This document shows positions 1 to 64,000 of a stretch of 64,000 nt of DNA, piece after piece. Source of the DNA: Candidatus Parcubacteria bacterium (GTDB lineage: Bacteria > Patescibacteriota > Patescibacteriia > Patescibacteriales > UBA12465); NCBI GenBank assembly GCA_023444045.1, contig JAEZRQ010000002.1, forward strand, positions 12,102 through 76,101, written 5' to 3'. The position numbers and the translations under genes are program-made. Each line of letters starts with the position of its first letter. Within the stretch, counting starts at the first letter, position 1. A model generated the notes under the pieces. That model made no database searches and had not been told where the DNA came from. It was given only the letters and a program-made list of their open reading frames with translations.

Positions 1-231
1 ATTTAATAAATCTTCGGGAATCTCATCATTTTGAATATTATAATACAGAAGACCTGATATTTCAGCTCTTATTTGTGTTAAAACTTCCTCGTCAACTAAA
101 CCAGCACCGATGATGACCTTGCTTAAAGGGGTTTTAGTCTCTTCGGCCTTTTTTTTCAGACTTTCTATCTTATCTGCACTTAAAAGACCTCTTTCCGCTA
201 ATATGCTAAGTAATTTTTCATTTTTATCCAT
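1..231 (-). CDS. pilB: Type IV pilus assembly ATPase PilB/GspE family, N-terminal fragment (gene runs off the left edge)
   Basis: Not in the ORF track. ATG at 231 (complement), and the frame stays open to base 1. My translation is MDKNEKLLSILAERGLLSADKIESLKKKAEETKTPLS..., which resembles the T2SSE_N-type N-terminus of PilB. It lies directly downstream of pilM-N-O on the same strand. Confidence 0.4.
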   Translation of the reverse strand, partial: MDKNEKLLSILAERGLLSADKIESLKKKAEETKTPLSKVIIGAGLVDEEVLTQIRAEISGLLYYNIQNDEIPEDLLN

Positions 232-232
232 A

Positions 233-622
233 TTACTGCTTATCCTTGTTTAAAAAGGGATTACTATTACCAACCCTAACTCTAAAAAATGTTCTACTAG
301 TACTTGAGGCTGCGTTGTCATCACTAGGGTTAACAATAACAACGTCCGATCCTTGAGAGAAGGAGGCAATTAAAGCTTCCTGACTTTTATTTAAGTCACT
401 ATAATTAAAGTCTGAGACGTAATTCTTAAAAGATTTTATTCTGGGATCATCCAAAACGCTTAAATTAAGGTTATTATTTGTATTATTTGTTGGAGTCAAT
501 ACCCCAACATCATAACTTAAGACCTTATCGGCCACCCCATCTTTAAAAAGAAATAGAAAAAATCCGACAACAATAATTATCAGGATAAACAAATATAAAA
601 TTAAAGATTGCTGATTTCTCAT
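233..622 (-). CDS. Membrane-anchored hypothetical protein, last small gene of the pilMNO block
   Basis: 129-aa ORF with one N-terminal TM (LILYLFILIIIVVGFFLFLF). 4-nt overlap with the upstream pilO-like gene; its stop lies 1 nt from the pilB ATG. Confidence 0.55.
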   Translation of the reverse strand: MRNQQSLILYLFILIIIVVGFFLFLFKDGVADKVLSYDVGVLTPTNNTNNNLNLSVLDDPRIKSFKNYVSDFNYSDLNKSQEALIASFSQGSDVVIVNPSDDNAASSTSRTFFRVRVGNSNPFLNKDKQ

Positions 623-1203
623 TTTTTATAATAAGTAGAAAATTTTAAAGTCGCCGAGCTGCCGCCAACACTTAGCTCTTTAACATCAAACATCCTTAAA
701 TTACTTTCTAAAATATTTAACAAGTTTTTGGCTCCAGCATAATCAGCTGATAAAACATTAATAGAAACATCAATCACACCAATCTTGTTATTGGCATCTA
801 AACTATTGCCTTCCGGCTGAGACAGATTAATTGAAGAAACAATAAAGCCATTTTTATTAATTATCTCTTCAATCTCACCAAATAAAGCCTCCTTGTCATA
901 TTCGTCAGGTAAGATAGCATTTACTCTAGCTAAATCATCAGGATCCACCTCATCATAAGCCTTAATAGCGGCCTGCAAACTTTGTAATTTGTGTTTCTCG
1001 GCCTGCAGCAATTTTTCATTAGAACTAATGTTTTCAGAAATAGCTGCCGTAGTAATATCTACTTTTGGTTTTAAAATTAAAAAATAAGCAATAAATAACA
1101 GGAATGATACAAAAATCACAACAAAAAAACTAAAATAATTATTTAAAAAATTATTAACAGCATTTTTTTTGGCTAGACTACTCTGTAACATAATTTTATT
1201 CAA
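619..1203 (-). CDS. pilO: PilO-like type IV pilus assembly protein
   Basis: 194 aa with a single N-terminal TM (FFVVIFVSFLLFIAYFLIL), then a coiled-coil-like segment and a small C-terminal domain. Position after pilM/pilN with overlapping stop/start. The call rests on architecture and context only. Confidence 0.45.
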   Translation of the reverse strand: MNKIMLQSSLAKKNAVNNFLNNYFSFFVVIFVSFLLFIAYFLILKPKVDITTAAISENISSNEKLLQAEKHKLQSLQAAIKAYDEVDPDDLARVNAILPDEYDKEALFGEIEEIINKNGFIVSSINLSQPEGNSLDANNKIGVIDVSINVLSADYAGAKNLLNILESNLRMFDVKELSVGGSSATLKFSTYYKK

Positions 1204-1846
1204 CTTGCTTATAAAAAATTTCTGGCTTTACTTTAAGGTTAATAGAAAAGGAAACGCTGCTTTCCCCACTAACCTCACCCTCCTTATCACTTCTGCCTGA
1301 AGAACCAGCATCAACTTCAGCCGATATCACATATTTATTATCTTTAAAAGTCTTTACCTGCCAACTAATATCACTAAAAGTTCTAGCTGTGGCTGATAAA
1401 GAATACTCTCCGGAGACATCCCCAGAGAAGCCTTGATAATTAACGGAGTTTAGAGTATTTTTTTCCAACCAATCAAAGAAGTTAGTCCAATAAATATGGG
1501 TATCGGCCATTTTTTTTGTCAATTCTAATTTTTCTTTAAAAGAAACAAAATCTTTAGCATTTCTGTTAATATTTTTTATTTCCTGGCTGACTTTATCTAA
1601 CTCAACTTTTAAAGCAATAGTTTTTTCCTCCTCTTGTTTCTGCCACCAATCAAGACCATAATAGATTTCCGCGACAAGTAAAGCGGCCACGAAAATAGCT
1701 AAAAATAATGACAGTAGATGCCTGCTCCAATTAAACTCAACACTAATCTCATCCTTAACTAAGTTAACCTCAAGAACTTTAGGATTAAAAAAGTCGTCTG
1801 CTGCTTCTTCTGAACCCTTTTTTAGTTTTTTATTAAATAGCTTCAT
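1196..1846 (-). CDS. pilN: PilN-like type IV pilus assembly protein
   Basis: 216 aa with one TM (LLSLFLAIFVAALLVAEIYYGL) followed by a coiled coil. Lies immediately downstream of pilM. Call is architecture/context based. Confidence 0.45.
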   Translation of the reverse strand: MKLFNKKLKKGSEEAADDFFNPKVLEVNLVKDEISVEFNWSRHLLSLFLAIFVAALLVAEIYYGLDWWQKQEEEKTIALKVELDKVSQEIKNINRNAKDFVSFKEKLELTKKMADTHIYWTNFFDWLEKNTLNSVNYQGFSGDVSGEYSLSATARTFSDISWQVKTFKDNKYVISAEVDAGSSGRSDKEGEVSGESSVSFSINLKVKPEIFYKQVE

Positions 1847-1855
1847 TTTTAAAAA

Positions 1856-2902
1856 CTAATTTTCAATATCTCTTAAAGCTAAGCCGACAGCCACTGCTAA
1901 TCTGGGACCAACTTCATGAATTACCGGTTTAAGCTCTTCGGGATACATAATACGACTAAAAGAATCACCAATAATCACTTGAATATTAAGCTTTTGTGAT
2001 AAATACTCCGGAAGACCAAAAAGCAGAGAGCTGCCTCCAGATAAAATAATTTTCTCTACTGGCACTCTGTTAGAATTATTATAAAATTCTAACATATATT
2101 TAATCTCATTGATAATCGGCGTAATTGTTTTGATAATTTGTTTAGGCAATTCGCCTTTAGTATTTTTTGAAGTAGATAAATCATTTTTAAATTGTTCCGC
2201 TTGAGCAAAAGTAAGCCCTAAACTTTCAGATAAATCCTTGGTGATAGTAGATCCACAAATTTCTAAACTGCGGTTTAAGACAGGGATGCTTTCCCTAACC
2301 ACAGAAATATCAGTACTATTAGCACCAATTTCTACTATCATGACAGTTGATTTGTCATTACCAACTAAAGACCTCACTAAGGAAAAAGTTTCTGTCTCTA
2401 AATACGACAAACTCAAATTAGCTTGTTTGAAAACATCAATATACTTCCGAACAATCTTGCGAGGCGAACAAGTTAAAAAAATTCTGGTTACCGATTTAGA
2501 AATAGGGCCGCCTTCCGGATCAGGAATAACTTTGAAATCAATTTTCATTTCTTCAAGCGGTAAAGGAATTACTTTTTTAGCTTCTTCTAGGACAGCATCT
2601 GTTAAATTCTTTTTATCAACCACATTAACGGTAATAATTGAAGAAAAAACAGCAAAAGTCGGCAAAGAAGCGGTTACCCTAGTCGCCTTGATTTTAGCTT
2701 CTGTCTGTACTTTATTAATTGCTTTAGCGAGATAGGCAGTATCATCAATTTTAGTAAATTTAATGTCATTAACATTTTCACTAAAAGCGTAGTTGGTTAA
2801 GTATATTTTCTTCCCTCTTTTTTCCAGCTCCACCATTTTCAGTGAAGAGTCTCCAATATCAACACCTAAAAAAGAATTTTCTGTTTTAGAAAATAAGCCC
2901 AT
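1856..2902 (-). CDS. pilM: Type IV pilus assembly protein PilM (actin-like ATPase fold)
   Basis: 348 aa. N-terminal FLGVDIGDSSLKMVELEK and C-terminal ILSGGSSLLFGLPEYL are typical PilM/FtsA-like phosphate-binding motifs. Confidence 0.8.
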   Translation of the reverse strand: MGLFSKTENSFLGVDIGDSSLKMVELEKRGKKIYLTNYAFSENVNDIKFTKIDDTAYLAKAINKVQTEAKIKATRVTASLPTFAVFSSIITVNVVDKKNLTDAVLEEAKKVIPLPLEEMKIDFKVIPDPEGGPISKSVTRIFLTCSPRKIVRKYIDVFKQANLSLSYLETETFSLVRSLVGNDKSTVMIVEIGANSTDISVVRESIPVLNRSLEICGSTITKDLSESLGLTFAQAEQFKNDLSTSKNTKGELPKQIIKTITPIINEIKYMLEFYNNSNRVPVEKIILSGGSSLLFGLPEYLSQKLNIQVIIGDSFSRIMYPEELKPVIHEVGPRLAVAVGLALRDIEN

Positions 2903-2955
2903 AAAATTTTAATTAAAACCACCAAGAAAATTGCCAAACAAATTGCGATGGTAGT

Positions 2956-2984
2956 TTGATATGTGTCAGTTTATATTATATAAT
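2956..2984 (+). promoter_or_regulatory. Sigma70-type promoter for the 3039 gene
   Basis: TTGATA (2956-2961), 17-nt spacer, TATAAT (2979-2984). Confidence 0.45.
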
Positions 2985-3038
2985 AATTACAAGACAAAGG
3001 CAAAGATTTTAAATGAGTTTAAAATAAAAAAATAAATT

Positions 3039-4304
3039 ATGAATCTCTTTTCAAAATATAAAAAACTTTTTCTGGTTATCGCCTTTCTGGCTATCACTTT
3101 TATCCTTGGTTTTTTGCTTTATAGAACTTTTTTTCAGAGCTCTTTGGTCTTGGGACCAGAGCCAATAACAATAACACCAACGACAACACCAGGTAGTCTA
3201 CCTATTTCTGGCGAAGGCACTCCGCAGACTGGCACCAGTGAACCAGGGACGATTCCAGGTAGTGAAAATATTCCTGGTGGTACCGGGATAAATCAACAAC
3301 CCGATCCCAATGCTCCTTCTGATGTCGCTTTAGGAGGCGTAACCAAAACAGAAACACTAACAAGTTCCGCTGGACTAGCGCCCACCCTATCAAACTCTGG
3401 TGGCATTCAATACTATAATAAAGATGACGGTTATTTTTATAAAATAGATGTCAGTGGCAATGCTGTTAAGATGAGTGACCGGGTTTTTTATAATGTTGAG
3501 GATGTTACTTGGGCACCAAATAAAAATAAAGCGGTTTTAGAGTACCCCGATAATACAAAAATTTTATACAACTTTGAAACCAAGAAACAAGTTACCATCC
3601 CTAGCCACTGGGAAGATTTTGATTTTTCTCCCCAAAGCGACCAAATTATTGCTAAAAGCATCGCCCTTGATCCAGATAACCGCTTTTTAACAGTTGCCTC
3701 TGATGATGGTTCTCGGGTTTATAATATTGAAGAAATTGGGTTAAACGCTGATAAAGTAAAAACCGGCTGGTCGCCAAATAATCAAATTGTAGCTACTTAT
3801 GCTGAAAGCATTGATCTAAACAGACAAGAAGTTTTCTTTGTTGGCTTAAATGGTGAAAATTTTAAATCAACTACAGTTGAGGGTCGCGGTTTAGTTTATG
3901 AGTGGTCAAAAACTGGCGACCGCTTGTTATATAGCGCCTACAATACCAACAGCAACATGAAACCATTGCTATGGGTAGTTGATGCTCAGGGTGATAATAT
4001 TAATAAAAATCGTATCAGTCTTGGGATTAATACTTGGGCAGACAAATGTACTTTTGCCACTAACACTGAAGTCTACTGCGCCGTACCGGTTGACTTGGAA
4101 GTGGGGTCGGGGCTTATTAGAGCGCTAGCTGATGATAATCCTGATGAACTATATAAGATAGATTTAAGAACTGGAACTAAGACGCTAGTAGCTATTCCCG
4201 ATGGACAATTCAATATGGAAAATCTGATTGTTAATAATAACCAGAGTCAGTTATTTTTTTCTGACAAGAACACCGGACTAATTCATAAAATAAATTTAAA
4301 ATAG
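3039..4304 (+). CDS. Membrane-anchored beta-propeller protein (TolB/PD40-like repeats) with Pro/Thr/Gly-rich linker
   Basis: 421 aa. N-terminal TM (LFLVIAFLAITFILGFLLY), a PTTTPGS-rich linker, then repeated W/F-S-P-D/N-type blade motifs (VTWAPNKNKAVL, FDFSPQSDQII, TGWSPNNQIVA, YEWSKTGDRLLY). Confidence 0.55.
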   Translation: MNLFSKYKKLFLVIAFLAITFILGFLLYRTFFQSSLVLGPEPITITPTTTPGSLPISGEGTPQTGTSEPGTIPGSENIPGGTGINQQPDPNAPSDVALGGVTKTETLTSSAGLAPTLSNSGGIQYYNKDDGYFYKIDVSGNAVKMSDRVFYNVEDVTWAPNKNKAVLEYPDNTKILYNFETKKQVTIPSHWEDFDFSPQSDQIIAKSIALDPDNRFLTVASDDGSRVYNIEEIGLNADKVKTGWSPNNQIVATYAESIDLNRQEVFFVGLNGENFKSTTVEGRGLVYEWSKTGDRLLYSAYNTNSNMKPLLWVVDAQGDNINKNRISLGINTWADKCTFATNTEVYCAVPVDLEVGSGLIRALADDNPDELYKIDLRTGTKTLVAIPDGQFNMENLIVNNNQSQLFFSDKNTGLIHKINLK

Positions 4305-4315
4305 ATAATAGAATA

Positions 4316-4350
4316 AAATAAAGCGCCCCCTTAAGGGGGCGCTTTATTTT
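4316..4350. terminator. Bidirectional rho-independent terminator between convergent genes
   Basis: aaagcgccccc-ttaa-gggggcgcttt forms a perfect GC-rich 11-bp stem flanked by an A-run and a T-run. Confidence 0.8.
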
Positions 4351-5089
4351 ATTTTTTAATATTATTAATCTCTAAATTAATAAATATTAAAACATCCTGC
4401 TTTAAAGTACGACGTAATTTTTTGAAACGATCATAGGGGAGCAAGAAATTTAAATCTTGAGTAAGAATTTTTTCATTAATATTATCTTCAATAAATGAAT
4501 GAAGTTTTCTAAAAAAATCAACTAAACTTAAGCCGGTTCTCTCGGTAATAACTTTATAGTTGTACCGATAATTATTAACGAAGAAATGATAAATATCATA
4601 AATATCCCTACCGGCAATTGAATTATTGTGCTCAAAACGATCAATTACCGCTACTAACTTATTAGCAAACATCGTTTCAATATCTTGACACATGACAACA
4701 CGGCTAATGTCGTTTAGTTTTATTGGCTTATAGTTATTGTTTTTAGGTGGTGGAAAATTAATATCTATTTTAAGGGTATTTCTGCCATCTTTGTTTTTGT
4801 TGGGGTACTTCAAAAAAAATTGCAGGGCTTTTTGACTTTCATCTTTTATCTCTAAATCAAGTTCTTTAAAGATAAACTTGAGCTCTTTTTTAATAACTGA
4901 CACTTGCTCTACAGGACCAACGTAATCAAAATCCAAATCAACCGAAAAACGATCTAAAAACCCAGCCATGGCCGCACAAGTGCCACCCTTAAAATACAAA
5001 TCATTTAATTTATTGCTGCTCACAATACTTATCAAAAGACGATACATCCAAAATTTATGAACGGCATCATGTGAATTTATAGTAATCAT
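4349..5089 (-). CDS. abiEii: AbiEii/AbiGii-family nucleotidyltransferase toxin (DUF1814)
   Basis: 246 aa. FKGGTCAAMAGFLDRFSVDLDFD matches the GGT...R.S.D.D nucleotidyltransferase motif of AbiEii. 4-nt overlap with the upstream AbiEi-like gene. Confidence 0.75.
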   Translation of the reverse strand: MITINSHDAVHKFWMYRLLISIVSSNKLNDLYFKGGTCAAMAGFLDRFSVDLDFDYVGPVEQVSVIKKELKFIFKELDLEIKDESQKALQFFLKYPNKNKDGRNTLKIDINFPPPKNNNYKPIKLNDISRVVMCQDIETMFANKLVAVIDRFEHNNSIAGRDIYDIYHFFVNNYRYNYKVITERTGLSLVDFFRKLHSFIEDNINEKILTQDLNFLLPYDRFKKLRRTLKQDVLIFINLEINNIKK

Positions 5090-5637
5090 ATTTTATGATA
5101 AACGATTTTTTGAATCTCTTTAACCATTTTCCAGTTAATTGCCTCTAAATTATCAAAGTGGTAGTTAGGGTTAAAATATAATATGTCAGCCACTGCCCTC
5201 TCAAGTGAGGCCTCACTAACTTCATTATTTTTATTAACCCCAAAATCATTATAGAGATAATCCTTTTTTAACTTTCTGAAATAGTAATTATAGGGACCAA
5301 CACTAATTCTTTTACTACCACCGCCAATAAAAGTTAAATAATTAATTTTTTGAAAGATGGCACCATGTTTTGCTAAGACTGTCTCACCACTCAAATAACA
5401 ATAATTATTAAAAATCTTAAAGCCTAAAAGCACTGGATCAAGCTCCTCAATTTTTTTTACAGAATAAAGCCCCCGATGAAGACGATAAATTAAACCTTGA
5501 TCAACATAACGTTTAAGAGTTATTAGTAAACTAGCGCGATTTTCAAGCTGCCAAATTTTAGCTAAGTCTGAAACCCGAAAAACAAAGCCTCCCAGCCTTA
5601 GAATATTCAAAAATCTATTTTGTTTAATATTAGTCAT
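5086..5637 (-). CDS. abiEi: AbiEi-family type IV toxin-antitoxin antitoxin / transcriptional regulator
   Basis: 183 aa. An N-terminal winged-helix-like segment (FRVSDLAKIWQLENRASLLITLKRYVDQGLIYRLHRGLYSV) is typical of AbiEi. It is paired with AbiEii. Confidence 0.7.
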   Translation of the reverse strand: MTNIKQNRFLNILRLGGFVFRVSDLAKIWQLENRASLLITLKRYVDQGLIYRLHRGLYSVKKIEELDPVLLGFKIFNNYCYLSGETVLAKHGAIFQKINYLTFIGGGSKRISVGPYNYYFRKLKKDYLYNDFGVNKNNEVSEASLERAVADILYFNPNYHFDNLEAINWKMVKEIQKIVYHKI

Positions 5638-5662
5638 TTTTTTATTTATTGTTTATATATAC

Positions 5663-5706
5663 TATACATATATGTATATTATAAAGTAACATTGATAGAA
5701 AGTCAA
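5663..5706 (-). promoter_or_regulatory. abiE promoter with abutting 16-bp perfect palindrome (candidate AbiEi operator)
   Basis: Minus strand carries TTGACT (5706-5701), a 17-nt spacer and TATAAT (5683-5678). The palindrome TATACATATATGTATA at 5663-5678 starts at the last base of the -10. Confidence 0.5.
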
Positions 5707-5729
5707 GTCTGGCAGCATTCTTAAAAACA

Positions 5730-5757
5730 TTGAAAAATATCTAATATCTGTTATAAT
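5730..5757 (+). promoter_or_regulatory. Promoter of the thrS leader
   Basis: TTGAAA (5730-5735), 16-nt spacer, extended -10 TGTTATAAT (5749-5757). Confidence 0.55.
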
Positions 5758-5764
5758 AATTTAG

Positions 5765-5963
5765 TCTTGATTGATTAGCCTACCAAGCTAATTAGCAACT
5801 GCTATAATCCTTAAAGGATTGCCAAAAGACAAAACAACTAGAAAAGAGTTTTCTTGAGTTATTAGACCCAGGAAAAAAATCGGGTGGAACCGCGAGATTG
5901 CTTTAATCCCGTCCCGGTCACTGCATAAGCTTAGCGTTTGTGCTGTTACCGAGGCGGGTTTTT
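5765..5963 (+). promoter_or_regulatory. T-box riboswitch leader (Thr-specific by context) with terminator/antiterminator
   Basis: T-box core CGGGTGGAACCGCG at 5881-5894. It can be drawn as the antiterminator CGGG-[UGGAACC bulge]-GCGAGAUU-GCUUU-AAUCCCGU-CCCG. The competing terminator pairs CCCGTCCCGGT (5908-5918) with ACCGAGGCGGG (5948-5958), followed by TTTTT. An upstream hairpin (5774-5792) carries the Thr codon ACC followed by A in its loop (5782-5785). Confidence 0.75.
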
Positions 5964-6014
5964 ATTTATCCCCTTAAACAGACAATGACTAATTCATGCG
6001 GTTAACCTAAAAAT

Positions 6015-7775
6015 ATGTCACACGAACATGAACATGAGATGTCCGAGGTGGAAGTCAAGCGGCACTCCTTGGCCCATTTACTGGCCACCGCGGTCCTAGA
6101 AAAACATCCTCAAGCTAAACTGGCAATTGGCCCAGCAATTGAGAATGGTTTTTATTATGATATTGATTTTGGTACCGAAAAAATTGTAGAAAGTGATTTG
6201 CGCGATTTAGAAAAACGCATGGCTCATCTTGTAAAACAAAATCTAAAGTTTGAAAGAGATGAGAAAGAAATAAATGAAGCTCTGGCTGATGCAGAAAAAG
6301 CGGGCGACCCTTACAAAGCAGAGTTAATTTCTGATTTAAGAGACAAAGGGGAAACTAAAGTAAGTTTTTATACTGTCGGGGTGTTTACTGATTTATGCCG
6401 CGGACCGCACGTTGAAAATACCAATAAAATCAAACCTGGCAGCTTCAAACTTGATAAGTTGGCTGGTGCTTACTGGCGCGGTGATGAAAAAAATAAAATG
6501 TTAACCAGAATTTATGGTTTAGCTTTTAATACTAAAGAAGAACTGGATAATTATTTAAATATGATGGCGGAGGCAGAAAAAAGAGACCACCGCAAACTAG
6601 GTAAAGAGTTAGATTTGTTTATGAATCATGATGTGGCTCCGGGAATGCCCTTCTTTTTGCCTAAAGGGATGACATTACTTCAAGAACTAACTAAATTTGT
6701 CAGACAACATTCCTACGGTGAAGGTTACAGTGAAGTCCGCACCCCACAACTTTTAAATGCTGACCTTTGGAAGATTTCTGGTCACTGGGACCATTACCAA
6801 GAAGACATGTTTTGTTTGCATCACGCTGAGGATGATATTGATATTGGCATTAAACCGATGAACTGCCCGGCTCATATGATGGTCTTTAAAAGGGATTTAA
6901 AATCATACCGAGATTTACCCTTACGTCTAGCCGAAGTGAGCACCTTATACCGCAATGAAAAGTCTGGCACTCTTCATGGATTAACCAGAGTCAGATCTCT
7001 GTCACAAGATGATTGTCATATTTTTGTTCGCCCAGAACAAATCCTGTCAGAAATTTCTACCTTATTACACAAAATAAAAACTATCTACACTATTTTTGAC
7101 TTACAAATTGACGAGATTCACTTATCTACCAGACCAGAGAGTTTCTTAGGCGAAAAAGCGATCTGGGATCAAGCAGAAGCTAACTTAAAAGAAGCTCTAG
7201 AACAAGCTAATTTGGAATATAAAATTAATGAAGGTGATGGCGCTTTCTATGGCCCTAAAATTGACGTGAAAGTTAAAGATGCTATTGGTCGCCAATGGCA
7301 ACTGGCCACCATTCAACTTGATTTTCAATTACCAGCTCGTTTTGAATTAAAATATACCGATGCTGATGGTTCAGCTAAAACTCCTGTGGTTATCCACCGT
7401 GCTCTACTAGGATCACTAGAGAGATTTTTAGGGGTGATTATTGAGCACTATGCTGGAGCCTTCCCTCTCTGGTTAGCGCCTGTTCAGGTTAAATTAGTTT
7501 CCGTTTCCGAAAATCACCTTGCTTATTGCCAGAGTTTAGCCGCTGAGTTTAAGGCAATAGGTATTAGGGTAGAAATTGATGATGACAATGAAACGGTGGG
7601 TAACAAAATCAGAAAAGCTGTTAATGAAAAAGTGCCCTACATGCTAGTTATCGGCGATAAGGAAATTGAAGCCCCAGTATTATCTGTTAGAGACAGGGGG
7701 CAGAGAGAAGCTAGAGAAATTAGCAAAGATGAATTCTTTACAGAAATAAAGGAAAAAATTAATAATTACCGCTAG
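6015..7775 (+). CDS. thrS: Threonyl-tRNA synthetase (no N-terminal TGS domain)
   Basis: 586 aa. Contains RHSLAHLLATAV (editing/SAD motif), RDHRKLGKELDLF, class II core motifs and a C-terminal anticodon-binding domain. Preceded by a T-box leader. Confidence 0.95.
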   Translation: MSHEHEHEMSEVEVKRHSLAHLLATAVLEKHPQAKLAIGPAIENGFYYDIDFGTEKIVESDLRDLEKRMAHLVKQNLKFERDEKEINEALADAEKAGDPYKAELISDLRDKGETKVSFYTVGVFTDLCRGPHVENTNKIKPGSFKLDKLAGAYWRGDEKNKMLTRIYGLAFNTKEELDNYLNMMAEAEKRDHRKLGKELDLFMNHDVAPGMPFFLPKGMTLLQELTKFVRQHSYGEGYSEVRTPQLLNADLWKISGHWDHYQEDMFCLHHAEDDIDIGIKPMNCPAHMMVFKRDLKSYRDLPLRLAEVSTLYRNEKSGTLHGLTRVRSLSQDDCHIFVRPEQILSEISTLLHKIKTIYTIFDLQIDEIHLSTRPESFLGEKAIWDQAEANLKEALEQANLEYKINEGDGAFYGPKIDVKVKDAIGRQWQLATIQLDFQLPARFELKYTDADGSAKTPVVIHRALLGSLERFLGVIIEHYAGAFPLWLAPVQVKLVSVSENHLAYCQSLAAEFKAIGIRVEIDDDNETVGNKIRKAVNEKVPYMLVIGDKEIEAPVLSVRDRGQREAREISKDEFFTEIKEKINNYR

Positions 7776-7783
7776 ACAATAAA

Positions 7784-7819
7784 AAGGCCATTTCGGAAAG
7801 TTCCAGAGGTGGCCTTTTT
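7784..7819 (+). terminator. thrS terminator
   Basis: aggcca...tggcct stem followed by TTTTT. An extended -10 TGTTATAAT (7821-7829) follows for the next operon. Confidence 0.6.
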
Positions 7820-7864
7820 ATGTTATAATAAACGATACTTAAAAATTAATTAGTTAAAATAATT

Positions 7865-8212
7865 ATGAAGAAACCATTAAAGATTTCCTTGTTATTTTTA
7901 GCAGGTATTGTAATAATCAGCCTAACTGTAGTCCTAATAAAAAACCAACCAAAACAAATTCTCTTTTATAGTAATTTCTGCGGGCATTGTTTGGAAGTAG
8001 AAAAATATATTAGTGAAAATAAGGTTAAAGACTATCTAGTTTTCAGAGAACTAGAGGTGTCTCAGAACCAGGTAAATTCCAGGCTGTTGTCCCAGAAGGC
8101 AGCGATCTGTAGAGTTGATAATAAAGAAATTGGGGTTCCCTTTTTCTTTGACGGCGAAAAATGCTTAATCGGGTCAGATGAGATTATTAATTATTTTGAA
8201 AGCAAAAAATAG
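7865..8212 (+). CDS. Membrane-anchored thioredoxin-fold protein with CGHC active site
   Basis: 115 aa with an N-terminal TM (ISLLFLAGIVIISLTVVLI). The FCGHCLEVE CxxC motif is of the PDI/DsbA type. Confidence 0.6.
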   Translation: MKKPLKISLLFLAGIVIISLTVVLIKNQPKQILFYSNFCGHCLEVEKYISENKVKDYLVFRELEVSQNQVNSRLLSQKAAICRVDNKEIGVPFFFDGEKCLIGSDEIINYFESKK

Positions 8213-8213
8213 T

Positions 8214-8723
8214 ATGAAAAGAATTATTATTAGTGGCTCAACCTTAGGAGTACTACTTGCCCTACCAGCGAAAGCGGTTTGTCCGGTTTGTGTGGTCGCA
8301 GTTGGTGCCGGACTTGGCCTATCAAGATACTTAGGTATAGATGATGTTATTACTGGGGTTTGGATTGGCGGACTAACGATTGCTGTCAGTCTTTGGACTA
8401 TTAATTGGTTAAAGAAAAAAATAAAGGCAGAAAAATACAAAAGTTTTTATAGTATAATAACAATTGTCGCTTATTACGCCCTAGTTTTCTGGCCCTTGTT
8501 CGCTCAAAACTTAGTAGGCCACCCCTTAAATACTTTATGGGGAATTGATAAAGTAATTTTAGGTTTAGTTTTAGGGACTATTTCTTTTTGGTCCATGAGT
8601 GAATTCTATCTGTATTTAAAAAAGAAAAATGGCGGACACGCTCACTTCCCCTTTCAAAAAGTAGTGATGCCTTTTGGAACTTTAGTTGTTTTAAGTGGCA
8701 TCTTTTATTTAATTACTCGTTAA
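8214..8723 (+). CDS. Polytopic membrane protein with a single CPVC motif
   Basis: The track ORF starts at 8178 inside the previous gene. ATG 8214 (MKRIIISGS...) lies 1 nt after the upstream stop. It has a signal-like N-terminus, then AVCPVCVVAVGAG and about 4 TM segments. No family recognised. Confidence 0.5.
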   Translation: MKRIIISGSTLGVLLALPAKAVCPVCVVAVGAGLGLSRYLGIDDVITGVWIGGLTIAVSLWTINWLKKKIKAEKYKSFYSIITIVAYYALVFWPLFAQNLVGHPLNTLWGIDKVILGLVLGTISFWSMSEFYLYLKKKNGGHAHFPFQKVVMPFGTLVVLSGIFYLITR

Positions 8724-8727
8724 ATAT

Positions 8728-9258
8728 ATGACTGAAAAAATAATGGACCTTGAAGAGATGATTAAAAAGGTTGATGATTTAAAAAAAGATAATAAACTAG
8801 ACCTGTCTAGTGATCAAGATCTTTCAATTGCAATTATGAATTTAATTTCAATTGAAGAACACTTCTTTTTTACGGGCGCAAAAACTGGCAAACCAGAATA
8901 TTACGATTTGTTAGATGAGGTAAGGGAGATGCGTAAACAACTACTTAAAAAAATTATTAAAGAATACGAGGGAGAGGTGTGGTGTATTTCTAAACATTTA
9001 CTGGCCGCCTCTTACCGTTTAATGGAAGTTGGAACTAAGGCTCAAGGAAAGGGTAATAAAGACGAGGCAAATGATATGTTCCAAAAATCTTATGAACTTT
9101 ATTCCCTGTTTTGGGGTTTAAATATGAAGTTGATAGACACTGGCGATATTAAAAAGATTGATGATGATGCCCTAGATAATAGGGACACTGAGAAGAAAGG
9201 ATTCGCCGGCAAGTTGGGGGCTTTAGTTAAAAAAGCCATCAACTGTTGTCTAGAGTAA
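8728..9258 (+). CDS. Hypothetical soluble protein
   Basis: 176-aa ORF lying 4 nt after the previous stop. Helical and charged, ending ...AINCCLE. No family recognised. Confidence 0.5.
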   Translation: MTEKIMDLEEMIKKVDDLKKDNKLDLSSDQDLSIAIMNLISIEEHFFFTGAKTGKPEYYDLLDEVREMRKQLLKKIIKEYEGEVWCISKHLLAASYRLMEVGTKAQGKGNKDEANDMFQKSYELYSLFWGLNMKLIDTGDIKKIDDDALDNRDTEKKGFAGKLGALVKKAINCCLE

Positions 9259-9265
9259 AGATTAT

Positions 9266-9301
9266 AAAAATAAGCCCTACGGAATCAGGGCTTATTTTTT
9301 T
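9266..9301. terminator. Bidirectional terminator
   Basis: ataagccct-acggaatc-agggcttat is a 9-bp stem flanked by an A-run and a T-run, sitting between convergent genes. Confidence 0.7.
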
Positions 9302-9917
9302 ATGAGTTAAATTGTTGATTGTTAAATATTTTTAAGTCTTCCGGGTCAGCTTTATCATCTAATAAAATTAAATCTGAATTACCGAAGTGAAAGGATCTAA
9401 GAACTGACTCCCAGGGCAAATCATAATAAGCGGCATAAATCATTTTACCAAAGTCACCGTGCCCCACTAATAAGATATTGCCGTCTTGATGCTTGTCTTT
9501 AATTTTTTTAATTAACTTTTTAGCTCTAACAATTAAATCGGGAAATGATTCCGCTCCACTGGCTTTTAAGAAATAAGTTATTTTTTCGGTTTCTAAAATA
9601 TTAGGAAAACATAACTTGGGGATATCTAACACTTTTTGCCCACCAAGTACTCCAAAATCGCGCTCTATTAAAAGCGGTTCTATTATTGGCTCTGGCATTT
9701 CTAGCTCAGTGGTGACTGACAGAGCCGTTTGATAAGCTCTCTGTAACGGCGAACTATAAACTGCTGTAAAAACCACTCCCGACTGTTTAATAAAAGAGGC
9801 TAATTGACGAGCCTGATTCTGTCCAATAGCGCTCAGTGGTTGATCACGGTGACCATTTAAAATTCCCTGCTCATTATCCAAATCTTGCCCGTGTCTGGTT
9901 AAATAAATTTTTAGCAT
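9300..9917 (-). CDS. Histidine phosphatase family protein (phosphoglycerate-mutase-like)
   Basis: 205 aa. LTRHGQDLDNEQGILNGHRDQPLS carries the RHG catalytic motif, and a later LVGHGDF carries the second His. Confidence 0.75.
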   Translation of the reverse strand: MLKIYLTRHGQDLDNEQGILNGHRDQPLSAIGQNQARQLASFIKQSGVVFTAVYSSPLQRAYQTALSVTTELEMPEPIIEPLLIERDFGVLGGQKVLDIPKLCFPNILETEKITYFLKASGAESFPDLIVRAKKLIKKIKDKHQDGNILLVGHGDFGKMIYAAYYDLPWESVLRSFHFGNSDLILLDDKADPEDLKIFNNQQFNS

Positions 9918-10477
9918 AAGTTTTCTAGAATTGTTTGCAGTCCCGCCTTAGTTTTAGAAGAATAAAACAAAACCGGAAAATCTTTAAGCTGATTTTTTAT
10001 TTTTTGTTGCTGGTTTATAAATTCATTTTTTTTAAGTTTATCAATCTTGTTGGCAATTACTAAAACTTCCCGACCATGATTTTTAAGCACTTCTAAGATT
10101 TCCAAATCATCTTTTGTGGGACCAACTTTAGCATCAATAATCTGGATTACTTTCTGAGGGTGAAAATTATCATTAAAAAGATACCAATTAATCAAATCAT
10201 GCAGCCAATCTCTATCTGTTTTAGATAGCTTTGCAAAACCATAGCCAGGCAAATCAATAAAGTACACATTATCATTAATTAAAAACAGATTTAAGCCTTG
10301 AGTTCGGCCAGGAGAAGAGCTAGTAATAGCTAAATTCTTCTGCCCAGTTAGAGCATTGATGGTACTTGATTTACCGACATTAGAGCGACCAATAAAAGCA
10401 AACTGCGGTAAGCCGTCTTTAAGCGCTTCATCCTCACCAACCATAGTTTTGATAAATTTTGCGGAGCTTATTTTCAT
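9911..10477 (-). CDS. engB: Ribosome-biogenesis GTPase EngB/YsxC
   Basis: 188 aa. G1 GRSNVGKSS, G3 DLPGYG, G4 NKIDK, and the characteristic EngB length. Confidence 0.85.
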   Translation of the reverse strand: MKISSAKFIKTMVGEDEALKDGLPQFAFIGRSNVGKSSTINALTGQKNLAITSSSPGRTQGLNLFLINDNVYFIDLPGYGFAKLSKTDRDWLHDLINWYLFNDNFHPQKVIQIIDAKVGPTKDDLEILEVLKNHGREVLVIANKIDKLKKNEFINQQQKIKNQLKDFPVLFYSSKTKAGLQTILENLC

Positions 10478-10481
10478 ATAT

Positions 10482-11360
10482 TTATTTCTCTACTATAATA
10501 ACAGTTTTTTCTTCACCCACAATCTCTTGATGATATCCGGTGGGATAAACTCTAATAGCTTTATAAAGGAGATTTTCGTTGTAGCGATAGTTCTCTCCGT
10601 TTCTGGTTCCTGGATCGTTGGTAATAAAAGTTTTCTTAGCGGCATCATACCCTGTAATTACCACCATATGCCGTTCCGGTCCGGGGCTCTTAAAATTAGG
10701 ATTCTTAAGGGCTTGTCCATTGGTTGGTGCTAGTATAATGCTCCCTGCTGCTAAATCTTTTTTCATTTGTTCTAAAGTAGTGTTTTCAAGTAATCTGACC
10801 TTATCATACTTAAACCAGTCTTTAAAGATCCAACTAACAACATCTTCCACATGAACATCAAGCGCCTCGCCATATTTTTCTTTTTCAAAATTAGATATTT
10901 CAAGGATTAAATCCCGAGCCTCAGTCTTATCTAACTTGGTCTTTCCGCTAACCCAAGCCATTGCCATGATAGCGGCCGCTTCTTCGCAACCGTCTTGTTG
11001 ATAAATGTCATCCCACTGAGATAATGGTGCTTGAGAGATGAAAGGAACCACTGCTTTAGAACTTAACGATTCAACCGCACTTACTTCAGGGGTGCTTGAA
11101 GGAGGACTTATAATTTCTGACTCAATTAATTGCTCTTTAGTTGGCGTAGTCACTGAGTCAATAAGTTCTTCTGGGCTGGTGATAGGAAAAACACCCATCT
11201 CTTGACTAAGCAATAAACCCATTTCAACCTCAGGAGTGGAGGGTGATGGTTTAACAGGAGTGGAGGGTGATGGTTTAATTGGTTTAAAAAAGAACACCAA
11301 AAAAACAAAAATAATAACAAGAAAAAGTAAGAGAAAAATTTTTAACTTATTGCTCCTCAT
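10482..11360 (-). CDS. Secreted/membrane-anchored peptidase C39-like (papain-fold) domain protein
   Basis: VPFISQAPLSQWDD...DGCEEAAAIMAMAW has the Peptidase_C39_2-type Cys motif. N-terminal TM plus a PSPSTP tandem repeat. I prefer the start MRSNKLKIF (11360) over the track start at 11411, which overlaps the upstream gene by 65 nt. Confidence 0.6.
   Translation of the reverse strand: MRSNKLKIFLLLFLVIIFVFLVFFFKPIKPSPSTPVKPSPSTPEVEMGLLLSQEMGVFPITSPEELIDSVTTPTKEQLIESEIISPPSSTPEVSAVESLSSKAVVPFISQAPLSQWDDIYQQDGCEEAAAIMAMAWVSGKTKLDKTEARDLILEISNFEKEKYGEALDVHVEDVVSWIFKDWFKYDKVRLLENTTLEQMKKDLAAGSIILAPTNGQALKNPNFKSPGPERHMVVITGYDAAKKTFITNDPGTRNGENYRYNENLLYKAIRVYPTGYHQEIVGEEKTVIIVEK
11232..11279. repeat. 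24-nt tandem duplication inside the C39-like gene
   Basis: aggagtggagggtgatggtttaac / aggagtggagggtgatggtttaat (23/24 identical). It encodes (I/V)KPSPSTP twice. Confidence 0.9.
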
Positions 11361-12036
11361 CTTTTTTAAATAAACTTCTAATTTTATCGCGCTCCATTTT
11401 TCCTTTTTCAAAAGAGTTTGGTGAGGTGCGATTAGCCTTGGAAATTATTTCCCCCGGATTATCACTAACATAAGACGGATGACCAAAGGGGCGACAACCT
11501 AAAGCTGCTCCTGACTCTAAGCAAACCAAATCAATCTTTTTTCTTTTTTCCTCAGAAAACCCCTCTCCTACAGAAGTTACACCTAATTTAACATTACTAA
11601 AACCAATTCTTTTTAAAAAATATTCTACCGAAAACAGAGATATTCCAGAATGAATACAGGAATCATAAAGTAAAATAGGATCTTCTTTATTAATATTTTT
11701 AAAGATGCTGGCAAATTTATCTGATAACTCTTCAAGATCATCATTGTTTATAAAAAAGGGTGATTCCACTATTATGGAGTTAACAAACTCTTCTGGGTTA
11801 ATAAAATAAATATTTGGAGCTTTTTCATTTTCACCTACTTCTTTCCAAGCTTCTTGCAATCCAACACTCGCCTGTCTGGCGCTATTATCCAAAAACATGA
11901 CATTATTAATCTTTTCCTGTTTAAGATAATTAGCTAAGCGATAGCTAGCTTCAAAGACATCTTCCTTAGCTTCTTTAGTATTTAAGAAGTTGTCATTATC
12001 ATCACTAAATTTTTTAAACTGCGGAAATTTTTCCAT
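11347..12036 (-). CDS. Hypothetical protein, possible phosphoribosyltransferase-like fold
   Basis: 229 aa. PILLYDSCIHSGISL loosely resembles the PRTase PRPP loop (hydrophobic-D-x-x-x-x-S/T-G). Weak evidence. Confidence 0.35.
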   Translation of the reverse strand: MEKFPQFKKFSDDNDNFLNTKEAKEDVFEASYRLANYLKQEKINNVMFLDNSARQASVGLQEAWKEVGENEKAPNIYFINPEEFVNSIIVESPFFINNDDLEELSDKFASIFKNINKEDPILLYDSCIHSGISLFSVEYFLKRIGFSNVKLGVTSVGEGFSEEKRKKIDLVCLESGAALGCRPFGHPSYVSDNPGEIISKANRTSPNSFEKGKMERDKIRSLFKKDEEQ

Positions 12037-12048
12037 AAAGTTAATATT

Positions 12049-12531
12049 TTATTTTTTTGGATAATTTTCATTTTCCCCTCTTAAGTAAGCCGCTAAGGCA
12101 GACAAAAAATTACTATCAGCTAAAGCAGCGTCATGAGAAGACAGATAGCCGGGATATTTATTATAAAAAACCATTTGCTTTTGTTCTGTGTTTTGATATC
12201 GACCTTCACTACCGACTCCATGCATCGGGAAAAGTTTGGCGTGTAGATAATTAACCCCTAACCCCTCAAAAATTAAGCCCACCCGACCAACATCAGGTAA
12301 GCGTTCTTCCAAAATTTTCGCTACCTTCTTACTGGCCACCATCAAGGCCGCCAGAGATTCATCGGCTACCTCAGCAAAATAGCTGGGTTCATATTTTTTA
12401 GGAATAACCACCGTAACACCATCAGTATTAGGAAAAATTGAAAGAAAGGCCAAATGATTATCATCCTCCCAAACCTTGTGACAGGGAATTTCGCCTTTAA
12501 TTATTTTGTGAAAAATTGTTTCTTCTGGCAT
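12049..12531 (-). CDS. HIT-family (histidine triad) hydrolase
   Basis: 160 aa. N-terminal IFHKIIKGEIPCHKVWEDDNHLAFLSIFP is the canonical HIT N-terminus. It has a variant triad region, YLHAKLFPMHG. Confidence 0.65.
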   Translation of the reverse strand: MPEETIFHKIIKGEIPCHKVWEDDNHLAFLSIFPNTDGVTVVIPKKYEPSYFAEVADESLAALMVASKKVAKILEERLPDVGRVGLIFEGLGVNYLHAKLFPMHGVGSEGRYQNTEQKQMVFYNKYPGYLSSHDAALADSNFLSALAAYLRGENENYPKK

Positions 12532-12581
12532 ATTTTTGAAGTTATTATCTAGCTTTATTATACCCTATTTTAGGGGAAAAA

Positions 12582-12620
12582 CGAAAAAGACTTGCGCTTT
12601 CGGTTTTGTTTCGGTATAAT
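12582..12620 (+). promoter_or_regulatory. lexA promoter with candidate operator repeats
   Basis: TTGCGC (12592-12597), 17-nt spacer, TATAAT (12615-12620). TTTCGGT occurs twice in the spacer (12598-12604 and 12609-12615, 11-bp period), and an inverted CGAAA sits at 12582-12586. Confidence 0.4.
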
Positions 12621-12646
12621 ATAGAAGTAATTTAAAAAATAACTAT

Positions 12647-13261
12647 ATGCCCACCTTAACCAAAAAACAAAAAGAAGTCTACGACTATGTTGAAGACTAC
12701 ATTAAAGAAAATGGCTACGCCCCTTCTCTACCGGAGATTCGCGACCACTTTCAAATCTCGGCTATTTCCACCGTTCATGAGCACCTAAACACTTTAATTA
12801 AAAAAGGGGTTTTAAAAAGAACCAAAAATGTTTCCCGGAGCTTGGAAGTGGTTGGTAAAAGAATGGCTGATATGATGAAGGTGCCACTAGTAGGAATGAT
12901 CACTGCTGGAAAGCCAATTGAAGCCATTGAAATTCCTGATGAGGTTGTAGAGATTGCTAAAGATTCCAGATTCCAAGAAGGCGAGCTCTACGCTCTTAAA
13001 GTCCACGGTAATTCTATGATTGGCGACGGTATATTTGATGGCGATTTTGCCATTATTAAAAAGCAAAATTATGCTGACAACGGCGACACCGTTGTGGCGG
13101 TAATTGATGATAATGAGGCAACCTTAAAAAGATTCTATCGGGAGAAGGATCGAATAAGGCTGCAACCCGCTAATCCTACTTTTTCACCGATTTATCGCAA
13201 AGAGGTGGAAATAAGAGGGATAGTGGTAAAAATAATTAGAGAATTCAGCCGGGTAGTTTAA
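12647..13261 (+). CDS. lexA: LexA repressor
   Basis: 204 aa. N-terminal wHTH (LTKKQKEVYDYVEDYIKENGYAPSLPEIRDHF) and an S24 peptidase domain with GNSM and a downstream K (TLKRF). Confidence 0.9.
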   Translation: MPTLTKKQKEVYDYVEDYIKENGYAPSLPEIRDHFQISAISTVHEHLNTLIKKGVLKRTKNVSRSLEVVGKRMADMMKVPLVGMITAGKPIEAIEIPDEVVEIAKDSRFQEGELYALKVHGNSMIGDGIFDGDFAIIKKQNYADNGDTVVAVIDDNEATLKRFYREKDRIRLQPANPTFSPIYRKEVEIRGIVVKIIREFSRVV

Positions 13262-13282
13262 AATTCAGAGTTTTCTTTTAAA

Positions 13283-13307
13283 AACAGCTTTAAAAAGGCT
13301 GTTTTTA
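13283..13307 (+). terminator. lexA terminator
   Basis: cagcttt-aaa-aaggctg stem followed by TTTTT. Confidence 0.55.
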
Positions 13308-13314
13308 AATAGGC

Positions 13315-13378
13315 TTGACTTTTTTAGAGCCTTAGTTTATAATGGATAATGATTATTAATTAATACTAATTATTAAAT
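13315..13378 (+). promoter_or_regulatory. Promoter plus Fur/PerR-like AT-rich box
   Basis: TTGACT (13315-13320), 17 nt, TATAAT (13338-13343). It is immediately followed by GATAATGATTATTAATTAA (13345-13363), which matches 13/19 to the classical Fur box by my count. Confidence 0.5.
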
Positions 13379-13381
13379 AGT

Positions 13382-13795
13382 ATGAATCTTAGCCCAGCTG
13401 AAATTAATAAGCGATTGGAATCATTTAAAAATGCTAGTCGTACTAAGCGCTTACCGCTTACGCCACAAAAAATAGCTATTTTTAAAATTCTCGCTTCTTC
13501 TTGTTCTCATCCTGATGCCCAAAAAATATATGAAACAGTGAAAAAAACTTTTCCTAGTATTTCTTTGGCGACGGTTTACAAGAATCTAATTAATTTCAGA
13601 AAACTGGGACTCATAAAAGAAATTTCTGTTGCCGGTGCGCCTAGTAAATATGATGCCAAGTTAGAAAATCACAGCCACGCTATTTTTTTAGACAGTGGCG
13701 AAGTCTATGACTTAGGTAGTACCGATAAACAAAAATATCCTAAAAAAATAATGGGTAAAACCGTTAAACGAGTTGAGGTGACTTACTATTTATAA
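13382..13795 (+). CDS. Fur-family regulator, PerR-like by context (no CxxC zinc site)
   Basis: 137 aa. Fur-type wHTH (LTPQKIAIFKILASSCSHPDAQKIYETVKK...SLATVYKNL). A HSHAIF metal-site region is present but no C-terminal CxxC pairs. Lies directly upstream of a peroxiredoxin. Confidence 0.7.
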   Translation: MNLSPAEINKRLESFKNASRTKRLPLTPQKIAIFKILASSCSHPDAQKIYETVKKTFPSISLATVYKNLINFRKLGLIKEISVAGAPSKYDAKLENHSHAIFLDSGEVYDLGSTDKQKYPKKIMGKTVKRVEVTYYL

Positions 13796-13801
13796 AAAAC
13801 C

Positions 13802-14326
13802 ATGCTAAATATCAATTCTCAAGCTCCTAATTTTGAAAAGGTTAAAGCCTATCACCAAGGAGACTTTAAAGAAATCAGCTTAGCTGATTATAAAGGAAAA
13901 TGGCTTGTGCTATTTTTCTACCCTAGAGATTTTACTTTTGTCTGCCCAACTGAGATTAGGGGGTTTGCTAAAATGAGTGAGGAGTTTAAAAACCTCAACT
14001 GCGAAGTAATAGCGGCCTCCACCGATTCAGAGTGGTCACACAAAAATTGGTTTGAAACAGATCTTAAAGAAGTAAATTATCCTGTCCTAGCTGACACCAC
14101 CCAAGCCCTATCTAAAGCTTATGGCGTATTAAACGAAACAGACGGTTCTGCTGACAGAGGTTTATTTATTATTGATCCAGAGGGCTTAATTAAGTATATT
14201 GTTGTTTCGGCCGGCTCAGTAGGACGATCAGTCAATGAAACCCTGAGAGTTCTTAAAGCTATTCAAAGCGGCGATCTTTGTCCGCTTGAATGGCACGAAG
14301 GTGAAAATACTTTGGGCAAGGCTTAA
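13802..14326 (+). CDS. Typical 2-Cys peroxiredoxin (AhpC/TSA family)
   Basis: 174 aa. Peroxidatic DFTFVCPTE motif and a resolving-Cys region, GDLCPLEW. Confidence 0.9.
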   Translation: MLNINSQAPNFEKVKAYHQGDFKEISLADYKGKWLVLFFYPRDFTFVCPTEIRGFAKMSEEFKNLNCEVIAASTDSEWSHKNWFETDLKEVNYPVLADTTQALSKAYGVLNETDGSADRGLFIIDPEGLIKYIVVSAGSVGRSVNETLRVLKAIQSGDLCPLEWHEGENTLGKA

Positions 14327-14333
14327 TATAATT

Positions 14334-14370
14334 AAAAAATAGAGGCTAAATTATAAGGCCTCTATTTTTT
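14334..14370. terminator. Bidirectional terminator
   Basis: aatagaggc...gcctctatt is a 9-bp stem flanked by A/T runs, between convergent genes. Confidence 0.7.
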
Positions 14371-15168
14371 AATTAGTTTTTTTAAAACAAAAGTGATGGT
14401 AAAAATCAAAGTACCAACTAGAACGATGACTGCGCCTGAGGGTAAGTCTAGAAAGTATGATGCGAGCAAGCCAGAGACGACCACCAAAACAGAACTGATG
14501 ACCGTATAAACAACAAATGATTTAAAAGACTTAGAAAATAATTTAGCAATTGCGCTCGGTGTAACAAGCAAAGCGCTAACCAAGATGATGCCAATTAACT
14601 TAATACTTAAAACAATCGCCACAGCGACTGAAATATATAGCAGTAGGTCATAAAACCAAACTCTTAGACCAGAAAGGTAGGCACCAATAGGATCAAAGGT
14701 GCTAAATAATATCTGACGATAGAAAACAATAAGGAAAATAAGAATTAAGGAACCAAAAGCTAAAATATTATAAAAATCAGAAATATTAATGGTTAAGATG
14801 TTGCCAAACAGATAACTGACCAGTTCCGGTTGATACCCCTGATAAAAATGAAGTAGAATAATGCCAACTGCCATGCCGGTAGTAAACATCAGCGCGATGG
14901 CCATGTCACTGGAAATATTGGTTTTCTTCTCTATTAAATATATTAAGATAGCAATAATAACGGCAAAAACAACCGCTACGGGAATTGGTGCCCAACCTAA
15001 CAGTAAGGCTAAAGCAATTCCAGCCAGTGAAGCATGAGCGACGCCGTCACCAATTAGACTCATTTTTCTGGTAACTACAAAAGTGCCCAGCCAACCTAAA
15101 AGAATAGCCATAAAGCTGCCAGAAATTAAAGCTCTAACCATGAAGGGGTAGTTTAAAAAATCAAACAT
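14362..15168 (-). CDS. znuB: Zn/Mn ABC transporter permease (ABC-3 family)
   Basis: Polytopic membrane protein with an ABC-3-type sequence (MFDFLNYPFMVRALI..., GDGVAHASLAGIALA). I prefer the start MFDF (15168) over the track start at 15207. Confidence 0.85.
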   Translation of the reverse strand: MFDFLNYPFMVRALISGSFMAILLGWLGTFVVTRKMSLIGDGVAHASLAGIALALLLGWAPIPVAVVFAVIIAILIYLIEKKTNISSDMAIALMFTTGMAVGIILLHFYQGYQPELVSYLFGNILTINISDFYNILAFGSLILIFLIVFYRQILFSTFDPIGAYLSGLRVWFYDLLLYISVAVAIVLSIKLIGIILVSALLVTPSAIAKLFSKSFKSFVVYTVISSVLVVVSGLLASYFLDLPSGAVIVLVGTLIFTITFVLKKLIKK

Positions 15169-15169
15169 A

Positions 15170-15886
15170 TTAGTGATGTTGGTGATAAAGACCAATACTG
15201 GTCCCATAAAGATTATTTAAAGTCTCTGGCGTGATAACAGTTTCCGGCTTACCAGAGCAGACTACTTTTTTATTAAGACAAATAACTTCATCAGCGTAGC
15301 GACTAACGACACTTAGTTCATGAGAAACAATCAGACAAGTAGTTTTTCGCTCCTGATTAATCTTTTTTATTAGATCATAGATAGTACGCCCACCAGCAAT
15401 ATCAACGCCGGTGGCTGGTTCATCAAAAATCAGAATTGCTTTCTCGTGAAGCAAAGCACGAGCAATCATTACCCTTTGAAATTGTCCACCAGAGAGTTCC
15501 CCCAACTTACTTTTTTCTAAATTAGCTAAACCGACAGACTTAAGGACTTCACTAATACGACCTGGGGCATGTTGTTGATTGCCGCATTTTTCTAAAGCAA
15601 TAAATTCATAAACCGAGATTGGAATACTACGATCAAAATCAAAGCGCTGCGGCACATAGCCAATATGACGTACCACTCTTTCTGGATCTTTATCAAAAAC
15701 CTTAACCGAACCACTGCTTGGCTGATAAGCACCAATAATATTTTTTAAAAGAGTAGTTTTCCCTGATCCATTAGGGCCAATAATAGCAACGATTTTACCT
15801 TGCTCAATTTCAAAACTGACATCATCCAAGATGAGGGAGCTATCAAATTTAAAACTTAAATTTTTTAGACTAACTGCTTTTTTCAT
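15170..15886 (-). CDS. znuC: Zn/Mn ABC transporter ATPase
   Basis: 238 aa. Walker A GPNGSGKTT, signature LSGGQFQR, Walker B ILIFDEP, H-loop VSHE. Confidence 0.9.
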   Translation of the reverse strand: MKKAVSLKNLSFKFDSSLILDDVSFEIEQGKIVAIIGPNGSGKTTLLKNIIGAYQPSSGSVKVFDKDPERVVRHIGYVPQRFDFDRSIPISVYEFIALEKCGNQQHAPGRISEVLKSVGLANLEKSKLGELSGGQFQRVMIARALLHEKAILIFDEPATGVDIAGGRTIYDLIKKINQERKTTCLIVSHELSVVSRYADEVICLNKKVVCSGKPETVITPETLNNLYGTSIGLYHQHH

Positions 15887-15887
15887 A

Positions 15888-16814
15888 TTATTTATTTAAA
15901 GCATTATAGATATTATTAACATTGTAACTGATTAAATCCAAATAATTATCTCTCTCGACCAGGCCACCAATTGGATCTAAAATAGCTACCTCTACGCCTA
16001 AATCTTGAGCTAAAGTACTAATTGCCTCTTTAGATAACTGCGGCTCTACAAAGAGAGAGTTGATATTATTTTCTTTAACTTCCTCTTGAAGCTTAATTAA
16101 ATATTGTGGCGTCGGTGTTTTACCTGGGAAGGGCTCAAAGGTGGCGACAATTTCCAGACCAAAGTAATCAGCAAAATAGCCCCAGGCATCATGAAAGACT
16201 ACTAATTCTTTCCTATTTAATTTACTAATCTTATCTTCCCATTCTGCATTTTTGACCTCTAATTCGCTAATAAAATTATCGGCGTTCCTTAAATAGTAGT
16301 GACCATTTTCTGGATCTAAAAGTGACAACTCTATACTTATCTTCTGAACCATTAAAATAGCGTTATTTGGGCTAAGCCAATAATGAGGATCTAAATCTCC
16401 ATGCTCATGTTCATCTTCGTGCTCGTCTTCATGGTCATGTCCTTGAACTTTAAATGGCTTTAAAGAAACTGATTCTTCTAAGCTAACCACTCTAACATCA
16501 TCTTCTTGAATTAATTTTTCAGCCCAAGAATCTACCCCCGCCCCGATAGTGAAAAGAAGGTTGATGTCTTGCGTTTCCTTAACTTTAGCAGGAGAAACCT
16601 CATAAGTGTGTGGGCTGGCTCCGGGAGGAAGAATTAGAATCGCCTCAACTTTTTCACCGCCAATACTCCTGACTAAATCATAGAGTGGGAAAATAGTGGC
16701 CGCCACCTTGACTTTACTAGCCTGGTTATCCTCAGCTTTATCATTTTTAGTAAAGGTAAAAAATAAAACTAAAATTGTTATTAAAATTAATATAGTAATA
16801 ATTATTTTTTTCAT
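15888..16814 (-). CDS. znuA: Metal-binding lipoprotein/SBP (cluster A-I) with His/Asp/Glu-rich loop, probably zinc
   Basis: 308 aa with a signal/TM N-terminus. Contains an HDHEDEHEDEHEHGDLDPHYWLSP loop plus the conserved PHYW motif. Confidence 0.85.
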   Translation of the reverse strand: MKKIIITILILITILVLFFTFTKNDKAEDNQASKVKVAATIFPLYDLVRSIGGEKVEAILILPPGASPHTYEVSPAKVKETQDINLLFTIGAGVDSWAEKLIQEDDVRVVSLEESVSLKPFKVQGHDHEDEHEDEHEHGDLDPHYWLSPNNAILMVQKISIELSLLDPENGHYYLRNADNFISELEVKNAEWEDKISKLNRKELVVFHDAWGYFADYFGLEIVATFEPFPGKTPTPQYLIKLQEEVKENNINSLFVEPQLSKEAISTLAQDLGVEVAILDPIGGLVERDNYLDLISYNVNNIYNALNK

Positions 16815-16820
16815 ATTTTA

Positions 16821-17240
16821 TTAACGGCACTTCTTGCAAAGTCCATAAAATTCTAGAGAATGCCCGGTTACTTGAAATTTTTCTTTTTTAAAAATATTTT
16901 TTTCTTCTTGATGCAAGTGATTATCCATTTTAATGGTTTGCACCTGATTGCAATTTAAACAAATTAAATGATGACAATGATCGTGGGCTAATTCATAAAG
17001 CGATGGCGCCTTAATTAACTTCACTTCTCTAATAAAATTATGAGCTGTCAAAAACTTTAACTCCCGATAAATAGTACTGCGGTTAACTAATAGATTCTTT
17101 TTTTTATGAAAAAAAGAAAGAATCTCGGCACCAGAAACCGGATTATTCTTGTTATTTAAAAAATCTAAAAGTATTTTTCTGGTTTTAGTTATCCTACCGC
17201 CACAAAGTTTAATGTTTTTTATTAATTCCTCGTTTTTCAT
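16821..17240 (-). CDS. zur: Fur-family zinc uptake regulator
   Basis: 139 aa. wHTH, HDHCHHLICLNCNQV and a C-terminal CKKC (two CxxC pairs). It is the first gene of the znu operon. Confidence 0.8.
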   Translation of the reverse strand: MKNEELIKNIKLCGGRITKTRKILLDFLNNKNNPVSGAEILSFFHKKKNLLVNRSTIYRELKFLTAHNFIREVKLIKAPSLYELAHDHCHHLICLNCNQVQTIKMDNHLHQEEKNIFKKEKFQVTGHSLEFYGLCKKCR

Positions 17241-17242
17241 AT

Positions 17243-17290
17243 GTTAATAATTGTCAGTTAATAATAACGCAACACTGTTGCGTTTGTCAA
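17243..17290 (-). promoter_or_regulatory. zur-znu promoter with 8-1-8 perfect palindrome in the spacer
   Basis: Minus strand has TTGACA (17290-17285), an 18-nt spacer and TATTAT (17266-17261). The palindrome ACGCAACACTGTTGCGT (17267-17283) fills the spacer. A direct repeat GTTAATAA occurs at 17243-17250 and 17257-17264. Confidence 0.55.
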
Positions 17291-17294
17291 TGGG

Positions 17295-17323
17295 TAAAAA
17301 AATAAGCACATTGGCGCTTATTT
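17295..17323 (-). terminator. Terminator of the glycosyltransferase operon
   Basis: Minus strand reads aataagcgc-caat-gtgcttatt followed by TTTTTTT. Confidence 0.6.
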
Positions 17324-17332
17324 TAGACTAAA

Positions 17333-18394
17333 CTATTTTCTATTGGCTAATTTCTTTTTTCTAAACTTATACTCAGAAATAATGCGACGATAAACCTTTT
17401 GATAACCAGAAACCATTTTCTTCACACTGAAATATATTTCCGCTCTTTTTCTAGTTTCATGGCGAGAAATAGTGTCAATATTTTTAATAGCTTCTACCAT
17501 CTCAGGAACACTACTGACAACAAAACCGCTTTTGCCTTCTTGGATTACTTCTGGTACCGCTCCATTGCCCCAACCAATAACTGGTGTTCCGCAAGACATT
17601 GCCTCAATCATAACGTAACCGAATTGCTCTTGGTATTGAGTAGGAAAAATTAAGGCTTTAGCTTTCTGCAACCAAGCAATTTTTTCCTCTGCCCCCTGCT
17701 CACCAATATACGAAATGTTAACCCCATCAATATTATTTTCAATATGTGAGTGCCAATAGCCCTCTTCTGGATAGCTGCGACCAGCAATAACCAGTTTCAC
17801 CCCCGCTTCTTTAGCGGCCTCAATAGCCAAATGAACCCCCTTCTCTTCAGTTAAGCGACCTAGATAAAGAAAAAAATCATCTGGAGTTTCGTTGAAGGCA
17901 AATTTTTCCACATCCACGCCATGATAAATATTGGCAAACCAATTTAGCTCTGGCATTTGTTTTCGCTGAGATAATGAAAAGGAGATGTAGTGCAGGTGCC
18001 GATACTTAAGTAAAAATGGCTTCATTTCATCATCAATTGGGCTATGAATAGAGACCGCTACGGGGACATCAACCAGATTACTTGGGAAAGACCCGGTTAA
18101 AGAAAAGTGGCTATGAATAATATCCGCATCTAGAGACTCCTCATAACATTTCATGGTTAAAGAGTTTAGATAGAAGTTCCTTTTTCTAGGCGTTATTGTT
18201 GGATCTAAACTTAGAGCTAACTGACAAACCGATTCAAGCTTAGCCTTGGTCGTAGAATCTCCTGAAGCAAAGAGCGTTACATCATGCCCTCGTTTCACCA
18301 GTCCGTCACATAGAGAGCCAACGTGCCCATAAATAGCATGATTTGAAGAACTAGAAACTGGATAAACAGGTGCTACTAATTGTGATATTTTCAT
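17333..18394 (-). CDS. Glycosyltransferase family 4 (GT-B, group 1)
   Basis: 353 aa. C-terminal EQFGYVMIEAMSCGTPVIG is the GT1/GT4 E-x7-E region. Confidence 0.85.
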   Translation of the reverse strand: MKISQLVAPVYPVSSSSNHAIYGHVGSLCDGLVKRGHDVTLFASGDSTTKAKLESVCQLALSLDPTITPRKRNFYLNSLTMKCYEESLDADIIHSHFSLTGSFPSNLVDVPVAVSIHSPIDDEMKPFLLKYRHLHYISFSLSQRKQMPELNWFANIYHGVDVEKFAFNETPDDFFLYLGRLTEEKGVHLAIEAAKEAGVKLVIAGRSYPEEGYWHSHIENNIDGVNISYIGEQGAEEKIAWLQKAKALIFPTQYQEQFGYVMIEAMSCGTPVIGWGNGAVPEVIQEGKSGFVVSSVPEMVEAIKNIDTISRHETRKRAEIYFSVKKMVSGYQKVYRRIISEYKFRKKKLANRK

Positions 18395-19620
18395 ATTTTT
18401 CTTAGATTATTTAGTAAAACAAGGTATTTCTCAAAAACTTTTAATAAGTCATGTTTATTAATTAAATCATTAGTAACCTTTGTTGGTAATTTTTTGTATT
18501 TAATTTCACCCAACTGAGTAATTGCTGTTTTAGGTTTACTAAAATCAATAATCCAATCACTAGCACCCAACCTTAAATAATCATCAACAAAACCAACGCT
18601 TGCAGAAATAGCCACCGGTGTCTTACAGGCAACAGCTTCAAGCAAAATAGTTGGGGAAACATCAAAATGAGATGGAATAATAATTAAATCATTCTGTAGG
18701 CAGAAATCTCTAATCTCCTCTTTGTTTAAAAAACTAATTACATTAATATTTTTACGGTAAGCTGTTTTTAAATTAATATTTTTATCACTTAATGGGATAT
18801 TAGTAACAGAATTAATAGCCCAGGGTAGTTTTTTAGACTTAATGGCTTTTGATATTTTAACAACCGCTTCCAGGTTTTTAATTCGGTCCCAACGAGCTAC
18901 TACTCCTATATTAAATCTTGTCTTATCAAAATTAAATTCTTTTTTAGATTTTTTCTGTTTATTAAAGAAACTAAAATCAACCGGTAGCGGAATAATAACC
19001 GATTTGTTATTTGCACTACGCTTGTCTTGCAAAACTTTCTGATTAAAAATCTGATGACTAAAAGTGTTTAGAAATATTTCCTTATCCGACAAGACAGAGG
19101 AGTCTCTTTCCATCTGCTTCATTATTTTAGCGCCAGAAGCAGAAAATAAATCTTGATAAATCTCTATTTCTTTTGTCCAAATTCCGGCATGTTGAATTAC
19201 TACTTTAACATTATTCTCTTTAGCGGCCACTAAAAGCAACCAATTTGTGAGCGAAAAACCATTTAAAAAAACAATGTCTGGAGCAATTTTTTTGATAATA
19301 GAGGAAAGCTTTTTAATTGGATCTTTTAGAATTATTTTAGGATCTGACACCTTTCTTGCTTTTAGTATTTTCTGGCTTAAGCTGGCTGATAGAGACAAAT
19401 CATAAATAAATCTATTCTTACGATCATCTTTAATCACCTTAGAAGAGAGACTCCCACTGACCTTATCAGAAGTTCTAACAATTAGCCCATACCATTTTAT
19501 TTTTTTATTTTTCTTACTAAGAAAATTAAAAAAGAGGCGGGCAAAATTAGCCGGACCCCCTTTGGCTGGTTCTTGAAAATTAGGCGTGTTGCAAGAATAT
19601 TCGTTAGTCAAAATCTTCAT
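18391..19620 (-). CDS. Glycosyltransferase, GT4-like
   Basis: 409 aa. FDVSPTILLEAVACKTPVAIS is a GT-B C-terminal motif. 4-nt overlap with the downstream GT gene. Confidence 0.65.
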   Translation of the reverse strand: MKILTNEYSCNTPNFQEPAKGGPANFARLFFNFLSKKNKKIKWYGLIVRTSDKVSGSLSSKVIKDDRKNRFIYDLSLSASLSQKILKARKVSDPKIILKDPIKKLSSIIKKIAPDIVFLNGFSLTNWLLLVAAKENNVKVVIQHAGIWTKEIEIYQDLFSASGAKIMKQMERDSSVLSDKEIFLNTFSHQIFNQKVLQDKRSANNKSVIIPLPVDFSFFNKQKKSKKEFNFDKTRFNIGVVARWDRIKNLEAVVKISKAIKSKKLPWAINSVTNIPLSDKNINLKTAYRKNINVISFLNKEEIRDFCLQNDLIIIPSHFDVSPTILLEAVACKTPVAISASVGFVDDYLRLGASDWIIDFSKPKTAITQLGEIKYKKLPTKVTNDLINKHDLLKVFEKYLVLLNNLRKI

Positions 19621-19696
19621 TCTTGTTCTAAATTCTGGCGGCCACGCAATTAAAAATTAAAAGCGCCCTACTAGGGAATTAATTCATAGTGCTTAT

Positions 19697-19725
19697 ATAA
19701 TACTGCCAATTTAGGTTTTGGTCAA
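19697..19725 (-). promoter_or_regulatory. Promoter of the GT operon
   Basis: Minus strand: TTGACC (19725-19720), 17 nt, TATTAT (19702-19697). Confidence 0.45.
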
Positions 19726-19792
19726 AGGCTTTATTTGACATTATTTAATAAAAATGTTAGATTCAAGACAACAAACAAAAAAGGAGGTAAGG

Positions 19793-20341
19793 GTGAACTG
19801 GACAATTTTTTTAGTGGTAGTACTTTTAAATACTGCTCTCTGCTTACTCCAATATGGAGCCGAGAGAATTGATAGAAAGAGAGGGAAAATAGCTAAGAGA
19901 CATTCTATTGTCCCTGGAGCCAATAATAAGTTTTTGTACTGGGAAGATTATTACACTCAAACATACGGAGATCTTCTTTGCCTAGTTTGGGTAATGAACG
20001 GGTTTGCTCACTTATTAATAACTGGAAGAATAAGTGCCACTCAATGGCTAATATTTTTCATAGTTAAGATAATAGCTATCACAATTTTTCTTTATCTTAA
20101 TCTAAAACCAGGACATAAAGTTGATTGGGGTTGGCCGACTGAAGGAAAAATAAGTTTGGGTGGCTTTAGCCACTTGCCTTATTTTGGTGGACTATCGGCA
20201 ATGTCAGTAATCTGCCTGATTAACATTATCAGTGGAGAATTAAATGGATTATTGCTTTATAGTACATTAATTGGTGGACTCTCTTATATAGTAACTATAA
20301 TGGCTGATATAAAATCAGGCCATTTCAAAAATAAAAAGTAG
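19793..20341 (+). CDS. Polytopic membrane hypothetical protein
   Basis: The track start is ATG 19754. I prefer GTG 19793, which lies 5 nt after a strong SD AAGGAGG (19781-19787). About 5 TM segments. No family recognised. Confidence 0.55.
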   Translation: MNWTIFLVVVLLNTALCLLQYGAERIDRKRGKIAKRHSIVPGANNKFLYWEDYYTQTYGDLLCLVWVMNGFAHLLITGRISATQWLIFFIVKIIAITIFLYLNLKPGHKVDWGWPTEGKISLGGFSHLPYFGGLSAMSVICLINIISGELNGLLLYSTLIGGLSYIVTIMADIKSGHFKNKK

Positions 20342-20361
20342 CTCGTTAAAGCTACTTTTTT
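20335..20361 (+). terminator. Terminator
   Basis: aaagtagc-tcgttaaa-gctacttt followed by a T-run; overlaps the stop codon. Confidence 0.6.
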
Positions 20362-20366
20362 CATAT

Positions 20367-20397
20367 CTGCGGAGAGGGTGGGATGCGGTTGGAACGG
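20367..20397 (-). pseudogene. tRNA 3'-end fragment (copy A)
   Basis: Minus strand reads ...ATCCCACCCTCTCCGCAGAT, i.e. the end of a T-loop, a T-stem 3' strand, the 7-nt acceptor strand CCTCTCC, discriminator G and a CAG trailer. No D or anticodon arm lies upstream. CCTCTCCGCAGAT is identical to the 3' end plus trailer of tRNA-Ser(UGA) 450 bp away. Confidence 0.55.
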
Positions 20398-20413
20398 TTT
20401 TATAAAAATAAAA

Positions 20414-20450
20414 AAGGAAAACTACTTTCTGTTAGTTTTCCTTATTATTT
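20414..20450. terminator. Bidirectional terminator
   Basis: aaggaaaacta-ctttctgt-tagttttcctt is an 11-bp perfect stem flanked by A/T runs. Confidence 0.7.
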
Positions 20451-20456
20451 GTTTTT

Positions 20457-20675
20457 TTACTTATTACTATTAAACCATTTACGAATCGGTAAATAGTATC
20501 CCGCTAGATAGCCCAGTGTAAATGACGCTATACAAATAATAGCTTTTACTGTGTCATTAAAATTAGACACAACAACTGAACCACCTAACATCAAAAATAT
20601 GGCCCCCATTATCATAGCCGATTCAAATTTTTCACGTTTTTTTGTTAAAAAAACTCTTTTTTCTTCTAAGCTCAT
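20457..20675 (-). CDS. Small two-TM membrane protein
   Basis: 72-aa ORF with two hydrophobic segments (IMGAIFLMLGGSVVV, AIICIASFTLGYLAGYYL), between terminators. Status as a real gene is uncertain. Confidence 0.4.
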   Translation of the reverse strand: MSLEEKRVFLTKKREKFESAMIMGAIFLMLGGSVVVSNFNDTVKAIICIASFTLGYLAGYYLPIRKWFNSNK

Positions 20676-20705
20676 AATATTTGTTTTTAAAGATTAATAT
20701 TTAAT

Positions 20706-20757
20706 TTTGATTAATTACTAAAATCACCAATTTAGATGAACTTAGTAATTAATCAAA
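20706..20757. repeat. 16-bp perfect inverted repeat with 20-nt spacer
   Basis: TTTGATTAATTACTAA (20706-20721) and TTAGTAATTAATCAAA (20742-20757). Located between the tRNA-Ser terminator and the 72-aa ORF start. Confidence 0.8.
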
Positions 20758-20789
20758 TTTAATCTTGTTTTTTAATGACCTAATACAAC

Positions 20790-20820
20790 AAAAAAAGTAT
20801 AACATATTGTTATACTTTTG
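20790..20820 (-). terminator. tRNA-Ser(UGA) terminator
   Basis: Minus strand reads agtataaca-ata-tgttatact followed by TTTTTTT. Confidence 0.65.
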
Positions 20821-20828
20821 TCAATCTG

Positions 20829-20915
20829 CGGAGAGGCAGGGATTCGAACCCTGGGTCGACTTTCATCGACGACAGTTTTCAAGACTGTTCCATTAAACCG
20901 CTCTGGCACCTCTCC
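20829..20915 (-). tRNA. tRNA-Ser (anticodon UGA), class II, CCA not encoded
   Basis: Hand-folded: acceptor GGAGAGG/CCTCTCC, anticodon arm ACAGT-CTTGAAA-ACTGT, long variable arm GTCGA..TCGAC, T arm CAGGG-TTCGAAT-CCCTG, discriminator G. 87 nt. Confidence 0.9.
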
Positions 20916-21004
20916 ATTTCAAAATAAAGATAACATAAGATTAAAAGCAAATCAACCCTTAAAAACAAAAAGCCCCGAACAACTTTTTGTTGTCGGGGCT
21001 TTCT

Positions 21005-21433
21005 TTAAAATATTATTCTAAAGATGGAAAGATACACAACCTGGTGCCTATTAGAAAATTGCTTTTCTTCCAGATACAGAAAATCCTCTCTCCATTCATG
21101 TCCGTTGTTATAAAGGCAACGAACCACCTTTTTCCCTTTATTATTAAGGTAAGTGGTCCCTAAAAAGACCAAATAGACACCTTTAAGATGTTGCGGTATC
21201 CGGTGACCATTCCGCAAGAAAAATTTGATAGAGCCAGCACCCAACGGTATTCGCCACGGCCTTTTCTTCAAGTCTTTAATAAGATCAACGCCTCTGACAC
21301 TTACCCCTTTCTCCTGCTCCGCGGACAAAAAAGTAGAGATTTTACCAAATCTCACTTTTAAATCTTTCTTAATATCATTAACCACCTGCCAGCCCCTAAC
21401 GCCTGACTCTCCTAATAAAGAAACTTTGAACAT
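21005..21433 (-). CDS. Hypothetical protein (last gene of the RT-associated block)
   Basis: 142-aa ORF with a strong SD (AGGAGGTaatattATG), lying 50 nt downstream of the SdpI-like gene. No family recognised. Confidence 0.6.
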   Translation of the reverse strand: MFKVSLLGESGVRGWQVVNDIKKDLKVRFGKISTFLSAEQEKGVSVRGVDLIKDLKKRPWRIPLGAGSIKFFLRNGHRIPQHLKGVYLVFLGTTYLNNKGKKVVRCLYNNGHEWREDFLYLEEKQFSNRHQVVYLSIFRIIF

Positions 21434-21483
21434 AATATTACCTCCTATTTTTTAAGTTACCGGAGATAATTACAGCAAATAAA

Positions 21484-22158
21484 CTACCTTTTGTCAACTT
21501 CTTTCTTTTCTTGACTATAGAGCCAGTAAGAATAAACAAATAAAGTAAAAACAACAAATATTGCTCCACCCAGCAGAACAAAAATGGCTGTTTTTGAGTT
21601 AAGATAGGGAGTAAACACTAGTAAAATTCCCCAAATAACAAAAAGATATGAGCCTAGGTGGTGAGTTTTATCCCAAACCTTCTCTGAAGAAATAGTCCAA
21701 GAGGTTCTAATACCGACAAAGAAATTTCTTTTAATTTTTCTAAAATAAAATCCTAGAATTATCATCAACAGCCCAATAACTGTAGTGACAATAATCCCAA
21801 TATTAAGGTTATACCCCAGATTAACCAAGGTGGCCGCTGCAAAAATTATGAACATAACTGAAAGAATGAGATTGCGCATCACTAAGTAAGCTTTAGAAAA
21901 TTCCTGATATCTTTCACTCATTGGATCAAACTTTGGCATTAATGTTAAAAGTAAATAGATAAAGAAAATTAAGCCTGGAAAAAATAAAGAATGAAACAAG
22001 CGGCTACTCCAACCATCAGCTTCGCCACTAAAATTCCAGTGAGTAATTACCAAATCAGGTAATTGAGGGTAAGCCCAAATAGCAACTGCCAAACTTAAAA
22101 ACAATAAACCGGCAGGCCAAAGTTCTGTTTTTAGTGAATAGTTAATGGGATTTTTCAT
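21484..22158 (-). CDS. SdpI/YhfL-family membrane protein (DUF1648 + SdpI domains)
   Basis: 224 aa. ITHWNFSGEADGWSSR is a DUF1648-type motif after the first TM. A later FFVGIRTSWTISSEKVWDKTH is an SdpI-type motif. About 6 TM. Confidence 0.6.
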   Translation of the reverse strand: MKNPINYSLKTELWPAGLLFLSLAVAIWAYPQLPDLVITHWNFSGEADGWSSRLFHSLFFPGLIFFIYLLLTLMPKFDPMSERYQEFSKAYLVMRNLILSVMFIIFAAATLVNLGYNLNIGIIVTTVIGLLMIILGFYFRKIKRNFFVGIRTSWTISSEKVWDKTHHLGSYLFVIWGILLVFTPYLNSKTAIFVLLGGAIFVVFTLFVYSYWLYSQEKKEVDKR

Positions 22159-22159
22159 A

Positions 22160-23338
22160 TTACTTATTTAAATTATAATGAAGCTCAAAAGTTTGGTTAA
22201 AAGCGCTAACTAGAGAGCTAATATTTGAAACCATAACTGATTCGTTATTAGAGAAAAAACCGCTAGAGCTCCAATTATTAGTGCCAAAAGCAACAGTATC
22301 ATCCGTAATTAGTAAATGATGATGCAAGAAAGAATTAAATTTATCATCACCTTTATGTTGTCTAACAGCTTCATTTCTCTTAGCATCATCTATCAGTTCT
22401 AAATTAGTTAAACCTTGATATCTCTTTTGCTTAGACATAAAAGGCATAATAGAATCTTTAATCTTAAAATTAAAGTCATCAACAATTACCTTAACTGGAA
22501 TATCCTTAGCTTTTTGTACTAAGTTAACAGCGGTGTCTTTGTCGGTAAAATGCCAAATCATGGCTTTAACATTATTTTCCGCCTTATAAATTAAATTTAA
22601 CAATCGGTTTTTTAAACTATTATCTCCGGAACTCGGTAGAAACCAGACCTCTAAAAACCCTTCCGGATAATTAATTAAAGCGGCAAAAGAATTATAATTT
22701 TCACCCCTGACCGGTACCCTATCTAATTCTAAAAGTAGGCGGTCAAATTCTTCGCCAAAAACATTTACTAACTCTGGACGATCAGTTTCCATAATAAAGC
22801 TAGGGTCATACTGAGCCTGAATATAAGTAAAGTTAGAAGAACCAAAAAATAACTTTCCCGATTCTAGTCCACGATCAATAATCATAAACTTGTGATGCAT
22901 GTATCCGCTGGATCCAAAGGGAGAAAAGCTTATTTTTAAATTATCACTCTTTTGCTCAAAGAATTTCTCCATGCTAGTAACATACTTATTACTAAAAACA
23001 ATATTGACCTTAACCCCACGATTAACTGCTCGATAAATAGCTTCCTTAATCAAAGAATCGTCCATGGAATACATAGCAATTTCAACTGTTGAGCTGGCTG
23101 AGTCAATTGCTTTAGTAGCTAACTGTGAAAAATAGTCTGAGCCCACTTCATTATTAAAGTGAATCTCGCTCGAAAAAGGCTCAGAAATATTAATTACTTT
23201 CTCCGGGGCAAAATCTTCCACTCTTGGCGGTTCATAAAAGAAAGACACCTGCTTATAAAGAACTAGAGTGATAACAACACCTAAGACCAGGATGAATAAA
23301 AGCCCTAATTTATTTTTATATTTTTTAAGCCAGTTCAT
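22160..23338 (-). CDS. Membrane-anchored phospholipase D / HKD-superfamily protein (one canonical, one degenerate HKD)
   Basis: 392 aa with an N-terminal TM (LGLLFILVLGVVITLVLY). First motif HHKFMIIDRG...GSSNFT is canonical HxK(x)4D...GSxN. Second motif HHHLLITDD...GTNNW has the Lys replaced by His. Confidence 0.75.
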   Translation of the reverse strand: MNWLKKYKNKLGLLFILVLGVVITLVLYKQVSFFYEPPRVEDFAPEKVINISEPFSSEIHFNNEVGSDYFSQLATKAIDSASSTVEIAMYSMDDSLIKEAIYRAVNRGVKVNIVFSNKYVTSMEKFFEQKSDNLKISFSPFGSSGYMHHKFMIIDRGLESGKLFFGSSNFTYIQAQYDPSFIMETDRPELVNVFGEEFDRLLLELDRVPVRGENYNSFAALINYPEGFLEVWFLPSSGDNSLKNRLLNLIYKAENNVKAMIWHFTDKDTAVNLVQKAKDIPVKVIVDDFNFKIKDSIMPFMSKQKRYQGLTNLELIDDAKRNEAVRQHKGDDKFNSFLHHHLLITDDTVAFGTNNWSSSGFFSNNESVMVSNISSLVSAFNQTFELHYNLNK

Positions 23339-25022
23339 ATTGATGATGATAATTTAAATTATTTATTTTATTAATTGAAAAAACTATGATAATGGAATCA
23401 GTAAGCTCATTACTTAATAATTTTAGCATATTATCAATACTCTGATAACCTAAATCCAGCCACTGATTATCAATAATAATAATTTGAGGCCTTTTAAAAA
23501 GGCAGTGAAGAACATGTAAGGCGAAAGATGAGGAATTGTTGCCCCAAGCATATGAGGCAAGGCGATTAAAGTTATTCTCATTTTTAAGTGCTTCCCCTAA
23601 CTCAGGAAAGCGATTAGCAATACTTAAAACTTTTTCTATCTCTTCAAACCGAGTCTCTTCCCTGTCTTTACCAATAATCACTTCAATTAAACTTTTTTCT
23701 GATTTAAATTCTTTATCAAAAAAATATGTTTGGCTATCTTTAAGCTGATACTGTGTAAAATCTAATCGCTTACCATCTACTTTTACTTTAATCCCCTTAG
23801 AAGTATAAGCGGAGACTCCAGCAAACAACTTCGCTAAAACCGTCTTACCGGAAAAGTTTGGGCCCACTAAGAGATAGCGACCGCCAACTTTAAAATCAAA
23901 AGAAACATCTTTATAATATCGCCCTGTTTTAAACAACTTTGCTTTAGAAATGTAAAAAGATAGACTATTTTTAATTTTAAGAGGATATTTTTGCGACGCA
24001 TCTTTAAATAATTTAATATCAGTTAAAGATAGACCTAATTTTCCCGGAAAAAGATAGAGCCCGATTCGTAACGACTCCATAACAGTCCTTGAGAGATAGA
24101 TAAGTAAAAATAAATATAAGAACTTAGAGCTTGAGTCTATTAAATTAATTTGCGAAATTATTTGATCATAAAAAATATTAGCTAAAATAGAAATCATCAA
24201 AAACACTAAAAATACTATCTTAAAGCTCATTTTCATCCACAGATCACGCCTGATTCTAAAAATTGAGTCAAAGCCAACTAAATTATTAAATTTTTTCAAT
24301 AAACTTTTTTCCAACTTAAAAATTTTATTAAAATATTTTTCTGATAAATTTAAATCTATATGTCGTATTATTTGAGAATAAAAAGTTACCTCCTGAGAAA
24401 CATATTTTTTCACAATTAAATAAGAACTCAGAGCAATTACAGAAGAGATAAGTACTAAAAATATTAAAATAAGCCAAACATTTAAATCTGCCAAATAAGC
24501 AACGAGGAGAGCGCAACCTAAATACACCACCCACCTAAAAAAACCAAAGAAAGAATTAGATAACCCCATTGAAACCAGGGGCAAATGATAAGATATCTTG
24601 GCAATTAAATCAGCTTGTTTTGTAAAACTCATTTTTTCCCTTTTTTGCCGCAAATAATTTTTAAAAATCCTGTTTCTTAGATAATTAATAAAGAAGACAA
24701 CAAAGGTTTTCTCCTGTTTGATTGAAAAAAATGAAGTAAAAATAAAAATAATAACCAAGCCAAAAAACGGTAGCCAGAAAGAAAAATTAGACCAATAAAA
24801 ATTACTGGAAATTAGATGATTGCGACTAACAAATATTAAAAAAGTCTCAGCCAAGCCCTGAAAAAATAACAAGAATATCGCCGACCAAAAAAGGGACTGA
24901 TTCTTCCTTAGAAAAAAAGATAAACTCCTATAAAAAGGCCGCTTGCCGATAATGGGTCTAACAACAAGCCTCTCTTGTCTAACTCTTTTTATTAAATCAA
25001 TCTGCTCGTTAACGTTTCTCAT
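23325..25022 (-). CDS. ABC-exporter-like protein with degenerate nucleotide-binding domain
   Basis: 565 aa. About 6 N-terminal TM helices in an ABC_membrane-like layout. Walker A GPNFSGKT is present. The signature position reads GNNSS instead of LSGGQ, Walker B is IIIIDNQ (no catalytic Glu), and there is no H-loop His. 14-nt overlaps with both neighbours. Confidence 0.7.
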   Translation of the reverse strand: MRNVNEQIDLIKRVRQERLVVRPIIGKRPFYRSLSFFLRKNQSLFWSAIFLLFFQGLAETFLIFVSRNHLISSNFYWSNFSFWLPFFGLVIIFIFTSFFSIKQEKTFVVFFINYLRNRIFKNYLRQKREKMSFTKQADLIAKISYHLPLVSMGLSNSFFGFFRWVVYLGCALLVAYLADLNVWLILIFLVLISSVIALSSYLIVKKYVSQEVTFYSQIIRHIDLNLSEKYFNKIFKLEKSLLKKFNNLVGFDSIFRIRRDLWMKMSFKIVFLVFLMISILANIFYDQIISQINLIDSSSKFLYLFLLIYLSRTVMESLRIGLYLFPGKLGLSLTDIKLFKDASQKYPLKIKNSLSFYISKAKLFKTGRYYKDVSFDFKVGGRYLLVGPNFSGKTVLAKLFAGVSAYTSKGIKVKVDGKRLDFTQYQLKDSQTYFFDKEFKSEKSLIEVIIGKDREETRFEEIEKVLSIANRFPELGEALKNENNFNRLASYAWGNNSSSFALHVLHCLFKRPQIIIIDNQWLDLGYQSIDNMLKLLSNELTDSIIIVFSINKINNLNYHHQYELA

Positions 25023-26229
25023 AATGAAATTTTTGATAAATTTTATACAAAGAATTTATTCTAAAAGGTGCAATCAGCTCTTTTAATTTTTTGCGATTAC
25101 GCGGCGAATATTTTTCATAAAAAAACTTAGTTAGTATCTTAAAAAAGGATTCGGAAATTTTTTTGATTTGTTCTGAGTTATTAATTTGAGGCTTACTTTT
25201 AACCATTAAATAAAAAATATTATTAAAATTAGTCTTTTCTCGGCTCATTGTTTTTTTCAAAATACTTATTTTAGCTGTCAGAGAATAGTGCTTATAAGCT
25301 AAAATCCTCTTCCACTCCGTTTCTATTCTTTTGACAAAATTTGGCTCTAGACTAATTACCCCGTTATTAAAGTGATAACCTAAATATGAAAATCCTTCAC
25401 TAGCTAATCCTAAAAACTTCTTACTCTGATTAATTTCTAGCCCTAAATCATTTAAATCACTAAATATTTGATCCGAGAGATTAATTAATTTTTTACTGTC
25501 TCTATCTAAGAGAGCAATGTCATCGCCCACACGCACATAATAATCAACTTGATCTTGATATTTAAAGTCAAACTCTGTGAGATATAGATTAACAAATAGG
25601 GCAATCAGCGGCACCCCCTGAATTAGTCCTTTTGGAGGCAGTTCTAGTTCACTACCACGATAAACTTTGTTAAAAATAAAAAGAGCTAAGATATTTAATA
25701 TCCTTTCATCATCAAATAAACTTTTTAGTTTCAAAAACATTAACTCGCGGCTAATCCGGTCAGAGTAATTTTTAAGGTCAATTATCAGGGCACCGTAATT
25801 ATTAAAATGGCGGCGATATTCTTGGCAGAAAAATTTAGCCGCTAGGTGCGGCGGCTTACCGGGACGATATGAAAATAAGTGTTTAGAATATCTTTTTTCA
25901 AATTCTGGCAAAACAACTCTATAAATAGCTTGTGCCTTAATCCTTTCTTTAATATTGTAAACAAAAATTTCCCGAAATTCTCCGGGTTTATTATTTTTTG
26001 GTATTTTAACAGAGAGGGCTGGTTCTAATTCTTTAAAACTACTAAGTTCGCTGCGAACTTGAGAGATTATTTCTTGCGACCTTAATTCCAAATCCTTCAA
26101 AAAAACGTTATCAAGGCCATGATATTTAAAATTCCGATGATCGGCTGAAAATTCTTTAATAATTTCTAAATAAGCCTCTTCTAAATTAGCTAGGCTAAGT
26201 ATTTGGTCAAACATAGTTTTAATAATCAT
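25009..26229 (-). CDS. Stand-alone reverse transcriptase, group-II-intron-like motifs, no maturase/endonuclease or intron RNA
   Basis: RT motifs are readable: IPKNNKPGEFREI (1), FSYRPGKPPHLA (2a), IIDLKNYSDRI (3), GLIQGVPLIALFVNLYL (4), YYVRVGDDIALL (5, VGDD in place of YADD), GLEINQSKKFL (6), FSYLGYHF (7). Start is uncertain: ATG 26229 (MIIKTMFDQ) or 26214 (MFDQILSLANLEEAY). The track's TTG start at 26307 would translate a GC hairpin. Confidence 0.85.
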   Translation of the reverse strand: MIIKTMFDQILSLANLEEAYLEIIKEFSADHRNFKYHGLDNVFLKDLELRSQEIISQVRSELSSFKELEPALSVKIPKNNKPGEFREIFVYNIKERIKAQAIYRVVLPEFEKRYSKHLFSYRPGKPPHLAAKFFCQEYRRHFNNYGALIIDLKNYSDRISRELMFLKLKSLFDDERILNILALFIFNKVYRGSELELPPKGLIQGVPLIALFVNLYLTEFDFKYQDQVDYYVRVGDDIALLDRDSKKLINLSDQIFSDLNDLGLEINQSKKFLGLASEGFSYLGYHFNNGVISLEPNFVKRIETEWKRILAYKHYSLTAKISILKKTMSREKTNFNNIFYLMVKSKPQINNSEQIKKISESFFKILTKFFYEKYSPRNRKKLKELIAPFRINSLYKIYQKFHYEKR

Positions 26230-26320
26230 TCCTAAGATATCTAGTAAATAGATATGATTTAATTCCACTGAGGCCGCTCCCCCTCCCGGGGGTAGTAGTG
26301 TCGACAACTACTTACTGATA

Positions 26321-26400
26321 ATAAACCGATATTAACGATATTTATCATATTTTCAGAAAGTAGTTAGTAATATCCCAAAAATGGGTGTTAGGAATGATTT
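26321..26400. repeat. Repeat module R1 (proximal to RT)
   Basis: ataaaCcgatattaacgat...taatatcccaaaaatgggtgtt... aligns with R2 at roughly three quarters identity, with one 1-nt indel by eye. The shared blocks are CGATATTAACGAT and TAATATCCCAAAAATGGGT. Confidence 0.8.
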
Positions 26401-26509
26401 TAAAAAAGACTAAACCTTCAAGATGCTTAAAAAATTAAGCATAATTTAAATCAATGAGAACCCGCAGAAAATAAATACCCATGAAAATAAGCTCAACTAT
26501 TTTTTAAAA

Positions 26510-26588
26510 ATAAATCGATATTAACGATGTTATTATATTTTTAATAAATAGTTGTTAATATCCCAAAAATGGGTTTTGAAGGTTTTTG
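26510..26588. repeat. Repeat module R2 (distal)
   Basis: ataaaTcgatattaacgat...taatatcccaaaaatgggtttt... lies 189 bp from R1 in the same orientation. Confidence 0.8.
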
Positions 26589-26607
26589 GCAATATAATTG
26601 CTTAAAT

Positions 26608-26616
26608 ATTATAACA
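26608..26616 (-). promoter_or_regulatory. Extended -10 (TGTTATAAT) reading toward the RT
   Basis: The plus strand attataaca at 26608-26616 is TGTTATAAT on the minus strand. The same 9-mer is used upstream of the thrS leader, the 7865 operon and recG. Confidence 0.45.
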
Positions 26617-26752
26617 TAAATAATAAAAAAAGGCTTGTTAATAATAAAAGTTGACATATCTTGATTTTTTAACCAGGCAATGTTAGAGTTTACTTACTAG
26701 ATTTAGTATTAACTCTCTTAAAAAAATCAGCTTCGGCTGGAAAGGAGGTCTC

Positions 26753-27154
26753 ATGAAAGCACTTTTAAAATCTCTTAAAAGAATCGCCTACTGGGTGATG
26801 AAAGACATGTTTATGATCTTAGTCGCCGCTACCTTTGGCGGTGGTTCACTTTATTTGTGGAACAACATTTACCTCTCCCTTTTCTTAGCCTTTGTAGCTG
26901 GGTATCTCTATATCGGCTATCAAGTTTCATTTCATGGTAAAGGCAGGGGCGAGCAGATATTGTTCTTTTGCAATATCATTGCTATTGGGGTAATGGCGAT
27001 TTCCGGAATATTAGGATTTGTCTTCGGACAAATTGCCATTGGGATAATAGCCGTTTTCATCCTTATATTCCTGCTATTACTGCAAGGGTTATATGAATTC
27101 GGAAAAGCAATTGAGGCGCGTGAATCATACCTAAGAAGCATGGAAGGTGATTAG
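26753..27154 (+). CDS. Small polytopic membrane protein
   Basis: 133 aa with a strong SD (AAAGGAGGTctcATG) and 3-4 TM segments. No family recognised. Confidence 0.6.
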   Translation: MKALLKSLKRIAYWVMKDMFMILVAATFGGGSLYLWNNIYLSLFLAFVAGYLYIGYQVSFHGKGRGEQILFFCNIIAIGVMAISGILGFVFGQIAIGIIAVFILIFLLLLQGLYEFGKAIEARESYLRSMEGD

Positions 27155-27207
27155 GCAACCACATAAAAAAACTCCTTAGACCATAACGGTTTAAGGAGTT
27201 TTTGTTT

Positions 27208-29433
27208 TTAATCGCGATATAGCTTCATCAGTAATGAATTAGCAACTACACTGACTGAAGAAAATGACATGGCCAGGGCCGCGATCATAGGGTCAAGCAT
27301 TATACCCCAGATTGGATATAATAATCCGGCTGCAATCGGGATACCTAAAGAGTTATAAACAAAAGCCCAAAATAAATTCTGTCTTATTTTTCTTAAAGTA
27401 TATTTAGAGATACTAATCGCGGAAATCACATCCCTTAAATCATTTTTTACTAAAATTATCTCACCCGCCTCCATAGCAACATCGGTTCCAGAGGCCATGG
27501 CAATGCCTAGGTCCGCTTGAGCTAGAGCTGGAGCATCATTAATGCCATCGCCAACCATCGCTACCACTAAACCAGCATCCTGAAGTTCTTTAATTTTTTT
27601 TGCCTTATCAGCTGGGTAGACATTAGCTAAGACATTTTCAATTCCTAATTTATTAGCAATTGCCGCAGCCACCTTTTCATTGTCGCCACTTATTAAATAA
27701 ATCTTGCGCCCTCTTTTTTTTAAGTTTGAGATAGCTTCTAAGCTGCTTTCTTTAATATCATCAATCAAACCGATAAGACCGGCAATTTGCTGACCATGAA
27801 CGACATATAATGGGGTTTTTCCAGCCTCTGCTAAAGAATTAAAACTATCTTCAACAGCTAATGGAATTTCTATCCCTTCTTCTAATAACAATTTTTTATT
27901 ACCTAAAAGTAGTTTAGTTTGGTGCTCATGGCAGAAAGCCTTAAGCCCACGGCCTTCTTTTTCTTCAAGACTAGTTACTTCAATAGTCTTAATTCCCTGA
28001 TTATTTATGTAAGAAAAAACCGCTTCTGATAAGGGGTGTTTGGAGTGCCTAGCTAAAGAACCAGAAATTTTTAGAATTTTTTCCTGAGGAAAATTAAAAC
28101 TAATAATCTCTACAACCTCTGGAGTGCCTTTAGTTAGGGTGCCGGTTTTATCAAAGACAAAAGTGTTAACCTTATTGGCCGCCTCTAAAGCGGCCAAACT
28201 TTTAATTAAAATCCCCCTTTTGGCCGCGAGACCAGCGCCCATCATGACAGCGGTTGGAGTTGCCAGTCCTAAAGAACAAGGACAAGCAATAATTAAAACC
28301 GAAACAAAAGCTGTTAAAGCAAATGAAAACTCAAAACCAAGGATTAACCAAATAAGAAGGGACAAAAAAGCAATAGTAATTACAGCGGGGGTAAAATAAT
28401 AAGCTACTTTATCTACTAGTAATTGAATCGGTGATTTGGAAGCAATGGCGTTTTCCATTACTTTAATAATCTGAGCCAACATTGTCTCTTCGCCGATGCT
28501 AGAAACCTTAAATCTTAAAACACTAGTCTTATTAATCGTGCCACCAATTAATAAGTCACCGTTTTTCTTAAGAACTGGAATACTCTCCCCGGTGATAGCG
28601 CTTTCATCAATCGTTGACTGTCCAAAGATTATTTGTCCATCAAGTGGCACTTTATCACCAGGCTTTACAATTAAAATATCCCCCGGAATAACTTCAGAAA
28701 TCTGAACTTTTATTTCCTGCTCATTGCGCCAAACAATAGCAGTATTTGGCTGTAGGCCGACTAGTTTTTTAATTGCTTCACCGGCTTTACCTTTAGTTTT
28801 TTCTTCTAGATATTTTCCTAAAATAATAAAAACCAAAATAAACCCAGCACTCTCAAAATAGACATGAAAATCATCATATTGGCCAAAAAATAAATTAGAT
28901 GAAAATAAAATAACAATTGAGTAGATAAAAGCAGCCGCAGTCCCAACAGCAATTAAACTATCCATGTTTGGCCTAAGTTTTAATAACTTAGAAAAACCAG
29001 AGTGATAAATTGATCTGTTAACAAAGATAATTAAAGAAGTGAGAATTAATTGGCCTAAATAGTTGGCAGCAGGAGAAATATTTATCATCGGTAAACCAAA
29101 CATCTGCCCCATAGAAAGATAGAACAAGGGTAAACCAAAAACTAGTGACAACACAAAAAGACGGCGGTATTTTTTAACTAAATCGGGCGTCTTTCTGGTG
29201 TCTTGATTAGCGAGTCTAGCACTATAGCCAGTTTGTTTAATTAAAGAAATTATTTCAGGGGTGCTAATGTCTATTTCTTTAAAAGAAATAAGGGCCTTAT
29301 TAGTAGCTAAACTGATTTGTGCTTCAGCAATACGAGTGTCTTTATCTAAGACTCTTTGGATATTAGCGACACAAGAAGCACAAGTCATGCCATCAATATT
29401 TAATTCTATTTTTTTCATATATTTATTCAACAA
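27208..29433 (-). CDS. copA: Copper-translocating P1B-type ATPase
   Basis: 741 aa. N-terminal HMA GMTCASCV, TM CPC motif (IIACPCSLGLATP), DKTGTLT, GDGINDAP. Confidence 0.95.
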   Translation of the reverse strand: MLNKYMKKIELNIDGMTCASCVANIQRVLDKDTRIAEAQISLATNKALISFKEIDISTPEIISLIKQTGYSARLANQDTRKTPDLVKKYRRLFVLSLVFGLPLFYLSMGQMFGLPMINISPAANYLGQLILTSLIIFVNRSIYHSGFSKLLKLRPNMDSLIAVGTAAAFIYSIVILFSSNLFFGQYDDFHVYFESAGFILVFIILGKYLEEKTKGKAGEAIKKLVGLQPNTAIVWRNEQEIKVQISEVIPGDILIVKPGDKVPLDGQIIFGQSTIDESAITGESIPVLKKNGDLLIGGTINKTSVLRFKVSSIGEETMLAQIIKVMENAIASKSPIQLLVDKVAYYFTPAVITIAFLSLLIWLILGFEFSFALTAFVSVLIIACPCSLGLATPTAVMMGAGLAAKRGILIKSLAALEAANKVNTFVFDKTGTLTKGTPEVVEIISFNFPQEKILKISGSLARHSKHPLSEAVFSYINNQGIKTIEVTSLEEKEGRGLKAFCHEHQTKLLLGNKKLLLEEGIEIPLAVEDSFNSLAEAGKTPLYVVHGQQIAGLIGLIDDIKESSLEAISNLKKRGRKIYLISGDNEKVAAAIANKLGIENVLANVYPADKAKKIKELQDAGLVVAMVGDGINDAPALAQADLGIAMASGTDVAMEAGEIILVKNDLRDVISAISISKYTLRKIRQNLFWAFVYNSLGIPIAAGLLYPIWGIMLDPMIAALAMSFSSVSVVANSLLMKLYRD

Positions 29434-30769
29434 TAAAACGGCCGTTAATCATCCCCATCCAGCAAGAAAAAGGAATAACCCCCTTATCTTTAGGGGTAAA
29501 TTCTAAAGTAACCTGATCGCCATTTTTTAATTTACCGGTAGTAAGACCTAAACGACTAATAATTACTTCATCGCTACAACCGGTAACTCTAATAGCATTA
29601 ACCGTGAACTTAACTGGTATGCCTTTTTTAATCCTGAATTCTTTTTGAACAAAGCCATAATTAATATCCAATTGGACGGTTTGATAATCGCCATTTTTTA
29701 ATTCACTACTAGAATCCAACTTAGAGCGGGAAAAAATATTCAAGGAGTTAAGAGAAAATTTAGACCCAGAAAGCACTAGTCCGGTATTAAAAGAGTAAAG
29801 GGCAAATAGAATAATAATAGCGGCAATTATTTTTTTTAGTATTCTAAAACGATTTTCTTGAGCATAGCTAGAGCCAAGTCCTACAGAGAACAAAACAGGG
29901 GTGGTGCCAAGAGCGAAAAAAGTCATTATTAAAGCTCCCTGCAAGAAGCTACCAGAAGCTACCGCCGCCACCTGCATTGACTGGGTAAAGCCGCAAGGCA
30001 AAAAGAAAGTTAAAGCACCAATAGTTGTAATTAGATAAGGCTTATTCTCTGTTTTAATATTTAATATTTTGCGACTCAGGCTTTTTGGTAAATAAAGTCC
30101 AAGTCTAGTAATACTTGGTAGCAGCCCCATAATATTTAAACCCACATAAAACATGATAAGGGCCACTAAAATCATCAAAAAACTAGTTACTGCCGGGGAA
30201 TAATTAATGACGCCCCCTAAAGATCCAAGAATGCCACCAAGGATAAAGAAGCCAACAATACGACCGGAATGGAAATATAATTGCGGCATTACTCTATCTG
30301 TTAAAGATATTTTATGACCATCATTAATTTTAAGACCACTTGAAAAGCTAAGAACTATCCCGCCAGTGATGGCTAAACAGGTAGATAAAGAAGCTACAAA
30401 GCCAATAAACAAAGCAACCATAAAACTAACGTCGCGATTTAAATCGGGGAAAAATCTAATTATATTAAACTTAGAGACGATAGTAATAATTAGAAAAATA
30501 CCAATAAAGATTGCTAGAATTTCCCACCAATCTTTTTTCTTTAAGTTACCAGTAACAGGGGCTTCTGGCTTATTAACAACTTTATAACCGCAACTTGTTA
30601 CTATTTTTTTTATTTGATTATCATTAATATTATCAGCTTCAATCTCTAAATCACCGCGCTTATGAGAAACTTTTATTTTAGCATCACTAATTACATCTTT
30701 GATGCTATTTTCAATTAACAACTCACAACTAGCACAATGAAGGCCAGAGAGATAAAATTTTCTTTTCAT
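29423..30769 (-). CDS. Three-domain fusion: HMA metallochaperone domain + DsbD/CcdA- or TauE-like permease + C-terminal cupredoxin-like domain
   Basis: 448 aa. N-terminal GLHCASCELLIE (HMA), about 6-7 central TM helices, and a C-terminal IPVKFTVNAIRVTGCSDEVI...IPFSCWMGMINGRFIV (Cys...Cys-x-Met, cupredoxin_1-like). 11-nt overlap with copA. Confidence 0.6.
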   Translation of the reverse strand: MKRKFYLSGLHCASCELLIENSIKDVISDAKIKVSHKRGDLEIEADNINDNQIKKIVTSCGYKVVNKPEAPVTGNLKKKDWWEILAIFIGIFLIITIVSKFNIIRFFPDLNRDVSFMVALFIGFVASLSTCLAITGGIVLSFSSGLKINDGHKISLTDRVMPQLYFHSGRIVGFFILGGILGSLGGVINYSPAVTSFLMILVALIMFYVGLNIMGLLPSITRLGLYLPKSLSRKILNIKTENKPYLITTIGALTFFLPCGFTQSMQVAAVASGSFLQGALIMTFFALGTTPVLFSVGLGSSYAQENRFRILKKIIAAIIILFALYSFNTGLVLSGSKFSLNSLNIFSRSKLDSSSELKNGDYQTVQLDINYGFVQKEFRIKKGIPVKFTVNAIRVTGCSDEVIISRLGLTTGKLKNGDQVTLEFTPKDKGVIPFSCWMGMINGRFIVE

Positions 30770-30772
30770 AAA

Positions 30773-31045
30773 TTATTTGTTTTGGGCGGTTTTAACAACC
30801 TTTAAGATTTCATCCATCATAATATTTATTTTCTTTTGATCACCTGCTTTAGCGGCATTAGTAACGCAACAACCTAAATGTCCTTCTAAAAGAGTTAAAT
30901 TAACTGATTTTAGAAGCCCAATAATAGCGAGGTTCTGTTGGATGATATCAATACAATATTTTTCCTCTTCAGCCATTTTTAAAACTTTAGCTGTTAAAGA
31001 GTTGGCCTTCTTTAAAGTAATGGCCACTTGTTGCTTGTAATTCAT
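30773..31045 (-). CDS. csoR: CsoR/RcnR-family copper-sensing repressor
   Basis: 90 aa. EEKYCIDIIQQ...LLEGHLGCC gives the C-H-C ligand pattern of CsoR (DUF156). Confidence 0.85.
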   Translation of the reverse strand: MNYKQQVAITLKKANSLTAKVLKMAEEEKYCIDIIQQNLAIIGLLKSVNLTLLEGHLGCCVTNAAKAGDQKKINIMMDEILKVVKTAQNK

Positions 31046-31071
31046 AAAATTATGAAAAATAAAAAATTAAT

Positions 31072-31092
31072 TATACCTACACCTATGGTATA
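31072..31092. promoter_or_regulatory. Candidate CsoR operator
   Basis: TATACC-TACACCTAT-GGTATA is an inverted repeat (TATACC/GGTATA) overlapping a minus-strand TATAAT. A TTGACA sits at 31113-31108. Confidence 0.5.
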
Positions 31093-31119
31093 GCTATTAG
31101 AAAAGACTGTCAAGAAAAA

Positions 31120-31143
31120 TAAAAAACAGCTTTTAAAAGCTGC
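31120..31143 (-). terminator. Terminator after ung
   Basis: Contains the 16-nt perfect palindrome cagcttttaaaagctg, followed on the minus strand by TTTTTT. Confidence 0.6.
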
Positions 31144-31149
31144 TTATTA

Positions 31150-31818
31150 TTACCAAATAATTTCTTTTTCGCCCTGATCTTTTAGCCATTTATTTGTCTT
31201 AGAAAAATGATGACAACCAAAAAATCCTTGATAAGCCGATAATGGTGAGGGGTGTGGTGCTTCTAAAATTAAATGCTTTTTATTATCAATTAGAGACTTT
31301 TTACTTTTAGCATAATTACCCCAGAGAATAAAAACCAACTCTTCTTTTTTATCTGATAAAATCTTAATAATTTCGTCAGTAAATTTTTCCCAGCCAATTT
31401 TACTATGAGAAGCGGGTTGATGGGCAACAACACTTAAAATAGCATTTAAAAGAAAAACACCCTGCTCTGCCCAAGAACTGAGATCACCATCTTGATAATC
31501 TTTTTTAATTCCACAATCAGTCTCTATCTCTTGATAAATATTTTTTAAAGAGGGCGGCAGCGGTACTCCTTTAGGGACAGAAAAACAAAGCCCATGAGCC
31601 TGACCGGGATTGTGATAAGGGTCTTGGCCTAAAATAACTACCCTAACTTTAGAAAATGGGGTTAAATAAAAAGCCGCAAAAATATTTTCCGGCTTAGGAT
31701 AGATTTTTTTAGTCAGATATTCGCTACGAACCAAAGAAGTTAACTCCTTGAAGCTAGTAGTTTCAAGATAAGGTTTTAGTACTTCCAACCACTCTTTTTC
31801 TATTTTAACCTCAGACAT
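31150..31818 (-). CDS. ung: Uracil-DNA glycosylase, family 1
   Basis: 222 aa. Motifs VVILGQDPYH and HPSPLSA. Confidence 0.95.
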   Translation of the reverse strand: MSEVKIEKEWLEVLKPYLETTSFKELTSLVRSEYLTKKIYPKPENIFAAFYLTPFSKVRVVILGQDPYHNPGQAHGLCFSVPKGVPLPPSLKNIYQEIETDCGIKKDYQDGDLSSWAEQGVFLLNAILSVVAHQPASHSKIGWEKFTDEIIKILSDKKEELVFILWGNYAKSKKSLIDNKKHLILEAPHPSPLSAYQGFFGCHHFSKTNKWLKDQGEKEIIW

Positions 31819-31821
31819 TTG

Positions 31822-33072
31822 TTATAAAATTAAAGTAGCTAAACCTAAGAAGGAAACGAAACCTAGAATATCAGTAGCGGTGGTAATAAAAATTGTGGCA
31901 GATGAAGCAGGGTCTTTCCCAAGACGCTTCATAATAACAGGAACAATAGTACCAAAAAAAGCCGCCACCAGTAAATTAATAATCATAGCGGAAGCGAGAA
32001 CTAAAGCTAAGCGAGTATTACCATCTTTTAGATAAACAATTGAGGCCACTAGCAAACCATTAATTAAACCATTAATAAAACCAGCCCCTAATTCATTCTT
32101 CAGAGTTCTAAACATGCTCTTAAATTCAATTTGTTTTAAAGATATGCCTCTGACCACGACCGCCAGTGTTTGAGTAGCGGAATTACCACCCATACCCGCA
32201 ACAATCGGCATATAAACTGCTAGAAGAACATATTTAGCAATTGTCTCATCAAACAAACCAACTGTAAAAGAAGCTAAAAAGGATGTGCCTAGGTTAATAA
32301 TAAGCCACTTATAACGAAATCTAACCTTAGTTCTAATAGCATCAAAAACTGACTCCTCCTTATTAACGCCCGCAAAATCATAAAGACCCTGAGCCTCCTT
32401 CTCATGCAGTAACCTCAAAACATCGTCAGAGTAAATAAAACCTAAAACATGATTCTTTTGACTTAAAACCACAACATTACTACGAGGACTTTTTCTAAAA
32501 ATCTCTAGAATTTTGTTAGTGCTAGTGTTTTCTTTAATGGTTTTTACTTTTTTAACAAAATTTTTAGCTAATTCTTCGGGGCCAGCCAATCCTAGAGAAT
32601 AGCCCGGTAAACTACCAAGCAGTTTGTGACCTTCCATCACTAAAATTACCGGTAATTTTCCTGTTCGTCTTTCATGGGTTTTAACCTGCTTAGCAACAGA
32701 AACAATGCTATCATCATGCTCTACTTGAATGTAATTAATATTAATGAGCTCCATGGCGGTATCCTGGTCAAAACTGAGCAGTGAAGAAATGCTATTTTTT
32801 AAAGTGTTGTTTAGCTGACCAACAATCTCTTTCTGCCTTTTTATTGGCAAAAGGCGAACCACATCACTAGCCTCATCGGTATCAAGATTCTGCAATAAAT
32901 CAACCACCCCCTGATCACTTAACTTAGAGACAATATCATACTGAACATAACGAGATAAATTCATTATCACATTGCGTTTTTCTTCATCCTTAATTGAACT
33001 AAAAACCTCCAAACGATTTTTGGAATCACGAGATATTTTCGTAATTAAACCCTTAAATTTATTACTAGCCAT
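31822..33072 (-). CDS. mgtE: Magnesium transporter MgtE
   Basis: 416 aa. MgtE N-domain, CBS pair, and a C-terminal 5-TM domain with GMGGNSATQT and TTATDILGF motifs. Confidence 0.9.
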   Translation of the reverse strand: MASNKFKGLITKISRDSKNRLEVFSSIKDEEKRNVIMNLSRYVQYDIVSKLSDQGVVDLLQNLDTDEASDVVRLLPIKRQKEIVGQLNNTLKNSISSLLSFDQDTAMELININYIQVEHDDSIVSVAKQVKTHERRTGKLPVILVMEGHKLLGSLPGYSLGLAGPEELAKNFVKKVKTIKENTSTNKILEIFRKSPRSNVVVLSQKNHVLGFIYSDDVLRLLHEKEAQGLYDFAGVNKEESVFDAIRTKVRFRYKWLIINLGTSFLASFTVGLFDETIAKYVLLAVYMPIVAGMGGNSATQTLAVVVRGISLKQIEFKSMFRTLKNELGAGFINGLINGLLVASIVYLKDGNTRLALVLASAMIINLLVAAFFGTIVPVIMKRLGKDPASSATIFITTATDILGFVSFLGLATLIL

Positions 33073-33112
33073 AAAAAAATAAGATAACTTATAATAGTAA
33101 TATTATAGCATA

Positions 33113-33148
33113 GATAAAAAAAAGTCGCTTTTTCAAAAAAGCGACTTT
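33113..33148 (-). terminator. Terminator of the BNR giant gene
   Basis: aaagtcgctttt-tcaa-aaaagcgacttt is a 12-bp perfect stem, with a T-run on the minus strand. Confidence 0.75.
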
Positions 33149-33166
33149 TAATAATTACTTTAAAGG

Positions 33167-36100
33167 TTATTTGATTTCGGCAACTTCTATCTGCCTAATA
33201 TTTTCGTTAGACACGCCTAAAGCTAATTCCCTCATTATTCTTAGAGCGTCATCTGGACGACCTAAATAATGCATTTTTAAATCCGTAGGATCAATATAAT
33301 ATGCTTCGCCGTTACTTTTTACTCTTAGAAGTATTTTACCAGATAAGCGACTAGGAACTCCGTTTTTCTCAAAGTTTGCAAAATCTTTTTCACTTATCCC
33401 AAGACCAAGATTACGCATTAAGTTAAAAGCATCAGCAGCTCTCCCCATGAAATACTTTTGATTGCTGGTTGGCTCAACATACCAGGCCTGACCGCGTTCT
33501 TCAACTTGTAATAAAATTCTACCAGCCAAGCGATTAGATAACTTTTTGTTAACAGACTTAACTAAACTCTTTTCATAATTATATACTGATTTTATCTCTT
33601 CTTGATAGTTATCATCTATTTTGCTAGTTTCTACTGCTGTTGACTCGCCACAAGATCTTTCACTAGCTTCTCTCTGGGCAGCAGTTAGAGAGCAGTTATT
33701 CGGAGACTTACTTAACACATTACGGAATTGTTTTCCGGCAATACAAGTGTCTTGCCACTCATCATAAACAACATCTGAGCAGTTGCTAACGACCATTAAT
33801 GAACCAGAGTTACTAGGAGCTGGAGATGATGATCCTTCACTGTAAATAATATATTCTGAGAAGTGTTTGGTCCAAATAATTAAATCATTACCAACATTTA
33901 TTTTACAATCGCCACCATCAGGCAAAGCATCGCCAGTTGCCTGATTATCAGCCTCACAAACGGTATCTATTTCAAAAAACTCACCACTAGCATTTTTGTA
34001 TCCAGCTAATTCTCCCGCCTCACCAAATAAAGTTATTCTGGCCGCTTTATTAAAGATTAAATCACGATCAGGATCACCTATCTCAAAAGCTTTAAGCACG
34101 TTCTTGGCTGTTAGACTAATACTACCAGCATCTTTTTTTTGTGGTAAATGCAGAGTAGCCTGCCAAGATGGGTCCGAAGTTGAGATGGTAGTGCTAGCAA
34201 ACATTTCTAATTTTATCTTATCAGAAACATTAATAGTCATATCCTGAGCGATATCGGCCGTTACCATGGAATCGCTAGTTGATGCGATCAAGGATAAATC
34301 TAGGGTAGCTTGATTTTCCTCATCATCAATATTAATAGTAGTTGGCACAAAAATCATATCTTGAGACATTGCCAGATTTGAGGACTCCGAAGAAACACGC
34401 ATTACCACCGGAGACAAGTCAATAGCTGATAAACTGCTTTTGGTCATGCTGGATACTTGGCCAGTATTATCTTTAACCCAGGCATACAGACCATTTCCTA
34501 GTTCTGAAGTGTAAATGTGATCAAGAAAAGTTCCAGTAATTATTTTTTTACCATCCGCCGAGGAGGCAAATGATTGCCATCGATAGTGGCCGGCGTTATT
34601 TATCTTCGTCCAATTATCTCCACCATCGCTAGATATATATATATTACTTAAGAACACCCCCTCTTCAATCTCATAGTGCCCACCAGCCACTATCCTGCTG
34701 CCATCATCAGAGACAGTAACCCCGGTAAGATATTTAACATCCTCATCAATTAATTTTGGCGTCCAGGTAGCACCACTATCATCCGATATTAAGATAAAAT
34801 CATTACCAGGGTCTTCATCGCCAACATTATTATAACCAGTGCACAAAGCTACTAACTTATTACCATTAGATGAGGAGGTAATTGTCGTCCAATTACAAGA
34901 CTCACTTACCCCTCTTTCAGTCCAAGAAGCACCACTATTAGTTGAGGTAAATAAATGAGAGCTCATTTCGCCAGTGTCATAATCAATTTCCTTACCAACA
35001 ACCGCCAACTTATTACCATTAGACGAAGAAGTAATTGACGTCCAATAATAAGACCCCCCAACATTTCTTTCTGTCCAATTTTTACCACCATTAGTAGAAG
35101 TGAGTAGATGATAAATTTCAGCATAATCATTATCACTATCAAGTGTATAGGCAGTGGCAACTAATTTATCGCCACTATCAGATGAAGCAATAGCGGTCCA
35201 GGCACGATTACCAGCACTATACCTCTTTGTCCAAGTAAGACCACTATTAGTTGAAGTGTAGATATAGCCATAGTTTTCGTTATCTAATCCAGCCGCCGCT
35301 AACTTACTACCGTCAACTGACGAAGTGACCCCTATCCAATTTCTCCTACCCGCATTAGTTCTTGCTGTCCAATCTAACCCACTATTAGTTGATGTGTATA
35401 TATAACCATCTTGTGCCTCATTTCCTCCATAAGAGGCCGCTACTATTTTATTACCATCATTTGAAGCGGCAATTGACGTCCACCAAGCATCTTCATCAAC
35501 AATACGCTGATTCCAATTATTTGGAAGCGAGGCTTTAACTGCTGGGAAAGTATAACTAGTTGGAATTGAGCTTAGCCATCCAGAAGCGTCAGCTTCGGGC
35601 CTATCAGCATTTTCAGTTAACATATAACCAGTTATTGAACCATCATCAGAAGCGGTTAAGCTAACTGGCACAGTTAGGGAGGTGGAAGAAGCTGGGATAC
35701 TAAAAGAATCTACAACTGGTAATAAGTCTACTGCTATAGTACTAGTTGCTTGTGTAGAGATATTAATTCCGTCTTTTACCCAAGCGTATAGAGTTCTTGT
35801 CCCCATAGGAGTACCAGATTCTAAAATCCAAACAGCTGGATTTACAAAGGACCAATTTTCATCATCTAAAGCAGGGGCTTCTGCTGATTCGGTAATCATA
35901 TATCCAGTAACCTGATTATCATCCTCAGCATTTATTTCTATATCAATAACTAAAGAATCGGAGTTTTCTGGAGCAGTAAATGATGTTATAGCTGGCGCAT
36001 TTTCATCAATTAGCACAGTAGCAAAAGATTTTGTTGTTAAAGAGGATATCTGGTCATTAGCATCTTTTACCCAAGCATGCAAACTATTACCTCGCTCAGA

Positions 36101-37252
36101 CATATAAATAAAATGTGGATCATACTTGATTGCCGCCATGACTTTATGCCCATCTTGAGAAATAAATAACAAACTCCAAGGAATTCCTCCTTCTTCTTCT
36201 CTTGTTGTCCAAGTATCCCCGCCATCAGTAGAAATAGAAATATACATATAGCTGGAGTCTACTCTGCCGCCAACCACGATAACTTCTCCATCGCCAGAAA
36301 TAGCTATTGGGCCTAAATATCTAGTTTCTCCACTAGCAAGCCAAGTTTCTCCACCGTCATCAGAAATATAAACAGACCCCTGACTTTGGGTAACTACTAA
36401 TCTTGAGCCATCAGCTGAATAAGCGATTGAGTCTAAAGACATAAGACCAAAACTTGGTCTCTTAATCCAGTTTTCTCCACCATCAGAAGATGTATAAATA
36501 TCACTACTGGCTAAAGCGGCTAATTTCATACCATCAGCTGAAGAGGTAATTTCTTTCCAACCTCTATTACTATCAAATATTCTTTCAACCCAAGTTTCAC
36601 CACCATCGTTAGAGGTATGAATATTGCCAAGAGGTGCAGCCATGACTAATTTTATACCATCAGCTGAAGAAGTAATTATTCCCCAATTTTTAAAGCCAGC
36701 TTCGGTTCTCTGGGTCCACGTTTCGCCGCCATCAGAAGAGGTATAAATATAGCCAGCACCAGCTGTGGCAGCTAACTTCATGCCGTCTGCCGAAGAAGTA
36801 ATATCTTTCCAACTCCTTGAACCAGCTTCGGTCCTCTGAATCCACGTTTCGCCGCCATCAGAAGAGGTATAAATATAGCCACCATTTTCTACTGCTGCTA
36901 ATCTACTACCATCAGCTGAGCCAGTTAAGGCCATCCATTGAGTTGAGGTAGCCTTCTGTTCCCAAGAAGATAAAGTCGTACCATTCACGCTAGAGAAAGT
37001 ATACTCAGTTGGAGCAGATTCCTGCCAATTTTCATCTTCCAAAACAGGAGCTTCAGCTGATTCGCTTAGCAAATAGCCAGTAATTGCTGCGCTAGATGAA
37101 GCACTGATACTTACCGGAACCGTTGAAGAAGAAGAAGTTCTAGGCACAGAAAAAGAGTTAATAGTTGGCTTACTAGGATCCGCTTTAACAAAGTTGACCG
37201 CTGTCAACAGAAAAAGCACTCCAAAAACCAAAATGGTTATAGATTTTTTCAT
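33167..37252 (-). CDS. Giant secreted protein: three Ig-like modules, two BNR/Asp-box beta-propellers, C-terminal duplicated ~55-aa domain
   Basis: 1361 aa with a signal peptide. About 14 Asp-boxes (SSDGGETW x4, SNDGGETW, SSDGGENW, SDDGGETW, STDGGDTW, STNSGLDW, STNSGLTW, STNGGKNW, STNSGASW, SDDSGATW, SSDGGDNW). The module ...ITGY(L/M)(L/I)(S/T)E(S/N)A(E/D)(A/R)P... occurs three times. The C-terminal pair is GRILLQVEERGQAWYVEP... / GKILLRVKSNGEAYYIDP... Confidence 0.8.
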   Translation of the reverse strand: MKKSITILVFGVLFLLTAVNFVKADPSKPTINSFSVPRTSSSSTVPVSISASSSAAITGYLLSESAEAPVLEDENWQESAPTEYTFSSVNGTTLSSWEQKATSTQWMALTGSADGSRLAAVENGGYIYTSSDGGETWIQRTEAGSRSWKDITSSADGMKLAATAGAGYIYTSSDGGETWTQRTEAGFKNWGIITSSADGIKLVMAAPLGNIHTSNDGGETWVERIFDSNRGWKEITSSADGMKLAALASSDIYTSSDGGENWIKRPSFGLMSLDSIAYSADGSRLVVTQSQGSVYISDDGGETWLASGETRYLGPIAISGDGEVIVVGGRVDSSYMYISISTDGGDTWTTREEEGGIPWSLLFISQDGHKVMAAIKYDPHFIYMSERGNSLHAWVKDANDQISSLTTKSFATVLIDENAPAITSFTAPENSDSLVIDIEINAEDDNQVTGYMITESAEAPALDDENWSFVNPAVWILESGTPMGTRTLYAWVKDGINISTQATSTIAVDLLPVVDSFSIPASSTSLTVPVSLTASDDGSITGYMLTENADRPEADASGWLSSIPTSYTFPAVKASLPNNWNQRIVDEDAWWTSIAASNDGNKIVAASYGGNEAQDGYIYTSTNSGLDWTARTNAGRRNWIGVTSSVDGSKLAAAGLDNENYGYIYTSTNSGLTWTKRYSAGNRAWTAIASSDSGDKLVATAYTLDSDNDYAEIYHLLTSTNGGKNWTERNVGGSYYWTSITSSSNGNKLAVVGKEIDYDTGEMSSHLFTSTNSGASWTERGVSESCNWTTITSSSNGNKLVALCTGYNNVGDEDPGNDFILISDDSGATWTPKLIDEDVKYLTGVTVSDDGSRIVAGGHYEIEEGVFLSNIYISSDGGDNWTKINNAGHYRWQSFASSADGKKIITGTFLDHIYTSELGNGLYAWVKDNTGQVSSMTKSSLSAIDLSPVVMRVSSESSNLAMSQDMIFVPTTINIDDEENQATLDLSLIASTSDSMVTADIAQDMTINVSDKIKLEMFASTTISTSDPSWQATLHLPQKKDAGSISLTAKNVLKAFEIGDPDRDLIFNKAARITLFGEAGELAGYKNASGEFFEIDTVCEADNQATGDALPDGGDCKINVGNDLIIWTKHFSEYIIYSEGSSSPAPSNSGSLMVVSNCSDVVYDEWQDTCIAGKQFRNVLSKSPNNCSLTAAQREASERSCGESTAVETSKIDDNYQEEIKSVYNYEKSLVKSVNKKLSNRLAGRILLQVEERGQAWYVEPTSNQKYFMGRAADAFNLMRNLGLGISEKDFANFEKNGVPSRLSGKILLRVKSNGEAYYIDPTDLKMHYLGRPDDALRIMRELALGVSNENIRQIEVAEIK
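36696..36880. repeat. Near-identical 59-nt segments 126 nt apart (adjacent propeller blades)
   Basis: 36696-36754 versus 36822-36880, with 56/59 identical by my count (ccagcttcggt..tccacgtttcgccgccatcagaagaggtataaatatagcc). Confidence 0.8.
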
Positions 37253-37360
37253 AATTTTTTATTTAGTTTGTATTACAAATTTAGTATAACATAAATTAAA
37301 TAAATATTTAAATTTATTTAATTTTTTTATAAATTTTCTTTGTAATATAATTAAAATGTT

Positions 37361-37390
37361 TAAAAAAATAAGGTTATCAGCCTTATTTTT
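37361..37390 (-). terminator. Terminator of the HTH-PRTase gene
   Basis: Minus strand reads aataagg-ctgataa-ccttatt followed by TTTTTTT. Confidence 0.65.
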
Positions 37391-37391
37391 C

Positions 37392-38378
37392 TTAAACTTC
37401 GCTAATGACATCAAAACCATTAAAACTACCGGTTATGGTTAAACCAATGATTTTCCCTTTGCACATTTTCTTTTCTCTAATTTTTTTAGCTGTTTCATTT
37501 AAAGTCGCGCCCGAACCAACTGCATCATCAATTAATAATATATTATTAAAAAAAGAACTATTTGGAACAATAATTGTGTCTCTAGCGTTCTCAACTCTAT
37601 CTATCAATTTATTTAGAGTTTTCTGCGGTACGGCTACAGCAGTCTTAATCTTAATAATTTCAAGTTTTCTAGAATTTAGGTTCAGGCCTTTTTCTAATAC
37701 TTTCATTAATTGCATTTCTCTCTTTACGGTTGGCGGTATAAAGCCAACCCCATCAATTTTAAATTTTTTAATAATTTTACCAATGTCTGGCTTTATTATC
37801 TCAATAATCTCCTGCATTAATCTTTTATTTTGACTTTGTTTGGCATAAAGAAGAAGTTGCCCTAATCTTGTTTTTCCAAATCTTTCAATACTATAAAAAT
37901 CAATATAAAATAATTTATCAATAAAAATATCCTTAAAGGTTTTTTTCAATTTTTCCTCACTATCAATAAGTCCATCTTTTTTGTATCTTTCATATTTTTT
38001 AAATGTTTTAAAGTATTCTATGGCAGTTTTTTCTAGCGGCAAATTATTTTTTTGGCAACAATATTTAAAACCATCAACCCCCTCTTTTCTCTCGCCTGAT
38101 GGAGTGATCATTAAAAAATTTCTGGTAATTATTTTTTTTATTTCATCATCTATATTAAAATCATCCTGATTAGTCTCAGATTTTATGGGCACAGCAATAG
38201 AATAGTATACTTTAGGTGGACGCCCACTTTTTAACAAGACACGGTCATCTATTAGTTTTGCTAAATGATGCTTAAATAAGGCCTGTCTACTAATACCAAG
38301 ATAGTCAACTAATTCATTAGCTGATACGTGTTTTTTATCTTTTATATACTTAACTATTTTTGAAGAGTTTGTATTCAT
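37392..38378 (-). CDS. Winged-helix DNA-binding domain fused to a phosphoribosyltransferase (ComF-like PRTase) domain
   Basis: 328 aa. N-terminal HTH (VSANELVDYLGISRQALFKHHLAKLIDDRVLLKSGRPPKVYY). C-terminal PRPP loop ILLIDDAVGSGATLNETA. Confidence 0.7.
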   Translation of the reverse strand: MNTNSSKIVKYIKDKKHVSANELVDYLGISRQALFKHHLAKLIDDRVLLKSGRPPKVYYSIAVPIKSETNQDDFNIDDEIKKIITRNFLMITPSGERKEGVDGFKYCCQKNNLPLEKTAIEYFKTFKKYERYKKDGLIDSEEKLKKTFKDIFIDKLFYIDFYSIERFGKTRLGQLLLYAKQSQNKRLMQEIIEIIKPDIGKIIKKFKIDGVGFIPPTVKREMQLMKVLEKGLNLNSRKLEIIKIKTAVAVPQKTLNKLIDRVENARDTIIVPNSSFFNNILLIDDAVGSGATLNETAKKIREKKMCKGKIIGLTITGSFNGFDVISEV

Positions 38379-38386
38379 ATATAAAC

Positions 38387-38423
38387 AGTATACATAGTTG
38401 ACAGTTAACTGTCAACTGTCAAC
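38387..38423 (-). promoter_or_regulatory. Promoter overlapped by a perfect 20-bp palindrome plus a third half-site
   Basis: GTTGACAGTTAACTGTCAAC (38397-38416) is a perfect palindrome, and an extra TGTCAAC lies at 38417-38423. On the minus strand, the TTGACA within the palindrome, a 17-nt spacer and TATACT (38392-38387) form the promoter. The ATG lies 8 nt after the -10. Confidence 0.6.
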
Positions 38424-38544
38424 CTAATCACTTCATCGCCTTCTTGTTAAAAACTCACTAATAAAGATTGACTTCTATCTGTTGACTATTAGCTAGTTCG
38501 GCTTACTCACTCTATCCAACAGTAACACCCTCACCATATATAAA

Positions 38545-38576
38545 CAAAAAAGTAGCCTATTAAAGCTACCTTTTTT
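38545..38576. terminator. Weak bidirectional terminator following tRNA fragment C
   Basis: gtagc-ctattaaa-gctac is a 5-6 bp stem flanked by an A-run and a T-run. Confidence 0.4.
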
Positions 38577-38580
38577 CTAA

Positions 38581-38607
38581 CTGCGGACCACCTCGGACTG
38601 GAACCGT
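38581..38607 (-). pseudogene. tRNA 3'-end fragment (copy C; T-arm plus acceptor strand of a different tRNA)
   Basis: Minus strand reads ACGG-TTCCAGT-CCGAG-GTGGTCC-G-CAG. This is a near-complete T arm, a 7-nt acceptor 3' strand, discriminator G and a CAGT trailer. No anticodon or D arm can be folded upstream. Confidence 0.5.
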
Positions 38608-38694
38608 AATTTTGGCAAGCACAGCAAGGCTTTTTGGTGATTATTTAAAAATTTAATAAATAAAATTCTCGTGCATTATAATTTGATTTAAAAA

Positions 38695-39234
38695 TTAATC
38701 CAAATTTTCCTGCCTTTTTTTAATTCTTTTAGAAGCATCTAACAACTTTTCAACTATTTTAGCTGACTTTAAAATACTCTGTGGTAATTCTGAAGGTCTA
38801 TTATTATATACATTAAAAAATCCCGTTTTTGTTGATGCAGAATCTAAAGATACTAAAATTCTACCTAAAAACAAATTACTACTCTGACTTTCAAAATATT
38901 TTAAATATTCTTCTTCCACTTTTTCATCGGAAGCATTTTCTAAATAATCAAATTTTTGTGATATAGCATCTAAATTTAATGCCTTCTGCCATCCTAACTC
39001 CCTCTGCTCTAACCCTTTATCTAATGCTTCTTGGCTAATATTTCTCAAGGCAACAGCAATGTCTTCTCCAGTCTTCATCTGATTTAAACAATTATTCACA
39101 ATACCATCGGCCATTTCTTGGCTTTCAGTATTATTTTCTTCAGTGTCTTTTTGGTCTAAATTTAAATTTTCTTTTTTAGTGCCCTCGGATTTTTGTTCTT
39201 GTTTTATTGAATTAACATTTGATTCAAAATTCAT
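38695..39234 (-). CDS. Acidic hypothetical protein (cassette 2 downstream of tRNA-Ser(GCU))
   Basis: 179-aa ORF starting MNFE, with a low-complexity E/K/N-rich N-terminus. No family recognised. Confidence 0.5.
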   Translation of the reverse strand: MNFESNVNSIKQEQKSEGTKKENLNLDQKDTEENNTESQEMADGIVNNCLNQMKTGEDIAVALRNISQEALDKGLEQRELGWQKALNLDAISQKFDYLENASDEKVEEEYLKYFESQSSNLFLGRILVSLDSASTKTGFFNVYNNRPSELPQSILKSAKIVEKLLDASKRIKKRQENLD

Positions 39235-39257
39235 AAATTTTTATTTAAATTATTTAT

Positions 39258-39291
39258 ATAAAAACAAAATAGCATTTTATTGCTATTTTGT
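39258..39291 (-). terminator. Terminator following tRNA fragment B
   Basis: acaaaatagca-ttttat-tgctattttgt is an 11-bp perfect stem, with TTTTT on the minus strand. Confidence 0.7.
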
Positions 39292-39294
39292 AAA

Positions 39295-39327
39295 CTGCGG
39301 AGAGGGTGGGATGTAGTTGGAATGGTT
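39295..39327 (-). pseudogene. tRNA 3'-end fragment (copy B, near-duplicate of copy A)
   Basis: The plus strand ctgcggagagggtgggatgTAgttggaaTggtt differs from copy A (20367) at 3 of 33 positions. It has the same ATCCCACCCTCTCCG-CAG tRNA-like end, followed by a terminator as in a real tRNA gene. Confidence 0.55.
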
Positions 39328-39336
39328 ATAAAATAA

Positions 39337-40089
39337 TTATTTATAAACCGTATCTAATATTCTATTAAAAAATGGTAAATCTTCTTCGTGATAATAATTA
39401 CTAATCATTTTAACAATATCCTCTCTATTTTTTCCCTCTTCTTTTAAAAATTGGAATTGTTTTGTAAAAGTCGCTTGTTCAACTGGATTATTAGGATAAG
39501 AATATTCCGTTTTTAAATCATCAAAAGCAAATTTTTCCATATTCTTTTGATAATCTTCTGGGGTTGCGGAGTCTAAAAAGGTTTGGCAATGTGTTAACTC
39601 GTGAACCATCCAAGCAATTTCATCAGGATTTTCTTTTGTCTCGAAATAACTCTGTTTTATTAAAATTATATTATTTTCAGCGTCCGATTCTGATGGTTGA
39701 CCACCCTTCACCCATAAATCATCTGGAATTATGGCAATATTTGTATCACCTAATCGCTTATCATTAAGCGCTTCGAACTGTTTTTGATAATTTGTTGGCA
39801 AATCTTTTGCTTTTAGCAGTTCCAATCTTTCAATATCACTATCGTCTAACTCTAAGTAGTTTTTTAAATATTTTTGTGTTTCTATATTTGGATTAAATTT
39901 TTCCGAGCCGAGAGAGGCTCTTATTTCAGCGAGTTTGATAGCGTCCTCTTTTTTTATTATTTGCTGTTCTTTTTCTAAATCAACGGAAGACAAATCATCA
40001 AGATTTTCATTCCGAGTAATTGTTTGTTTTTCTGGTTTTGGTTTTTCTGATGAATTATTTTTTGTTACCAAGTCTTGTTCAAAATTCAT
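39337..40089 (-). CDS. Hypothetical protein with HExxH zinc-metallopeptidase-like motif (cassette 1)
   Basis: 250 aa, starting MNFE. Contains IAWMVHELTHCQTF (HExxH). No family recognised beyond the motif. Confidence 0.5.
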   Translation of the reverse strand: MNFEQDLVTKNNSSEKPKPEKQTITRNENLDDLSSVDLEKEQQIIKKEDAIKLAEIRASLGSEKFNPNIETQKYLKNYLELDDSDIERLELLKAKDLPTNYQKQFEALNDKRLGDTNIAIIPDDLWVKGGQPSESDAENNIILIKQSYFETKENPDEIAWMVHELTHCQTFLDSATPEDYQKNMEKFAFDDLKTEYSYPNNPVEQATFTKQFQFLKEEGKNREDIVKMISNYYHEEDLPFFNRILDTVYK

Positions 40090-40252
40090 ATGTAATAATT
40101 TGCTTTTTCTTAAAACCTTTTTAATAAATAAATTATAACATTTTTAATGGGATATGTCAAAAATGCTTGCTTTGGAATTATATTTATTGTTATAAATATT
40201 AGCTAAAATATTTTTACTTACACCCCTTCCATCTTTGGAACGTTTAGACACC

Positions 40253-40279
40253 AAAAAATAAGGCAATAACCTTATTTTT
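40253..40279 (-). terminator. tRNA-Ser(GCU) terminator
   Basis: Minus strand reads aataagg-ttattg-ccttatt followed by TTTTTT. Confidence 0.65.
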
Positions 40280-40288
40280 GCTTTACTG

Positions 40289-40378
40289 CGGAGAGACAGG
40301 GATTCGAACCCTGGATAGGAGTTAGACTCCTATAACAGGTTAGCAACCTGCCGCCTTCAGCCTCTCGGCCACCTCTCC
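40289..40378 (-). tRNA. tRNA-Ser (anticodon GCU), class II, CCA not encoded
   Basis: Hand-folded: acceptor GGAGAGG/TCTCTCC (one G-U pair), anticodon arm GCAGG-TTGCTAA-CCTGT, long variable arm, T arm CAGGG-TTCGAAT-CCCTG. 90 nt. Confidence 0.9.
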
Positions 40379-40475
40379 AACTCTTTATTATTTTGTGTTA
40401 TAATAACTATATAACTATATAAAAATAAGTCTGGCTTGTCAATTTACGACTTATTGTTTTTATAACCATAAAAAT

Positions 40476-41000
40476 ATGGAGGAAAATAACAAAGTAGAGA
40501 GCTTAAAATGGCAAATTCCCGAATTTGAGGTAGTTGAAAGAAACCGTAATTGGTATATTCTGGCAGGGATTACTATGTTAGTATTCTTGTTTTTCTGTTT
40601 CTTTGAGATTGTAAAATGGCGACCGGTTTTTTTAGGATCAAATTCTAATTTCATCTTTGCTATTATTTTAATCCTCTCCGCTATTATTATGATTATCCGT
40701 GATGGCCAAAATCCTCGTTTAATTGACTTTGAATTAGGTCCTGAAGGAATCACTATCGGCCATAAATTCTACGACTACGATTTAATTAAAAACTTCTCTG
40801 TTATTTACAAACCAAATATTGATTTTAAAAATATTTATATTGAATTTAAGAACAGCTTTATTTACCCACGCTTATCAATTCACCTAGAAGATCAAGATCC
40901 AATTATTATTAGAAACTATCTTCTTAGATACTTAGACGAAGATTTAGAACGACTAAACCCGCCAACTTCCGAACAGTTGACTAGAATACTAAAACTATGA
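40476..41000 (+). CDS. Membrane hypothetical protein (2 TM + small cytoplasmic domain)
   Basis: 174 aa with SD-like GGAGG overlapping the start region and two TM segments. Ends with TGA. Confidence 0.55.
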   Translation: MEENNKVESLKWQIPEFEVVERNRNWYILAGITMLVFLFFCFFEIVKWRPVFLGSNSNFIFAIILILSAIIMIIRDGQNPRLIDFELGPEGITIGHKFYDYDLIKNFSVIYKPNIDFKNIYIEFKNSFIYPRLSIHLEDQDPIIIRNYLLRYLDEDLERLNPPTSEQLTRILKL

Positions 41001-41023
41001 TTTAATAAGGGGAGACTTTTAAG

Positions 41024-41098
41024 GTCTCCGTAGTTTAATGGATAGAACGCAAGCTTGCGGAGCTTGTAATCTAGGTTCGATTCCTAGCGGGGACACCA
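41024..41098 (+). tRNA. tRNA-Arg (anticodon GCG), CCA encoded
   Basis: Hand-folded: acceptor GTCTCCG/CGGGGAC, D arm GTTT-AATGGATA-GAAC, anticodon arm CAAGC-TTGCGGA-GCTTG, T arm CTAGG-TTCGATT-CCTAG, discriminator A, CCA. 75 nt. Confidence 0.8.
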
Positions 41099-41110
41099 GT
41101 ATAATTATAA

Positions 41111-41137
41111 ATATCGCCTTAGTGGCGATATTTTTTT
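41111..41137 (+). terminator. tRNA-Arg terminator
   Basis: atatcgcc-ttagt-ggcgatat followed by TTTTTTT. Confidence 0.75.
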
Positions 41138-41138
41138 G

Positions 41139-41147
41139 TGTTATAAT
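41139..41147 (+). promoter_or_regulatory. Extended -10 (TGTTATAAT) 6 nt upstream of the recG ATG
   Basis: TGTTATAAT at 41139-41147, with ATG at 41154. Confidence 0.45.
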
Positions 41148-41153
41148 AGCAGT

Positions 41154-43205
41154 ATGCTTACTTTAAAGACCCCCATCTCTGAACTTAAGGGGGTCGGTAA
41201 AATAAATAGTGCTAATTTGAAAAAGCTGGGCCTGAAAACAGCCGGGGATTTGTTATTTTATTTACCTTTTCGCTATGATAATTTTTCTGCTAAAAAGAAT
41301 ATCGCTAGCTTAAAAGATGGTGAAGCAGCCAATGTCATTGGCACAATTGATTTAATCCAGAATAAGAGAAGTTTTAAAAAGAGGATGCAAATCACTGAAG
41401 CTTTAATTTTTGATGATTCTGCTTATCTAAAAGTAATTTGGTTTAACCAAGCATTCATTGCTAGAAATTTAAAGGTTGGCGATCGGGTTTCTCTGGCTGG
41501 TAAGGTGAGGGAAAATTATGGACAACTAGAAATGGTTTCGCCCAATTATGAAAAAATTACTCAAGGAATACTAGCAAACACCCAAGGCTTGGTGCCAAAC
41601 TACCATAGCACCGAAAAGCTAAGCCAAAAACAGTTGAGAAATTTTATTAAACAAGTGCTGCCACTAGCCCAAAAAGTAGATGATTGGCTACCAGAATCTT
41701 TAAGAAAAAATTTAGGCTTAATTGATTTAGCATCCGCCCTTAGTAAGGTTCACTTCCCTAAAAATAATCAAGATATTTTAGCCAGTCAGAAAAGGCTGGC
41801 TTTTACCGAATTATTCTTGCGCCAAATAAAATCACAGAGTATTAAAAGACAATTAAAAAACTTAAGTGCTCCAATAATTAATTTTAAGGAAAAAGAAACT
41901 AGAAATTTTGTAAAAGGCCTGCCTTTTAATTTAACTGCTGACCAAAAGAAAGCTACTTGGGAAATATTACAAGACCTGGAAAAGAGCTCACCAATGTCTC
42001 GCTTGTTAGAAGGTGATGTTGGTAGCGGTAAAACATTAGTTGCTCTAATTGCTTTTCTAAATGTCTTTTTAAATAATAAACAGGGGGCATTAATGGCGCC
42101 AACAGAAATTTTAGCTAAACAACATTACCAAACAGCTTTAAAATTTTTAAAAAACTATCAAATAAAAATTGCTTTAATTACTGCCGGTGAAAAGACTAGT
42201 AATTTTAAGGCCGACAAAAAAGATTTACTTGTCGGTGCTGATTTAATTATTGGCACTCACGCTTTAATTCAAGACAAAATAAAAATTCCTCGCTTAGGAC
42301 TAGCTATTGTAGACGAACAACACCGTTTCGGAGTTAAACAAAGGCATAAAATTATTTCTTTAGAGGATAAGATGGCACCGCATTTTCTGTCAATGACCGC
42401 AACACCAATTCCACGATCACTAGCCTTGGCAATCTACGGCGATTTAGATTTATCCTTAATTAAAAGTTTGCCCAGTGGTAGGCAGCCAATTACCACTAAA
42501 ATAGTTAAAGAAAAAAATCGCGAAACGATGAATGATTTTATCCGCCAGGAAATAAAAGCGGGGCGCCAAGTTTATGTTGTCTGCCCATTAATTGATGAGT
42601 CTGATAAGTTAGGCGTTAAATCAGCTAAACTTGAGTTTGAAAAATTGCAAACTGACATTTTTAAAGAGTTTAAAGTGGGGCTGCTGCACGGAAAAATGAA
42701 AGCCAAAGAAAAAGAAGTTATTATGACTGACTTCTTAAACAATAAAATACAAATACTGGTGGCCACTTCCGTAATTGAAGTTGGTGTTGATGTCCCTAAC
42801 GCCACCATTATGATTATTGAGGGGGCTGAACGCTTTGGCCTATCACAACTACACCAATTTAGAGGTCGAGTCGGACGCAGCGATTTAAAATCATATTGTT
42901 TTTTAGTTCCTAGTTCTGATAATAGTAGTTCTAAAACCTTAGAAAGACTAGAAGCGTTGGTTAAAAATAATAGTGGCATGGAGCTGGCAAAAATAGATTT
43001 AGAGCTTCGCGGTGGCGGTGATTTATATGGAGTAGTTCAAAGTGGTTTTGATGAATTACAAATTGCTTCTCTATTTGATTATGAATTAATCAAGAAAGCG
43101 CGTGATGAAGCCACCGCAATCATTAAAGAAGATCCTGATTTAAAAAAACACCCAGTCATTAAAATGAAGCTGGGGGAGTGGGAAAATAAAATCCATCTAG
43201 AATAA
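41154..43205 (+). CDS. recG: ATP-dependent DNA helicase RecG
   Basis: Wedge domain plus SF2 helicase motifs GDVGSGKT, DEQHRFG, SATPIPR-like (SMTATPIPRS), QLHQFRGRVGR. The track's TTG start at 41136 lies inside the promoter; I use ATG 41154 (MLTLKTPI...). Confidence 0.95.
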   Translation: MLTLKTPISELKGVGKINSANLKKLGLKTAGDLLFYLPFRYDNFSAKKNIASLKDGEAANVIGTIDLIQNKRSFKKRMQITEALIFDDSAYLKVIWFNQAFIARNLKVGDRVSLAGKVRENYGQLEMVSPNYEKITQGILANTQGLVPNYHSTEKLSQKQLRNFIKQVLPLAQKVDDWLPESLRKNLGLIDLASALSKVHFPKNNQDILASQKRLAFTELFLRQIKSQSIKRQLKNLSAPIINFKEKETRNFVKGLPFNLTADQKKATWEILQDLEKSSPMSRLLEGDVGSGKTLVALIAFLNVFLNNKQGALMAPTEILAKQHYQTALKFLKNYQIKIALITAGEKTSNFKADKKDLLVGADLIIGTHALIQDKIKIPRLGLAIVDEQHRFGVKQRHKIISLEDKMAPHFLSMTATPIPRSLALAIYGDLDLSLIKSLPSGRQPITTKIVKEKNRETMNDFIRQEIKAGRQVYVVCPLIDESDKLGVKSAKLEFEKLQTDIFKEFKVGLLHGKMKAKEKEVIMTDFLNNKIQILVATSVIEVGVDVPNATIMIIEGAERFGLSQLHQFRGRVGRSDLKSYCFLVPSSDNSSSKTLERLEALVKNNSGMELAKIDLELRGGGDLYGVVQSGFDELQIASLFDYELIKKARDEATAIIKEDPDLKKHPVIKMKLGEWENKIHLE

Positions 43206-43260
43206 ATGGAATAAAAAAAATAAGGACCTTCATTACGAAAGTCCTTGTTTTTTATATTTT

Positions 43261-43620
43261 TTACTCTTCTCCAGGTTTAGCGGAGAAGAATTCCATGGTC
43301 CATTTTCCAAATTTTTCTTTTAAATCTTTTTTCTTGTTTTCATTTAAAATGAAATCAATAGAAAGAACTATAAGAGAAATTAATATCAAAATTTGGAAAA
43401 AACTTAACTTGGAAAAAGAAACGAAAGCTTGACTCCAAGAATCGAGTCCAGATAAACTTGTTGTTCCTTCTGCTGCCCAGCCTCCCAAAACAAGGAGGTA
43501 GATTAAGGAAATGACCATCCAGGCAGCACTTAAAGCGCCAACCCCAACGGTACTCCATTTAATAAAAATCCACGTCTTTCTCCAATTCAATTCTCTTAAA
43601 AAAAATTTGATTTTTTCCAT
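43261..43620 (-). CDS. Small membrane hypothetical protein
   Basis: 119 aa with 2-3 TM segments. No family recognised. Confidence 0.5.
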   Translation of the reverse strand: MEKIKFFLRELNWRKTWIFIKWSTVGVGALSAAWMVISLIYLLVLGGWAAEGTTSLSGLDSWSQAFVSFSKLSFFQILILISLIVLSIDFILNENKKKDLKEKFGKWTMEFFSAKPGEE

Positions 43621-43710
43621 GATATATAGATTTTAGTTGTTTACGTACTAATAGTGTAAAGATATTATATCATATTTAATAGCATTTGTCAATTGAGTCA
43701 ACACTGAGGT

Positions 43711-44901
43711 TTATTCGCTCTCTATTTTTTTGGCTAATATAAAGTATTTTTCTTGATTTTTTAGACCTAGAAATATTAAATTATACTCCCCGCCCTCTTT
43801 AATTTTTAAACGGTTCCTAATATCATCAGCGGTCATCCTGAAATTCTTGGTAATGATTTCCGCACGATCAATCTTTTGTTCTTTAATAAATTTTTTAAAT
43901 TGCTTTAAGGTAAACTGACCAGAACTTAAAACCAAAAATTTTCTGAAAATATTTTGCGAATCATTCATTAATTCATTACCGGTTAAAAAAGATAAATTGT
44001 AATCTAGCTTCTTAAGAGAAAAACTATGCGCCACCTCATCTATTAAATGAGCTTTGGAAATAGCTTTATCTGGTTCATATAAGTACTTAAGAGGTAAAGA
44101 TATTTCAACTGGTTCTATCTTTTCAGAATTAATAACCGAAAAATTTTTATCTTTCTTAAAACCAGTCGCTCGCCTGGCAGCAGTTTTCAAATCGCCAAAC
44201 CAAAGCAGTGCCACCTTGCAATTATTATCTTCTGAAATAACCTCTACTTCCGGTTCCAGGGGTAATAACTTTAATTCTTCATAATCAAAAGCTGGTGATA
44301 TCTTAACCGCTACATTCTTAGTAATTTCAAATAACTTAGGCAGAATTTCCAGTAGCGCTGGACTGGAATTTAAAATAGAGCGCGTTTTAGTAGCCCCTTC
44401 TCGGTCACGAGCGGGATCTAAGAAGAAAGCATCAACTTTTTTGATATTCAAATAAGCATCACCAACAATAAATTCTATTTTATCATCTACACCGTAAACT
44501 AAGGCGTTTTCTTTAGCACAATTTATCTTTTCCACCTCCAAATCAACCGCAACTACTTTTTTAACCTGGTCAGCCAAGAAAATAGCATTTGCCCCTAAAC
44601 CACAAGTTAGGTCCATTACCGTCCAATCTTTTTTAAAACGACTAGCTATGTAACGAGCGATTCTTTCACTAGTGGCTTGCTCCAAACTTAAAGAAGTAAA
44701 AAACATTTCCTCATTGCGACTGAATTTACCAGCTGCCTTGCGGCGCAATTTAATTAAAGAAACTAAACTACCAAAATAAGGACTAGCTCCTTTATCCTTT
44801 AAAATTAAAAGCTCCAGCTCCTGATCGCTTTTTAAACAGTGAGCATTATAAGCTGCTTGCCCTTCTTCTGATTTTAAGTATTTTAGTTCCAAATCTGTCA
44901 T
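43711..44901 (-). CDS. Class I SAM-dependent methyltransferase with C-terminal THUMP-like extension
   Basis: 396 aa. SAM motif I VMDLTCGLGANAIFLA and post-I/II motifs VVAVDLE, FLDPAR. Confidence 0.75.
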   Translation of the reverse strand: MTDLELKYLKSEEGQAAYNAHCLKSDQELELLILKDKGASPYFGSLVSLIKLRRKAAGKFSRNEEMFFTSLSLEQATSERIARYIASRFKKDWTVMDLTCGLGANAIFLADQVKKVVAVDLEVEKINCAKENALVYGVDDKIEFIVGDAYLNIKKVDAFFLDPARDREGATKTRSILNSSPALLEILPKLFEITKNVAVKISPAFDYEELKLLPLEPEVEVISEDNNCKVALLWFGDLKTAARRATGFKKDKNFSVINSEKIEPVEISLPLKYLYEPDKAISKAHLIDEVAHSFSLKKLDYNLSFLTGNELMNDSQNIFRKFLVLSSGQFTLKQFKKFIKEQKIDRAEIITKNFRMTADDIRNRLKIKEGGEYNLIFLGLKNQEKYFILAKKIESE

Positions 44902-44932
44902 ATTTTAATAAAATTAGCATACTATTTTTAGT

Positions 44933-44961
44933 TTGACAAACCCCTGTCTTGAGGGTAAAAT
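44933..44961 (+). promoter_or_regulatory. Promoter of the 45005 gene
   Basis: TTGACA (44933-44938), 17 nt, TAAAAT (44956-44961). Confidence 0.45.
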
Positions 44962-45004
44962 TTTAGTAGATATTTAGTATGTTGAACCTTTAAATTTATA
45001 TCCC

Positions 45005-45331
45005 ATGGCTGAAATTGAAAAAAGAGGCTACTTTGATTTTGAATGTAGTACGCCTAGCTACAAAAAAATCAAATGCATCATGAAAGATGGTGCAATTGTA
45101 ACGGCAAATTTTGACCGCTTACAAATCACTTACATCGGAACAGTAAGAATCTGGATAGATGAACTTAATAAGTTCGTTACTATCCAACAAATTCTTCCCA
45201 GCACAAATCCGGAAGATGAGAAGTATTATAGTTTTATCAGTAAAGAGATTGAAATGATTTCTTTAAAGAGAAAAGCTGAATTAAAAGAACACCAAAAAAG
45301 AAAACAAGACCGGCGCAGAATGTCGGCCTAA
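45005..45331 (+). CDS. Hypothetical protein
   Basis: 108-aa ORF with its own promoter and terminator and a basic C-terminal tail. No family recognised. Confidence 0.5.
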   Translation: MAEIEKRGYFDFECSTPSYKKIKCIMKDGAIVTANFDRLQITYIGTVRIWIDELNKFVTIQQILPSTNPEDEKYYSFISKEIEMISLKRKAELKEHQKRKQDRRRMSA

Positions 45332-45339
45332 AAAATAAA

Positions 45340-45376
45340 AAAGAGACTAATCATAACGATTAGTCTTCTTTTTTTA
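45340..45376. terminator. Bidirectional terminator
   Basis: agactaatc-ataac-gattagtct is a 9-bp perfect stem flanked by A/T runs. Confidence 0.75.
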
Positions 45377-46723
45377 CTTAATAAATTCCACTAGTTCTGC
45401 CAGATTTTTTATCTTAACGAGCTTTATTTTTTTAGTTTTCACTTCTACATTAGGAATAATTGCTTCTTTAAAGCCAAGTTTTTCGGCCTCCGCTAAGCGC
45501 TGTTCAATTCTAGAGACCGCCCTAATTTCACCACCTAAGCCAACTTCTCCCAGGACTAGAGTCTGACGGTCAAATGTTTTATTGCTATATGAAGAAATAA
45601 TCGCTGCACAAACTGCTAAATCAAGAGCGGGATCGTTAAGTCTTAGTCCGCCAACAATATTTAAAATAATATCCTGGCTGCTTAAATTAACTTTTGTTCT
45701 CTTGCTTAAAACCGCTGATAAAACCTGGAGGCGATTAAGATCAAAGCCGCTGGTTTTGCGTTGCGGGTAACCAAATACTGTTTTAGAAACCAGCGATTGG
45801 ATGTCTACTAAAAAAGAACGACTACCCTCAACCACACAGCCAATCACTGAACCAGCCAAATTGGCAAAATTAGCGTCTATAAAGACCAAACTGGGGTTTA
45901 AAACCTCTTTAAAGCCACTACCAGTCATTTCCATCACACCCAGCTCGTTAACTGAGCCAAAACGATTCTTACTGGCTCTTAACAAGCAATAATTGTTATT
46001 GTTTTCTGCCTCTAGATAAAGAACTGTATCAACGATGTGTTCTAGAGATTTAGGTCCAGCTACTTGGCCGTCTTTAGTAATGTGACCAATTAAAATAAAG
46101 GCAATATTATTTTCTTTAGCCACTTCTAAAAACTTAAGTGCCCCGGCCCTAATCTGGTTAATACTGCCCGCCTCAGACGGAATTAAAGAGGAATAAACTG
46201 TTTGAATAGAGTCAATAATCACTAAATCTGGTTTTGCTTTTAATAGTGAACTAATAATTTTTTCCACATTAGTCTCACCAATAAAGCTTAAATTATCTAA
46301 GGAGCAATTTAACCTCACTAGACGATCTTTTACTTGAGCAGCTGATTCTTCGCCGCTGACATAAATTACGTTTTTATCTTTAGCTAAAGCGTTGGCAATC
46401 TGAGCGACTAAAGTTGATTTACCAATTCCCGGCTCGCCACTTAAAATTACCAAAGACCCAGGAACCAGGCCACCACCTAAAACACGATCAACCTCTAAAA
46501 TCCCCGTCTCCAGCCTGGTTAAATTTAGGGTGTCAACTTTTTTTAAGTTAATTAAATTAGCACCTGATATTTTAGAAATAGTCTCATTTTTTATTTCCTC
46601 TTTTTTATCTATCACAGACTCACCTAAAGTACCCCAAGAACCACACTCTAAACAACGCCCACTCCATTTGGGAAATTGGGCGTCGCAATTTGAACAGACG
46701 TAAATTGTTTTAATATTTGACAT
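45374..46723 (-). CDS. radA: DNA repair protein RadA/Sms
   Basis: 449 aa. N-terminal zinc finger CSNCDAQFPKWSGRCLECGSWGT, Walker A GEPGIGKST, KNRFG motif, and a Lon-like C-terminal domain. Confidence 0.95.
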   Translation of the reverse strand: MSNIKTIYVCSNCDAQFPKWSGRCLECGSWGTLGESVIDKKEEIKNETISKISGANLINLKKVDTLNLTRLETGILEVDRVLGGGLVPGSLVILSGEPGIGKSTLVAQIANALAKDKNVIYVSGEESAAQVKDRLVRLNCSLDNLSFIGETNVEKIISSLLKAKPDLVIIDSIQTVYSSLIPSEAGSINQIRAGALKFLEVAKENNIAFILIGHITKDGQVAGPKSLEHIVDTVLYLEAENNNNYCLLRASKNRFGSVNELGVMEMTGSGFKEVLNPSLVFIDANFANLAGSVIGCVVEGSRSFLVDIQSLVSKTVFGYPQRKTSGFDLNRLQVLSAVLSKRTKVNLSSQDIILNIVGGLRLNDPALDLAVCAAIISSYSNKTFDRQTLVLGEVGLGGEIRAVSRIEQRLAEAEKLGFKEAIIPNVEVKTKKIKLVKIKNLAELVEFIK

Positions 46724-46753
46724 ATAGAAAAAGGAAGGAGAGGGTTCCGTAAA

Positions 46754-47359
46754 TTATTTTTCCCAATAAGCACCGTCAACTAACCATTCATTATTACTCT
46801 TTATCAAATCTAAAGTCATTTTTTGTTGATAAGCATCGCCCGGAGCATCGGCCCGAGTTTCTCTTCTTTCGGTGGTTACCTCAATTTTAGCACTATTTTC
46901 GCTGGAACTAATTACTTTAGTGGTTAGCGTTCTAGTAGTAATACCATAATATTCACCGCTGTATTTCTGAGATTTTAAATCAGCAACATAATCATCAGCC
47001 CAATCACGCATTGTTTCGGTCATAAAGATCTTTAAATCGGTAATATTGCTGTAATCTGATTGATTAGAAAATGATCCTAATCTTTCAGCAAAAGAAGATG
47101 ATAACTTAGCCGCATCATTTACCCCAACTAAATATGGATCTTCTTTAGATACATCATAAAGCTGGTAATTACGAGGGGCGTCACCCGGAGTAGTAGTTGG
47201 CGCTCCGCTATCTGGTAAAACTTCTTCAAGGGTTGAAGTAGCAATAGGACCATCAACACTTTGAGGCGCTTTCTTAAGAACCATCACCACAATAATAATA
47301 AGAATCAAAATTGCAATGACAATAATTAATAAGCCTACCTTTTTTCTATCTTCCATCAT
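46754..47359 (-). CDS. Membrane-anchored hypothetical protein, last gene of the T4SS-like cluster
   Basis: 201 aa with an N-terminal TM (VGLLIIVIAILILIIIVVMVL). Lies 11 nt downstream of the VirB4-like gene. Confidence 0.55.
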   Translation of the reverse strand: MMEDRKKVGLLIIVIAILILIIIVVMVLKKAPQSVDGPIATSTLEEVLPDSGAPTTTPGDAPRNYQLYDVSKEDPYLVGVNDAAKLSSSFAERLGSFSNQSDYSNITDLKIFMTETMRDWADDYVADLKSQKYSGEYYGITTRTLTTKVISSSENSAKIEVTTERRETRADAPGDAYQQKMTLDLIKSNNEWLVDGAYWEK

Positions 47360-47370
47360 ATATTTATTAA

Positions 47371-49275
47371 TTAATTATCTTTATTTTTTTGGGCTTCTTC
47401 AAACTGTCTTTTAGCCTCAGCAATTTCTAGTAACTGACGAGGGTCTGAAGTAATTAGCTGATCTTCCGAATAAGAGGCGACAATTTTAATAGCTACATGT
47501 TTATTGCCAGCAAAGAATATCCCTTCGCCAAGACCGCACTCTAAAAGCAAATATTTTTCACCTTCAGTTAATAAGAAAGTTTTTTGAACCAAATCAATAG
47601 CAGCCGGAGACTGTTTAAGTAATATCTGTAAAGAAGAGTTGTTAACAATAGCCTGTCCATAAGGAGAGGTTAAAAAGTCGTTCACATCCTGAGTAATAGT
47701 AGTAACACCCAAGTAATATTTGCGGCAACGTTTTACTAAAGCAAAAATAAATTTAGCAGAATCCTCATGTTGCATCATCCACCACGCCTCATCAATTACT
47801 AAAATTCTCTTTTTAGTTTCACTGCGAACCACATTCCAAATATAATTAACAATTGTATAAATTGCTACCGGACGAAGTTCATCTTCTAAGTCTCTTACCG
47901 AAAAAGCCACCATTTGATTATTCATCTCCACGTTAGTAGGATTATTTAGTAGACCCGCAAAAGTACCTTCGGTATATTTTTTTAAACGCAAAGCTAAATC
48001 GGCTCCACCTTCCATCCCTTCTAAAACCTGCTCAAAATCACTCATGATTGGCGGTTCAATATTAGATAGGTCAGAATCCGGAGTAATATCTTTTTTAGCA
48101 TAAGTTTCAAGTAGTGCTCTATCAATAATTGAATCTTCATCATAATTTAACTTCCCAAGCATGAGTCTCATTAAGCCTTTTAAGGTAATAACCGCACTTC
48201 TGATGATATCTTTAGGCTTAGCTTCTCCGCCAATTGAACGCGGTAAGTCAAAAGGATTAATTTTGTTTTCTGAAGCTAAAGAAATATTAATGTAGGTGCC
48301 ACCAACTGCTTCCGCTAAGTGTTTATATTCATATTCCGGGTCAATCACAATCACATCACTACCAAGCATCAGCGAACGAAGAACCTCTAGTTTAATGGCA
48401 TAACTTTTACCAGCACCGGAAGTCGCAAAAACTACTGAGTTAGCATTCTGCAAAGAAAAACGATCAAACAAAATTAAACTATTATTATGGCGATTAATAC
48501 CATATAAAATACCTTTATCACTAGTTAGCTCACTGGAAATAAAGGGGAAAGATGAGGCAATGGGTGAAGAATTCATGTTAAAGGTAATATAGAGTTCATC
48601 ATTGCCAACTGGTAGGGTGGAATTAAAGCCTTGTTCTGACTGAAAATAAACCCGGCGAGAATAAACTAAACGGGAACCTAAAATATCTTCAACTTGGTCG
48701 CTCATCCTATCAAGTTCCTCTAAATTTTCAGAATACAGGGTGATATAAAGAGAAAATTGAAAGAATTTTTCGGTGCCCTGCGTTAAAGCGTCTCTTAAAT
48801 ATTCAATATCATGTAAAGCGGTTTCGCGAAGTGGATCACGAGCCGCTCCTTTTTCCGCATCCGAGATTATCTGAGCGCCAATAGAACCAACTTTATTTTG
48901 TAGTTGTTTTAAAATAATAGAACTTTTGACTGGATAAAAGAACATGGAGACATCAAAAGTTAAGTTTAAATTAATGATCGGAGCAAACCAACCGACACTA
49001 ATATAACGGGGATAACCAACTACAAAAATAGTACGAACAAATTTATTACCTAAAACCAAGTGTTTAGCTTCAGCCTTTAAACTGGCTGGGGAAATTAAAT
49101 CACGAACAGACAGAACACCTCTTCTAAAGGCCTTTTCTTCTTCAATAATGATTTTATCTTTTTCACTATCAAAACTTAAACCAATCGCCGGTTCTTTAGG
49201 TTTGGGGACTAACTCACTAATGTTAGAATTTAGCCCAATCTTTTTTTGATTGTCTTCTTTTTTAAAATCTATCAT
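47371..49275 (-). CDS. virB4: VirB4/TrsE-family type IV secretion ATPase
   Basis: 634 aa. Walker A ATSGAGKSY, Walker B LVIDEAWWMM, and an upstream LGNKFVRTIFVVGYPRYISVGW segment typical of Gram-positive-type VirB4 homologues. Confidence 0.8.
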   Translation of the reverse strand: MIDFKKEDNQKKIGLNSNISELVPKPKEPAIGLSFDSEKDKIIIEEEKAFRRGVLSVRDLISPASLKAEAKHLVLGNKFVRTIFVVGYPRYISVGWFAPIINLNLTFDVSMFFYPVKSSIILKQLQNKVGSIGAQIISDAEKGAARDPLRETALHDIEYLRDALTQGTEKFFQFSLYITLYSENLEELDRMSDQVEDILGSRLVYSRRVYFQSEQGFNSTLPVGNDELYITFNMNSSPIASSFPFISSELTSDKGILYGINRHNNSLILFDRFSLQNANSVVFATSGAGKSYAIKLEVLRSLMLGSDVIVIDPEYEYKHLAEAVGGTYINISLASENKINPFDLPRSIGGEAKPKDIIRSAVITLKGLMRLMLGKLNYDEDSIIDRALLETYAKKDITPDSDLSNIEPPIMSDFEQVLEGMEGGADLALRLKKYTEGTFAGLLNNPTNVEMNNQMVAFSVRDLEDELRPVAIYTIVNYIWNVVRSETKKRILVIDEAWWMMQHEDSAKFIFALVKRCRKYYLGVTTITQDVNDFLTSPYGQAIVNNSSLQILLKQSPAAIDLVQKTFLLTEGEKYLLLECGLGEGIFFAGNKHVAIKIVASYSEDQLITSDPRQLLEIAEAKRQFEEAQKNKDN

Positions 49276-49952
49276 AGGTCTACTCTTAGTTTGTTTAGAT
49301 CAACCAACTTTTGATTTTTAGCAGTTTCAGGATTATATGTCCTATAATACAACTCAATTAAATCTTGAGTTTCTAAGCGACTGACAGCCACCCCCATAGA
49401 TTCCAAGCCTCCGGCAACACTATCAATTCGGCGCTCTAACATTTCCTGATATCTTCTAAAAATCTTCTCCTTTAAAATAATCATGTTAGCAGGACGAATA
49501 GCATCCTTAAAAGAACTAAAGAATCCTTTATGTCTATCAGTAGCTGGATCATAAGGGACAACAACGTAAAAACGTTTATTCATGATTTTGCCTAAGGAAG
49601 TTAACTCTTTAACATATTCAGTATATTCTCTAGTCTGCGCTTTTAATAATTTATTAGTCTGCTCCTTTTCCTTGCCACTTAAATATTCCAGGTAACCATT
49701 AATATCTAATTCCCTAGATTGAATTACAATTTGTAAAGTAAAGCTTAAGTTGTTTAAAAAACGAACATAAGAATCAATAACCGCGTTCTGCTCATCTTCG
49801 CTTTTTAGGGCAAAGTTAATACTAGAAACCAGAAGCACGGCTCTTAGAGTACCATCTTTCATAATTACCACATCATCTTTAATCTCAGCAATGTCTAAAT
49901 ACTCTTGAGTTGAAGCGCTAACATTATTTTGATTTAGTTTCTTTTCAGGCAT
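49272..49952 (-). CDS. T4SS-associated protein, possibly a separately encoded VirB4 N-terminal-like domain
   Basis: 226 aa with a 4-nt overlap with the virB4-like gene. TQEYLDIAEIKDDVVIMKDGTLRAVLLVSSINFALKSEDEQNAVIDSYVRFLN resembles the N-terminal region of conjugative VirB4/TraE-type proteins. This is judged from memory of the pattern only. Confidence 0.4.
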   Translation of the reverse strand: MPEKKLNQNNVSASTQEYLDIAEIKDDVVIMKDGTLRAVLLVSSINFALKSEDEQNAVIDSYVRFLNNLSFTLQIVIQSRELDINGYLEYLSGKEKEQTNKLLKAQTREYTEYVKELTSLGKIMNKRFYVVVPYDPATDRHKGFFSSFKDAIRPANMIILKEKIFRRYQEMLERRIDSVAGGLESMGVAVSRLETQDLIELYYRTYNPETAKNQKLVDLNKLRVDL

Positions 49953-49955
49953 AAG

Positions 49956-50408
49956 CTAGTTAATTATTTCAAAATCACTTTCATCATTATAAGTACCACT
50001 ATATTCTCCTTTAGTATCAACAATTAAAGATAATTCCGCTAGTTTTGATTTTTCGTAGTATTCTTTAGTTGATCTAGTAGAATCAAACTTTATAGTGGGA
50101 ATCTTTTCCTCATTAATCTCTGGAGCTAAACGATTGTTCCAAACTCTAATAACTGGGCGACGCCAAGTCTGAATAATATTTAACATAAAGAAATGAAAAG
50201 GGCGGCTATTAATTTTCACGAAGCCAAATAGAACTGCTAAAATAAAAATTATAACCGAAAGAACAATAAATAAAGAAAAATCAAACAGTTTGTAAAAAAT
50301 AGCGATAACCACCGCCGCCACTAAAAAAATGATAAATTGTCTGGCAGTGATTGGCCCAATAATTTTATCTTCAACATCAATAAATTGTGGAACCGTAAAC
50401 TGTTGCAT
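49956..50408 (-). CDS. PrgI-family (VirB3-like) T4SS membrane protein
   Basis: 150 aa. TVPQFIDVEDKIIGPITARQFIIF followed by two TM helices is the PrgI-family signature. Lies immediately upstream of the ATPase genes. Confidence 0.65.
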   Translation of the reverse strand: MQQFTVPQFIDVEDKIIGPITARQFIIFLVAAVVIAIFYKLFDFSLFIVLSVIIFILAVLFGFVKINSRPFHFFMLNIIQTWRRPVIRVWNNRLAPEINEEKIPTIKFDSTRSTKEYYEKSKLAELSLIVDTKGEYSGTYNDESDFEIIN

Positions 50409-50411
50409 ATA

Positions 50412-52013
50412 CTAAAACATTAAGCGGTTATTTAAAGCAATAATAGCCTCTATCTCCTCCCAAAACAGAAAATTACTAGCCTTAGCTTTTTGATAATTAT
50501 CAGCACACTGTTTTAAAGCGATTTCCTTATTAAGGGCCTCTTGTCCCATCTTTACATAAAGAGAATTTACTAAGCTATCGCGCCAAGCAAGGACGCCGTT
50601 AATCATCAGATCATAACCATCTTTCTCTAGTAGCTTAATTTTGGCTTCAACTTTGGCAGTTGCTTCTAGAGGAGACGCCCCTAAACGACGAAAATTAGTG
50701 ACATCAAGATAACGCAACTCATCAAGCGGCCCCATTGTTCTGGGTGGTTGAATATCTGAGACTAATGGCTGATTTTTTGGCGGTTGCGGCTTTTCTGCAA
50801 CTATTTGCTTTTTAGTATTATTCTGAGTTTCTAAGACAACTTCATTCCTTTTAGCTATTATTGACTGGGGCTTCACTGTTTCCTCTAAAGCTTGGCTACT
50901 TGCTACAACTTCTTTTTTAGACTCTTCTAGCGGTTTTAATATTTTAGCGACGACACTAGGCTTTTTCTCCGGCGGACGATTGATTTTAAATTCTATTTTC
51001 TTGGGTTCTGCTGGGACTTCTTTTTTTGTGATAATTGTTGGGGGTGTTATTTTTAAAACCTCTTTTATATCATCAGCAACTTTTTTAATTACTTGATTAT
51101 TCTGAGCAATCACTGTAGGTGGGGTCATTTCAGAAACCTTTTCTACGGGGCCAGTCGAATCGCCAACGCTAATTAAATCTTTCTTGTCTGGCGCTTCTAA
51201 TAATTTTTTATCTGCTAACTTTGGAGCTGGCAAAAAAGCATCATCGTTAAGTGGTAAATTTAATTTAACCTCCGCTTCTTTTAGCTGCTTGTTTTTAATA
51301 GCTTCCTGCAGATTATAAGGCGCATCTTTTAGGGGCTCATTCTTCTCATAAGCCTGTCTTACTTTTTCTAGCGCCTCTTTATTTATTTCTCTCTTTGGCT
51401 GAACTGGATTAATTTCTTTTGATTGGTGGTTATTTTTTAATACAAATCCCTCACCTAATTTAAATATTTTATCAATTACTTGATGACTTAAACCTAGTCC
51501 ACCAGAGATAATATCCTTACTAAGGGCTAAACGAACATCCACCCGGCTTCTTACTCCTTTTAAATAGGTTAATAAAATATTTCTTAATCTAATATTAAGC
51601 TCTGAACCAGTAAAAGTGACACCAGAGTTTTTAATTATTTTATCAGCTTCTAAATAATAATCATTTTCTGACTTAATCTCAGTTGCCAGATTTGAAACCG
51701 GCGTCATTTTAGGAAGCACTGTAGAGTAGGATGGGTTATAACCTAAATAATTAGCGACTGTAAAAAATAGTTTTTCTTTAAGATCGGCAGTTAACTTTTT
51801 AGCTTCCTCCGCGTTTAAAGAAAAATCAGACACAAAATAAGTTGGTAAATCCGTTAAGGGGACACTCTTAATCATCACTTTCATTACCGTAGAGGCTAAG
51901 TCTATTTTGTATTTTTTTTCCAACTCAGAAATGACGGCCATCGCCGCCTCAGAAGAAACACTGTTTCGTAAATTTTCAGGGAGGTTATTAAATTTTTGTA
52001 AATAATCAAACAT
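50412..52013 (-). CDS. Hypothetical protein, N-terminal domain paralogous to the upstream gene
   Basis: 533 aa. N-terminal 83 aa are 35 percent identical (ungapped, hand alignment) to 52022..52984. Central Pro/Lys/Glu-rich linker. No family recognised. Confidence 0.6.
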   Translation of the reverse strand: MFDYLQKFNNLPENLRNSVSSEAAMAVISELEKKYKIDLASTVMKVMIKSVPLTDLPTYFVSDFSLNAEEAKKLTADLKEKLFFTVANYLGYNPSYSTVLPKMTPVSNLATEIKSENDYYLEADKIIKNSGVTFTGSELNIRLRNILLTYLKGVRSRVDVRLALSKDIISGGLGLSHQVIDKIFKLGEGFVLKNNHQSKEINPVQPKREINKEALEKVRQAYEKNEPLKDAPYNLQEAIKNKQLKEAEVKLNLPLNDDAFLPAPKLADKKLLEAPDKKDLISVGDSTGPVEKVSEMTPPTVIAQNNQVIKKVADDIKEVLKITPPTIITKKEVPAEPKKIEFKINRPPEKKPSVVAKILKPLEESKKEVVASSQALEETVKPQSIIAKRNEVVLETQNNTKKQIVAEKPQPPKNQPLVSDIQPPRTMGPLDELRYLDVTNFRRLGASPLEATAKVEAKIKLLEKDGYDLMINGVLAWRDSLVNSLYVKMGQEALNKEIALKQCADNYQKAKASNFLFWEEIEAIIALNNRLMF

Positions 52014-52021
52014 GGTAATTA

Positions 52022-52984
52022 CTAGCGGTTAAGTCTATTAATTTCTTGAGAAATTGCTTTATACTCTAAACTGCTTGGCGGATATTTTGTCAGGCTTTTT
52101 TGTAGATCAAGGATTGTTTTTTGCTTAGTTGATATAATTGACTCTTTTTCTTCGATTACTTTTTCTTTAGTAACACTAAGTGAATCCGGATTTTTTTTAT
52201 TTACCGGGAATATCTCCCACTCATCCATCAATATTCCATCCATACTTTCTGGAAAGAAAACTAAATTACGATATAACTTTAACAATTTTCTAATAAGATC
52301 TTTTTCTTCTGGTTTCAATTGTCTAATATTTAGTGATTGGGTTAGATACTCCGCCAGTGTCACTTCATTGAATAAATCGCTGCCATACTGTTTAATAAAA
52401 TCTTTAAGCCAGTTGGCGATTGATGGCGAGGCCGGATGCCCATCTAAAATAATTTGGTGAGCCGTTATCTTTTCTTGATTAACATACAGCAAAGATTCAA
52501 CCTTATCCTCTAGATTTTCATCCTCATTAAACGTTAGAAAGATGGCAACATTTAAGTCCCTTAGATACTCATCGTCAGCCAGCAAATTGGGCACTATTTT
52601 ACTTTCAAAAATATCTAATAATAATTCTTTTCTCTCTGAAAGTGATTTGTCTGATAATTTTTGAGGTACTATTTCTAGCTCATCTTCATCCCCATTTTCA
52701 ATCAGATCTAAGACAGGAGTAAATATTTTTTCATCTAAAATATTAGCGACTTCCTCACCTTTAGCTAAATCTAGTTTAAATTTTAATTGTAAGTACTCTG
52801 GCAAGTCAGCTAAAGTCAGTTCATCAATCGCTACTAAAATAACAGCAAAAGATAAAGAAATATTATAAATCTCCTCTAACTTTTTAATCTCCAGACAAGC
52901 ATCAAAGCCACCGATAAACTCTTGAGCGACTTCTGGTAAATTATGAAATTTTTCTAAACATTCTGCTAAATAACTTTCTTTCAT
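52022..52984 (-). CDS. Hypothetical protein, N-terminal domain paralogous to the downstream gene
   Basis: 320 aa. The shared pattern is L.KF.NLPE...LE..Y.I.L...V...L.DLP.Y...F.L....L.EK.F..V. Confidence 0.6.
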   Translation of the reverse strand: MKESYLAECLEKFHNLPEVAQEFIGGFDACLEIKKLEEIYNISLSFAVILVAIDELTLADLPEYLQLKFKLDLAKGEEVANILDEKIFTPVLDLIENGDEDELEIVPQKLSDKSLSERKELLLDIFESKIVPNLLADDEYLRDLNVAIFLTFNEDENLEDKVESLLYVNQEKITAHQIILDGHPASPSIANWLKDFIKQYGSDLFNEVTLAEYLTQSLNIRQLKPEEKDLIRKLLKLYRNLVFFPESMDGILMDEWEIFPVNKKNPDSLSVTKEKVIEEKESIISTKQKTILDLQKSLTKYPPSSLEYKAISQEINRLNR

Positions 52985-53007
52985 AAAACTATTTTTTATT
53001 TTTCTGT

Positions 53008-56000
53008 CTAATCTTGAGCTTCTTCGCTAGCTGCCATCACGCTCAGTGGTTTTGGATTTTTACCAATAGCCTTAGTTACCTTCTTATCTAGATTGGTAAA
53101 CATGCGGCGGAAGAAGTTAACATCTTCAACGGACATTTTAGTTTGGATATTCTTAATTTGCGGCTGACCACCCTTGCCTTGAGGAGCGCCTGTTTCTAAT
53201 ACCTTGGTTAACTTTGCCAATGATTCATTGATAGCATCTAATTTGTCCTCTGCCATTGAGGAAGTCTTTCCCCAATCATTAGCGATTTCTTCCCCAACCT
53301 CCTTATTTTCGCCACCCCAATCATTAGCAATTTCTTCGCCAACAGCCTCTTTACTGCTGTCGCTACTCTTAACCGCTTTGTTTTCAATAACACCAGATTG
53401 AGAATCCCTAACCCCTTTTTCTGTTTCTATTACTCTTTGAGCATTAGGAACAGACCACTGACTAATTTTTTTCACAACTGCTTCTTCAATTTTTTTCGGA
53501 TCAAATTTTAATGATTCCATTCCAGCAATCATTTTACCAATTTCTGTGTCATATGATTGTTTGCCGCCAGTTCCAGGAATAGCACCGATAAGCCGAGCTT
53601 CTTGCAGAGCGTCACTGGCATCATGAACCAATTCCTCATTCTTGGCGCCAGCTCCATGCATATTTTCATGTTGAATGGAGTTGTAAGAATTTTGCCTTTT
53701 CTCAGTATCAGTTTCTCCTTTATAACTAATATCAGTATTTTGTAATTTAATTTTAGATAAATCCTGTTTTTCTAATCTACCCTTAGCAGCTTGCAACTGC
53801 GATATCTTATTGGCATTTGGATTTGAAGAGAGTTCTTTGTTGATCACTCCCTGTTCTTGTTTTATCTGATTATCTATCTCTGTCTTCTTTTTATTATAAG
53901 CAACTTTTTCAGCTATCGTTCCTTGTGGCATTGAATCTAGATCACTTAAACCAGCTTGTAAATCTTTAATTTTCTGTTGACTAGCGGCAATCACTGGGTT
54001 ATTAGCACTAGCTTCATCAACTGATTTTTGTAGTTTACTTATTTCATCATCAATTAAACTAGCCATGACAGTTGAAATTTTGCTTAACTGTTCTTTGTTA
54101 TCAATAGTAGCCGCTGGAGCCATCTCTAATGGAGTCATGTTAACCCCCATCTCTCTAGCCTTGTTATTTATTTGTTCAAAACTAGCCCCTAAAACATCTT
54201 TTCTATCTAACCTTTCTCCAGCAGATTTTAAGGAATTTTTTGCGAAAGTATCATATTTAAGCTCACCTTCACCTTTATTTAATGACATCTTATTTTCATC
54301 AAAATCGCGATAATTAACTAAGACTTTGCCTGTGTATGAACTAGGATCGTAGTTTCTACCATTTAAAGCTGTTTTTACATCAGAGAGGTTAAGAGAGTCA
54401 TTACCGCCTTTTTCATAAGCAGAGATGAGTTTAGCCACTTCTTCAGTTTCATCATCAGTAAGTCTTTTTGCTCCATTTGTGCCATTAATTTGATTAATAA
54501 GTACTTGTCTAGCCTTATAACCATCAGAGGCAACATCGCCAGTATTCATCATGTCTAATTCCAATTTCTGCTTCTCATCAATACCCTTTTTATTATAAAT
54601 TCCGCCTTTACCTAAACCACTAAAATAATCTTTATCTTGAGCAATAACGCCCATCTTCTTTTCCGCTCGGTCATACTTTTCAGTCATATTCTTTAAAGCT
54701 CTGGCGGTAATATCTAAAGGCTTATTCTTTTCTCGATTAACAGTTTTTTCATTACTTGCATACTGCTTACTTCTTGCCACGGCGTCCTTTTCATCATCTG
54801 TCCACATGTTTTCAGTATAGTTTGGGTTATTTTGCATTTTAGTCCTTAAGCTATCCACGATTGTCTTGTCGGTGTCCTTAATCCCAGAATTTTTATAATT
54901 TTCATTAAAGTCCTTAGCTTCTTTATATTTTCTGGACTTTGGCATTTTAGAATTAAAATTATCAACAACATCTTTCAGATTTTTAGCTGACTCACCACCA
55001 ACGCCCATCTTCTTAAGAAAGGCTTCTCTTTGAGTGGCTTTTTTCTTTTTTCTCTCATTTTGTAAATTATCGCGCCAGTTAAGGGCAAATTGGGCTGTTT
55101 TACTTGTAGATTTGCCAGTGATTGGGTCTTTCTTGCCGATACTAGCAACACCAGCCACACCGCCCAAAGCTAAATTTCTAGCGCCGCGACCGGTAGCGTT
55201 AGCCAAAGCTTTCCCTCTGGCTAGAGCAAAACCACCAGCGGCCGCACCCGCGCCTAATAAGAACCCCTTGCCTTTAGAAAATCCTTTACCTAAAGCTGAG
55301 GCAGCTTCACCGCCAACATCTTGAGCAATTTTCATCCCTCCTAAAAGCATACCAATAGCAATCACAAATCTGGCCATTCCGGCAACTGTTCCCGCTTCAC
55401 TGCCGACACTAACACCGTTACTAGCGGTTAGCTCATCATCGCCTGATGAAGATCCTTTAATTGGGTTACCGTTATCTGTCTGCAAAGCGGCAAAAGAAAG
55501 CCACAAGAAGAAAGCAATCACTGGGCCAACGATTAAATTACTGCTCCACTTTGTCCACCACTGTGAAGCATAAGAACCGCCCTTACCAGGGACTGCTTGC
55601 AAGAAAAAAGCTAATGGGGAAAGGACTACTAAAATCCAAATCATCACCACCCGCATCACTAGCATACCGAGCATAGCTGCCACAACCACTAGAGCAATCA
55701 GCACATAAATAAGACCAAAAATATAAGCACCAACAACAGAACTTAAACTAACATCCCTGCCAGTAGTATTAAGCTTCACAACGCTAGAAATACCCAACAT
55801 GTCCAACATGTTACCAGCACCAATAGCACTAAAAGCTTTAACAAAAGTAAGCATGACTACATTAGCCACATCAATCATTAACCCACAAATCAATTTAGAA
55901 AAATTAATCAAAACCGCGGCCATAATTAGTTTTGGCAGCATTTTTTGAGCACCATACTCTTCTTGTCCTAAAATAGTGGCAAAAGCAATTATCAAAAGGA

Positions 56001-56295
56001 TAATGACAAAAAACATGTTACATAAGTCACGAACCACTACCCAACCGCGCGAAACAGCTGCCGCATTAATAAAATCACTATAAGAAGCTACATCCATTAA
56101 GAGATTTACCACTAAAATCAAAATATTAGCCACCCCCCTAACCAAAAGATCCATAATGTTACCAACCACATTAGCCACAGCTGATTCTATACCAGCTGAT
56201 ACCGGACTAACAAACAAAAAAAGCACCGCTAAAAAAGATAAAGATACGACTATCTTTTTTTTGGTGCCTATTTTTTTAAAATTTATTTTCTTCAT
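53008..56295 (-). CDS. Large polytopic membrane protein, VirB6/TrbL-like N-terminal half with long soluble C-terminal half
   Basis: 1095 aa. Signal/TM N-terminus, about 8 TM helices in the first 380 aa, then a Gly/Ala-rich segment and a charged ~700-aa tail. The call is by architecture and position in the T4SS-like cluster. Confidence 0.45.
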   Translation of the reverse strand: MKKINFKKIGTKKKIVVSLSFLAVLFLFVSPVSAGIESAVANVVGNIMDLLVRGVANILILVVNLLMDVASYSDFINAAAVSRGWVVVRDLCNMFFVIILLIIAFATILGQEEYGAQKMLPKLIMAAVLINFSKLICGLMIDVANVVMLTFVKAFSAIGAGNMLDMLGISSVVKLNTTGRDVSLSSVVGAYIFGLIYVLIALVVVAAMLGMLVMRVVMIWILVVLSPLAFFLQAVPGKGGSYASQWWTKWSSNLIVGPVIAFFLWLSFAALQTDNGNPIKGSSSGDDELTASNGVSVGSEAGTVAGMARFVIAIGMLLGGMKIAQDVGGEAASALGKGFSKGKGFLLGAGAAAGGFALARGKALANATGRGARNLALGGVAGVASIGKKDPITGKSTSKTAQFALNWRDNLQNERKKKKATQREAFLKKMGVGGESAKNLKDVVDNFNSKMPKSRKYKEAKDFNENYKNSGIKDTDKTIVDSLRTKMQNNPNYTENMWTDDEKDAVARSKQYASNEKTVNREKNKPLDITARALKNMTEKYDRAEKKMGVIAQDKDYFSGLGKGGIYNKKGIDEKQKLELDMMNTGDVASDGYKARQVLINQINGTNGAKRLTDDETEEVAKLISAYEKGGNDSLNLSDVKTALNGRNYDPSSYTGKVLVNYRDFDENKMSLNKGEGELKYDTFAKNSLKSAGERLDRKDVLGASFEQINNKAREMGVNMTPLEMAPAATIDNKEQLSKISTVMASLIDDEISKLQKSVDEASANNPVIAASQQKIKDLQAGLSDLDSMPQGTIAEKVAYNKKKTEIDNQIKQEQGVINKELSSNPNANKISQLQAAKGRLEKQDLSKIKLQNTDISYKGETDTEKRQNSYNSIQHENMHGAGAKNEELVHDASDALQEARLIGAIPGTGGKQSYDTEIGKMIAGMESLKFDPKKIEEAVVKKISQWSVPNAQRVIETEKGVRDSQSGVIENKAVKSSDSSKEAVGEEIANDWGGENKEVGEEIANDWGKTSSMAEDKLDAINESLAKLTKVLETGAPQGKGGQPQIKNIQTKMSVEDVNFFRRMFTNLDKKVTKAIGKNPKPLSVMAASEEAQD
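53270..53343. repeat. 29-nt repeat with 45-nt period inside the VirB6-like gene
   Basis: ccccaatcattagcGatttcttcCccaac / ccccaatcattagcAatttcttcGccaac. It encodes VGEEIANDWG twice. Confidence 0.85.
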
Positions 56296-56336
56296 TTGAG
56301 AAAAATTAAACTCTGCTGACTAAATATTTAAAATCC

Positions 56337-56897
56337 CTAACTAGAGAATATGTCTAACGCCACACTAATTGGATCAACAATTATAGAAATAATGACAAGT
56401 AGCCCTAAGACTAAAAACAAGCATCCGATATTCAAACATCCACAGCCAGATCGCTCAAGAACTTTAATTAAAGAAACCGCTTGCTTACCTTTTTCATCAC
56501 CTAGTTTTTTTAAACCTGACGGAATCCATTCTTCGCCTAATTCTCTAAATACTTTGGGGCCAAAAACTTTATTCAAAAAAACATGTATGTCTATCCAAAG
56601 TAAGGTTAAACCCCAACTAGGAATTAAATTCTGCCAGGCACCTTGCAGTAGCTTATCTGTCAACTTTCTAATCGTACTATCACGATGAATTATTTCGGCC
56701 GCCCTCTTTTCGGTGCTAATGTTTAGCCCCCGCCTTTCCCTAACTTGCTGCCTAAAATCTGTAGAAGGATTTGGTTCTGATTGCCTTGGCTGACGAAGAG
56801 AGGCTCGGAATTCTCCAGCCTTTTCCAGCTCATCAAAATCCTTATTTTTATTTAATAACTGTTCGTCAATATCCATAAAAACGCTAAAATAATTCAA
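56337..56897 (-). CDS. Small membrane protein, first gene of the T4SS-like cluster (pilin-like role possible)
   Basis: 186 aa with two C-terminal hydrophobic segments, the last one Cys-rich (GCGCLNIGCLFLVLGLLVIISIIV). The track start is TTG 56897; an alternative ATG lies at 56876. Confidence 0.5.
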   Translation of the reverse strand: MNYFSVFMDIDEQLLNKNKDFDELEKAGEFRASLRQPRQSEPNPSTDFRQQVRERRGLNISTEKRAAEIIHRDSTIRKLTDKLLQGAWQNLIPSWGLTLLWIDIHVFLNKVFGPKVFRELGEEWIPSGLKKLGDEKGKQAVSLIKVLERSGCGCLNIGCLFLVLGLLVIISIIVDPISVALDIFSS

Positions 56898-57108
56898 TCT
56901 AATTATAGCATAAAGAATAAATTATTTTAACAGCTTTTACTCTATAATTTTACTATAAAAAAAAGATTCTGGCAAAAGAAAAAAAACATTTATTTTTTAT
57001 TTCGAAAAATAAAAAACTAAAAGGCGAAAAAACATATCCATATTGACAAAAAATAACATTAGTGACAGAATTTAGTTAATAAAAAGTAACTTAAAAACAG
57101 AATACACC

Positions 57109-58179
57109 ATGAAAAGAAAACTATTTGATGTTCTCGGAATGATAATTCTAAGCATCGCTATGTTATGTTGGGGATGTGACCCCACTGAAATTGAAAATGA
57201 TCCCGATCTTTATGATCCTAGTAAAGAAGCGCCAACGGTATTTTTAAAAAACGCAACTGACATTACCCTCATTTCTGCAAAAATAAGTGCCGGACTTAAG
57301 TCTGGCGGCCTGAGAACCGAGGCTTGGTTTGAATACAAAGCTAAGGGAGATGATACATATGCCTCTACAAAAGTAATATCATTCACTGAGGATAGTATTA
57401 CTATGACCTATAATTTACCTGGACTTAAGAAAGACACCCAATACTTCTTTAAAGTAGTTGCCAAAAATAAGAAAGGGACGAGCGAAAAAGAGTTAGTTTT
57501 TAATACCATAGTTGAGATTGTCACTGATTATGATGGCAATAAATATAATGCCGTTAGAATCGGGGACCAGGTGTGGTTACAAAGCAATTTGAGGACAACT
57601 AGGTTTGCTAATGGGGATAAAATAAGAATCCTCAATTATACTGGTAGGTGTGACGACAACTGGAACAGGACTGAAATACCAACAATGATATTTAAACCCG
57701 GAGATGCTCAATATGGTGGTTACTATAATGGCTATTTCTGGAATGAAACTAGGGAATTTATTCCTGGTTATAAGATTCCTAGTTTAGACGACTTCAAAAA
57801 GTTAGTTAATTTCATTGGGTATAATGATACCACCCTCACCAGAATGGTGATTGCAAACGTTGGGGAAAAGAGATTAATGCATGAAAACATCTATGATCAA
57901 GAAATTGTGAATAGTAGCGGATTTAGTGGAATTGGTGCTGGATACTTTTATTCAAACGCTTATTCCTCTTGGTTATCTGAGTGTGAATTTATGGGGTATA
58001 ATGGAGACGACTACGTAGGTGATTACTTTTTAACTAATGGTCAAATTGAAGTAATTGACAATATAACGACATATTGCAAGGTTTTTAAACTAGATCCATG
58101 GGCATACGTTACCCGCAACTCCTCAAAACCAGTAACTGACATAAAGAACGGAGTCTCAATAAGACTCATTAAAAAATAA
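57109..58179 (+). CDS. Lipoprotein with Fn3-like domain and Fibrobacter succinogenes major paralogous (FISUMP) domain
   Basis: 356 aa. Lipobox-like LSIAMLCWGC. VTDYDGNKYNAVRIGDQVWLQSNLRTTRFANGDKI matches the TIGR02145-type FISUMP motif. Confidence 0.6.
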   Translation: MKRKLFDVLGMIILSIAMLCWGCDPTEIENDPDLYDPSKEAPTVFLKNATDITLISAKISAGLKSGGLRTEAWFEYKAKGDDTYASTKVISFTEDSITMTYNLPGLKKDTQYFFKVVAKNKKGTSEKELVFNTIVEIVTDYDGNKYNAVRIGDQVWLQSNLRTTRFANGDKIRILNYTGRCDDNWNRTEIPTMIFKPGDAQYGGYYNGYFWNETREFIPGYKIPSLDDFKKLVNFIGYNDTTLTRMVIANVGEKRLMHENIYDQEIVNSSGFSGIGAGYFYSNAYSSWLSECEFMGYNGDDYVGDYFLTNGQIEVIDNITTYCKVFKLDPWAYVTRNSSKPVTDIKNGVSIRLIKK

Positions 58180-58182
58180 CAG

Positions 58183-58214
58183 AAAAGACGTGTTATAAAG
58201 ACACGTCTTTTTTA
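58183..58214. terminator. Bidirectional terminator between convergent genes
   Basis: aagacgtgt-tataaag-acacgtctt is a 9-bp perfect stem flanked by A/T runs. Confidence 0.75.
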
Positions 58215-58231
58215 ATAAATAAAACTATGAA

Positions 58232-61200
58232 CTACTCAAATAAATTTTTATAAGTACCCCAGTTATCAAAAACGCTAACATTAAAATCATTATAATCACC
58301 CTCAAGATAAAAATGGCTGACTGTATGAGGATCAGAGGTTTCTGGCTTATGATCAACACCGGTAATAACTTGAGAGCCATCGCCCCAATTAATAATAATC
58401 TGCCTTAGTGGCTGCTGCTCTTCATCAACTTTAGTATTAAAACTTAACTGATAAACTCCGCTCTTCTCTATTTTAATAGTTTTATTTTTTGGAGTAAAAG
58501 ATACTCCCTGCCCACTTATTTTAACATTACTTATAATTGGATAAATCTTGCACAAACCGCTATCATCAGAACGCTTGTCACAGATAGCGAATGAGCTAAT
58601 TTTATTAAATAGGGTTACATTATTATCTCTTTGATAAGTCTTGGTATTTGAGCTATACACATAATCCACATATTTTTCTGCGAAGATATTATTAAGATAG
58701 TTAGTTGCCGACATAATGCTAGGAATAAAATCCCCCCATAACTTCACACAAGTACCATTGCCACCAGCTGAACAGCTAAGCTTATTTAAATCTTCATCAT
58801 TTTCCCTATAGAAACAGAAAACATTAGGGTCTAAACTACATTGGCCGATATTAGCACAGCCCGGTCCAGTACAACTATATGGACGACCAGCCAACACGCT
58901 CTCTGACATCCTCTTTGAATATTGGTTTCTTAAAGGAATAACTTCACTATTTAAGAAGTCAAAATTATTTGGCAATATTGAGGCCCCAAATGGGACATCC
59001 TCTCTGTTTCTAATATATCCTTGTGCACCACCAAGATATGATGGAGTATTGGTGGCCATATTGTTGCGACTAGTTCTGCCCGTCCAAGCAGCATTTTTAC
59101 CAGAATTATCAACCACTTGAATGAACCTATTGCAGGTGACACGATATACATCCTCAGGATTTTGGTTATAGACGTGTTTTAAATTACCCTCCGCTGGATT
59201 ATTTATATTCATGACCATAATTGAAGAAAAAGATGTTGCTAAGGTATTACTAGATTCATTGACGTCAGCTAATACACTTTTACCAGTTTCAGTAATAAAG
59301 TTATCATTATCATAATCAATCGCCGAATAATAGACTGAATTATGCTTAGATAAACCATTATAATTCCACCATCCTTCTTTAAAAGTAATTCTGCAGTTAG
59401 CATTGATGTGATACTGGCTTAAGTCCACCACTTTTGTTTCAGTCTCTATTTTAAGCCCGGCTTTTTTAGGAGCACAATAAACCATAAACTGTGTTCTCTC
59501 TGGACCATTAAATGCTAGAAAATCTCCTTCGCCAGTAGTTCTTCTGAAGGTTATAGCCACATAATCTGGACTACCGCATAAAGAATTACTAGAACTATCC
59601 CCCAAACAGCGACAGTCGCCACCAGTTACAGTCATAGAGTCAATAACGTTTGAGCAATTTACAGTATTGTTGAAGATTCCAGTGCCAGATGAACCACCTA
59701 CTTTAGCAATCACTTCGCCGGGGTTTGTAGTTTCCATACCAGCATAGGAGTGCAATACCCCAACTCTCTTCTCTACTAAAGTAAAATCCCCATTAGCTTC
59801 AGAACAGTAATAGAGCGGGAATTTTCCAGAGTAACCTAGAGATGATTGAGTGTTTTTGGTAATTGGGGAAATCTTATCAATTGGATACCACATCAAGCAG
59901 ACATTAGGATTTATTGGATCTGATTGCAAACAATAACCATAAAGACCATCTTTAACAACATTATTATTAGCTGAAGTACAAGTTAAGCTATCATCGCTAG
60001 GATATAAGCGGCAACTCTTAGCAATATAAGAATTATTGCTTGTTTTTAATACCGGTTCAATATTAATATCATCAAAATAGACATAAGAAGTGTTGGTATT
60101 TACCGCATTTGAAGATAAATAGATTCTGATTTTCTTAATTTCAGTAATTGGACTGGTAACTTTAAACTGATTTATTTTTCTCTCCCAACCATTTGGAGAC
60201 GCATCGGCAAAGGTGGCAATAACGTTATTATTTTCGTCAGTAATAATCAGCTTAGCTCTTAGCCCCGAACCCTTGGTGTTAATTAAATAGTTAATGTAAT
60301 AGTCTTGATTAGAGAAAATGGAGATACTGTCATCTTTAGATATTGGCGAAATTTGATAATACCCCAAAACCTTTAAGTATCCCTTGCCATTAGCTGGATA
60401 ATCCGTGGTAGCATCTTTTGGATTAAGCACTAAGCTATCATTAATATTTTTATCAAATACACAGGCTTTATCTTTTTCTGAAATCAAGGCACCGCTAACA
60501 TCAATATTTCTGACACATGAGAGATTAACTGACGAATCCTCAAAATCAAAATGGGCCTCAGTATTCTGTCCTACCTCTTTCATGGCACCAATATAGTAAT
60601 TATTTAACAGTGAGTATCCGGTGGCATTTTTATTGCTTGTGAGAGTGGAGTTTCTAACAGTTTGATCCATTGGTAAAATCTCTACACACTCATTTTTGTC
60701 ATTTAGCTGACTGCATTCTCCCATTGAATAACAAACCTTTTCTTTAGTTACTGGATCTTCAATATAAGTCTGGCAAGACAACCATTTAGAACAGACTCTG
60801 TCTGGAGAGGCTTTAATTACCTGGTTAGCATTACAATAATTAGTATTTTCTCCGCTACAAGAAGCTGGACCGCTACCTTCATTTGTAAGATCGGCTGCAA
60901 AAACATTGGTCTTGAGCCCACTAGCGCCTGATTGAGATCTAACATTAAATAAGACACAACCATTGTCAGTATTAACAACCCCATTACAAGAAGTGCTATC
61001 AATATTAGAATTTATTTGATAATTAATAATAACTTCTTTTAGAATGGCGTCCATGTCTAAAGTTTTAAACAGTCCTTCGGCATTAACTGTGTCCTCATCT
61101 CTAAAAATTCTCACCGTTTTATTATTACCAGAGTAAAAGATAACTGATTCGTTACTACCATAAGAGCTATAGTGTAGACCCCTATCATTAGTAGAAAATC

Positions 61201-64000
61201 CCTCCCCTTGGTTATACAATTTATTATCAGCTTTTAAAACATAGAAAGTATTAGCCGCACCAACGCTAACTCTTCCCTGAAAAGCTATGTGTTGCAAGGA
61301 ACCATCTTCAGTTTTTTTAGTTTCAAGTTTTAAAGTGTAAAGCTTATTAGGCTGCACCTTAACATCTTGATAATAATAATTACCATCCTTTATCCAGCTA
61401 TCATTAATATTTATTGAACCATCCTTATTAATATCTAAAGCGCCAGGATTATAAATTAAGTTTTCTGCATGCTTACTTAGTGGGTCAATATATTCGGTAC
61501 AACCAGAGTATTCTTGATTACAAATACCAACTGCTCCCTCTGGAGTAGGAACTCTAGAGGCATCACCACCAAAACCAATGGTTTTTAGATAATTAACATT
61601 ACATGGGTATTCGTTGGTGTCATCGATACATTTGCGGCCATTACAATCAGCATCAGACGCACAAATAGCGGCGTCTTTCTCGCTACCATCAATACCGCCA
61701 CTGGCATTAGCATCGCAGCGTTTAACTGGCGATTTATACCAGAAGTTATTTTTAAAGACACAGGTATTGAGTCCTGGATTCTTAAAGTAAAGTGAGCTGT
61801 TATTATCTGTCACCCAAGTATCACAACCAACCTCATTATAAGAACAAAGAGGGGAAGAGTTTTCATTGGCATAGGTATTAGGAGTATTTTTCTTATAAAC
61901 ATCTGCCCAAGTAGTTATCGAACCGGATGTTTGTGGAACGCCAAACCGAGAGCAGCCGGCATCAGCCTTATTACATTGCTTGCTTGGGTCAAAAACAGCG
62001 TAGACTGCCTCATGCCCCCTAACCTCCACACAGCCAAAATCTCCGGGGTTACAGGCAGCACTGACATCATCACTATTTAAATTCATTTTTAAGCCATAAT
62101 AGCCAGAATAATTGTGGGTTTGAATCATTTGTTCGCAACCCACAGCTGAATCAGAACAAAGGCTGCTAAACTGATGAAGATTATGAGTGATTTTTGAAGC
62201 ATCTTGATATTGAGCACAACCCAAATTATAGTTTGGGCCTTGATATTTATCAAAAATATCATAGAAACAAACATCTGGCACATAACTACTGCCTTTAATT
62301 AAGTAATAACGATCAGTGATTTCTGTAATAATTACATTATCAATTAGAACACTATTATTGGTTTTTATTTTTAAAACATCTAGGTTAATTTCATGATTTA
62401 ATTCTCTAAGATTTATTTCGTATACATGCCAAGCGCTATCATTTTTTATATAAACATTACCTAGTGGATTGTCTTCAGTAACATTGAAAGTGGCGGCCTC
62501 TCCCTTAGAATTTTCAAACGAGAAGTTAGCTGTCACTTCAGGACCACTGGCCTTAGCTAGGAACTTAATAATATAAGCCGATCCTTCTTTAGCAAAGCTA
62601 GAAACATCAACCCCAGCTCCATCATAAAAACCAAGAGACTGGCCATTTTTATAAATAGAATCTGAACTTAAAGTTAGTTCTGCTCCATTTTTCAAGGAAT
62701 AAAAATCATCTAGACTATTATCAAAAGTATAGCTAGCTACTAATTTTAGGTTGTTTCCATTATTACCATTATATTCTCTGCAACCAACATTTTCCGCAGC
62801 ACATTTAGTGCCTTCTTCTGGGATAGCACTATAAATACAAGCGTTTTGAGTATTATTCCAGACACCATTATTTTTACAAACATAACAAGCTGATTGAGCG
62901 GAGTCCCATTTTTTATCACTGCCAACGCAGGTATTAGAGTTTAAGCTCTTATCAATATTTTTTTCATTTAAACGATAAGAATAACAATTTTCGGAACAAG
63001 AAACAGTGTTTGATAATAAGTTGTAGGTAACTTTTCCGTTCTTACTATAAAATTCCCGACAATCAGGGTTATATCTAGGGTCACTGGCCGGTAGATTATA
63101 TATCTCCGCAGTACAATTTTCACTTAAACCTGGGTTAACTAAAAATGGGTTATTATTTGCATCTACTTTTAAGGACATCACCTTCAACTGAGAGTTATCC
63201 CAAGAATAGAAATCAGCACAAGTTGAAGCATCTGGCTTAATACATTGCCTCAACTTAGAGTAATATTCAATTTGCTCACCACCGCTTGAAACAGCATCTA
63301 AATTAGTGAAGCTCGCACAACCAACGCTTTCGGCACTACATTCGTTAGCATTTCCTGGAATTAAATTGTCAGCTGAGGTGCCGTAAAAATAAGTTTCTTT
63401 GGCTAAATAAGTATCATAACCGACACACTGAGCATCACAGTAATCGCTAGTATTGGCTTTTGCAGCAACGGTAAAATTATCTTTTACTGAAGAGAAAGAA
63501 TCGCAACCAACATCAGCACGATTACACTTTCTGGCATAATTATTACAAATTTCTGGGGCTCCTTGTTTTAAGGAATAATTACCAGCACCATCGGCTGCTT
63601 CATAACAAACACTCTCTAAATAAGCCGGTAGTATTTTTTGATAAACTGGGAAGGCGGCATAATTAGAAAAACCAGGATTGAAACTATTGGGGGTTAATTT
63701 TAAATTTCTGACGAAAAACTCTACGTTACCATCATCATTATAACCAGTAATAGCGAAGTTAAGATTATTTGTCTGATCTAAAGTAACAGAAATTGGCTGC
63801 CAATAAGCAACCCCAGAAACCTCAGCCGTTTTACCATCACTACCAAAGGACATTGATACTTTACTAGCACTATTAATTTTAATTTCGGCTGATAGAGTAT
63901 ACGACCAACCGTTTATTGGTTCTAAATTTTTTGGTATAACGCTATTTTTATTATCAGAAAATAAAGAAGCAAAAGCCCAACCCTTAACAAATAAGGCTTT
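58232..64000 (-). CDS. Giant Cys-rich secreted/surface protein with C-terminal PKD-like domain, 5' end beyond the right edge
   Basis: The track lists 1873 aa from an internal Met at 63853. I checked the frame codon by codon from 63854 to 64000 and found no stop (…KALFVKGWAFASLFSDNKNSVIPKNLEPINGWSYTLSAEIKINSASKVSM…), so the gene is longer than 1,920 aa and truncated. It has dozens of Cys and a recurring ..GC..[FYW] motif. The C-terminal INWGDGS...HFY...V.V.DNWG is PKD-like. Confidence 0.85.
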   Translation of the reverse strand, partial: KALFVKGWAFASLFSDNKNSVIPKNLEPINGWSYTLSAEIKINSASKVSMSFGSDGKTAEVSGVAYWQPISVTLDQTNNLNFAITGYNDDGNVEFFVRNLKLTPNSFNPGFSNYAAFPVYQKILPAYLESVCYEAADGAGNYSLKQGAPEICNNYARKCNRADVGCDSFSSVKDNFTVAAKANTSDYCDAQCVGYDTYLAKETYFYGTSADNLIPGNANECSAESVGCASFTNLDAVSSGGEQIEYYSKLRQCIKPDASTCADFYSWDNSQLKVMSLKVDANNNPFLVNPGLSENCTAEIYNLPASDPRYNPDCREFYSKNGKVTYNLLSNTVSCSENCYSYRLNEKNIDKSLNSNTCVGSDKKWDSAQSACYVCKNNGVWNNTQNACIYSAIPEEGTKCAAENVGCREYNGNNGNNLKLVASYTFDNSLDDFYSLKNGAELTLSSDSIYKNGQSLGFYDGAGVDVSSFAKEGSAYIIKFLAKASGPEVTANFSFENSKGEAATFNVTEDNPLGNVYIKNDSAWHVYEINLRELNHEINLDVLKIKTNNSVLIDNVIITEITDRYYLIKGSSYVPDVCFYDIFDKYQGPNYNLGCAQYQDASKITHNLHQFSSLCSDSAVGCEQMIQTHNYSGYYGLKMNLNSDDVSAACNPGDFGCVEVRGHEAVYAVFDPSKQCNKADAGCSRFGVPQTSGSITTWADVYKKNTPNTYANENSSPLCSYNEVGCDTWVTDNNSSLYFKNPGLNTCVFKNNFWYKSPVKRCDANASGGIDGSEKDAAICASDADCNGRKCIDDTNEYPCNVNYLKTIGFGGDASRVPTPEGAVGICNQEYSGCTEYIDPLSKHAENLIYNPGALDINKDGSININDSWIKDGNYYYQDVKVQPNKLYTLKLETKKTEDGSLQHIAFQGRVSVGAANTFYVLKADNKLYNQGEGFSTNDRGLHYSSYGSNESVIFYSGNNKTVRIFRDEDTVNAEGLFKTLDMDAILKEVIINYQINSNIDSTSCNGVVNTDNGCVLFNVRSQSGASGLKTNVFAADLTNEGSGPASCSGENTNYCNANQVIKASPDRVCSKWLSCQTYIEDPVTKEKVCYSMGECSQLNDKNECVEILPMDQTVRNSTLTSNKNATGYSLLNNYYIGAMKEVGQNTEAHFDFEDSSVNLSCVRNIDVSGALISEKDKACVFDKNINDSLVLNPKDATTDYPANGKGYLKVLGYYQISPISKDDSISIFSNQDYYINYLINTKGSGLRAKLIITDENNNVIATFADASPNGWERKINQFKVTSPITEIKKIRIYLSSNAVNTNTSYVYFDDINIEPVLKTSNNSYIAKSCRLYPSDDSLTCTSANNNVVKDGLYGYCLQSDPINPNVCLMWYPIDKISPITKNTQSSLGYSGKFPLYYCSEANGDFTLVEKRVGVLHSYAGMETTNPGEVIAKVGGSSGTGIFNNTVNCSNVIDSMTVTGGDCRCLGDSSSNSLCGSPDYVAITFRRTTGEGDFLAFNGPERTQFMVYCAPKKAGLKIETETKVVDLSQYHINANCRITFKEGWWNYNGLSKHNSVYYSAIDYDNDNFITETGKSVLADVNESSNTLATSFSSIMVMNINNPAEGNLKHVYNQNPEDVYRVTCNRFIQVVDNSGKNAAWTGRTSRNNMATNTPSYLGGAQGYIRNREDVPFGASILPNNFDFLNSEVIPLRNQYSKRMSESVLAGRPYSCTGPGCANIGQCSLDPNVFCFYRENDEDLNKLSCSAGGNGTCVKLWGDFIPSIMSATNYLNNIFAEKYVDYVYSSNTKTYQRDNNVTLFNKISSFAICDKRSDDSGLCKIYPIISNVKISGQGVSFTPKNKTIKIEKSGVYQLSFNTKVDEEQQPLRQIIINWGDGSQVITGVDHKPETSDPHTVSHFYLEGDYNDFNVSVFDNWGTYKNLFE

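What the first reader, a model, noticed from the sequence alone, without database searches (positions are those of the whole stretch)
21005..26307. Stand-alone RT translationally coupled to a degenerate ABC-exporter-like protein, a membrane PLD/HKD protein and an SdpI-like protein: candidate undescribed RT-associated system
Five co-directional minus-strand genes form one tight block. They are: RT (25009-26229); a 565-aa ABC-exporter-like protein (23325-25022); a 392-aa TM-anchored HKD/PLD protein (22160-23338); a 224-aa SdpI/DUF1648 membrane protein (21484-22158, 1-nt gap); and a 142-aa unknown with a strong SD (21005-21433). The RT/ABC and ABC/PLD junctions are both 14-nt overlaps of the same form (ATGAGAAACGTTAA and ATGAACTGGCTTAA), which argues for translational coupling rather than chance adjacency. 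The RT has all seven RT motifs in a group-II-intron-like flavour (NLEEAYLEI, IPK..G..R, SYRPGK, QGVPL..LFVNLYL, GLEINQSKK, YLGYHF). Three features set it apart from an intron RT. It has an unusual VGDD catalytic box. It has no maturase or endonuclease domain. Its 3' end is overlapped by the next gene, so there is no room for intron domains. Known RT defence architectures that I can recall do not include this RT + pseudo-ABC exporter + extracytoplasmic-looking PLD + SdpI-like combination. Those are retrons with ATPase/TM/PRTase/nuclease effectors, DRT1-9, AbiA/K/P2, DGRs and CRISPR-RT. The block sits beside a tRNA-Ser with tRNA-fragment scars, which is a typical accessory hotspot, and has a long structured leader (see next finding).
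Basis: partly seen in the sequence, partly recalled or inferred. Interest (0 to 1): 0.88.

Follow-up and report, generated by a model that had tools for sequence, protein, structure and literature searches.

The report
RT, pseudoknotted RNA, pseudo-ABC, PLD cassette

Summary
The ORFs and both 14-nt overlaps are exactly as described.

The real unit is not five genes. It is three proteins plus one RNA.
- Synteny: in 54 reference-genome loci, RT→ABC-like→PLD is kept in 51. The other three are cut by contig ends. SdpI, the 142-aa ORF and all flanking genes are kept in 0–3.
- Exclusivity: the three protein families are closed sets and co-evolve (Spearman 0.85–0.87).
- RNA: a ~180–280-nt RNA lies directly upstream of the RT. 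It has five helices and a pseudoknot with very strong covariation, and no Rfam match. The window holds two tandem copies.
- RT: it is closest to group II intron RTs, but no ribozyme is detectable. It has [VIL]GDD in place of YADD.
- ABC-like protein: it has a full type IV exporter fold. It lacks the catalytic Glu, the signature motif and the H-loop in every member.
- PLD: a single N-terminal anchor, a predicted outward-facing domain, a canonical first HKD motif and an invariant HxH variant of the second.

I found no defence-island, phage or tRNA-scar signal.

Best reading: a domesticated RT–RNA module coupled to a membrane effector pair, analogous to retrons and DRTs. The function is inferred, not shown. 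High interest.

The parts
26406..26592 (-). Distal copy of the RT-associated structured RNA. It has its own closing helix (AAACCUUCAA / UUGAAGGUUU). No ORF follows it directly.
   Evidence: Covariance model R1 scores 109.9 bits, E 3e-21. Direct repeat with 188-189-nt period and inverted repeat I17. 95.1 % identical to the L055 orthologue, against 89.4 % for the adjacent spacer.
26220..26404 (-). Proximal copy of the structured RNA.
- P1 closing helix: about 26398-26388 with 26235-26225.
- P2: CCC 26385-26383 with GGG 26376-26374.
- Pseudoknot: AUAUUA 26373-26368 with loop UAAUAU 26334-26329.
- Variable P4: CCCCC-GGGA-GGGGG, 26292-26279.
- P5 hairpin: 26255-26237.
- The 3' strand of P1 carries the purine-rich AGGA 14 nt before the RT AUG.
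   Evidence: R1 scores 138.8 bits, E 1e-27. Covariation: 92 % of cells paired against 36-44 % in slid controls, and 39/42 pairs with double changes. Pseudoknot: 98 % paired, 6/6 pairs covary. Sequence read.
26613..26641 (-). Promoter-like site (TTAACA-17-TATGTT, overlapping a TGTTATAAT) just upstream of the distal RNA copy.
   Evidence: Consensus scan. TATAAT-like boxes occupy the same position upstream of P1 in several related loci, read by eye in alignments A2 and A3. Consensus match only.
25009..26214 (-). [quoted passage not shown] The catalytic Asp residues are conserved. It has [VIL]GDD instead of YADD, and Ser where GsI-IIC has the second Phe of DLEKFFD.
   Evidence: RVT_1, 5e-13. TIGR04416 group_II_RT_mat scores 106 bits, far below its cut-off of 300. 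Nearest solved structures: GsI-IIC RT at 123 bits and Cas6-RT-Cas1 at 102 bits. Family alignment A1. HMM alignment.
23325..25022 (-). Pseudo-ABC half-transporter, 565 aa. It has a six-helix type IV exporter transmembrane domain and an NBD. Walker A is mostly kept. Walker B is hhhhD-N, with Asn replacing the catalytic Glu. There is no LSGGQ signature and no H-loop His.
   Evidence: ABC_tran at 35 bits. Motif counts over 48 family members. AF2 model pLDDT 82.5. Foldseek top hits MsbA, TM287/288, PglK and TAP, with TM about 0.7. Closed family of 70 clusters.
22160..23338 (-). Membrane-anchored two-lobed PLD/HKD enzyme, 392 aa. It has one N-terminal TM helix and the catalytic domain is predicted to be extracytoplasmic. 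HKD1 is canonical. HKD2 is an invariant HxH(x)4D...GTNN variant.
   Evidence: PLDc_2 with two stretches. Motif counts 48/48. Positive-inside rule: median K+R is 5 on the N-flank against 2 on the C-flank. AF2 pLDDT 92.4. Foldseek hits: bacterial PLD, PLD3/PLD4, F13 and PssA. Closed family of 81 clusters.
21484..22158 (-). SdpI/DUF1648 membrane protein. It is probably co-transcribed here (1-nt gap) but is NOT a conserved part of the cassette.
   Evidence: Pfam. 0/54 loci. Present only in the near-identical relative L055.
21005..21433 (-). 142-aa ORF of unknown function with a strong SD. It is NOT a conserved part of the cassette.
   Evidence: No hit in Pfam, PADLOC or NCBIfam. 0/54 loci.
20961..21000 (-). 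Terminator-like hairpin (AGCCCCGACAAC-AAAAA-GUUGUUCGGGGCU followed by a U-run) that ends the local transcription unit, just upstream of tRNA-Ser.
   Evidence: Read directly from the sequence. The automatic scan missed it because of a one-base bulge.

Best explanation
SHOWN
The window carries one member of a discrete four-component module that is confined, as far as sampled, to Patescibacteria/CPR. Its parts are:
- a structured, pseudoknotted RNA at the 5' end of the operon;
- a free-standing group-II-intron-like RT;
- a type IV ABC-exporter-fold protein whose NBD has lost the residues needed for ATP hydrolysis;
- a PLD-superfamily enzyme on a single N-terminal membrane anchor.
The three genes overlap, co-evolve and are not found apart.

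INFERRED
1. The RNA is the RT's cognate partner. The RT binds its own leader, much as group II intron RTs bind intron domain IVa at their own ribosome-binding site. The RT uses the RNA as a scaffold and probably as a template or primer to make a cDNA or RNP product.
2. The RT-RNA module is the sensing or signal-generating half. The pseudo-ABC dimer together with the PLD is the membrane-embedded output half. The NBD acts as a non-hydrolysing ligand-gated switch, as degenerate NBDs do in CFTR/SUR-type proteins.
3. The module is therefore an accessory 'conflict' system, in the same logic as retrons and DRT systems: RT + ncRNA + effector. It would act in anti-phage or anti-MGE defence, or in interaction with the host cell of these episymbionts.

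SdpI and the 142-aa ORF are bystanders.
For: MODULE
- RT->ABC->PLD has the same order and strand in 51/54 loci. The other three are truncated by contig ends. Flanking genes are shared in only 0-3/54.
- Junction overlaps are conserved.
- Spearman correlations of pairwise identities are 0.87, 0.85 and 0.85.
- The families are closed: ABC 70 clusters all >=295 bits; PLD 81 clusters >=202 bits, then a drop to 65 bits. The RT family stands out in the profile search, with full-length matches >=250 bits and RT-domain-only matches from about 160 bits down.

RNA
- 31/41 pairs are compensatory in 14 sequences.
- The model finds the RNA directly upstream of the RT in loci not used to build it, and essentially nowhere else in 910 kb.
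- 92 % of cells are paired against 36-44 % in slid controls, and 39/42 pairs show double changes.
- The pseudoknot is 98 % paired with 6/6 pairs covarying. The model does not encode it, so the alignment was not fitted to it.
- The sense strand scores 139 bits against 29 for the antisense, and G-U pairs are frequent.
- Distant clades are recovered with filters off or with model R2, always in the <=300 nt before the RT.

TRANS-ACTING RNA OR RNP RATHER THAN A PURE LEADER
- Intact distal copies with compensated closing helices and no ORF behind them occur in the window/L055, L001 and L033/L054.
- In L003 the RNA has its own terminator-like hairpin and lies 2 kb from the RT.

ACCESSORY OR CONFLICT CHARACTER
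- The module is sporadic, sits in variable genomic contexts and occurs in 1-3 divergent copies per genome, with 41-63 % RT identity between paralogues.
- It diverges fast: mean identity is 35-44 %.
- The RT catalytic residues are invariant.
- The NBD is dead in every member yet mostly keeps its P-loop.
Against: - No functional data of any kind exist.
- There is no enrichment of known defence genes next to the cassette. The nearest neighbours are sigma factors, pilins, RecG/DEAD helicases, NUDIX and rubrerythrin.
- The PLD catalytic domain is predicted to face outside the cell. That is awkward for a classical abortive-infection effector and separates it topologically from the RT.
- The P1 3' strand carries a purine-rich box 12-14 nt before the AUG. 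A purely cis-regulatory role for the RNA therefore cannot be excluded.
- There is no direct sign of a template region, a cDNA or a priming site.
- In the most divergent clade the RNA is detected only marginally (E 0.002-0.19), or only by eye.
Confidence: 0.45

Rival explanations
1. Envelope nucleic-acid handling machine, not defence. The surface-anchored HKD enzyme is a NucT/PLD3-like single-strand nuclease. The ABC-fold protein is a passive or ligand-gated conduit. The RT works on nucleic acid crossing the membrane. This could be uptake of foreign RNA or ssDNA followed by complementary-strand synthesis, or export of an RT product. It would serve the scavenging, competence-dependent lifestyle of CPR bacteria.
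For: - The PLD halves match nuclease NucT models (NCBIfam, 1e-14) and Zucchini/MitoPLD in the PDB.
- The fold is as close to the PLD3/PLD4 ssDNA exonucleases as to anything else.
- The catalytic domain is predicted to be extracytoplasmic.
- There is no defence-island signal.
- Type IV pilin-like genes recur upstream of the cassette in 13 loci.
- The exporter fold is complete.
Against: - I know of no precedent for nucleic-acid passage through a type IV ABC fold (from my own knowledge).
- The cassette is rare and sporadic rather than a core CPR trait.
- This reading gives the conserved RNA no obvious role.
- Pilin genes are abundant in CPR genomes generally, so the linkage may be chance.
Confidence: 0.2
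2. The upstream RNA is only a cis-acting regulatory leader: a riboswitch, a thermosensor, or an RT autoregulatory operator like group II intron DIVa. It hides the ribosome-binding region in P1, and the RT's real template lies elsewhere. This rival concerns the RNA's role only and is compatible with any of the system-level functions.
For: - The P1 3' strand contains GGGGA/GAGGA/AGGA 12-14 nt before the AUG in nearly all loci.
- The RNA is always immediately 5' of the RT and on the same strand.
- Tandem aptamers are known for riboswitches (from my own knowledge).
- The architecture, a multi-helix junction plus a pseudoknot, resembles an aptamer.
Against: - The RNA is found with no other gene family in 910 kb, unlike metabolite riboswitches.
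- Distal tandem copies keep a compensated P1 with no start codon behind them.
- In L003 the RNA is detached from the RT and has its own terminator-like hairpin.
- The spacing of 12-14 nt is long for an SD.
- The P4 hairpin is hypervariable, which is unusual for an aptamer.
Confidence: 0.2
3. Lipid acquisition or remodelling module. The PLD is a phospholipase or transphosphatidylase and the MsbA-like protein flips or extracts lipids taken from the host cell. The RT would be a regulatory or moonlighting partner.
For: - Foldseek places the PLD equally near bacterial PLD (7e0m), PssA and eukaryotic PLD1/2.
- The best structural matches of the ABC protein include the lipid flippases MsbA and PglK.
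- CPR bacteria lack lipid synthesis (from my own knowledge).
Against: - It gives no reason why an RT with an invariant polymerase active site and a dedicated structured RNA should be obligatorily coupled.
- A hydrolysis-dead NBD cannot power flipping.
- The sporadic distribution does not fit an essential lipid-supply function.
Confidence: 0.08
4. A mobile retroelement: a degenerate group II intron, or a new retroelement that carries ABC and PLD as cargo.
For: - The RT is closest to mobile group II intron RTs.
- Some genomes carry several copies.
- A structured RNA lies next to the RT.
Against: - No ribozyme domains are detected, even at E<=5.
- There is no endonuclease or DNA-binding domain.
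- The next gene overlaps the 3' end of the RT ORF.
- Paralogues within one genome share only 41-63 % RT identity, so there has been no recent transposition.
- No flanking repeats or tRNA scars are present.
- Only one doubtful instance occurs among 2.9 M viral contigs.
Confidence: 0.05

Closest known systems
Group II intron-encoded RTs (e.g. GsI-IIC RT, LtrA) and their binding to intron domain IVa
   Same: - These are the best sequence matches for the RT domain: 123 bits to GsI-IIC and 106 bits to TIGR04416.
- The RT sits directly behind a structured RNA that includes the region just upstream of its own start codon. This recalls LtrA binding DIVa (from my own knowledge).
   Different: - There are no ribozyme domains.
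- There is no D/En domain.
- The ORF is not embedded in an intron but overlaps a downstream gene.
- It has [VIL]GDD instead of YADD, and Ser at the second Phe of the FF motif.
- The TIGR04416 score is far below the family cut-off (106 against 300).
G2L (group-II-like) free-standing RTs, e.g. G2L4 (PMC8632793; PMC12337344)
   Same: A domesticated group-II-type RT without intron RNA. An altered YxDD box has a precedent: G2L4 has YIDD.
   Different: - Similarity to G2L4 itself is weak (41 bits, C-terminal half only).
- G2L4 acts alone in double-strand-break repair and has no dedicated RNA or membrane partners.
- The review of G2L gene neighbourhoods mentions queuosine-pathway and defence contexts, not ABC or PLD.
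Retrons and ncRNA-dependent DRT systems (DRT2/UG2, DRT9/UG28, DRT3, DRT10/UG17)
   Same: The operon logic is the same: a structured ncRNA immediately upstream of an RT, plus effector gene(s). A long-range closing helix bounds the RNA, like the retron a1/a2 pairing.
   Different: - The RT lineage differs: 31 bits to the Ec86 RT, 46 to DRT2 and 65 to the 9ioa-type RT, against 123 to a group II RT.
- The RNA matches no Rfam family.
- The effectors (pseudo-ABC exporter plus an outward-facing PLD) are unlike any listed in PADLOC v2.
- There is no defence-island context.
- No msDNA or cDNA evidence exists.
UG26 (Class 2 UG/Abi RT; PMC9226505)
   Same: It is the second-best PADLOC RT model (107 bits).
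   Different: - The match covers only the RT core.
- It scores below a generic RT model (123 bits) and on a par with group II models.
- Published UG26 neighbours are Vsr-like endonucleases, not ABC or PLD.
Type IV ABC exporters with degenerate nucleotide sites (TM287/288, TmrAB; CFTR/SUR as non-transport examples)
   Same: A full six-helix domain-swapped exporter fold plus an NBD, with TM about 0.7 to MsbA, TM287/288, PglK and TAP.
   Different: In this family the chain's only NBD lacks the catalytic Glu, the LSGGQ signature and the H-loop in all members. A homodimer would therefore have no competent ATPase site.
Membrane-anchored HKD nucleases (PLD3/PLD4, Zucchini/MitoPLD, H. pylori NucT)
   Same: - An N-terminal single-pass anchor followed by an HKD catalytic domain.
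- Sequence hits to Zucchini and NucT.
- A two-lobed fold like PLD3/4.
   Different: - The second motif is HxH rather than HxK in all members.
- The substrate is unknown, because lipid-acting PLDs are equally close by fold.

Membership tests
Mobile group II intron | RT of the group II type (RT0-7 with a thumb/X region) | tested here: met
   GsI-IIC RT at 123 bits and 7uim at 115 bits, with the alignment covering residues about 2-309. TIGR04416 scores 106 bits but lies below its cut-off of 300.
Mobile group II intron | Ribozyme domains I-VI flanking the ORF (catalytic domain V) | tested here: not met
   No Intron_gpII or group-II-D1D4 hit at gathering score across the window, or at E<=5 in 20900-26800. 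The upstream RNA is only about 185 nt long and has a different architecture.
Mobile group II intron | C-terminal DNA-binding/endonuclease domain (in mobile lineages) and an ORF lying inside domain IV | tested here: not met
   Only RVT_1 is found. The ORF ends inside the start of the next gene, with a 14-nt overlap.
G2L (group-II-like free-standing RT) | Closest relatives are group II intron RTs and intron RNA is absent | tested here: met
G2L (group-II-like free-standing RT) | Placement inside the published G2L clade (G2L4, G2L5 or Toro 2019 clusters) in a reference RT tree | not tested
   No reference RT dataset was available here. Similarity to solved G2L4 is only 41 bits.
Retron | Retron-type RT | tested here: not met
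   The Ec86 RT scores 30-31 bits, against 123 bits for a group II RT.
Retron | Adjacent ncRNA bounded by inverted repeats (a1/a2) upstream of the RT | tested here: inconclusive
   An upstream RNA with a 12-bp closing helix exists. It has no Rfam retron match, and its five-helix-plus-pseudoknot layout differs from msr-msd.
Retron | Branched msDNA product | not testable with these tools
   This needs cDNA or msDNA detection.
UG/Abi DRT systems (UG26, UG17 etc.) | RT belongs to a named UG/Abi group | tested here: inconclusive
   PADLOC scores: RT_UG26 107 bits, UG17 81 bits, generic RT 123 bits, RT of Cas1_IIIb 96 bits. NCBIfam Drt2 scores 36 bits (cut-off 390) and Drt3a 32 bits (cut-off 200), both far below their cut-offs. 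No group-specific threshold is available for UG26.
UG/Abi DRT systems (UG26, UG17 etc.) | Known accessory genes of that group (Vsr-like for UG26, SLATT for UG17) | tested here: not met
   The neighbours are the pseudo-ABC and PLD proteins in 51/54 loci.
ABC transporter (type IV exporter) | Six-helix domain-swapped transmembrane domain plus NBD fold | tested here: met
   AF2 pLDDT 82.5. Foldseek hits MsbA, PglK, TM287/288 and TAP with TM 0.67-0.73.
ABC transporter (type IV exporter) | Catalytic NBD motifs: Walker B Glu, LSGGQ signature, H-loop His | tested here: not met
   The residue after the Walker B Asp is Asn in 44/48 members and never Glu. There is no LSGGQ and no H-loop His. Walker A Lys is kept in 43/48.
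PLD superfamily (two-HKD enzymes) | Two HxK(x)4D(x)6G(S/T)xN motifs in a bilobed fold | tested here: inconclusive
   The first motif is canonical in 48/48 members. The second is HxH(x)4D...GTNN in 48/48, with Lys replaced by His. The bilobed fold is confirmed, with pLDDT 92.4 and TM 0.6-0.67 to PLD, PLD3/4, F13 and PssA.
Any Rfam RNA family | Covariance-model match | tested here: not met
   No hit on 26200-26800 at gathering score or at E<=5.
   SdpI is present in 0/54 loci and the 142-aa ORF in 0/54. Both occur only in the ~90 % identical relative L055.

The most novel reading that the evidence does not exclude
The cassette is not a defence system at all. It is a new kind of RT machine in which a ribonucleoprotein (RT plus pseudoknotted RNA) is physically docked on a non-hydrolysing ABC-fold conduit. 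The RT's product, or its substrate, crosses the membrane to or from a surface-anchored HKD nuclease. That would be reverse transcription coupled to transmembrane nucleic-acid traffic in episymbiotic bacteria. A further twist my evidence does not exclude: the altered active site ([VIL]GDD, and Ser at the putative sugar-gate position) may let the enzyme use ribonucleotides.
Probability: 0.15. Interest if true: 0.95.

Novelty: new variant of a known kind. Interest (0 to 1): 0.8.

Why it matters
1. It adds a fourth, well-supported example class to the 'RT + dedicated structured RNA + partner proteins' theme. This one is built on a group-II-intron-type RT rather than a retron or UG/Abi RT. That bears directly on how intron RTs were domesticated.
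2. It defines a new pseudoknotted RNA motif with strong covariation that is absent from Rfam.
3. Its partners are unlike any RT partners I could find described: a full ABC exporter with a universally dead ATPase site, and an apparently outward-facing HKD enzyme. This poses a sharp topological puzzle, because a cytoplasmic polymerase is coupled to an extracellular catalytic domain.
4. It is confined to Patescibacteria, whose biology and conflict systems are poorly known.
5. The compact RT has an unusual active site ([VIL]GDD, Ser at the FF position). It may have useful or unexpected polymerase properties.

Tried and rejected
- Metagenome scan for the RNA core pattern TCAAAACCC-N(3-12)-GGGATATTA. 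Only 2 of the 80 listed loci passed the covariance model. One was cut off by the stored flank. The other was a weak orphan (31 bits) with no RT nearby, probably chance. The scan said nothing about exclusivity.
- Viral contigs. There was one true family member. It sits at a contig end, behind two giant ORFs with no Pfam match, which is not convincingly viral. I rejected a phage-borne origin.
- Foldseek of the PLD model. It could not separate nuclease from lipid enzyme.
- Automatic alignment and folding of the most divergent clade's leaders. It failed (3 pairs), although equivalent hairpins and the pseudoknot can be seen by eye. The broader model R2 gives hits that are correct in position but marginal in score.
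- Defence-island test on the 142 nearest-neighbour ORFs. It returned only generic ATPase and helicase matches.
- tRNA-scar search. Negative.
- Compositional anomaly. None.
- Possible RT-partner fusion proteins among the intermediate hits of the exhaustive search. They turned out to be tandem RT-RT proteins with YADD and maturase domains, a different family.
- The idea that J4/5 (GUUGGAU...) competes with the P1 3' strand as a switch. I looked at it but did not resolve it.

Full report
OBSERVATION
The five minus-strand ORFs exist at the stated coordinates.
- RT/ABC overlap by 14 nt (25009-25022) and ABC/PLD by 14 nt (23325-23338).
- PLD and SdpI are 1 nt apart. The 142-aa ORF follows after 50 nt, behind an AGGAGG box.
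- Pfam gives RVT_1, a weak ABC_tran (35 bits), two PLDc_2 stretches and DUF1648+SdpI. It gives nothing for the last ORF.
- G+C is flat at about 33 % across the region.
- The family alignment shows that the RT most likely starts at ATG 26214 (MFDQIL...). That gives 401 aa, the modal family length.

WHAT BELONGS TOGETHER
The RT has 107 homologue clusters of about 400 aa. The sources that name an organism call nearly all of them Patescibacteria, Falkowbacteria or Magasanikbacteria. A scan of one genome per species returned 54 loci.
- tblastn with every window protein shows RT->ABC-like->PLD in the same order and strand in 51 of 54 loci. The other three are truncated by contig ends.
- SdpI and the 142-aa ORF occur in 0/54 loci. 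Flanking housekeeping genes occur in 0-3/54.
- The overlapping junctions are conserved across the family.
- All-against-all clustering of neighbouring ORFs found no further universal partner. A ~200-aa TM-anchored helical protein follows the PLD in one sub-clade of 11 loci.
- The only locus sharing SdpI and the 142-aa ORF is a ~90 % identical relative. It also shares the P-type ATPase next door, so this is ordinary short-range synteny.
- Searches with the ABC-like and PLD proteins return closed families: 70 clusters all >=295 bits, and 81 clusters >=202 bits followed by a drop to 65 bits. Contigs of the same lengths (e.g. 911224, 823079, 568144 and 233437 bp) recur in the RT, ABC and PLD hit lists.
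- A profile search of 1.84 billion representatives shows a discrete RT family. About 45-50 representatives have full-length coverage at >=250 bits. RT-domain-only matches begin at about 160 bits.
- Pairwise identities of the three proteins are tightly correlated, with Spearman 0.85-0.87.

THE FOURTH COMPONENT: A STRUCTURED RNA
Almost every locus keeps 250-350 nt of non-coding DNA before the RT. These leaders share nucleotide blocks at fixed offsets, although the RT proteins are only ~55 % identical.
- RNAalifold on 14 sequences predicts 41 pairs, of which 31 have compensatory double changes.
- A covariance model built from the closest clade finds the element directly upstream of the RT in 38 loci at E<=1e-3, most of which were not used to build it. 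No other sense-strand hit reaches E<0.1 in 910 kb.
- L003 is the one exception in position: its RNA lies 2 kb upstream of the RT.
- With filters off, or with the broader model R2, five more loci pass E<0.01. In the most divergent clade the best hit is nearly always in the <=300 nt before the RT on the correct strand, but scores are marginal.
- On 38 sequences, 92 % of cells pair against 36-44 % when partners are slid. 39 of 42 pairs show double changes. The covariation score is 0.74 against <=0.13.
- The alignment is fitted to the model, which inflates these numbers somewhat.
- A pseudoknot that the model cannot encode is just as well supported. It joins AUAUUA (3' of P2) to the apical loop UAAUAU. 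It is 98 % paired against 19-50 %, and all six pairs covary, for example AUGCCG/CGGCAU, GCAUUA/UAAUGC and GUGUUA/UAACAC.
- The sense strand scores 139 bits against 29 for the antisense, and G-U pairs are common. The RNA is therefore read in the RT direction.
- Rfam 15 has no match, even at E<=5.
- Architecture: a 12-bp closing helix P1; a P2 hairpin; the pseudoknot; a long P3 arm capped by the conserved loop; a hypervariable G+C-rich P4 (12 to >100 nt); a conserved single strand (GUUGGAUUUAAU...); and a P5 hairpin.

The window carries two tandem copies, at 26406-26592 and 26220-26404. Their closing helices differ by compensatory changes.
- Both copies are kept in the closest relative, at 95 % and 92 % identity against 89 % for the neighbouring spacer.
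- Tandem copies recur in L001 and in L033/L054.
- In L003 the RNA is intact (130 bits). It is followed by a terminator-like hairpin and separated from the RT by duplicated pilin-like genes.

THE PROTEINS
RT:
- Its nearest solved relatives are group II intron RTs (GsI-IIC at 123 bits) and Cas6-RT-Cas1 (102 bits).
- The 9ioa-type RT, DRT2, G2L4 and retron Ec86 are far weaker, at 65, 46, 41 and 31 bits.
- In PADLOC a generic RT model (123 bits) beats UG26 (107 bits). NCBIfam's intron RT/maturase model scores 106 bits against a cut-off of 300.
- The catalytic Asp residues are invariant.
- YADD is [VIL]GDD throughout. GsI-IIC's DLEKFFD aligns with DLxNYSD, which puts Ser at the second Phe.

ABC-like protein:
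- AF2 (pLDDT 82.5) and Foldseek show a complete type IV exporter half-transporter: MsbA, PglK, TM287/288 and TAP at TM about 0.7.
- Over 48 members the Walker A Lys is kept in 43 and the Walker B Asp in 48.
- The catalytic Glu is Asn in 44 members and never Glu. There is no LSGGQ and no H-loop His.

PLD:
- The model has pLDDT 92.4 and a bilobed HKD fold.
- HKD1 is canonical in 48/48 members. HKD2 is HxH(x)4D...GTNN in 48/48.
- All members have a single N-terminal TM helix. Median K+R is 5 on the N-flank against 2 on the C-flank, so the positive-inside rule puts the catalytic domain outside. This is an inference.
- Sequence hits favour nucleases: NucT, Zucchini and DrmC. By fold, lipid enzymes are equally close.

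CONTEXT
- The two nearest ORFs on each side in ~40 loci are housekeeping genes: sigma factors, pilins, RecG/DEAD helicases, NUDIX and rubrerythrin. Their PADLOC hits are generic.
- tRNA adjacency is not general, and no tRNA-Ser fragments flank the block.
- Only one doubtful instance occurs among viral contigs.
- Some genomes carry two or three cassettes, but these are old paralogues with 41-63 % RT identity. This argues against recent retrotransposition.

INTERPRETATION
Shown: a discrete, co-evolving module of RNA + RT + pseudo-ABC + PLD.

Inferred: the RNA is the RT's cognate partner, acting as a binding scaffold and probably as a template or primer. The membrane pair is the output of the system, with the dead NBD acting as a ligand-gated switch.

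The module's sporadic distribution, variable context, paralogue multiplicity and fast divergence make an accessory conflict function the best guess. The logic is the same as in retrons and DRTs. That could mean defence, or interaction with the host cell.

Three things weigh against this reading: the lack of any defence-island signal, the predicted outward orientation of the PLD, and the absence of any cDNA evidence.

The rivals are:
- a nucleic-acid trafficking machine at the envelope;
- a purely cis-regulatory leader;
- a lipid-handling pair with a moonlighting RT;
- a mobile retroelement, which I consider the least likely.

COMPARISON WITH WHAT IS KNOWN
The RT meets the operational definition of a G2L RT: a group-II-type RT without an intron (PMC8632793). 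It is not close to G2L4.

The published UG/Abi and G2L neighbourhood surveys that I could read mention no ABC or PLD partner. Full-text searches for the combination returned nothing relevant. PADLOC v2 has no matching system, and its models, PDC candidates included, give only weak hits for the partners. I could not run DefenseFinder or place the RT in a reference tree.

VERDICT
The five-gene unit is wrong but the core idea is right. The leader is a new structured RNA that belongs to the system.

I rate it a new variant of the RT + ncRNA + effector kind, with high interest.

Noticed in passing
window 26212-26307: Three candidate RT starts exist: TTG 26307, ATG 26229 and ATG 26214. Only 26214 (MFDQIL...) fits the family alignment and the modal length of 401 aa. 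The two upstream starts lie inside the structured RNA.
   Followed up: yes
window 25009-26214 (RT residues about 151-157 and 233-237 in the 406-aa numbering): Besides [VIL]GDD replacing YADD, the family has DLxNYSD where GsI-IIC RT has DLEKFFD. Ser therefore sits at the position of the second Phe, which I recall is the sugar steric gate. This may relax dNTP/NTP discrimination. Two family members also carry precomputed Pfam hits to RNA-polymerase families (PF00680 RdRP_1 in P0099; PF04196 in P0075).
   Followed up: partly
L003 7823-10016: The RNA is intact but lies about 2 kb upstream of the RT. It is followed by a terminator-like hairpin (8006-8035) and two extra copies of a type IV pilin-like gene. 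This could be a real rearrangement or a MAG assembly artefact across pilin repeats.
   Followed up: partly
L030-L035, L040, L043, L044, L054 (about +4.1 to +4.3 kb from the RT start); in L041 a homologue lies upstream of the RT: In one sub-clade a co-directional ~200-aa protein directly follows the PLD. It has an N-terminal TM helix and repeated 'DY..W' helical segments. It may be a lineage-specific fourth protein.
   Followed up: partly
L036, L039, L045-L053: PLD proteins of the most divergent clade are about 480-495 aa, so they carry a C-terminal extension. Their upstream RNA is strongly diverged. It keeps the pseudoknot logic with different sequences, for example GUUGCUC/GAGCAAC and GUUAUCA/UGAUAAC.
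   Followed up: partly
window 26406-26592; L001 9525-9703; L033 927-1187; L054 9396-9653; L055 3508-3693: Tandem duplication of the RNA recurs in at least three separate lineages. The extra copy keeps a compensated closing helix.
   Followed up: partly
L001-L054 record titles: Many MAG records that hold the cassette are titled 'uncultured Gammaproteobacteria'. A few are titled Flavobacteriaceae or Sphaerochaetaceae. The homologues that carry informative names are Patescibacteria, so these titles are probably placeholder or mis-binned labels.
   Followed up: no
P0300, P0302, P0315 (exhaustive RT search): Among the nearest out-group hits are ~830-860-aa proteins made of two tandem RT domains. 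They have canonical YADD and group II maturase (GIIM) matches, and form a different, unexamined family.
   Followed up: partly
L123 7287-7407 (-): A weak orphan hit of the RNA model (31 bits) on a TARA ocean scaffold, with no RT in the 7 kb downstream. It is probably chance, because the locus was pre-selected by a pattern taken from the model's core.
   Followed up: partly
window 27208-29433 (-) and 26753-27154 (+): Next to the cassette lie a heavy-metal P-type ATPase (HMA + E1-E2_ATPase in the orthologue) and a divergently oriented 133-aa multi-TM protein. Both are shared only with the closest relative.
   Followed up: no
L056 19-7719; L044 93-6368; L054 7-9339: Giant ORFs of 1100-2100 aa lie upstream of several cassettes. 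I scanned only the two in L056 against Pfam, and they had no match. I believe such ORFs are typical CPR surface proteins. This context probably explains why one contig was classed as viral.
   Followed up: no

Follow-up and report, generated by a model that had tools for sequence, protein, structure and literature searches.

Unexpected kinds of DNA synthesis have recently come to light in systems that pair a reverse transcriptase (RT) with a noncoding RNA (ncRNA), including retrons, DRT2, DRT9, and DRT10. To our knowledge, all those characterised come from cultivable Proteobacteria or Firmicutes and have RTs of the retron or UG clades; we know of no free-standing group-II-like RT that uses a dedicated ncRNA template. 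LtrA, a group II intron protein, binds DIVa across the start codon of its own gene, and autoregulation through DIVa is established. The RTs of class-2 UG systems work with ncRNAs encoded upstream, in which stem-loops decorate a central stem and the template loop follows a stable stem on its 3′ side (PMC12632851, PMC12483538). In UG26, a class-2 UG/Abi RT group reported to be sometimes linked to a Vsr-like endonuclease, no ncRNA has been described. The locus analysed here, from the ultra-small, host-dependent Patescibacteria, differs in three ways: its RT lies beside those of group II introns, a pseudoknotted RNA of its own is supported by covariation, and its partners are an unusual membrane-associated pair. 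No description of the operon (RT, ABC-like, and PLD-like genes) or of its RNA was found in the literature searched, most subscription-journal papers lying outside its scope.

The locus lies within 64,000 nucleotides of Candidatus Parcubacteria DNA (the window). The region upstream of the RT gene, described as ORF-free in a first-pass annotation of the sequence and found to contain only ORFs of 23–38 amino acids, encodes two complete tandem copies of one dedicated noncoding RNA (Table 1). One copy is ~175–190 nt long and consists of a closing helix (P1), hairpins P2 and P3 (~20 bp), a variable P4, a conserved single-stranded stretch (J4/5), and a hairpin (P5); the 7-nt loop of P3 pairs with the strand directly 3′ of P2, forming an H-type pseudoknot. 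The copy B helix coordinates were taken from its dot-bracket structure. Copies A and B are only 57.8% identical, and every helix is kept through different sequences. Covariance model (CM) R1 matches copy B at 142.1 bits (E = 2.8e-34) over 26417–26209 and, with filters off, copy A at 91.9 bits (E = 1e-23) over 26583–26414; CM R2 gives copy A 57.4 bits, and a shorter model built on P2, the pseudoknot, and P3 was also used. Covariance-model searching found no further copies within the window. The folding energy of the 411-nt leader is −100.5 kcal/mol (z = −6.08), a value equalled by none of 100 shuffles, and the single copies have z-scores of −5.55 (copy B) and −4.87 (copy A).

Table 1. Coordinates, in the window, of the promoter element, the two RNA copies, and the operon genes.
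Feature	Position	Strand	Remarks
Extended −10 promoter element TGTTATAAT	26608..26616	minus	~23 nt upstream of copy A P1
RNA copy A	26412..26585	minus	upstream "orphan" copy, without start codon
Copy A P1	26585-26576 / 26421-26412	minus	AAACCUUCAA/UUGAAGGUUU
Copy A P2	26573-26562	minus	
Copy A pseudoknot 5′ strand	26562-26556	minus	
Copy A P3	26554-26494	minus	pseudoknot 3′ strand in loop, 26523-26517
Copy A P4	~26490-26459	minus	
Copy A J4/5	26458-26443	minus	
Copy A P5	26442-26423	minus	
RNA copy B	26217..26405	minus	RT-proximal copy
Copy B P1	26405-26388 / 26235-26217	minus	includes the 12-nt inverted repeat of the first-pass annotation
Copy B P2	26385-26374	minus	
Copy B pseudoknot 5′ strand	26374-26368	minus	GAUAUUA
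Copy B P3	26366-26305	minus	loop holds pseudoknot 3′ strand UAAUAUC, 26334-26328
Copy B P4 (variable)	26298-26274	minus	contains GC hairpin 26292-26279
Copy B J4/5	26272-26256	minus	
Copy B P5	26255-26237	minus	
Reverse transcriptase CDS, 401 aa	25009..26214	minus	group-II-intron-like by sequence; active-site motif RVGDD
ABC-like protein, 565 aa	23325..25022	minus	N-terminal 6-TM-type domain and nucleotide-binding domain
PLD-family protein, 392 aa	22160..23338	minus	NucT/Nuc-like, N-terminal hydrophobic anchor

Several elements picked out in the first-pass annotation recur in this structure. Its two direct repeats, R1 and R2, are real, spaced 188/189 nt apart and 73–83% identical, but they are the P2-pseudoknot-P3 cores of two whole RNA copies rather than 80-nt modules. 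The perfect 12-nt inverted repeat (26224–26235 / 26388–26399) exists and extends to 19 nt with 89% complementarity (26217–26235 / 26388–26406), and the minimum-energy fold contains both the hairpin ATGCTTAA-AAAA-TTAAGCAT (26423–26442) and the GC hairpin CCCCC-GGGA-GGGGG (26279–26292). A further hairpin drawn at 26294–26312 (AGTAGT/ACTACT) has to be given up: the bases of its 5′ arm belong to the conserved P3, as the 3′ strand of that helix, and the sister strain L056 has a G-to-A change that disrupts the hairpin while P3 still folds. The pseudoknot, the whole-copy nature of the repeats, and the operon of RT, ABC-like, and PLD-like genes do not figure in that annotation.

An ORF-free gap of at least 200–330 nt precedes the RT in nearly all of 50 RT-homologue loci, and this RNA is found immediately 5′ of the RT in about 45 homologous loci, ~40 of them by covariance-model match; in the remaining divergent loci the same pseudoknot complementarity was recognised by eye. 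In a CM-fitted alignment of 33 homologous RNAs, 92.5% of cells are paired, as opposed to 40–49% when the 3′ partners are slid, and compensatory changes are present in 30 of the 34 pairs; none of 500 shuffles reached the observed values. When the RNAs are aligned with MAFFT alone, pairing in the pseudoknot reaches 99.5%, with compensatory changes at all six of its pairs. In 30 of the 33 RNAs, P3 forms a helix of 16–25 bp that encloses the pseudoknot loop. The G-U pairs of P1 are compatible with the RT strand only. The earlier proposal of a structured RNA tied to the RT, with a promoter and flanking inverted repeats, is upheld, and this RNA is conserved and specific to the transcribed strand. 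Because the RNA is kept, with covariation, among RTs down to ~35% identity, it is under selection and not decaying.

Copy A is as constrained as copy B despite the absence of a start codon. Nucleotide identity to the sister strain is 94.8% for copy A and 92.6% for copy B, versus 70.6–83.4% at third codon positions of the operon. However, the non-RNA spacer is also 92.2% identical between the two strains, i.e., the whole intergenic region is conserved, which weakens the argument for purifying selection on the RNA copies. Tandem copies also occur at loci L001, L029, and L050. The upstream copies of L029 and L050 are orthologous, with 87% identity versus 75% for the RT-proximal copies, and the tandem arrangement is therefore older than the split between these two loci. 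The upstream copy of L001 has its own intrinsic terminator on the 3′ side, and a promoter lies between that copy and the RT; the copy ends in the first two RT codons followed by a stop, and it is as like the L005 RNA as it is like its own neighbour. A covariance-model search with filters off found no additional tandem copies in ten loci with long upstream gaps. A pattern scan of metagenomes for orphan RNAs returned a single locus, and there too the RNA is accompanied by genes for the RT and for the ABC-like and PLD-like proteins.

The conserved RT start is the ATG at 26214 (MFDQI...), MF being the N-terminus of most homologues, and in L001–L004 an in-frame stop directly precedes the equivalent ATG. 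The start at 26229 preferred by the first-pass annotation is therefore 15 nt too far upstream; it is in frame by accident of the conserved P1 arm GGRAUGAU, and in relatives its counterpart either lies in another frame or is cut off by a stop codon. The still longer TTG-initiated N-terminal extension is, as that annotation recognised, the translated RNA gene. Its suggestion that an inverted repeat sequesters the RT start survives in part: P1 occludes the region of the start, but the codon itself had been misplaced, and P1 of copy B stops 3 nt short of the actual start codon. Among closer relatives, the 3′ arm of P1 lies 3–7 nt upstream of the ATG; in seven more distant loci, a terminator-like hairpin with a U tract stands between the RNA and the RT ATG, ending ~5 nt before it. 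The extended −10 that had been read at 26616–26608 is present on the minus strand, and of 32 homologous RNAs, 25 have −10-like boxes (often TGnTATAAT or TGnTATACT) 7–30 nt before P1. Copies A and B lie too close together to accommodate a separate promoter, and transcription of the two RNA copies and of the operon probably starts from this single element.

Judged by its sequence, the RT is group-II-intron-like and is neither a retron RT nor a member of a named DRT group. It matches Pfam RVT_1 (E = 5e-13), and a profile search of the PDB gave GsI-IIC RT at 6e-35 and retron Ec86 at 1e-6; the AF2 model (pLDDT 93.8) superposes on GsI-IIC RT with a TM-score of 0.78 and, as a secondary fold match, on the DRT9 structure with 0.66. 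Among PADLOC models, generic RT, UG26, and group II models match at 1e-31 to 1e-36. The earlier remark that the RT motifs are not retron-like holds, as retron RT models barely match. Group II intron RTs are thus the closest by both sequence and fold. In the introns, the encoded protein recognises an RNA element in which its own ribosome-binding site and start codon are embedded; here, P1 covers the region just before the start. In contrast to those introns, the locus has no ribozyme domains and no layout with an ORF in domain IV, the RT is translationally coupled to two cellular-type genes, its active site is VGDD instead of YADD, and the match to TIGR04416 (105.9 bits) is far below the cutoff of 300. 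The best-scoring named UG model is UG26 (107 bits and E = 1.8e-31 across the RT core), a model for which PADLOC sets no family cutoff, and UG26 RTs are similarly stand-alone enzymes without a fused domain (PMC9226505); the match, of moderate score, covers model positions 42–325 of 398, the C-terminal third being unmatched, and ABC-like and PLD-like partners are without evidence in UG26 members.

Regarding the RNA, the comparison with DRT-type ncRNAs made in the first-pass annotation is the best available analogy, in that both have a closing stem with stem-loops and lie upstream of an RT. DRT9 (UG28), DRT10 (UG17), and more loosely DRT2 have a structured ncRNA of ~140–280 nt immediately upstream on the same strand. 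In DRT9 and DRT10, a large closing stem carries several stem-loops, with a single-stranded loop 3′ of a stable stem (PMC12632851, PMC12483538), and the RT, of about 400–500 aa, has no fused enzymatic domain. The DRT10 effector is the membrane protein SLATT, and the partners here are also membrane-associated. However, the RT falls outside these groups (Drt9 HMM, 57 bits, E = 3.3e-16; UG17, 81 bits; Drt2, 29 bits). The consensus of the 33 RNAs has no conserved U tract comparable to the universally conserved poly-U template of DRT9 (J4/5 reads CUCAUUGGAUUUAAUU), and there is no SLATT gene, the conserved neighbours being the ABC-like TM and PLD-like proteins. The RNA further differs from those of DRT9 and DRT10 in its covarying pseudoknot, the lack of an Rfam match, the possibility of tandem copies, and its Patescibacteria host. 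A hidden gene of the DRT2 type was sought and rejected: neither the strand nor the frame of the longest stop-free stretch is consistent among the 33 RNAs, and so nothing points to a "neo"-type ORF.

The RT, ABC-like, and PLD-like genes are conserved in 47–49 of 51 loci (the ABC-like gene, at the same relative position, in 49 and the PLD-like gene in 47), with overlapping stop and start codons; in the window, the start of the ABC-like gene overlaps the RT stop, and that of the PLD-like gene overlaps the ABC stop. The ABC-like protein matches Pfam ABC_tran (E = 2.4e-8). Its Walker A motif is mostly kept, the Asp of Walker B is followed by Asn and not Glu, and there is no LSGGQ motif. The PLD-like protein matches Pfam PLDc_2 (E = 4.5e-27) and, to 1e-14 but under their cutoffs, the NCBIfam NucT models; its first HxK motif is conserved, and the second is HxH. 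Flanking genes vary. The operon's neighbours are housekeeping genes (NusB, RNase III, PilT, Fpg, a DEAD helicase, and an aminoacyl-tRNA synthetase), and the context thus lends no support to a defence role. Genomic contexts vary from genome to genome, some genomes having 2–3 paralogous systems.

We favour, with a probability of roughly 0.6, the reading that the RNA acts as an RT-bound scaffold or template, as do the RNAs of DRT9 and DRT10, and would also limit RT expression. The functional steps are inferred by analogy, from class 2 of the DRT systems (DRT2/9/10) and from the RT-RNA complexes of group II introns. The RT would bind the P2/pseudoknot/P3 core as a scaffold and copy a single-stranded stretch into cDNA, the best candidate template being the conserved J4/5, which follows directly on the variable P4. 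In DRT10, the template loop 3′ of a stable stem-loop carries an A-B-A′ repeat; short direct repeats in J4/5 (4-mers in the A-B-A′ pattern) are present in 18 of 26 unique sequences versus 9.2 expected, a comparison that ignores kinship and concerns AU-rich sequence. Either the cDNA or the ribonucleoprotein (RNP) might then control the ABC-like and PLD-like membrane-associated partners, and P1 or the terminator could hold RT expression low relative to the RNA. Should the RNA prove to be a template or scaffold, the use of dedicated ncRNAs would reach into the group-II-like branch of RTs, and this compact, well-defined RNP (a 401-aa RT and an RNA of ~180 nt) would be suited to biochemistry; at the minimum, the RNA is a new structured family with an unusually clean pseudoknot signal. 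Speaking against a DRT-like reading is the RT itself, which is nearer the group II intron RTs than DRT2/9/10 by sequence and fold.

The start-codon-less copy A, the kept helices, the recurring tandem copies, and the terminators argue that the RNA is more than a leader. It is possible, although we consider it unlikely, that it is just that, a purely cis-regulatory 5′ leader acting as an RT-bound autoregulatory operator or a ligand-sensing riboswitch and controlling only translation or readthrough of the RT operon. The RNA lies without exception in the 5′ UTR of the operon, on the same strand, with P1 or the terminator abutting the RT start, an arrangement as much to be expected of a purely cis-acting leader. 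The replacement, in the seven distant loci, of the P1 arm near the ATG by a terminator-like hairpin and U tract is of the same tenor, interchangeable expression platforms being typical of cis-regulators, and the RT resembles those of group II introns, the class with DIVa autoregulation. Tandem aptamers occur in known riboswitches, and a second copy is therefore compatible with cis regulation. Nonetheless, copy A has neither a start codon nor an RT-proximal position, yet is conserved at least as well as copy B in two independent lineages, and the separately terminated extra copy of L001 is cut off from the RT by an intervening promoter. No alternative anti-terminator or anti-P1 pairing was seen in the loci inspected, and a five-helix pseudoknotted RNA of ~180 nt, confined to one RT family, exceeds the needs of a simple operator.

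Readings that tie the locus to mobile or retron-type elements fare worse. It is very improbable that the system derives from, or is what remains of, a mobile group II intron or another retroelement, with residual intron domains for an RNA and tandem copies left behind by insertion or recombination without being functional units, despite the kinship of the RT to group II intron RTs, the variable contexts and paralogous systems, and the resemblance of the extra L001 copy, with its two RT codons and stop, to a truncated second unit. Group II ribozyme domains were not detected in the window or the homologous loci, Rfam intron families gave no match at E ≤ 1 in 20000–30000 or at E ≤ 10 in the leader, and the overlap of the RT stop with the next gene leaves no room for domains V and VI; the low TIGR04416 score, the covariation of the RNA down to ~35% RT identity, and the finding of only one true RT homologue on viral contigs likewise oppose this origin. 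A diversity-generating retroelement, whose template and variable repeats differ mainly at adenines, the latter inside a target gene, was also rejected, the differences between the copies being spread over all base types and both copies being noncoding. Still harder to sustain is a retron, the analogy drawn in the first-pass annotation. As a retron, the locus would have P1 for its a1/a2 inverted repeats and an msr-msd RNA from which msDNA is primed at the 2′-OH of a branching G. Inverted repeats do flank an upstream RNA beside the RT start, the RNA has a long internal hairpin, and an RT followed by ATPase-like and nuclease-like genes recalls the tripartite type I retrons (PMC7736814). However, the alignment consensus at the junction after the 5′ arm is (C/U)AA(A/C)AC, which offers no conserved G for priming, and the pseudoknot is unlike msr-msd. 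The sole retron RT model to match is RT_II-A, at an E of 9.2e-5, far from the values of the generic RT, UG26, and group II models, and Ec86 is similarly distant. Retron msr families and group II domains, for which the earlier annotation had suggested an Rfam scan, gave no match: Rfam 15, applied to 20000–30000 (E ≤ 1) and to the leader (E ≤ 10), returned no leader match better than E ~1, which is snoRNA/miRNA noise, and at the gathering threshold only tRNAs were obtained in seven homologous loci. As to chance, the region is AT-rich (GC 0.24–0.33), and short two-copy repeat families are often chance matches; that reading is already refuted by fold z-scores of −4.9 to −6.1, with no shuffle as good, and by a fold conserved and covarying in dozens of independent genomes.

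A more specific version of the template reading is speculative, and we think it unlikely in full. The locus may encode a DRT10- or telomerase-like RNP of Patescibacteria, in which the pseudoknotted RNA sets a J4/5 template beside the boundary stem P4, repetitive cDNA is made, the cDNA or RNP is coupled to the membrane module, and the tandem copies are two templates or scaffolds for one RT. The membrane module would then be a non-hydrolysing ABC-like protein with an anchored PLD-type nuclease or phospholipase, serving perhaps as an abortive-infection effector or as a route of export or processing. The likeness to telomerase RNA is one of analogy only and consists of a pseudoknot and a short single-stranded candidate template beside a possible boundary stem, with A-B-A′ repeats in the loop; unlike telomerase, no repeat DNA product is known here, the RT is not TERT-like in domain content, and the hosts are bacterial.

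The leader 5' of the RT gene is structured far beyond chance, because the RT-strand RNA of 26200-26610 folds at -100.5 kcal/mol with z = -6.08, an energy reached by 0 of 100 dinucleotide shuffles. This bears out the dense structure that the first-pass annotation saw on the RT strand, in a gap that, as it also stated, has no credible ORF (those present span just 23-38 amino acids). The minimum-energy fold consists of two side-by-side domains of the same architecture, copy A and the RT-proximal copy B. Each begins with a long closing helix (P1), followed by P2, a small CCCA-UUUU-UGGG hairpin; P3, a hairpin of ~20 bp with a 7-nt apical loop; the variable region P4; the single-stranded J4/5; the hairpin P5; and finally the 3' strand of P1. 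The GAUAUUA strand directly 3' of P2 complements the UAAUAUC of the P3 loop, giving an H-type pseudoknot that is invisible to nested folding. The most conserved of the unpaired nucleotides lie in J4/5 and in the AAAAC junction that follows the 5' arm of P1 (consensus CUCAUUGGAUUUAAUU).

Most elements noted earlier find a place in this fold. The extended -10, the 8-bp hairpin, the GC hairpin, and the 12-nt inverted repeat are all present, the last extending to 19 nt at 89% complementarity. The two imperfect direct repeats, R1 and R2, are real (a repeat search gave a spacing of 188/189 nt), but they are not modules in themselves: because the fold contains two like-built domains, each is the P2-pseudoknot-P3 core of a complete RNA copy. 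The AGTAGT/ACTACT hairpin was unsupported: its 5' arm coincides with the P3 3' strand, and in the sister strain a substitution disrupts it without preventing P3 from folding.

Table. Positions of features in the window and, where named, in homologous locus L001.
Feature	Position	Strand	Remark
Extended -10	26616-26608	-	TGTTATAAT
RNA copy A	26585-26412	-	fold z = -4.87
RNA copy B	26405-26217	-	fold z = -5.55
8-bp hairpin	26423-26442		P5 of copy A
Inverted repeat	26224-26235 / 26388-26399		P1 of copy B
GC hairpin	26279-26292		inside P4 of copy B
RT gene	25009-26214	-	family active site R[VI]GDD
Automatic RT N-terminal extension	26259-26307	-	within the RNA gene
RT/ABC-like overlap	25009-25022		stop/start codons
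ABC-like gene	23325-25022	-	
ABC-like/PLD-like overlap	23325-23338		stop/start codons
PLD-like gene	22160-23338	-	
133-aa gene	26753-27154	+	membrane-protein gene, divergent from the RT
16-bp hairpin	27167-27203	+	flanked by A and T runs
P-type ATPase gene	27208-29433	-	
tRNA	20829-20915	-	downstream of the operon
tRNA gene, L001	3420-3503		7 nt upstream of the extra RNA copy
Extra RNA copy, L001	3510-3713		no promoter of its own

The RT (Pfam RVT_1) has ~100 close homologues of ~400 amino acids, and the named hosts are Patescibacteria, e.g., Falkowbacteria and Magasanikbacteria. Exhaustive searching across 1.84 billion cluster representatives gave no more than 46 clusters at E <= 1e-30, after which scores dropped to those of other kinds of RT, so that the family is small and clearly bounded. 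A gap without ORFs, at least 200-330 nt long, precedes the RT in almost all of the fifty genome loci fetched, and independent single-sequence folds of these gaps gave the same architecture. A covariance model built from 19 sequences (model R1) gave copy B 142 bits and, with filters off, copy A 92 bits, with no other match in the whole 64-kb window. It also matched directly 5' of the RT in most loci, including an RT-bearing metagenome contig and the single RT-bearing viral contig, and a shorter P2-pseudoknot-P3 model picked up further divergent loci. The pseudoknot complementarity could be seen by eye in the nine most divergent loci, where its sequences differed each time (e.g., GUUGCUC/GAGCAAC, GUUAUCA/UGAUAAC, and GUUGUUUG/CAAACAAC).

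Covariation among homologous leaders, a check proposed in the first-pass annotation, upholds the structure: in a 33-sequence model-fitted alignment, 92.5% of cells were paired versus 40-49% when the 3' partners were slid by 1-3 columns, compensatory double changes occurred in 30 of 34 pairs, and 0/500 shuffles matched the observed values. Because such an alignment is biased towards its model, the pseudoknot was retested with 32 sequences aligned by plain MAFFT; its pairs were 99.5% paired, with compensatory changes in 6/6, against 21-44% for slid controls. Despite widely differing sequence, 30 of the 33 RNAs enclose the pseudoknot loop with a P3 of 16-25 bp. U-G pairs are frequent in P1, with the U in the 5' arm, and are thus compatible with the RT strand only. 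A -10-like box, often an extended TGnTATAAT, lies 7-30 nt 5' of P1 in 25 of 32 cases.

In a profile search, the solved structures nearest to the RT were those of group II intron RTs (GsI-IIC RT, 6e-35, and the E. rectale intron protein) and RT-Cas1, with DRT9 (1.5e-17), DRT2 (6e-11), G2L4 (1e-9), and retron Ec86 (1e-6) lower. Its AlphaFold model (pLDDT 93.8) is closest in fold to GsI-IIC RT (TM 0.78), followed by DRT9, G2L4, and DGR RT. The RT scores 106 bits against the group II maturase family, far below the cutoff of 300, and its best named UG model, UG26, matches at 107 bits over the RT core only; no ncRNA has been described for UG26 in published work. In place of the usual YxDD, this family has R[VI]GDD as its catalytic motif, of which the Gly and both Asp are nearly invariant across homologue alignments. 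Because a likely steric-gate Tyr (NYSD) is conserved, the RT is still expected to be a DNA polymerase. Two homologues carry precomputed Pfam matches to the viral RdRP families PF04196 and PF00680. ATG 26214 (MFDQI...) is the conserved start; the codon previously favored, ATG 26229, lies inside the P1 arm, and the corresponding ATG of relatives is either out of frame or has a stop before it. The TTG-initiated extension from 26307 (MSTLLPPGGG...) had rightly been dismissed as translated RNA gene. Automatic calls also push the N-terminus of protein P0001 into the RNA gene (MELNHIYLLDILG...), and these extensions, translations of P4/J4/5/P5/P1, are almost certainly annotation artefacts.

That the RNA is a scaffold or template bound by the RT is ranked first, with a probability of roughly 0.6, because its layout resembles that of class-2 UG ncRNAs. 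In DRT2, DRT9, and DRT10, an upstream ncRNA has a central stem with decorating stem-loops, the template loop sits just 3' of a stable stem, and DRT10 requires a short A-B-A' repeat in that loop (PMC12632851, PMC12483538). The RNA here has this general layout in common, with J4/5 lying 3' of P4. Short direct repeats were found in J4/5 of 18 of 26 unique sequences against an expectation of 9.2 derived from windows elsewhere in these RNAs, which is suggestive only; the RNAs show no sign of a DRT2-like stop-free frame. The ends of the RNA point to a cis role; a purely cis-regulatory leader is ranked second and seems rather unlikely. The P1 3' arm ends 3-7 nt short of the ATG in close relatives, and in the last ~40 nt before the RT ATG of seven distant loci (L024, L028, L030, L031, L033, L036, and L037) a terminator-like GC-rich hairpin with a U tract ends ~5 nt before it. 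Either arrangement would hold down RT expression, and such interchangeable expression platforms are typical of cis-regulators.

The tandem copies argue against that role as the only one. Copy A has no start codon, and overall it shares just 57.8% identity with copy B (80% in P2-P3), yet every helix is kept via different sequences; P1, for example, is AAACCUUCAA/UUGAAGGUUU in copy A versus UUUUAAAAUCAUUCCUAA/UUAGGAAUGAUUAUUAAAA in copy B. The tandem arrangement is retained in the sister strain, whose RT is 90% identical, with identities of 94.8% for copy A and 92.6% for copy B versus 70.6%, 83.2%, and 83.4% at third codon positions of the three operon genes, although the non-RNA spacer is also at 92.2%. 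Tandem copies recur in L001, L029, and L050. The upstream copies of L029 and L050 (RT 86% identical) are orthologous, at 87% identity versus 75% for the RT-proximal copies, and the tandem state is therefore older than their split. Behind the upstream copy of L001 come two RT codons and a stop, then an intrinsic terminator, then a new promoter that serves the second copy; the upstream copy ends in ATGTTT-CGC-TAG, a truncated RT start, and this extra copy looks like a scar left when a second system was lost or replaced. Under the scaffold or template reading, P1 or the terminator would additionally limit RT expression. The retron, DGR, group II intron remnant, and chance readings were each rejected on specific tests.

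ORF clustering across loci defined a conserved operon of the RT (~407 aa), an ABC-like protein (~570 aa; 49/51 loci), and a PLD-family protein (~409 aa; 47/51 loci), whereas the flanking genes are variable and of housekeeping types (e.g., NusB, RNase III, PilT, Fpg, DEAD-box helicase, and aminoacyl-tRNA synthetase). Both partners of the RT look atypical. The N-terminal half of the ABC-like protein is hydrophobic and exporter-type, and its nucleotide-binding domain mostly keeps Walker A. Because an Asn follows the Walker B Asp and the LSGGQ signature motif is absent, the protein may bind ATP but not hydrolyse it. The PLD-like protein carries a hydrophobic anchor at its N-terminus and one conserved HxK, its second catalytic motif being HxH. 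The hydrophobic N-terminal segments of both suggest a membrane location. Some genomes each contain two or three RNA-RT-ABC-PLD systems, which are divergent paralogues (RT identity 39-64%): L044, L045, and L048 in one MAG, L004/L049, and L025/L029. The pseudoknot differs in both pairs (GAUAUUA versus GGCAUUA in L004/L049; GGUAUUA versus GGCAUUA in L025/L029); in the three-system MAG, GUUGCUC is common to L044 and L045, and L048 has GUUGUUUG.

We consider this a kind of RT-plus-dedicated-ncRNA system, distinctive in its group-II-like RT, cleanly covarying pseudoknot, tandem RNA copies, putatively membrane-associated partners, and Patescibacteria host. No Rfam 15 family matched the RNA, PADLOC matched no defence system to the ABC-like protein, the PLD-like protein, or the three-gene set, and full-text literature searches, whose coverage leaves out most subscription-journal papers, turned up neither the operon nor its RNA. 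The 133-aa gene encodes a hydrophobic product without a Pfam match. Synteny of this gene is kept in the sister strain (82% nucleotide identity), but in other loci it does not belong to the conserved operon. Between it and the convergent P-type ATPase gene, the strong 16-bp hairpin looks like a bidirectional terminator.
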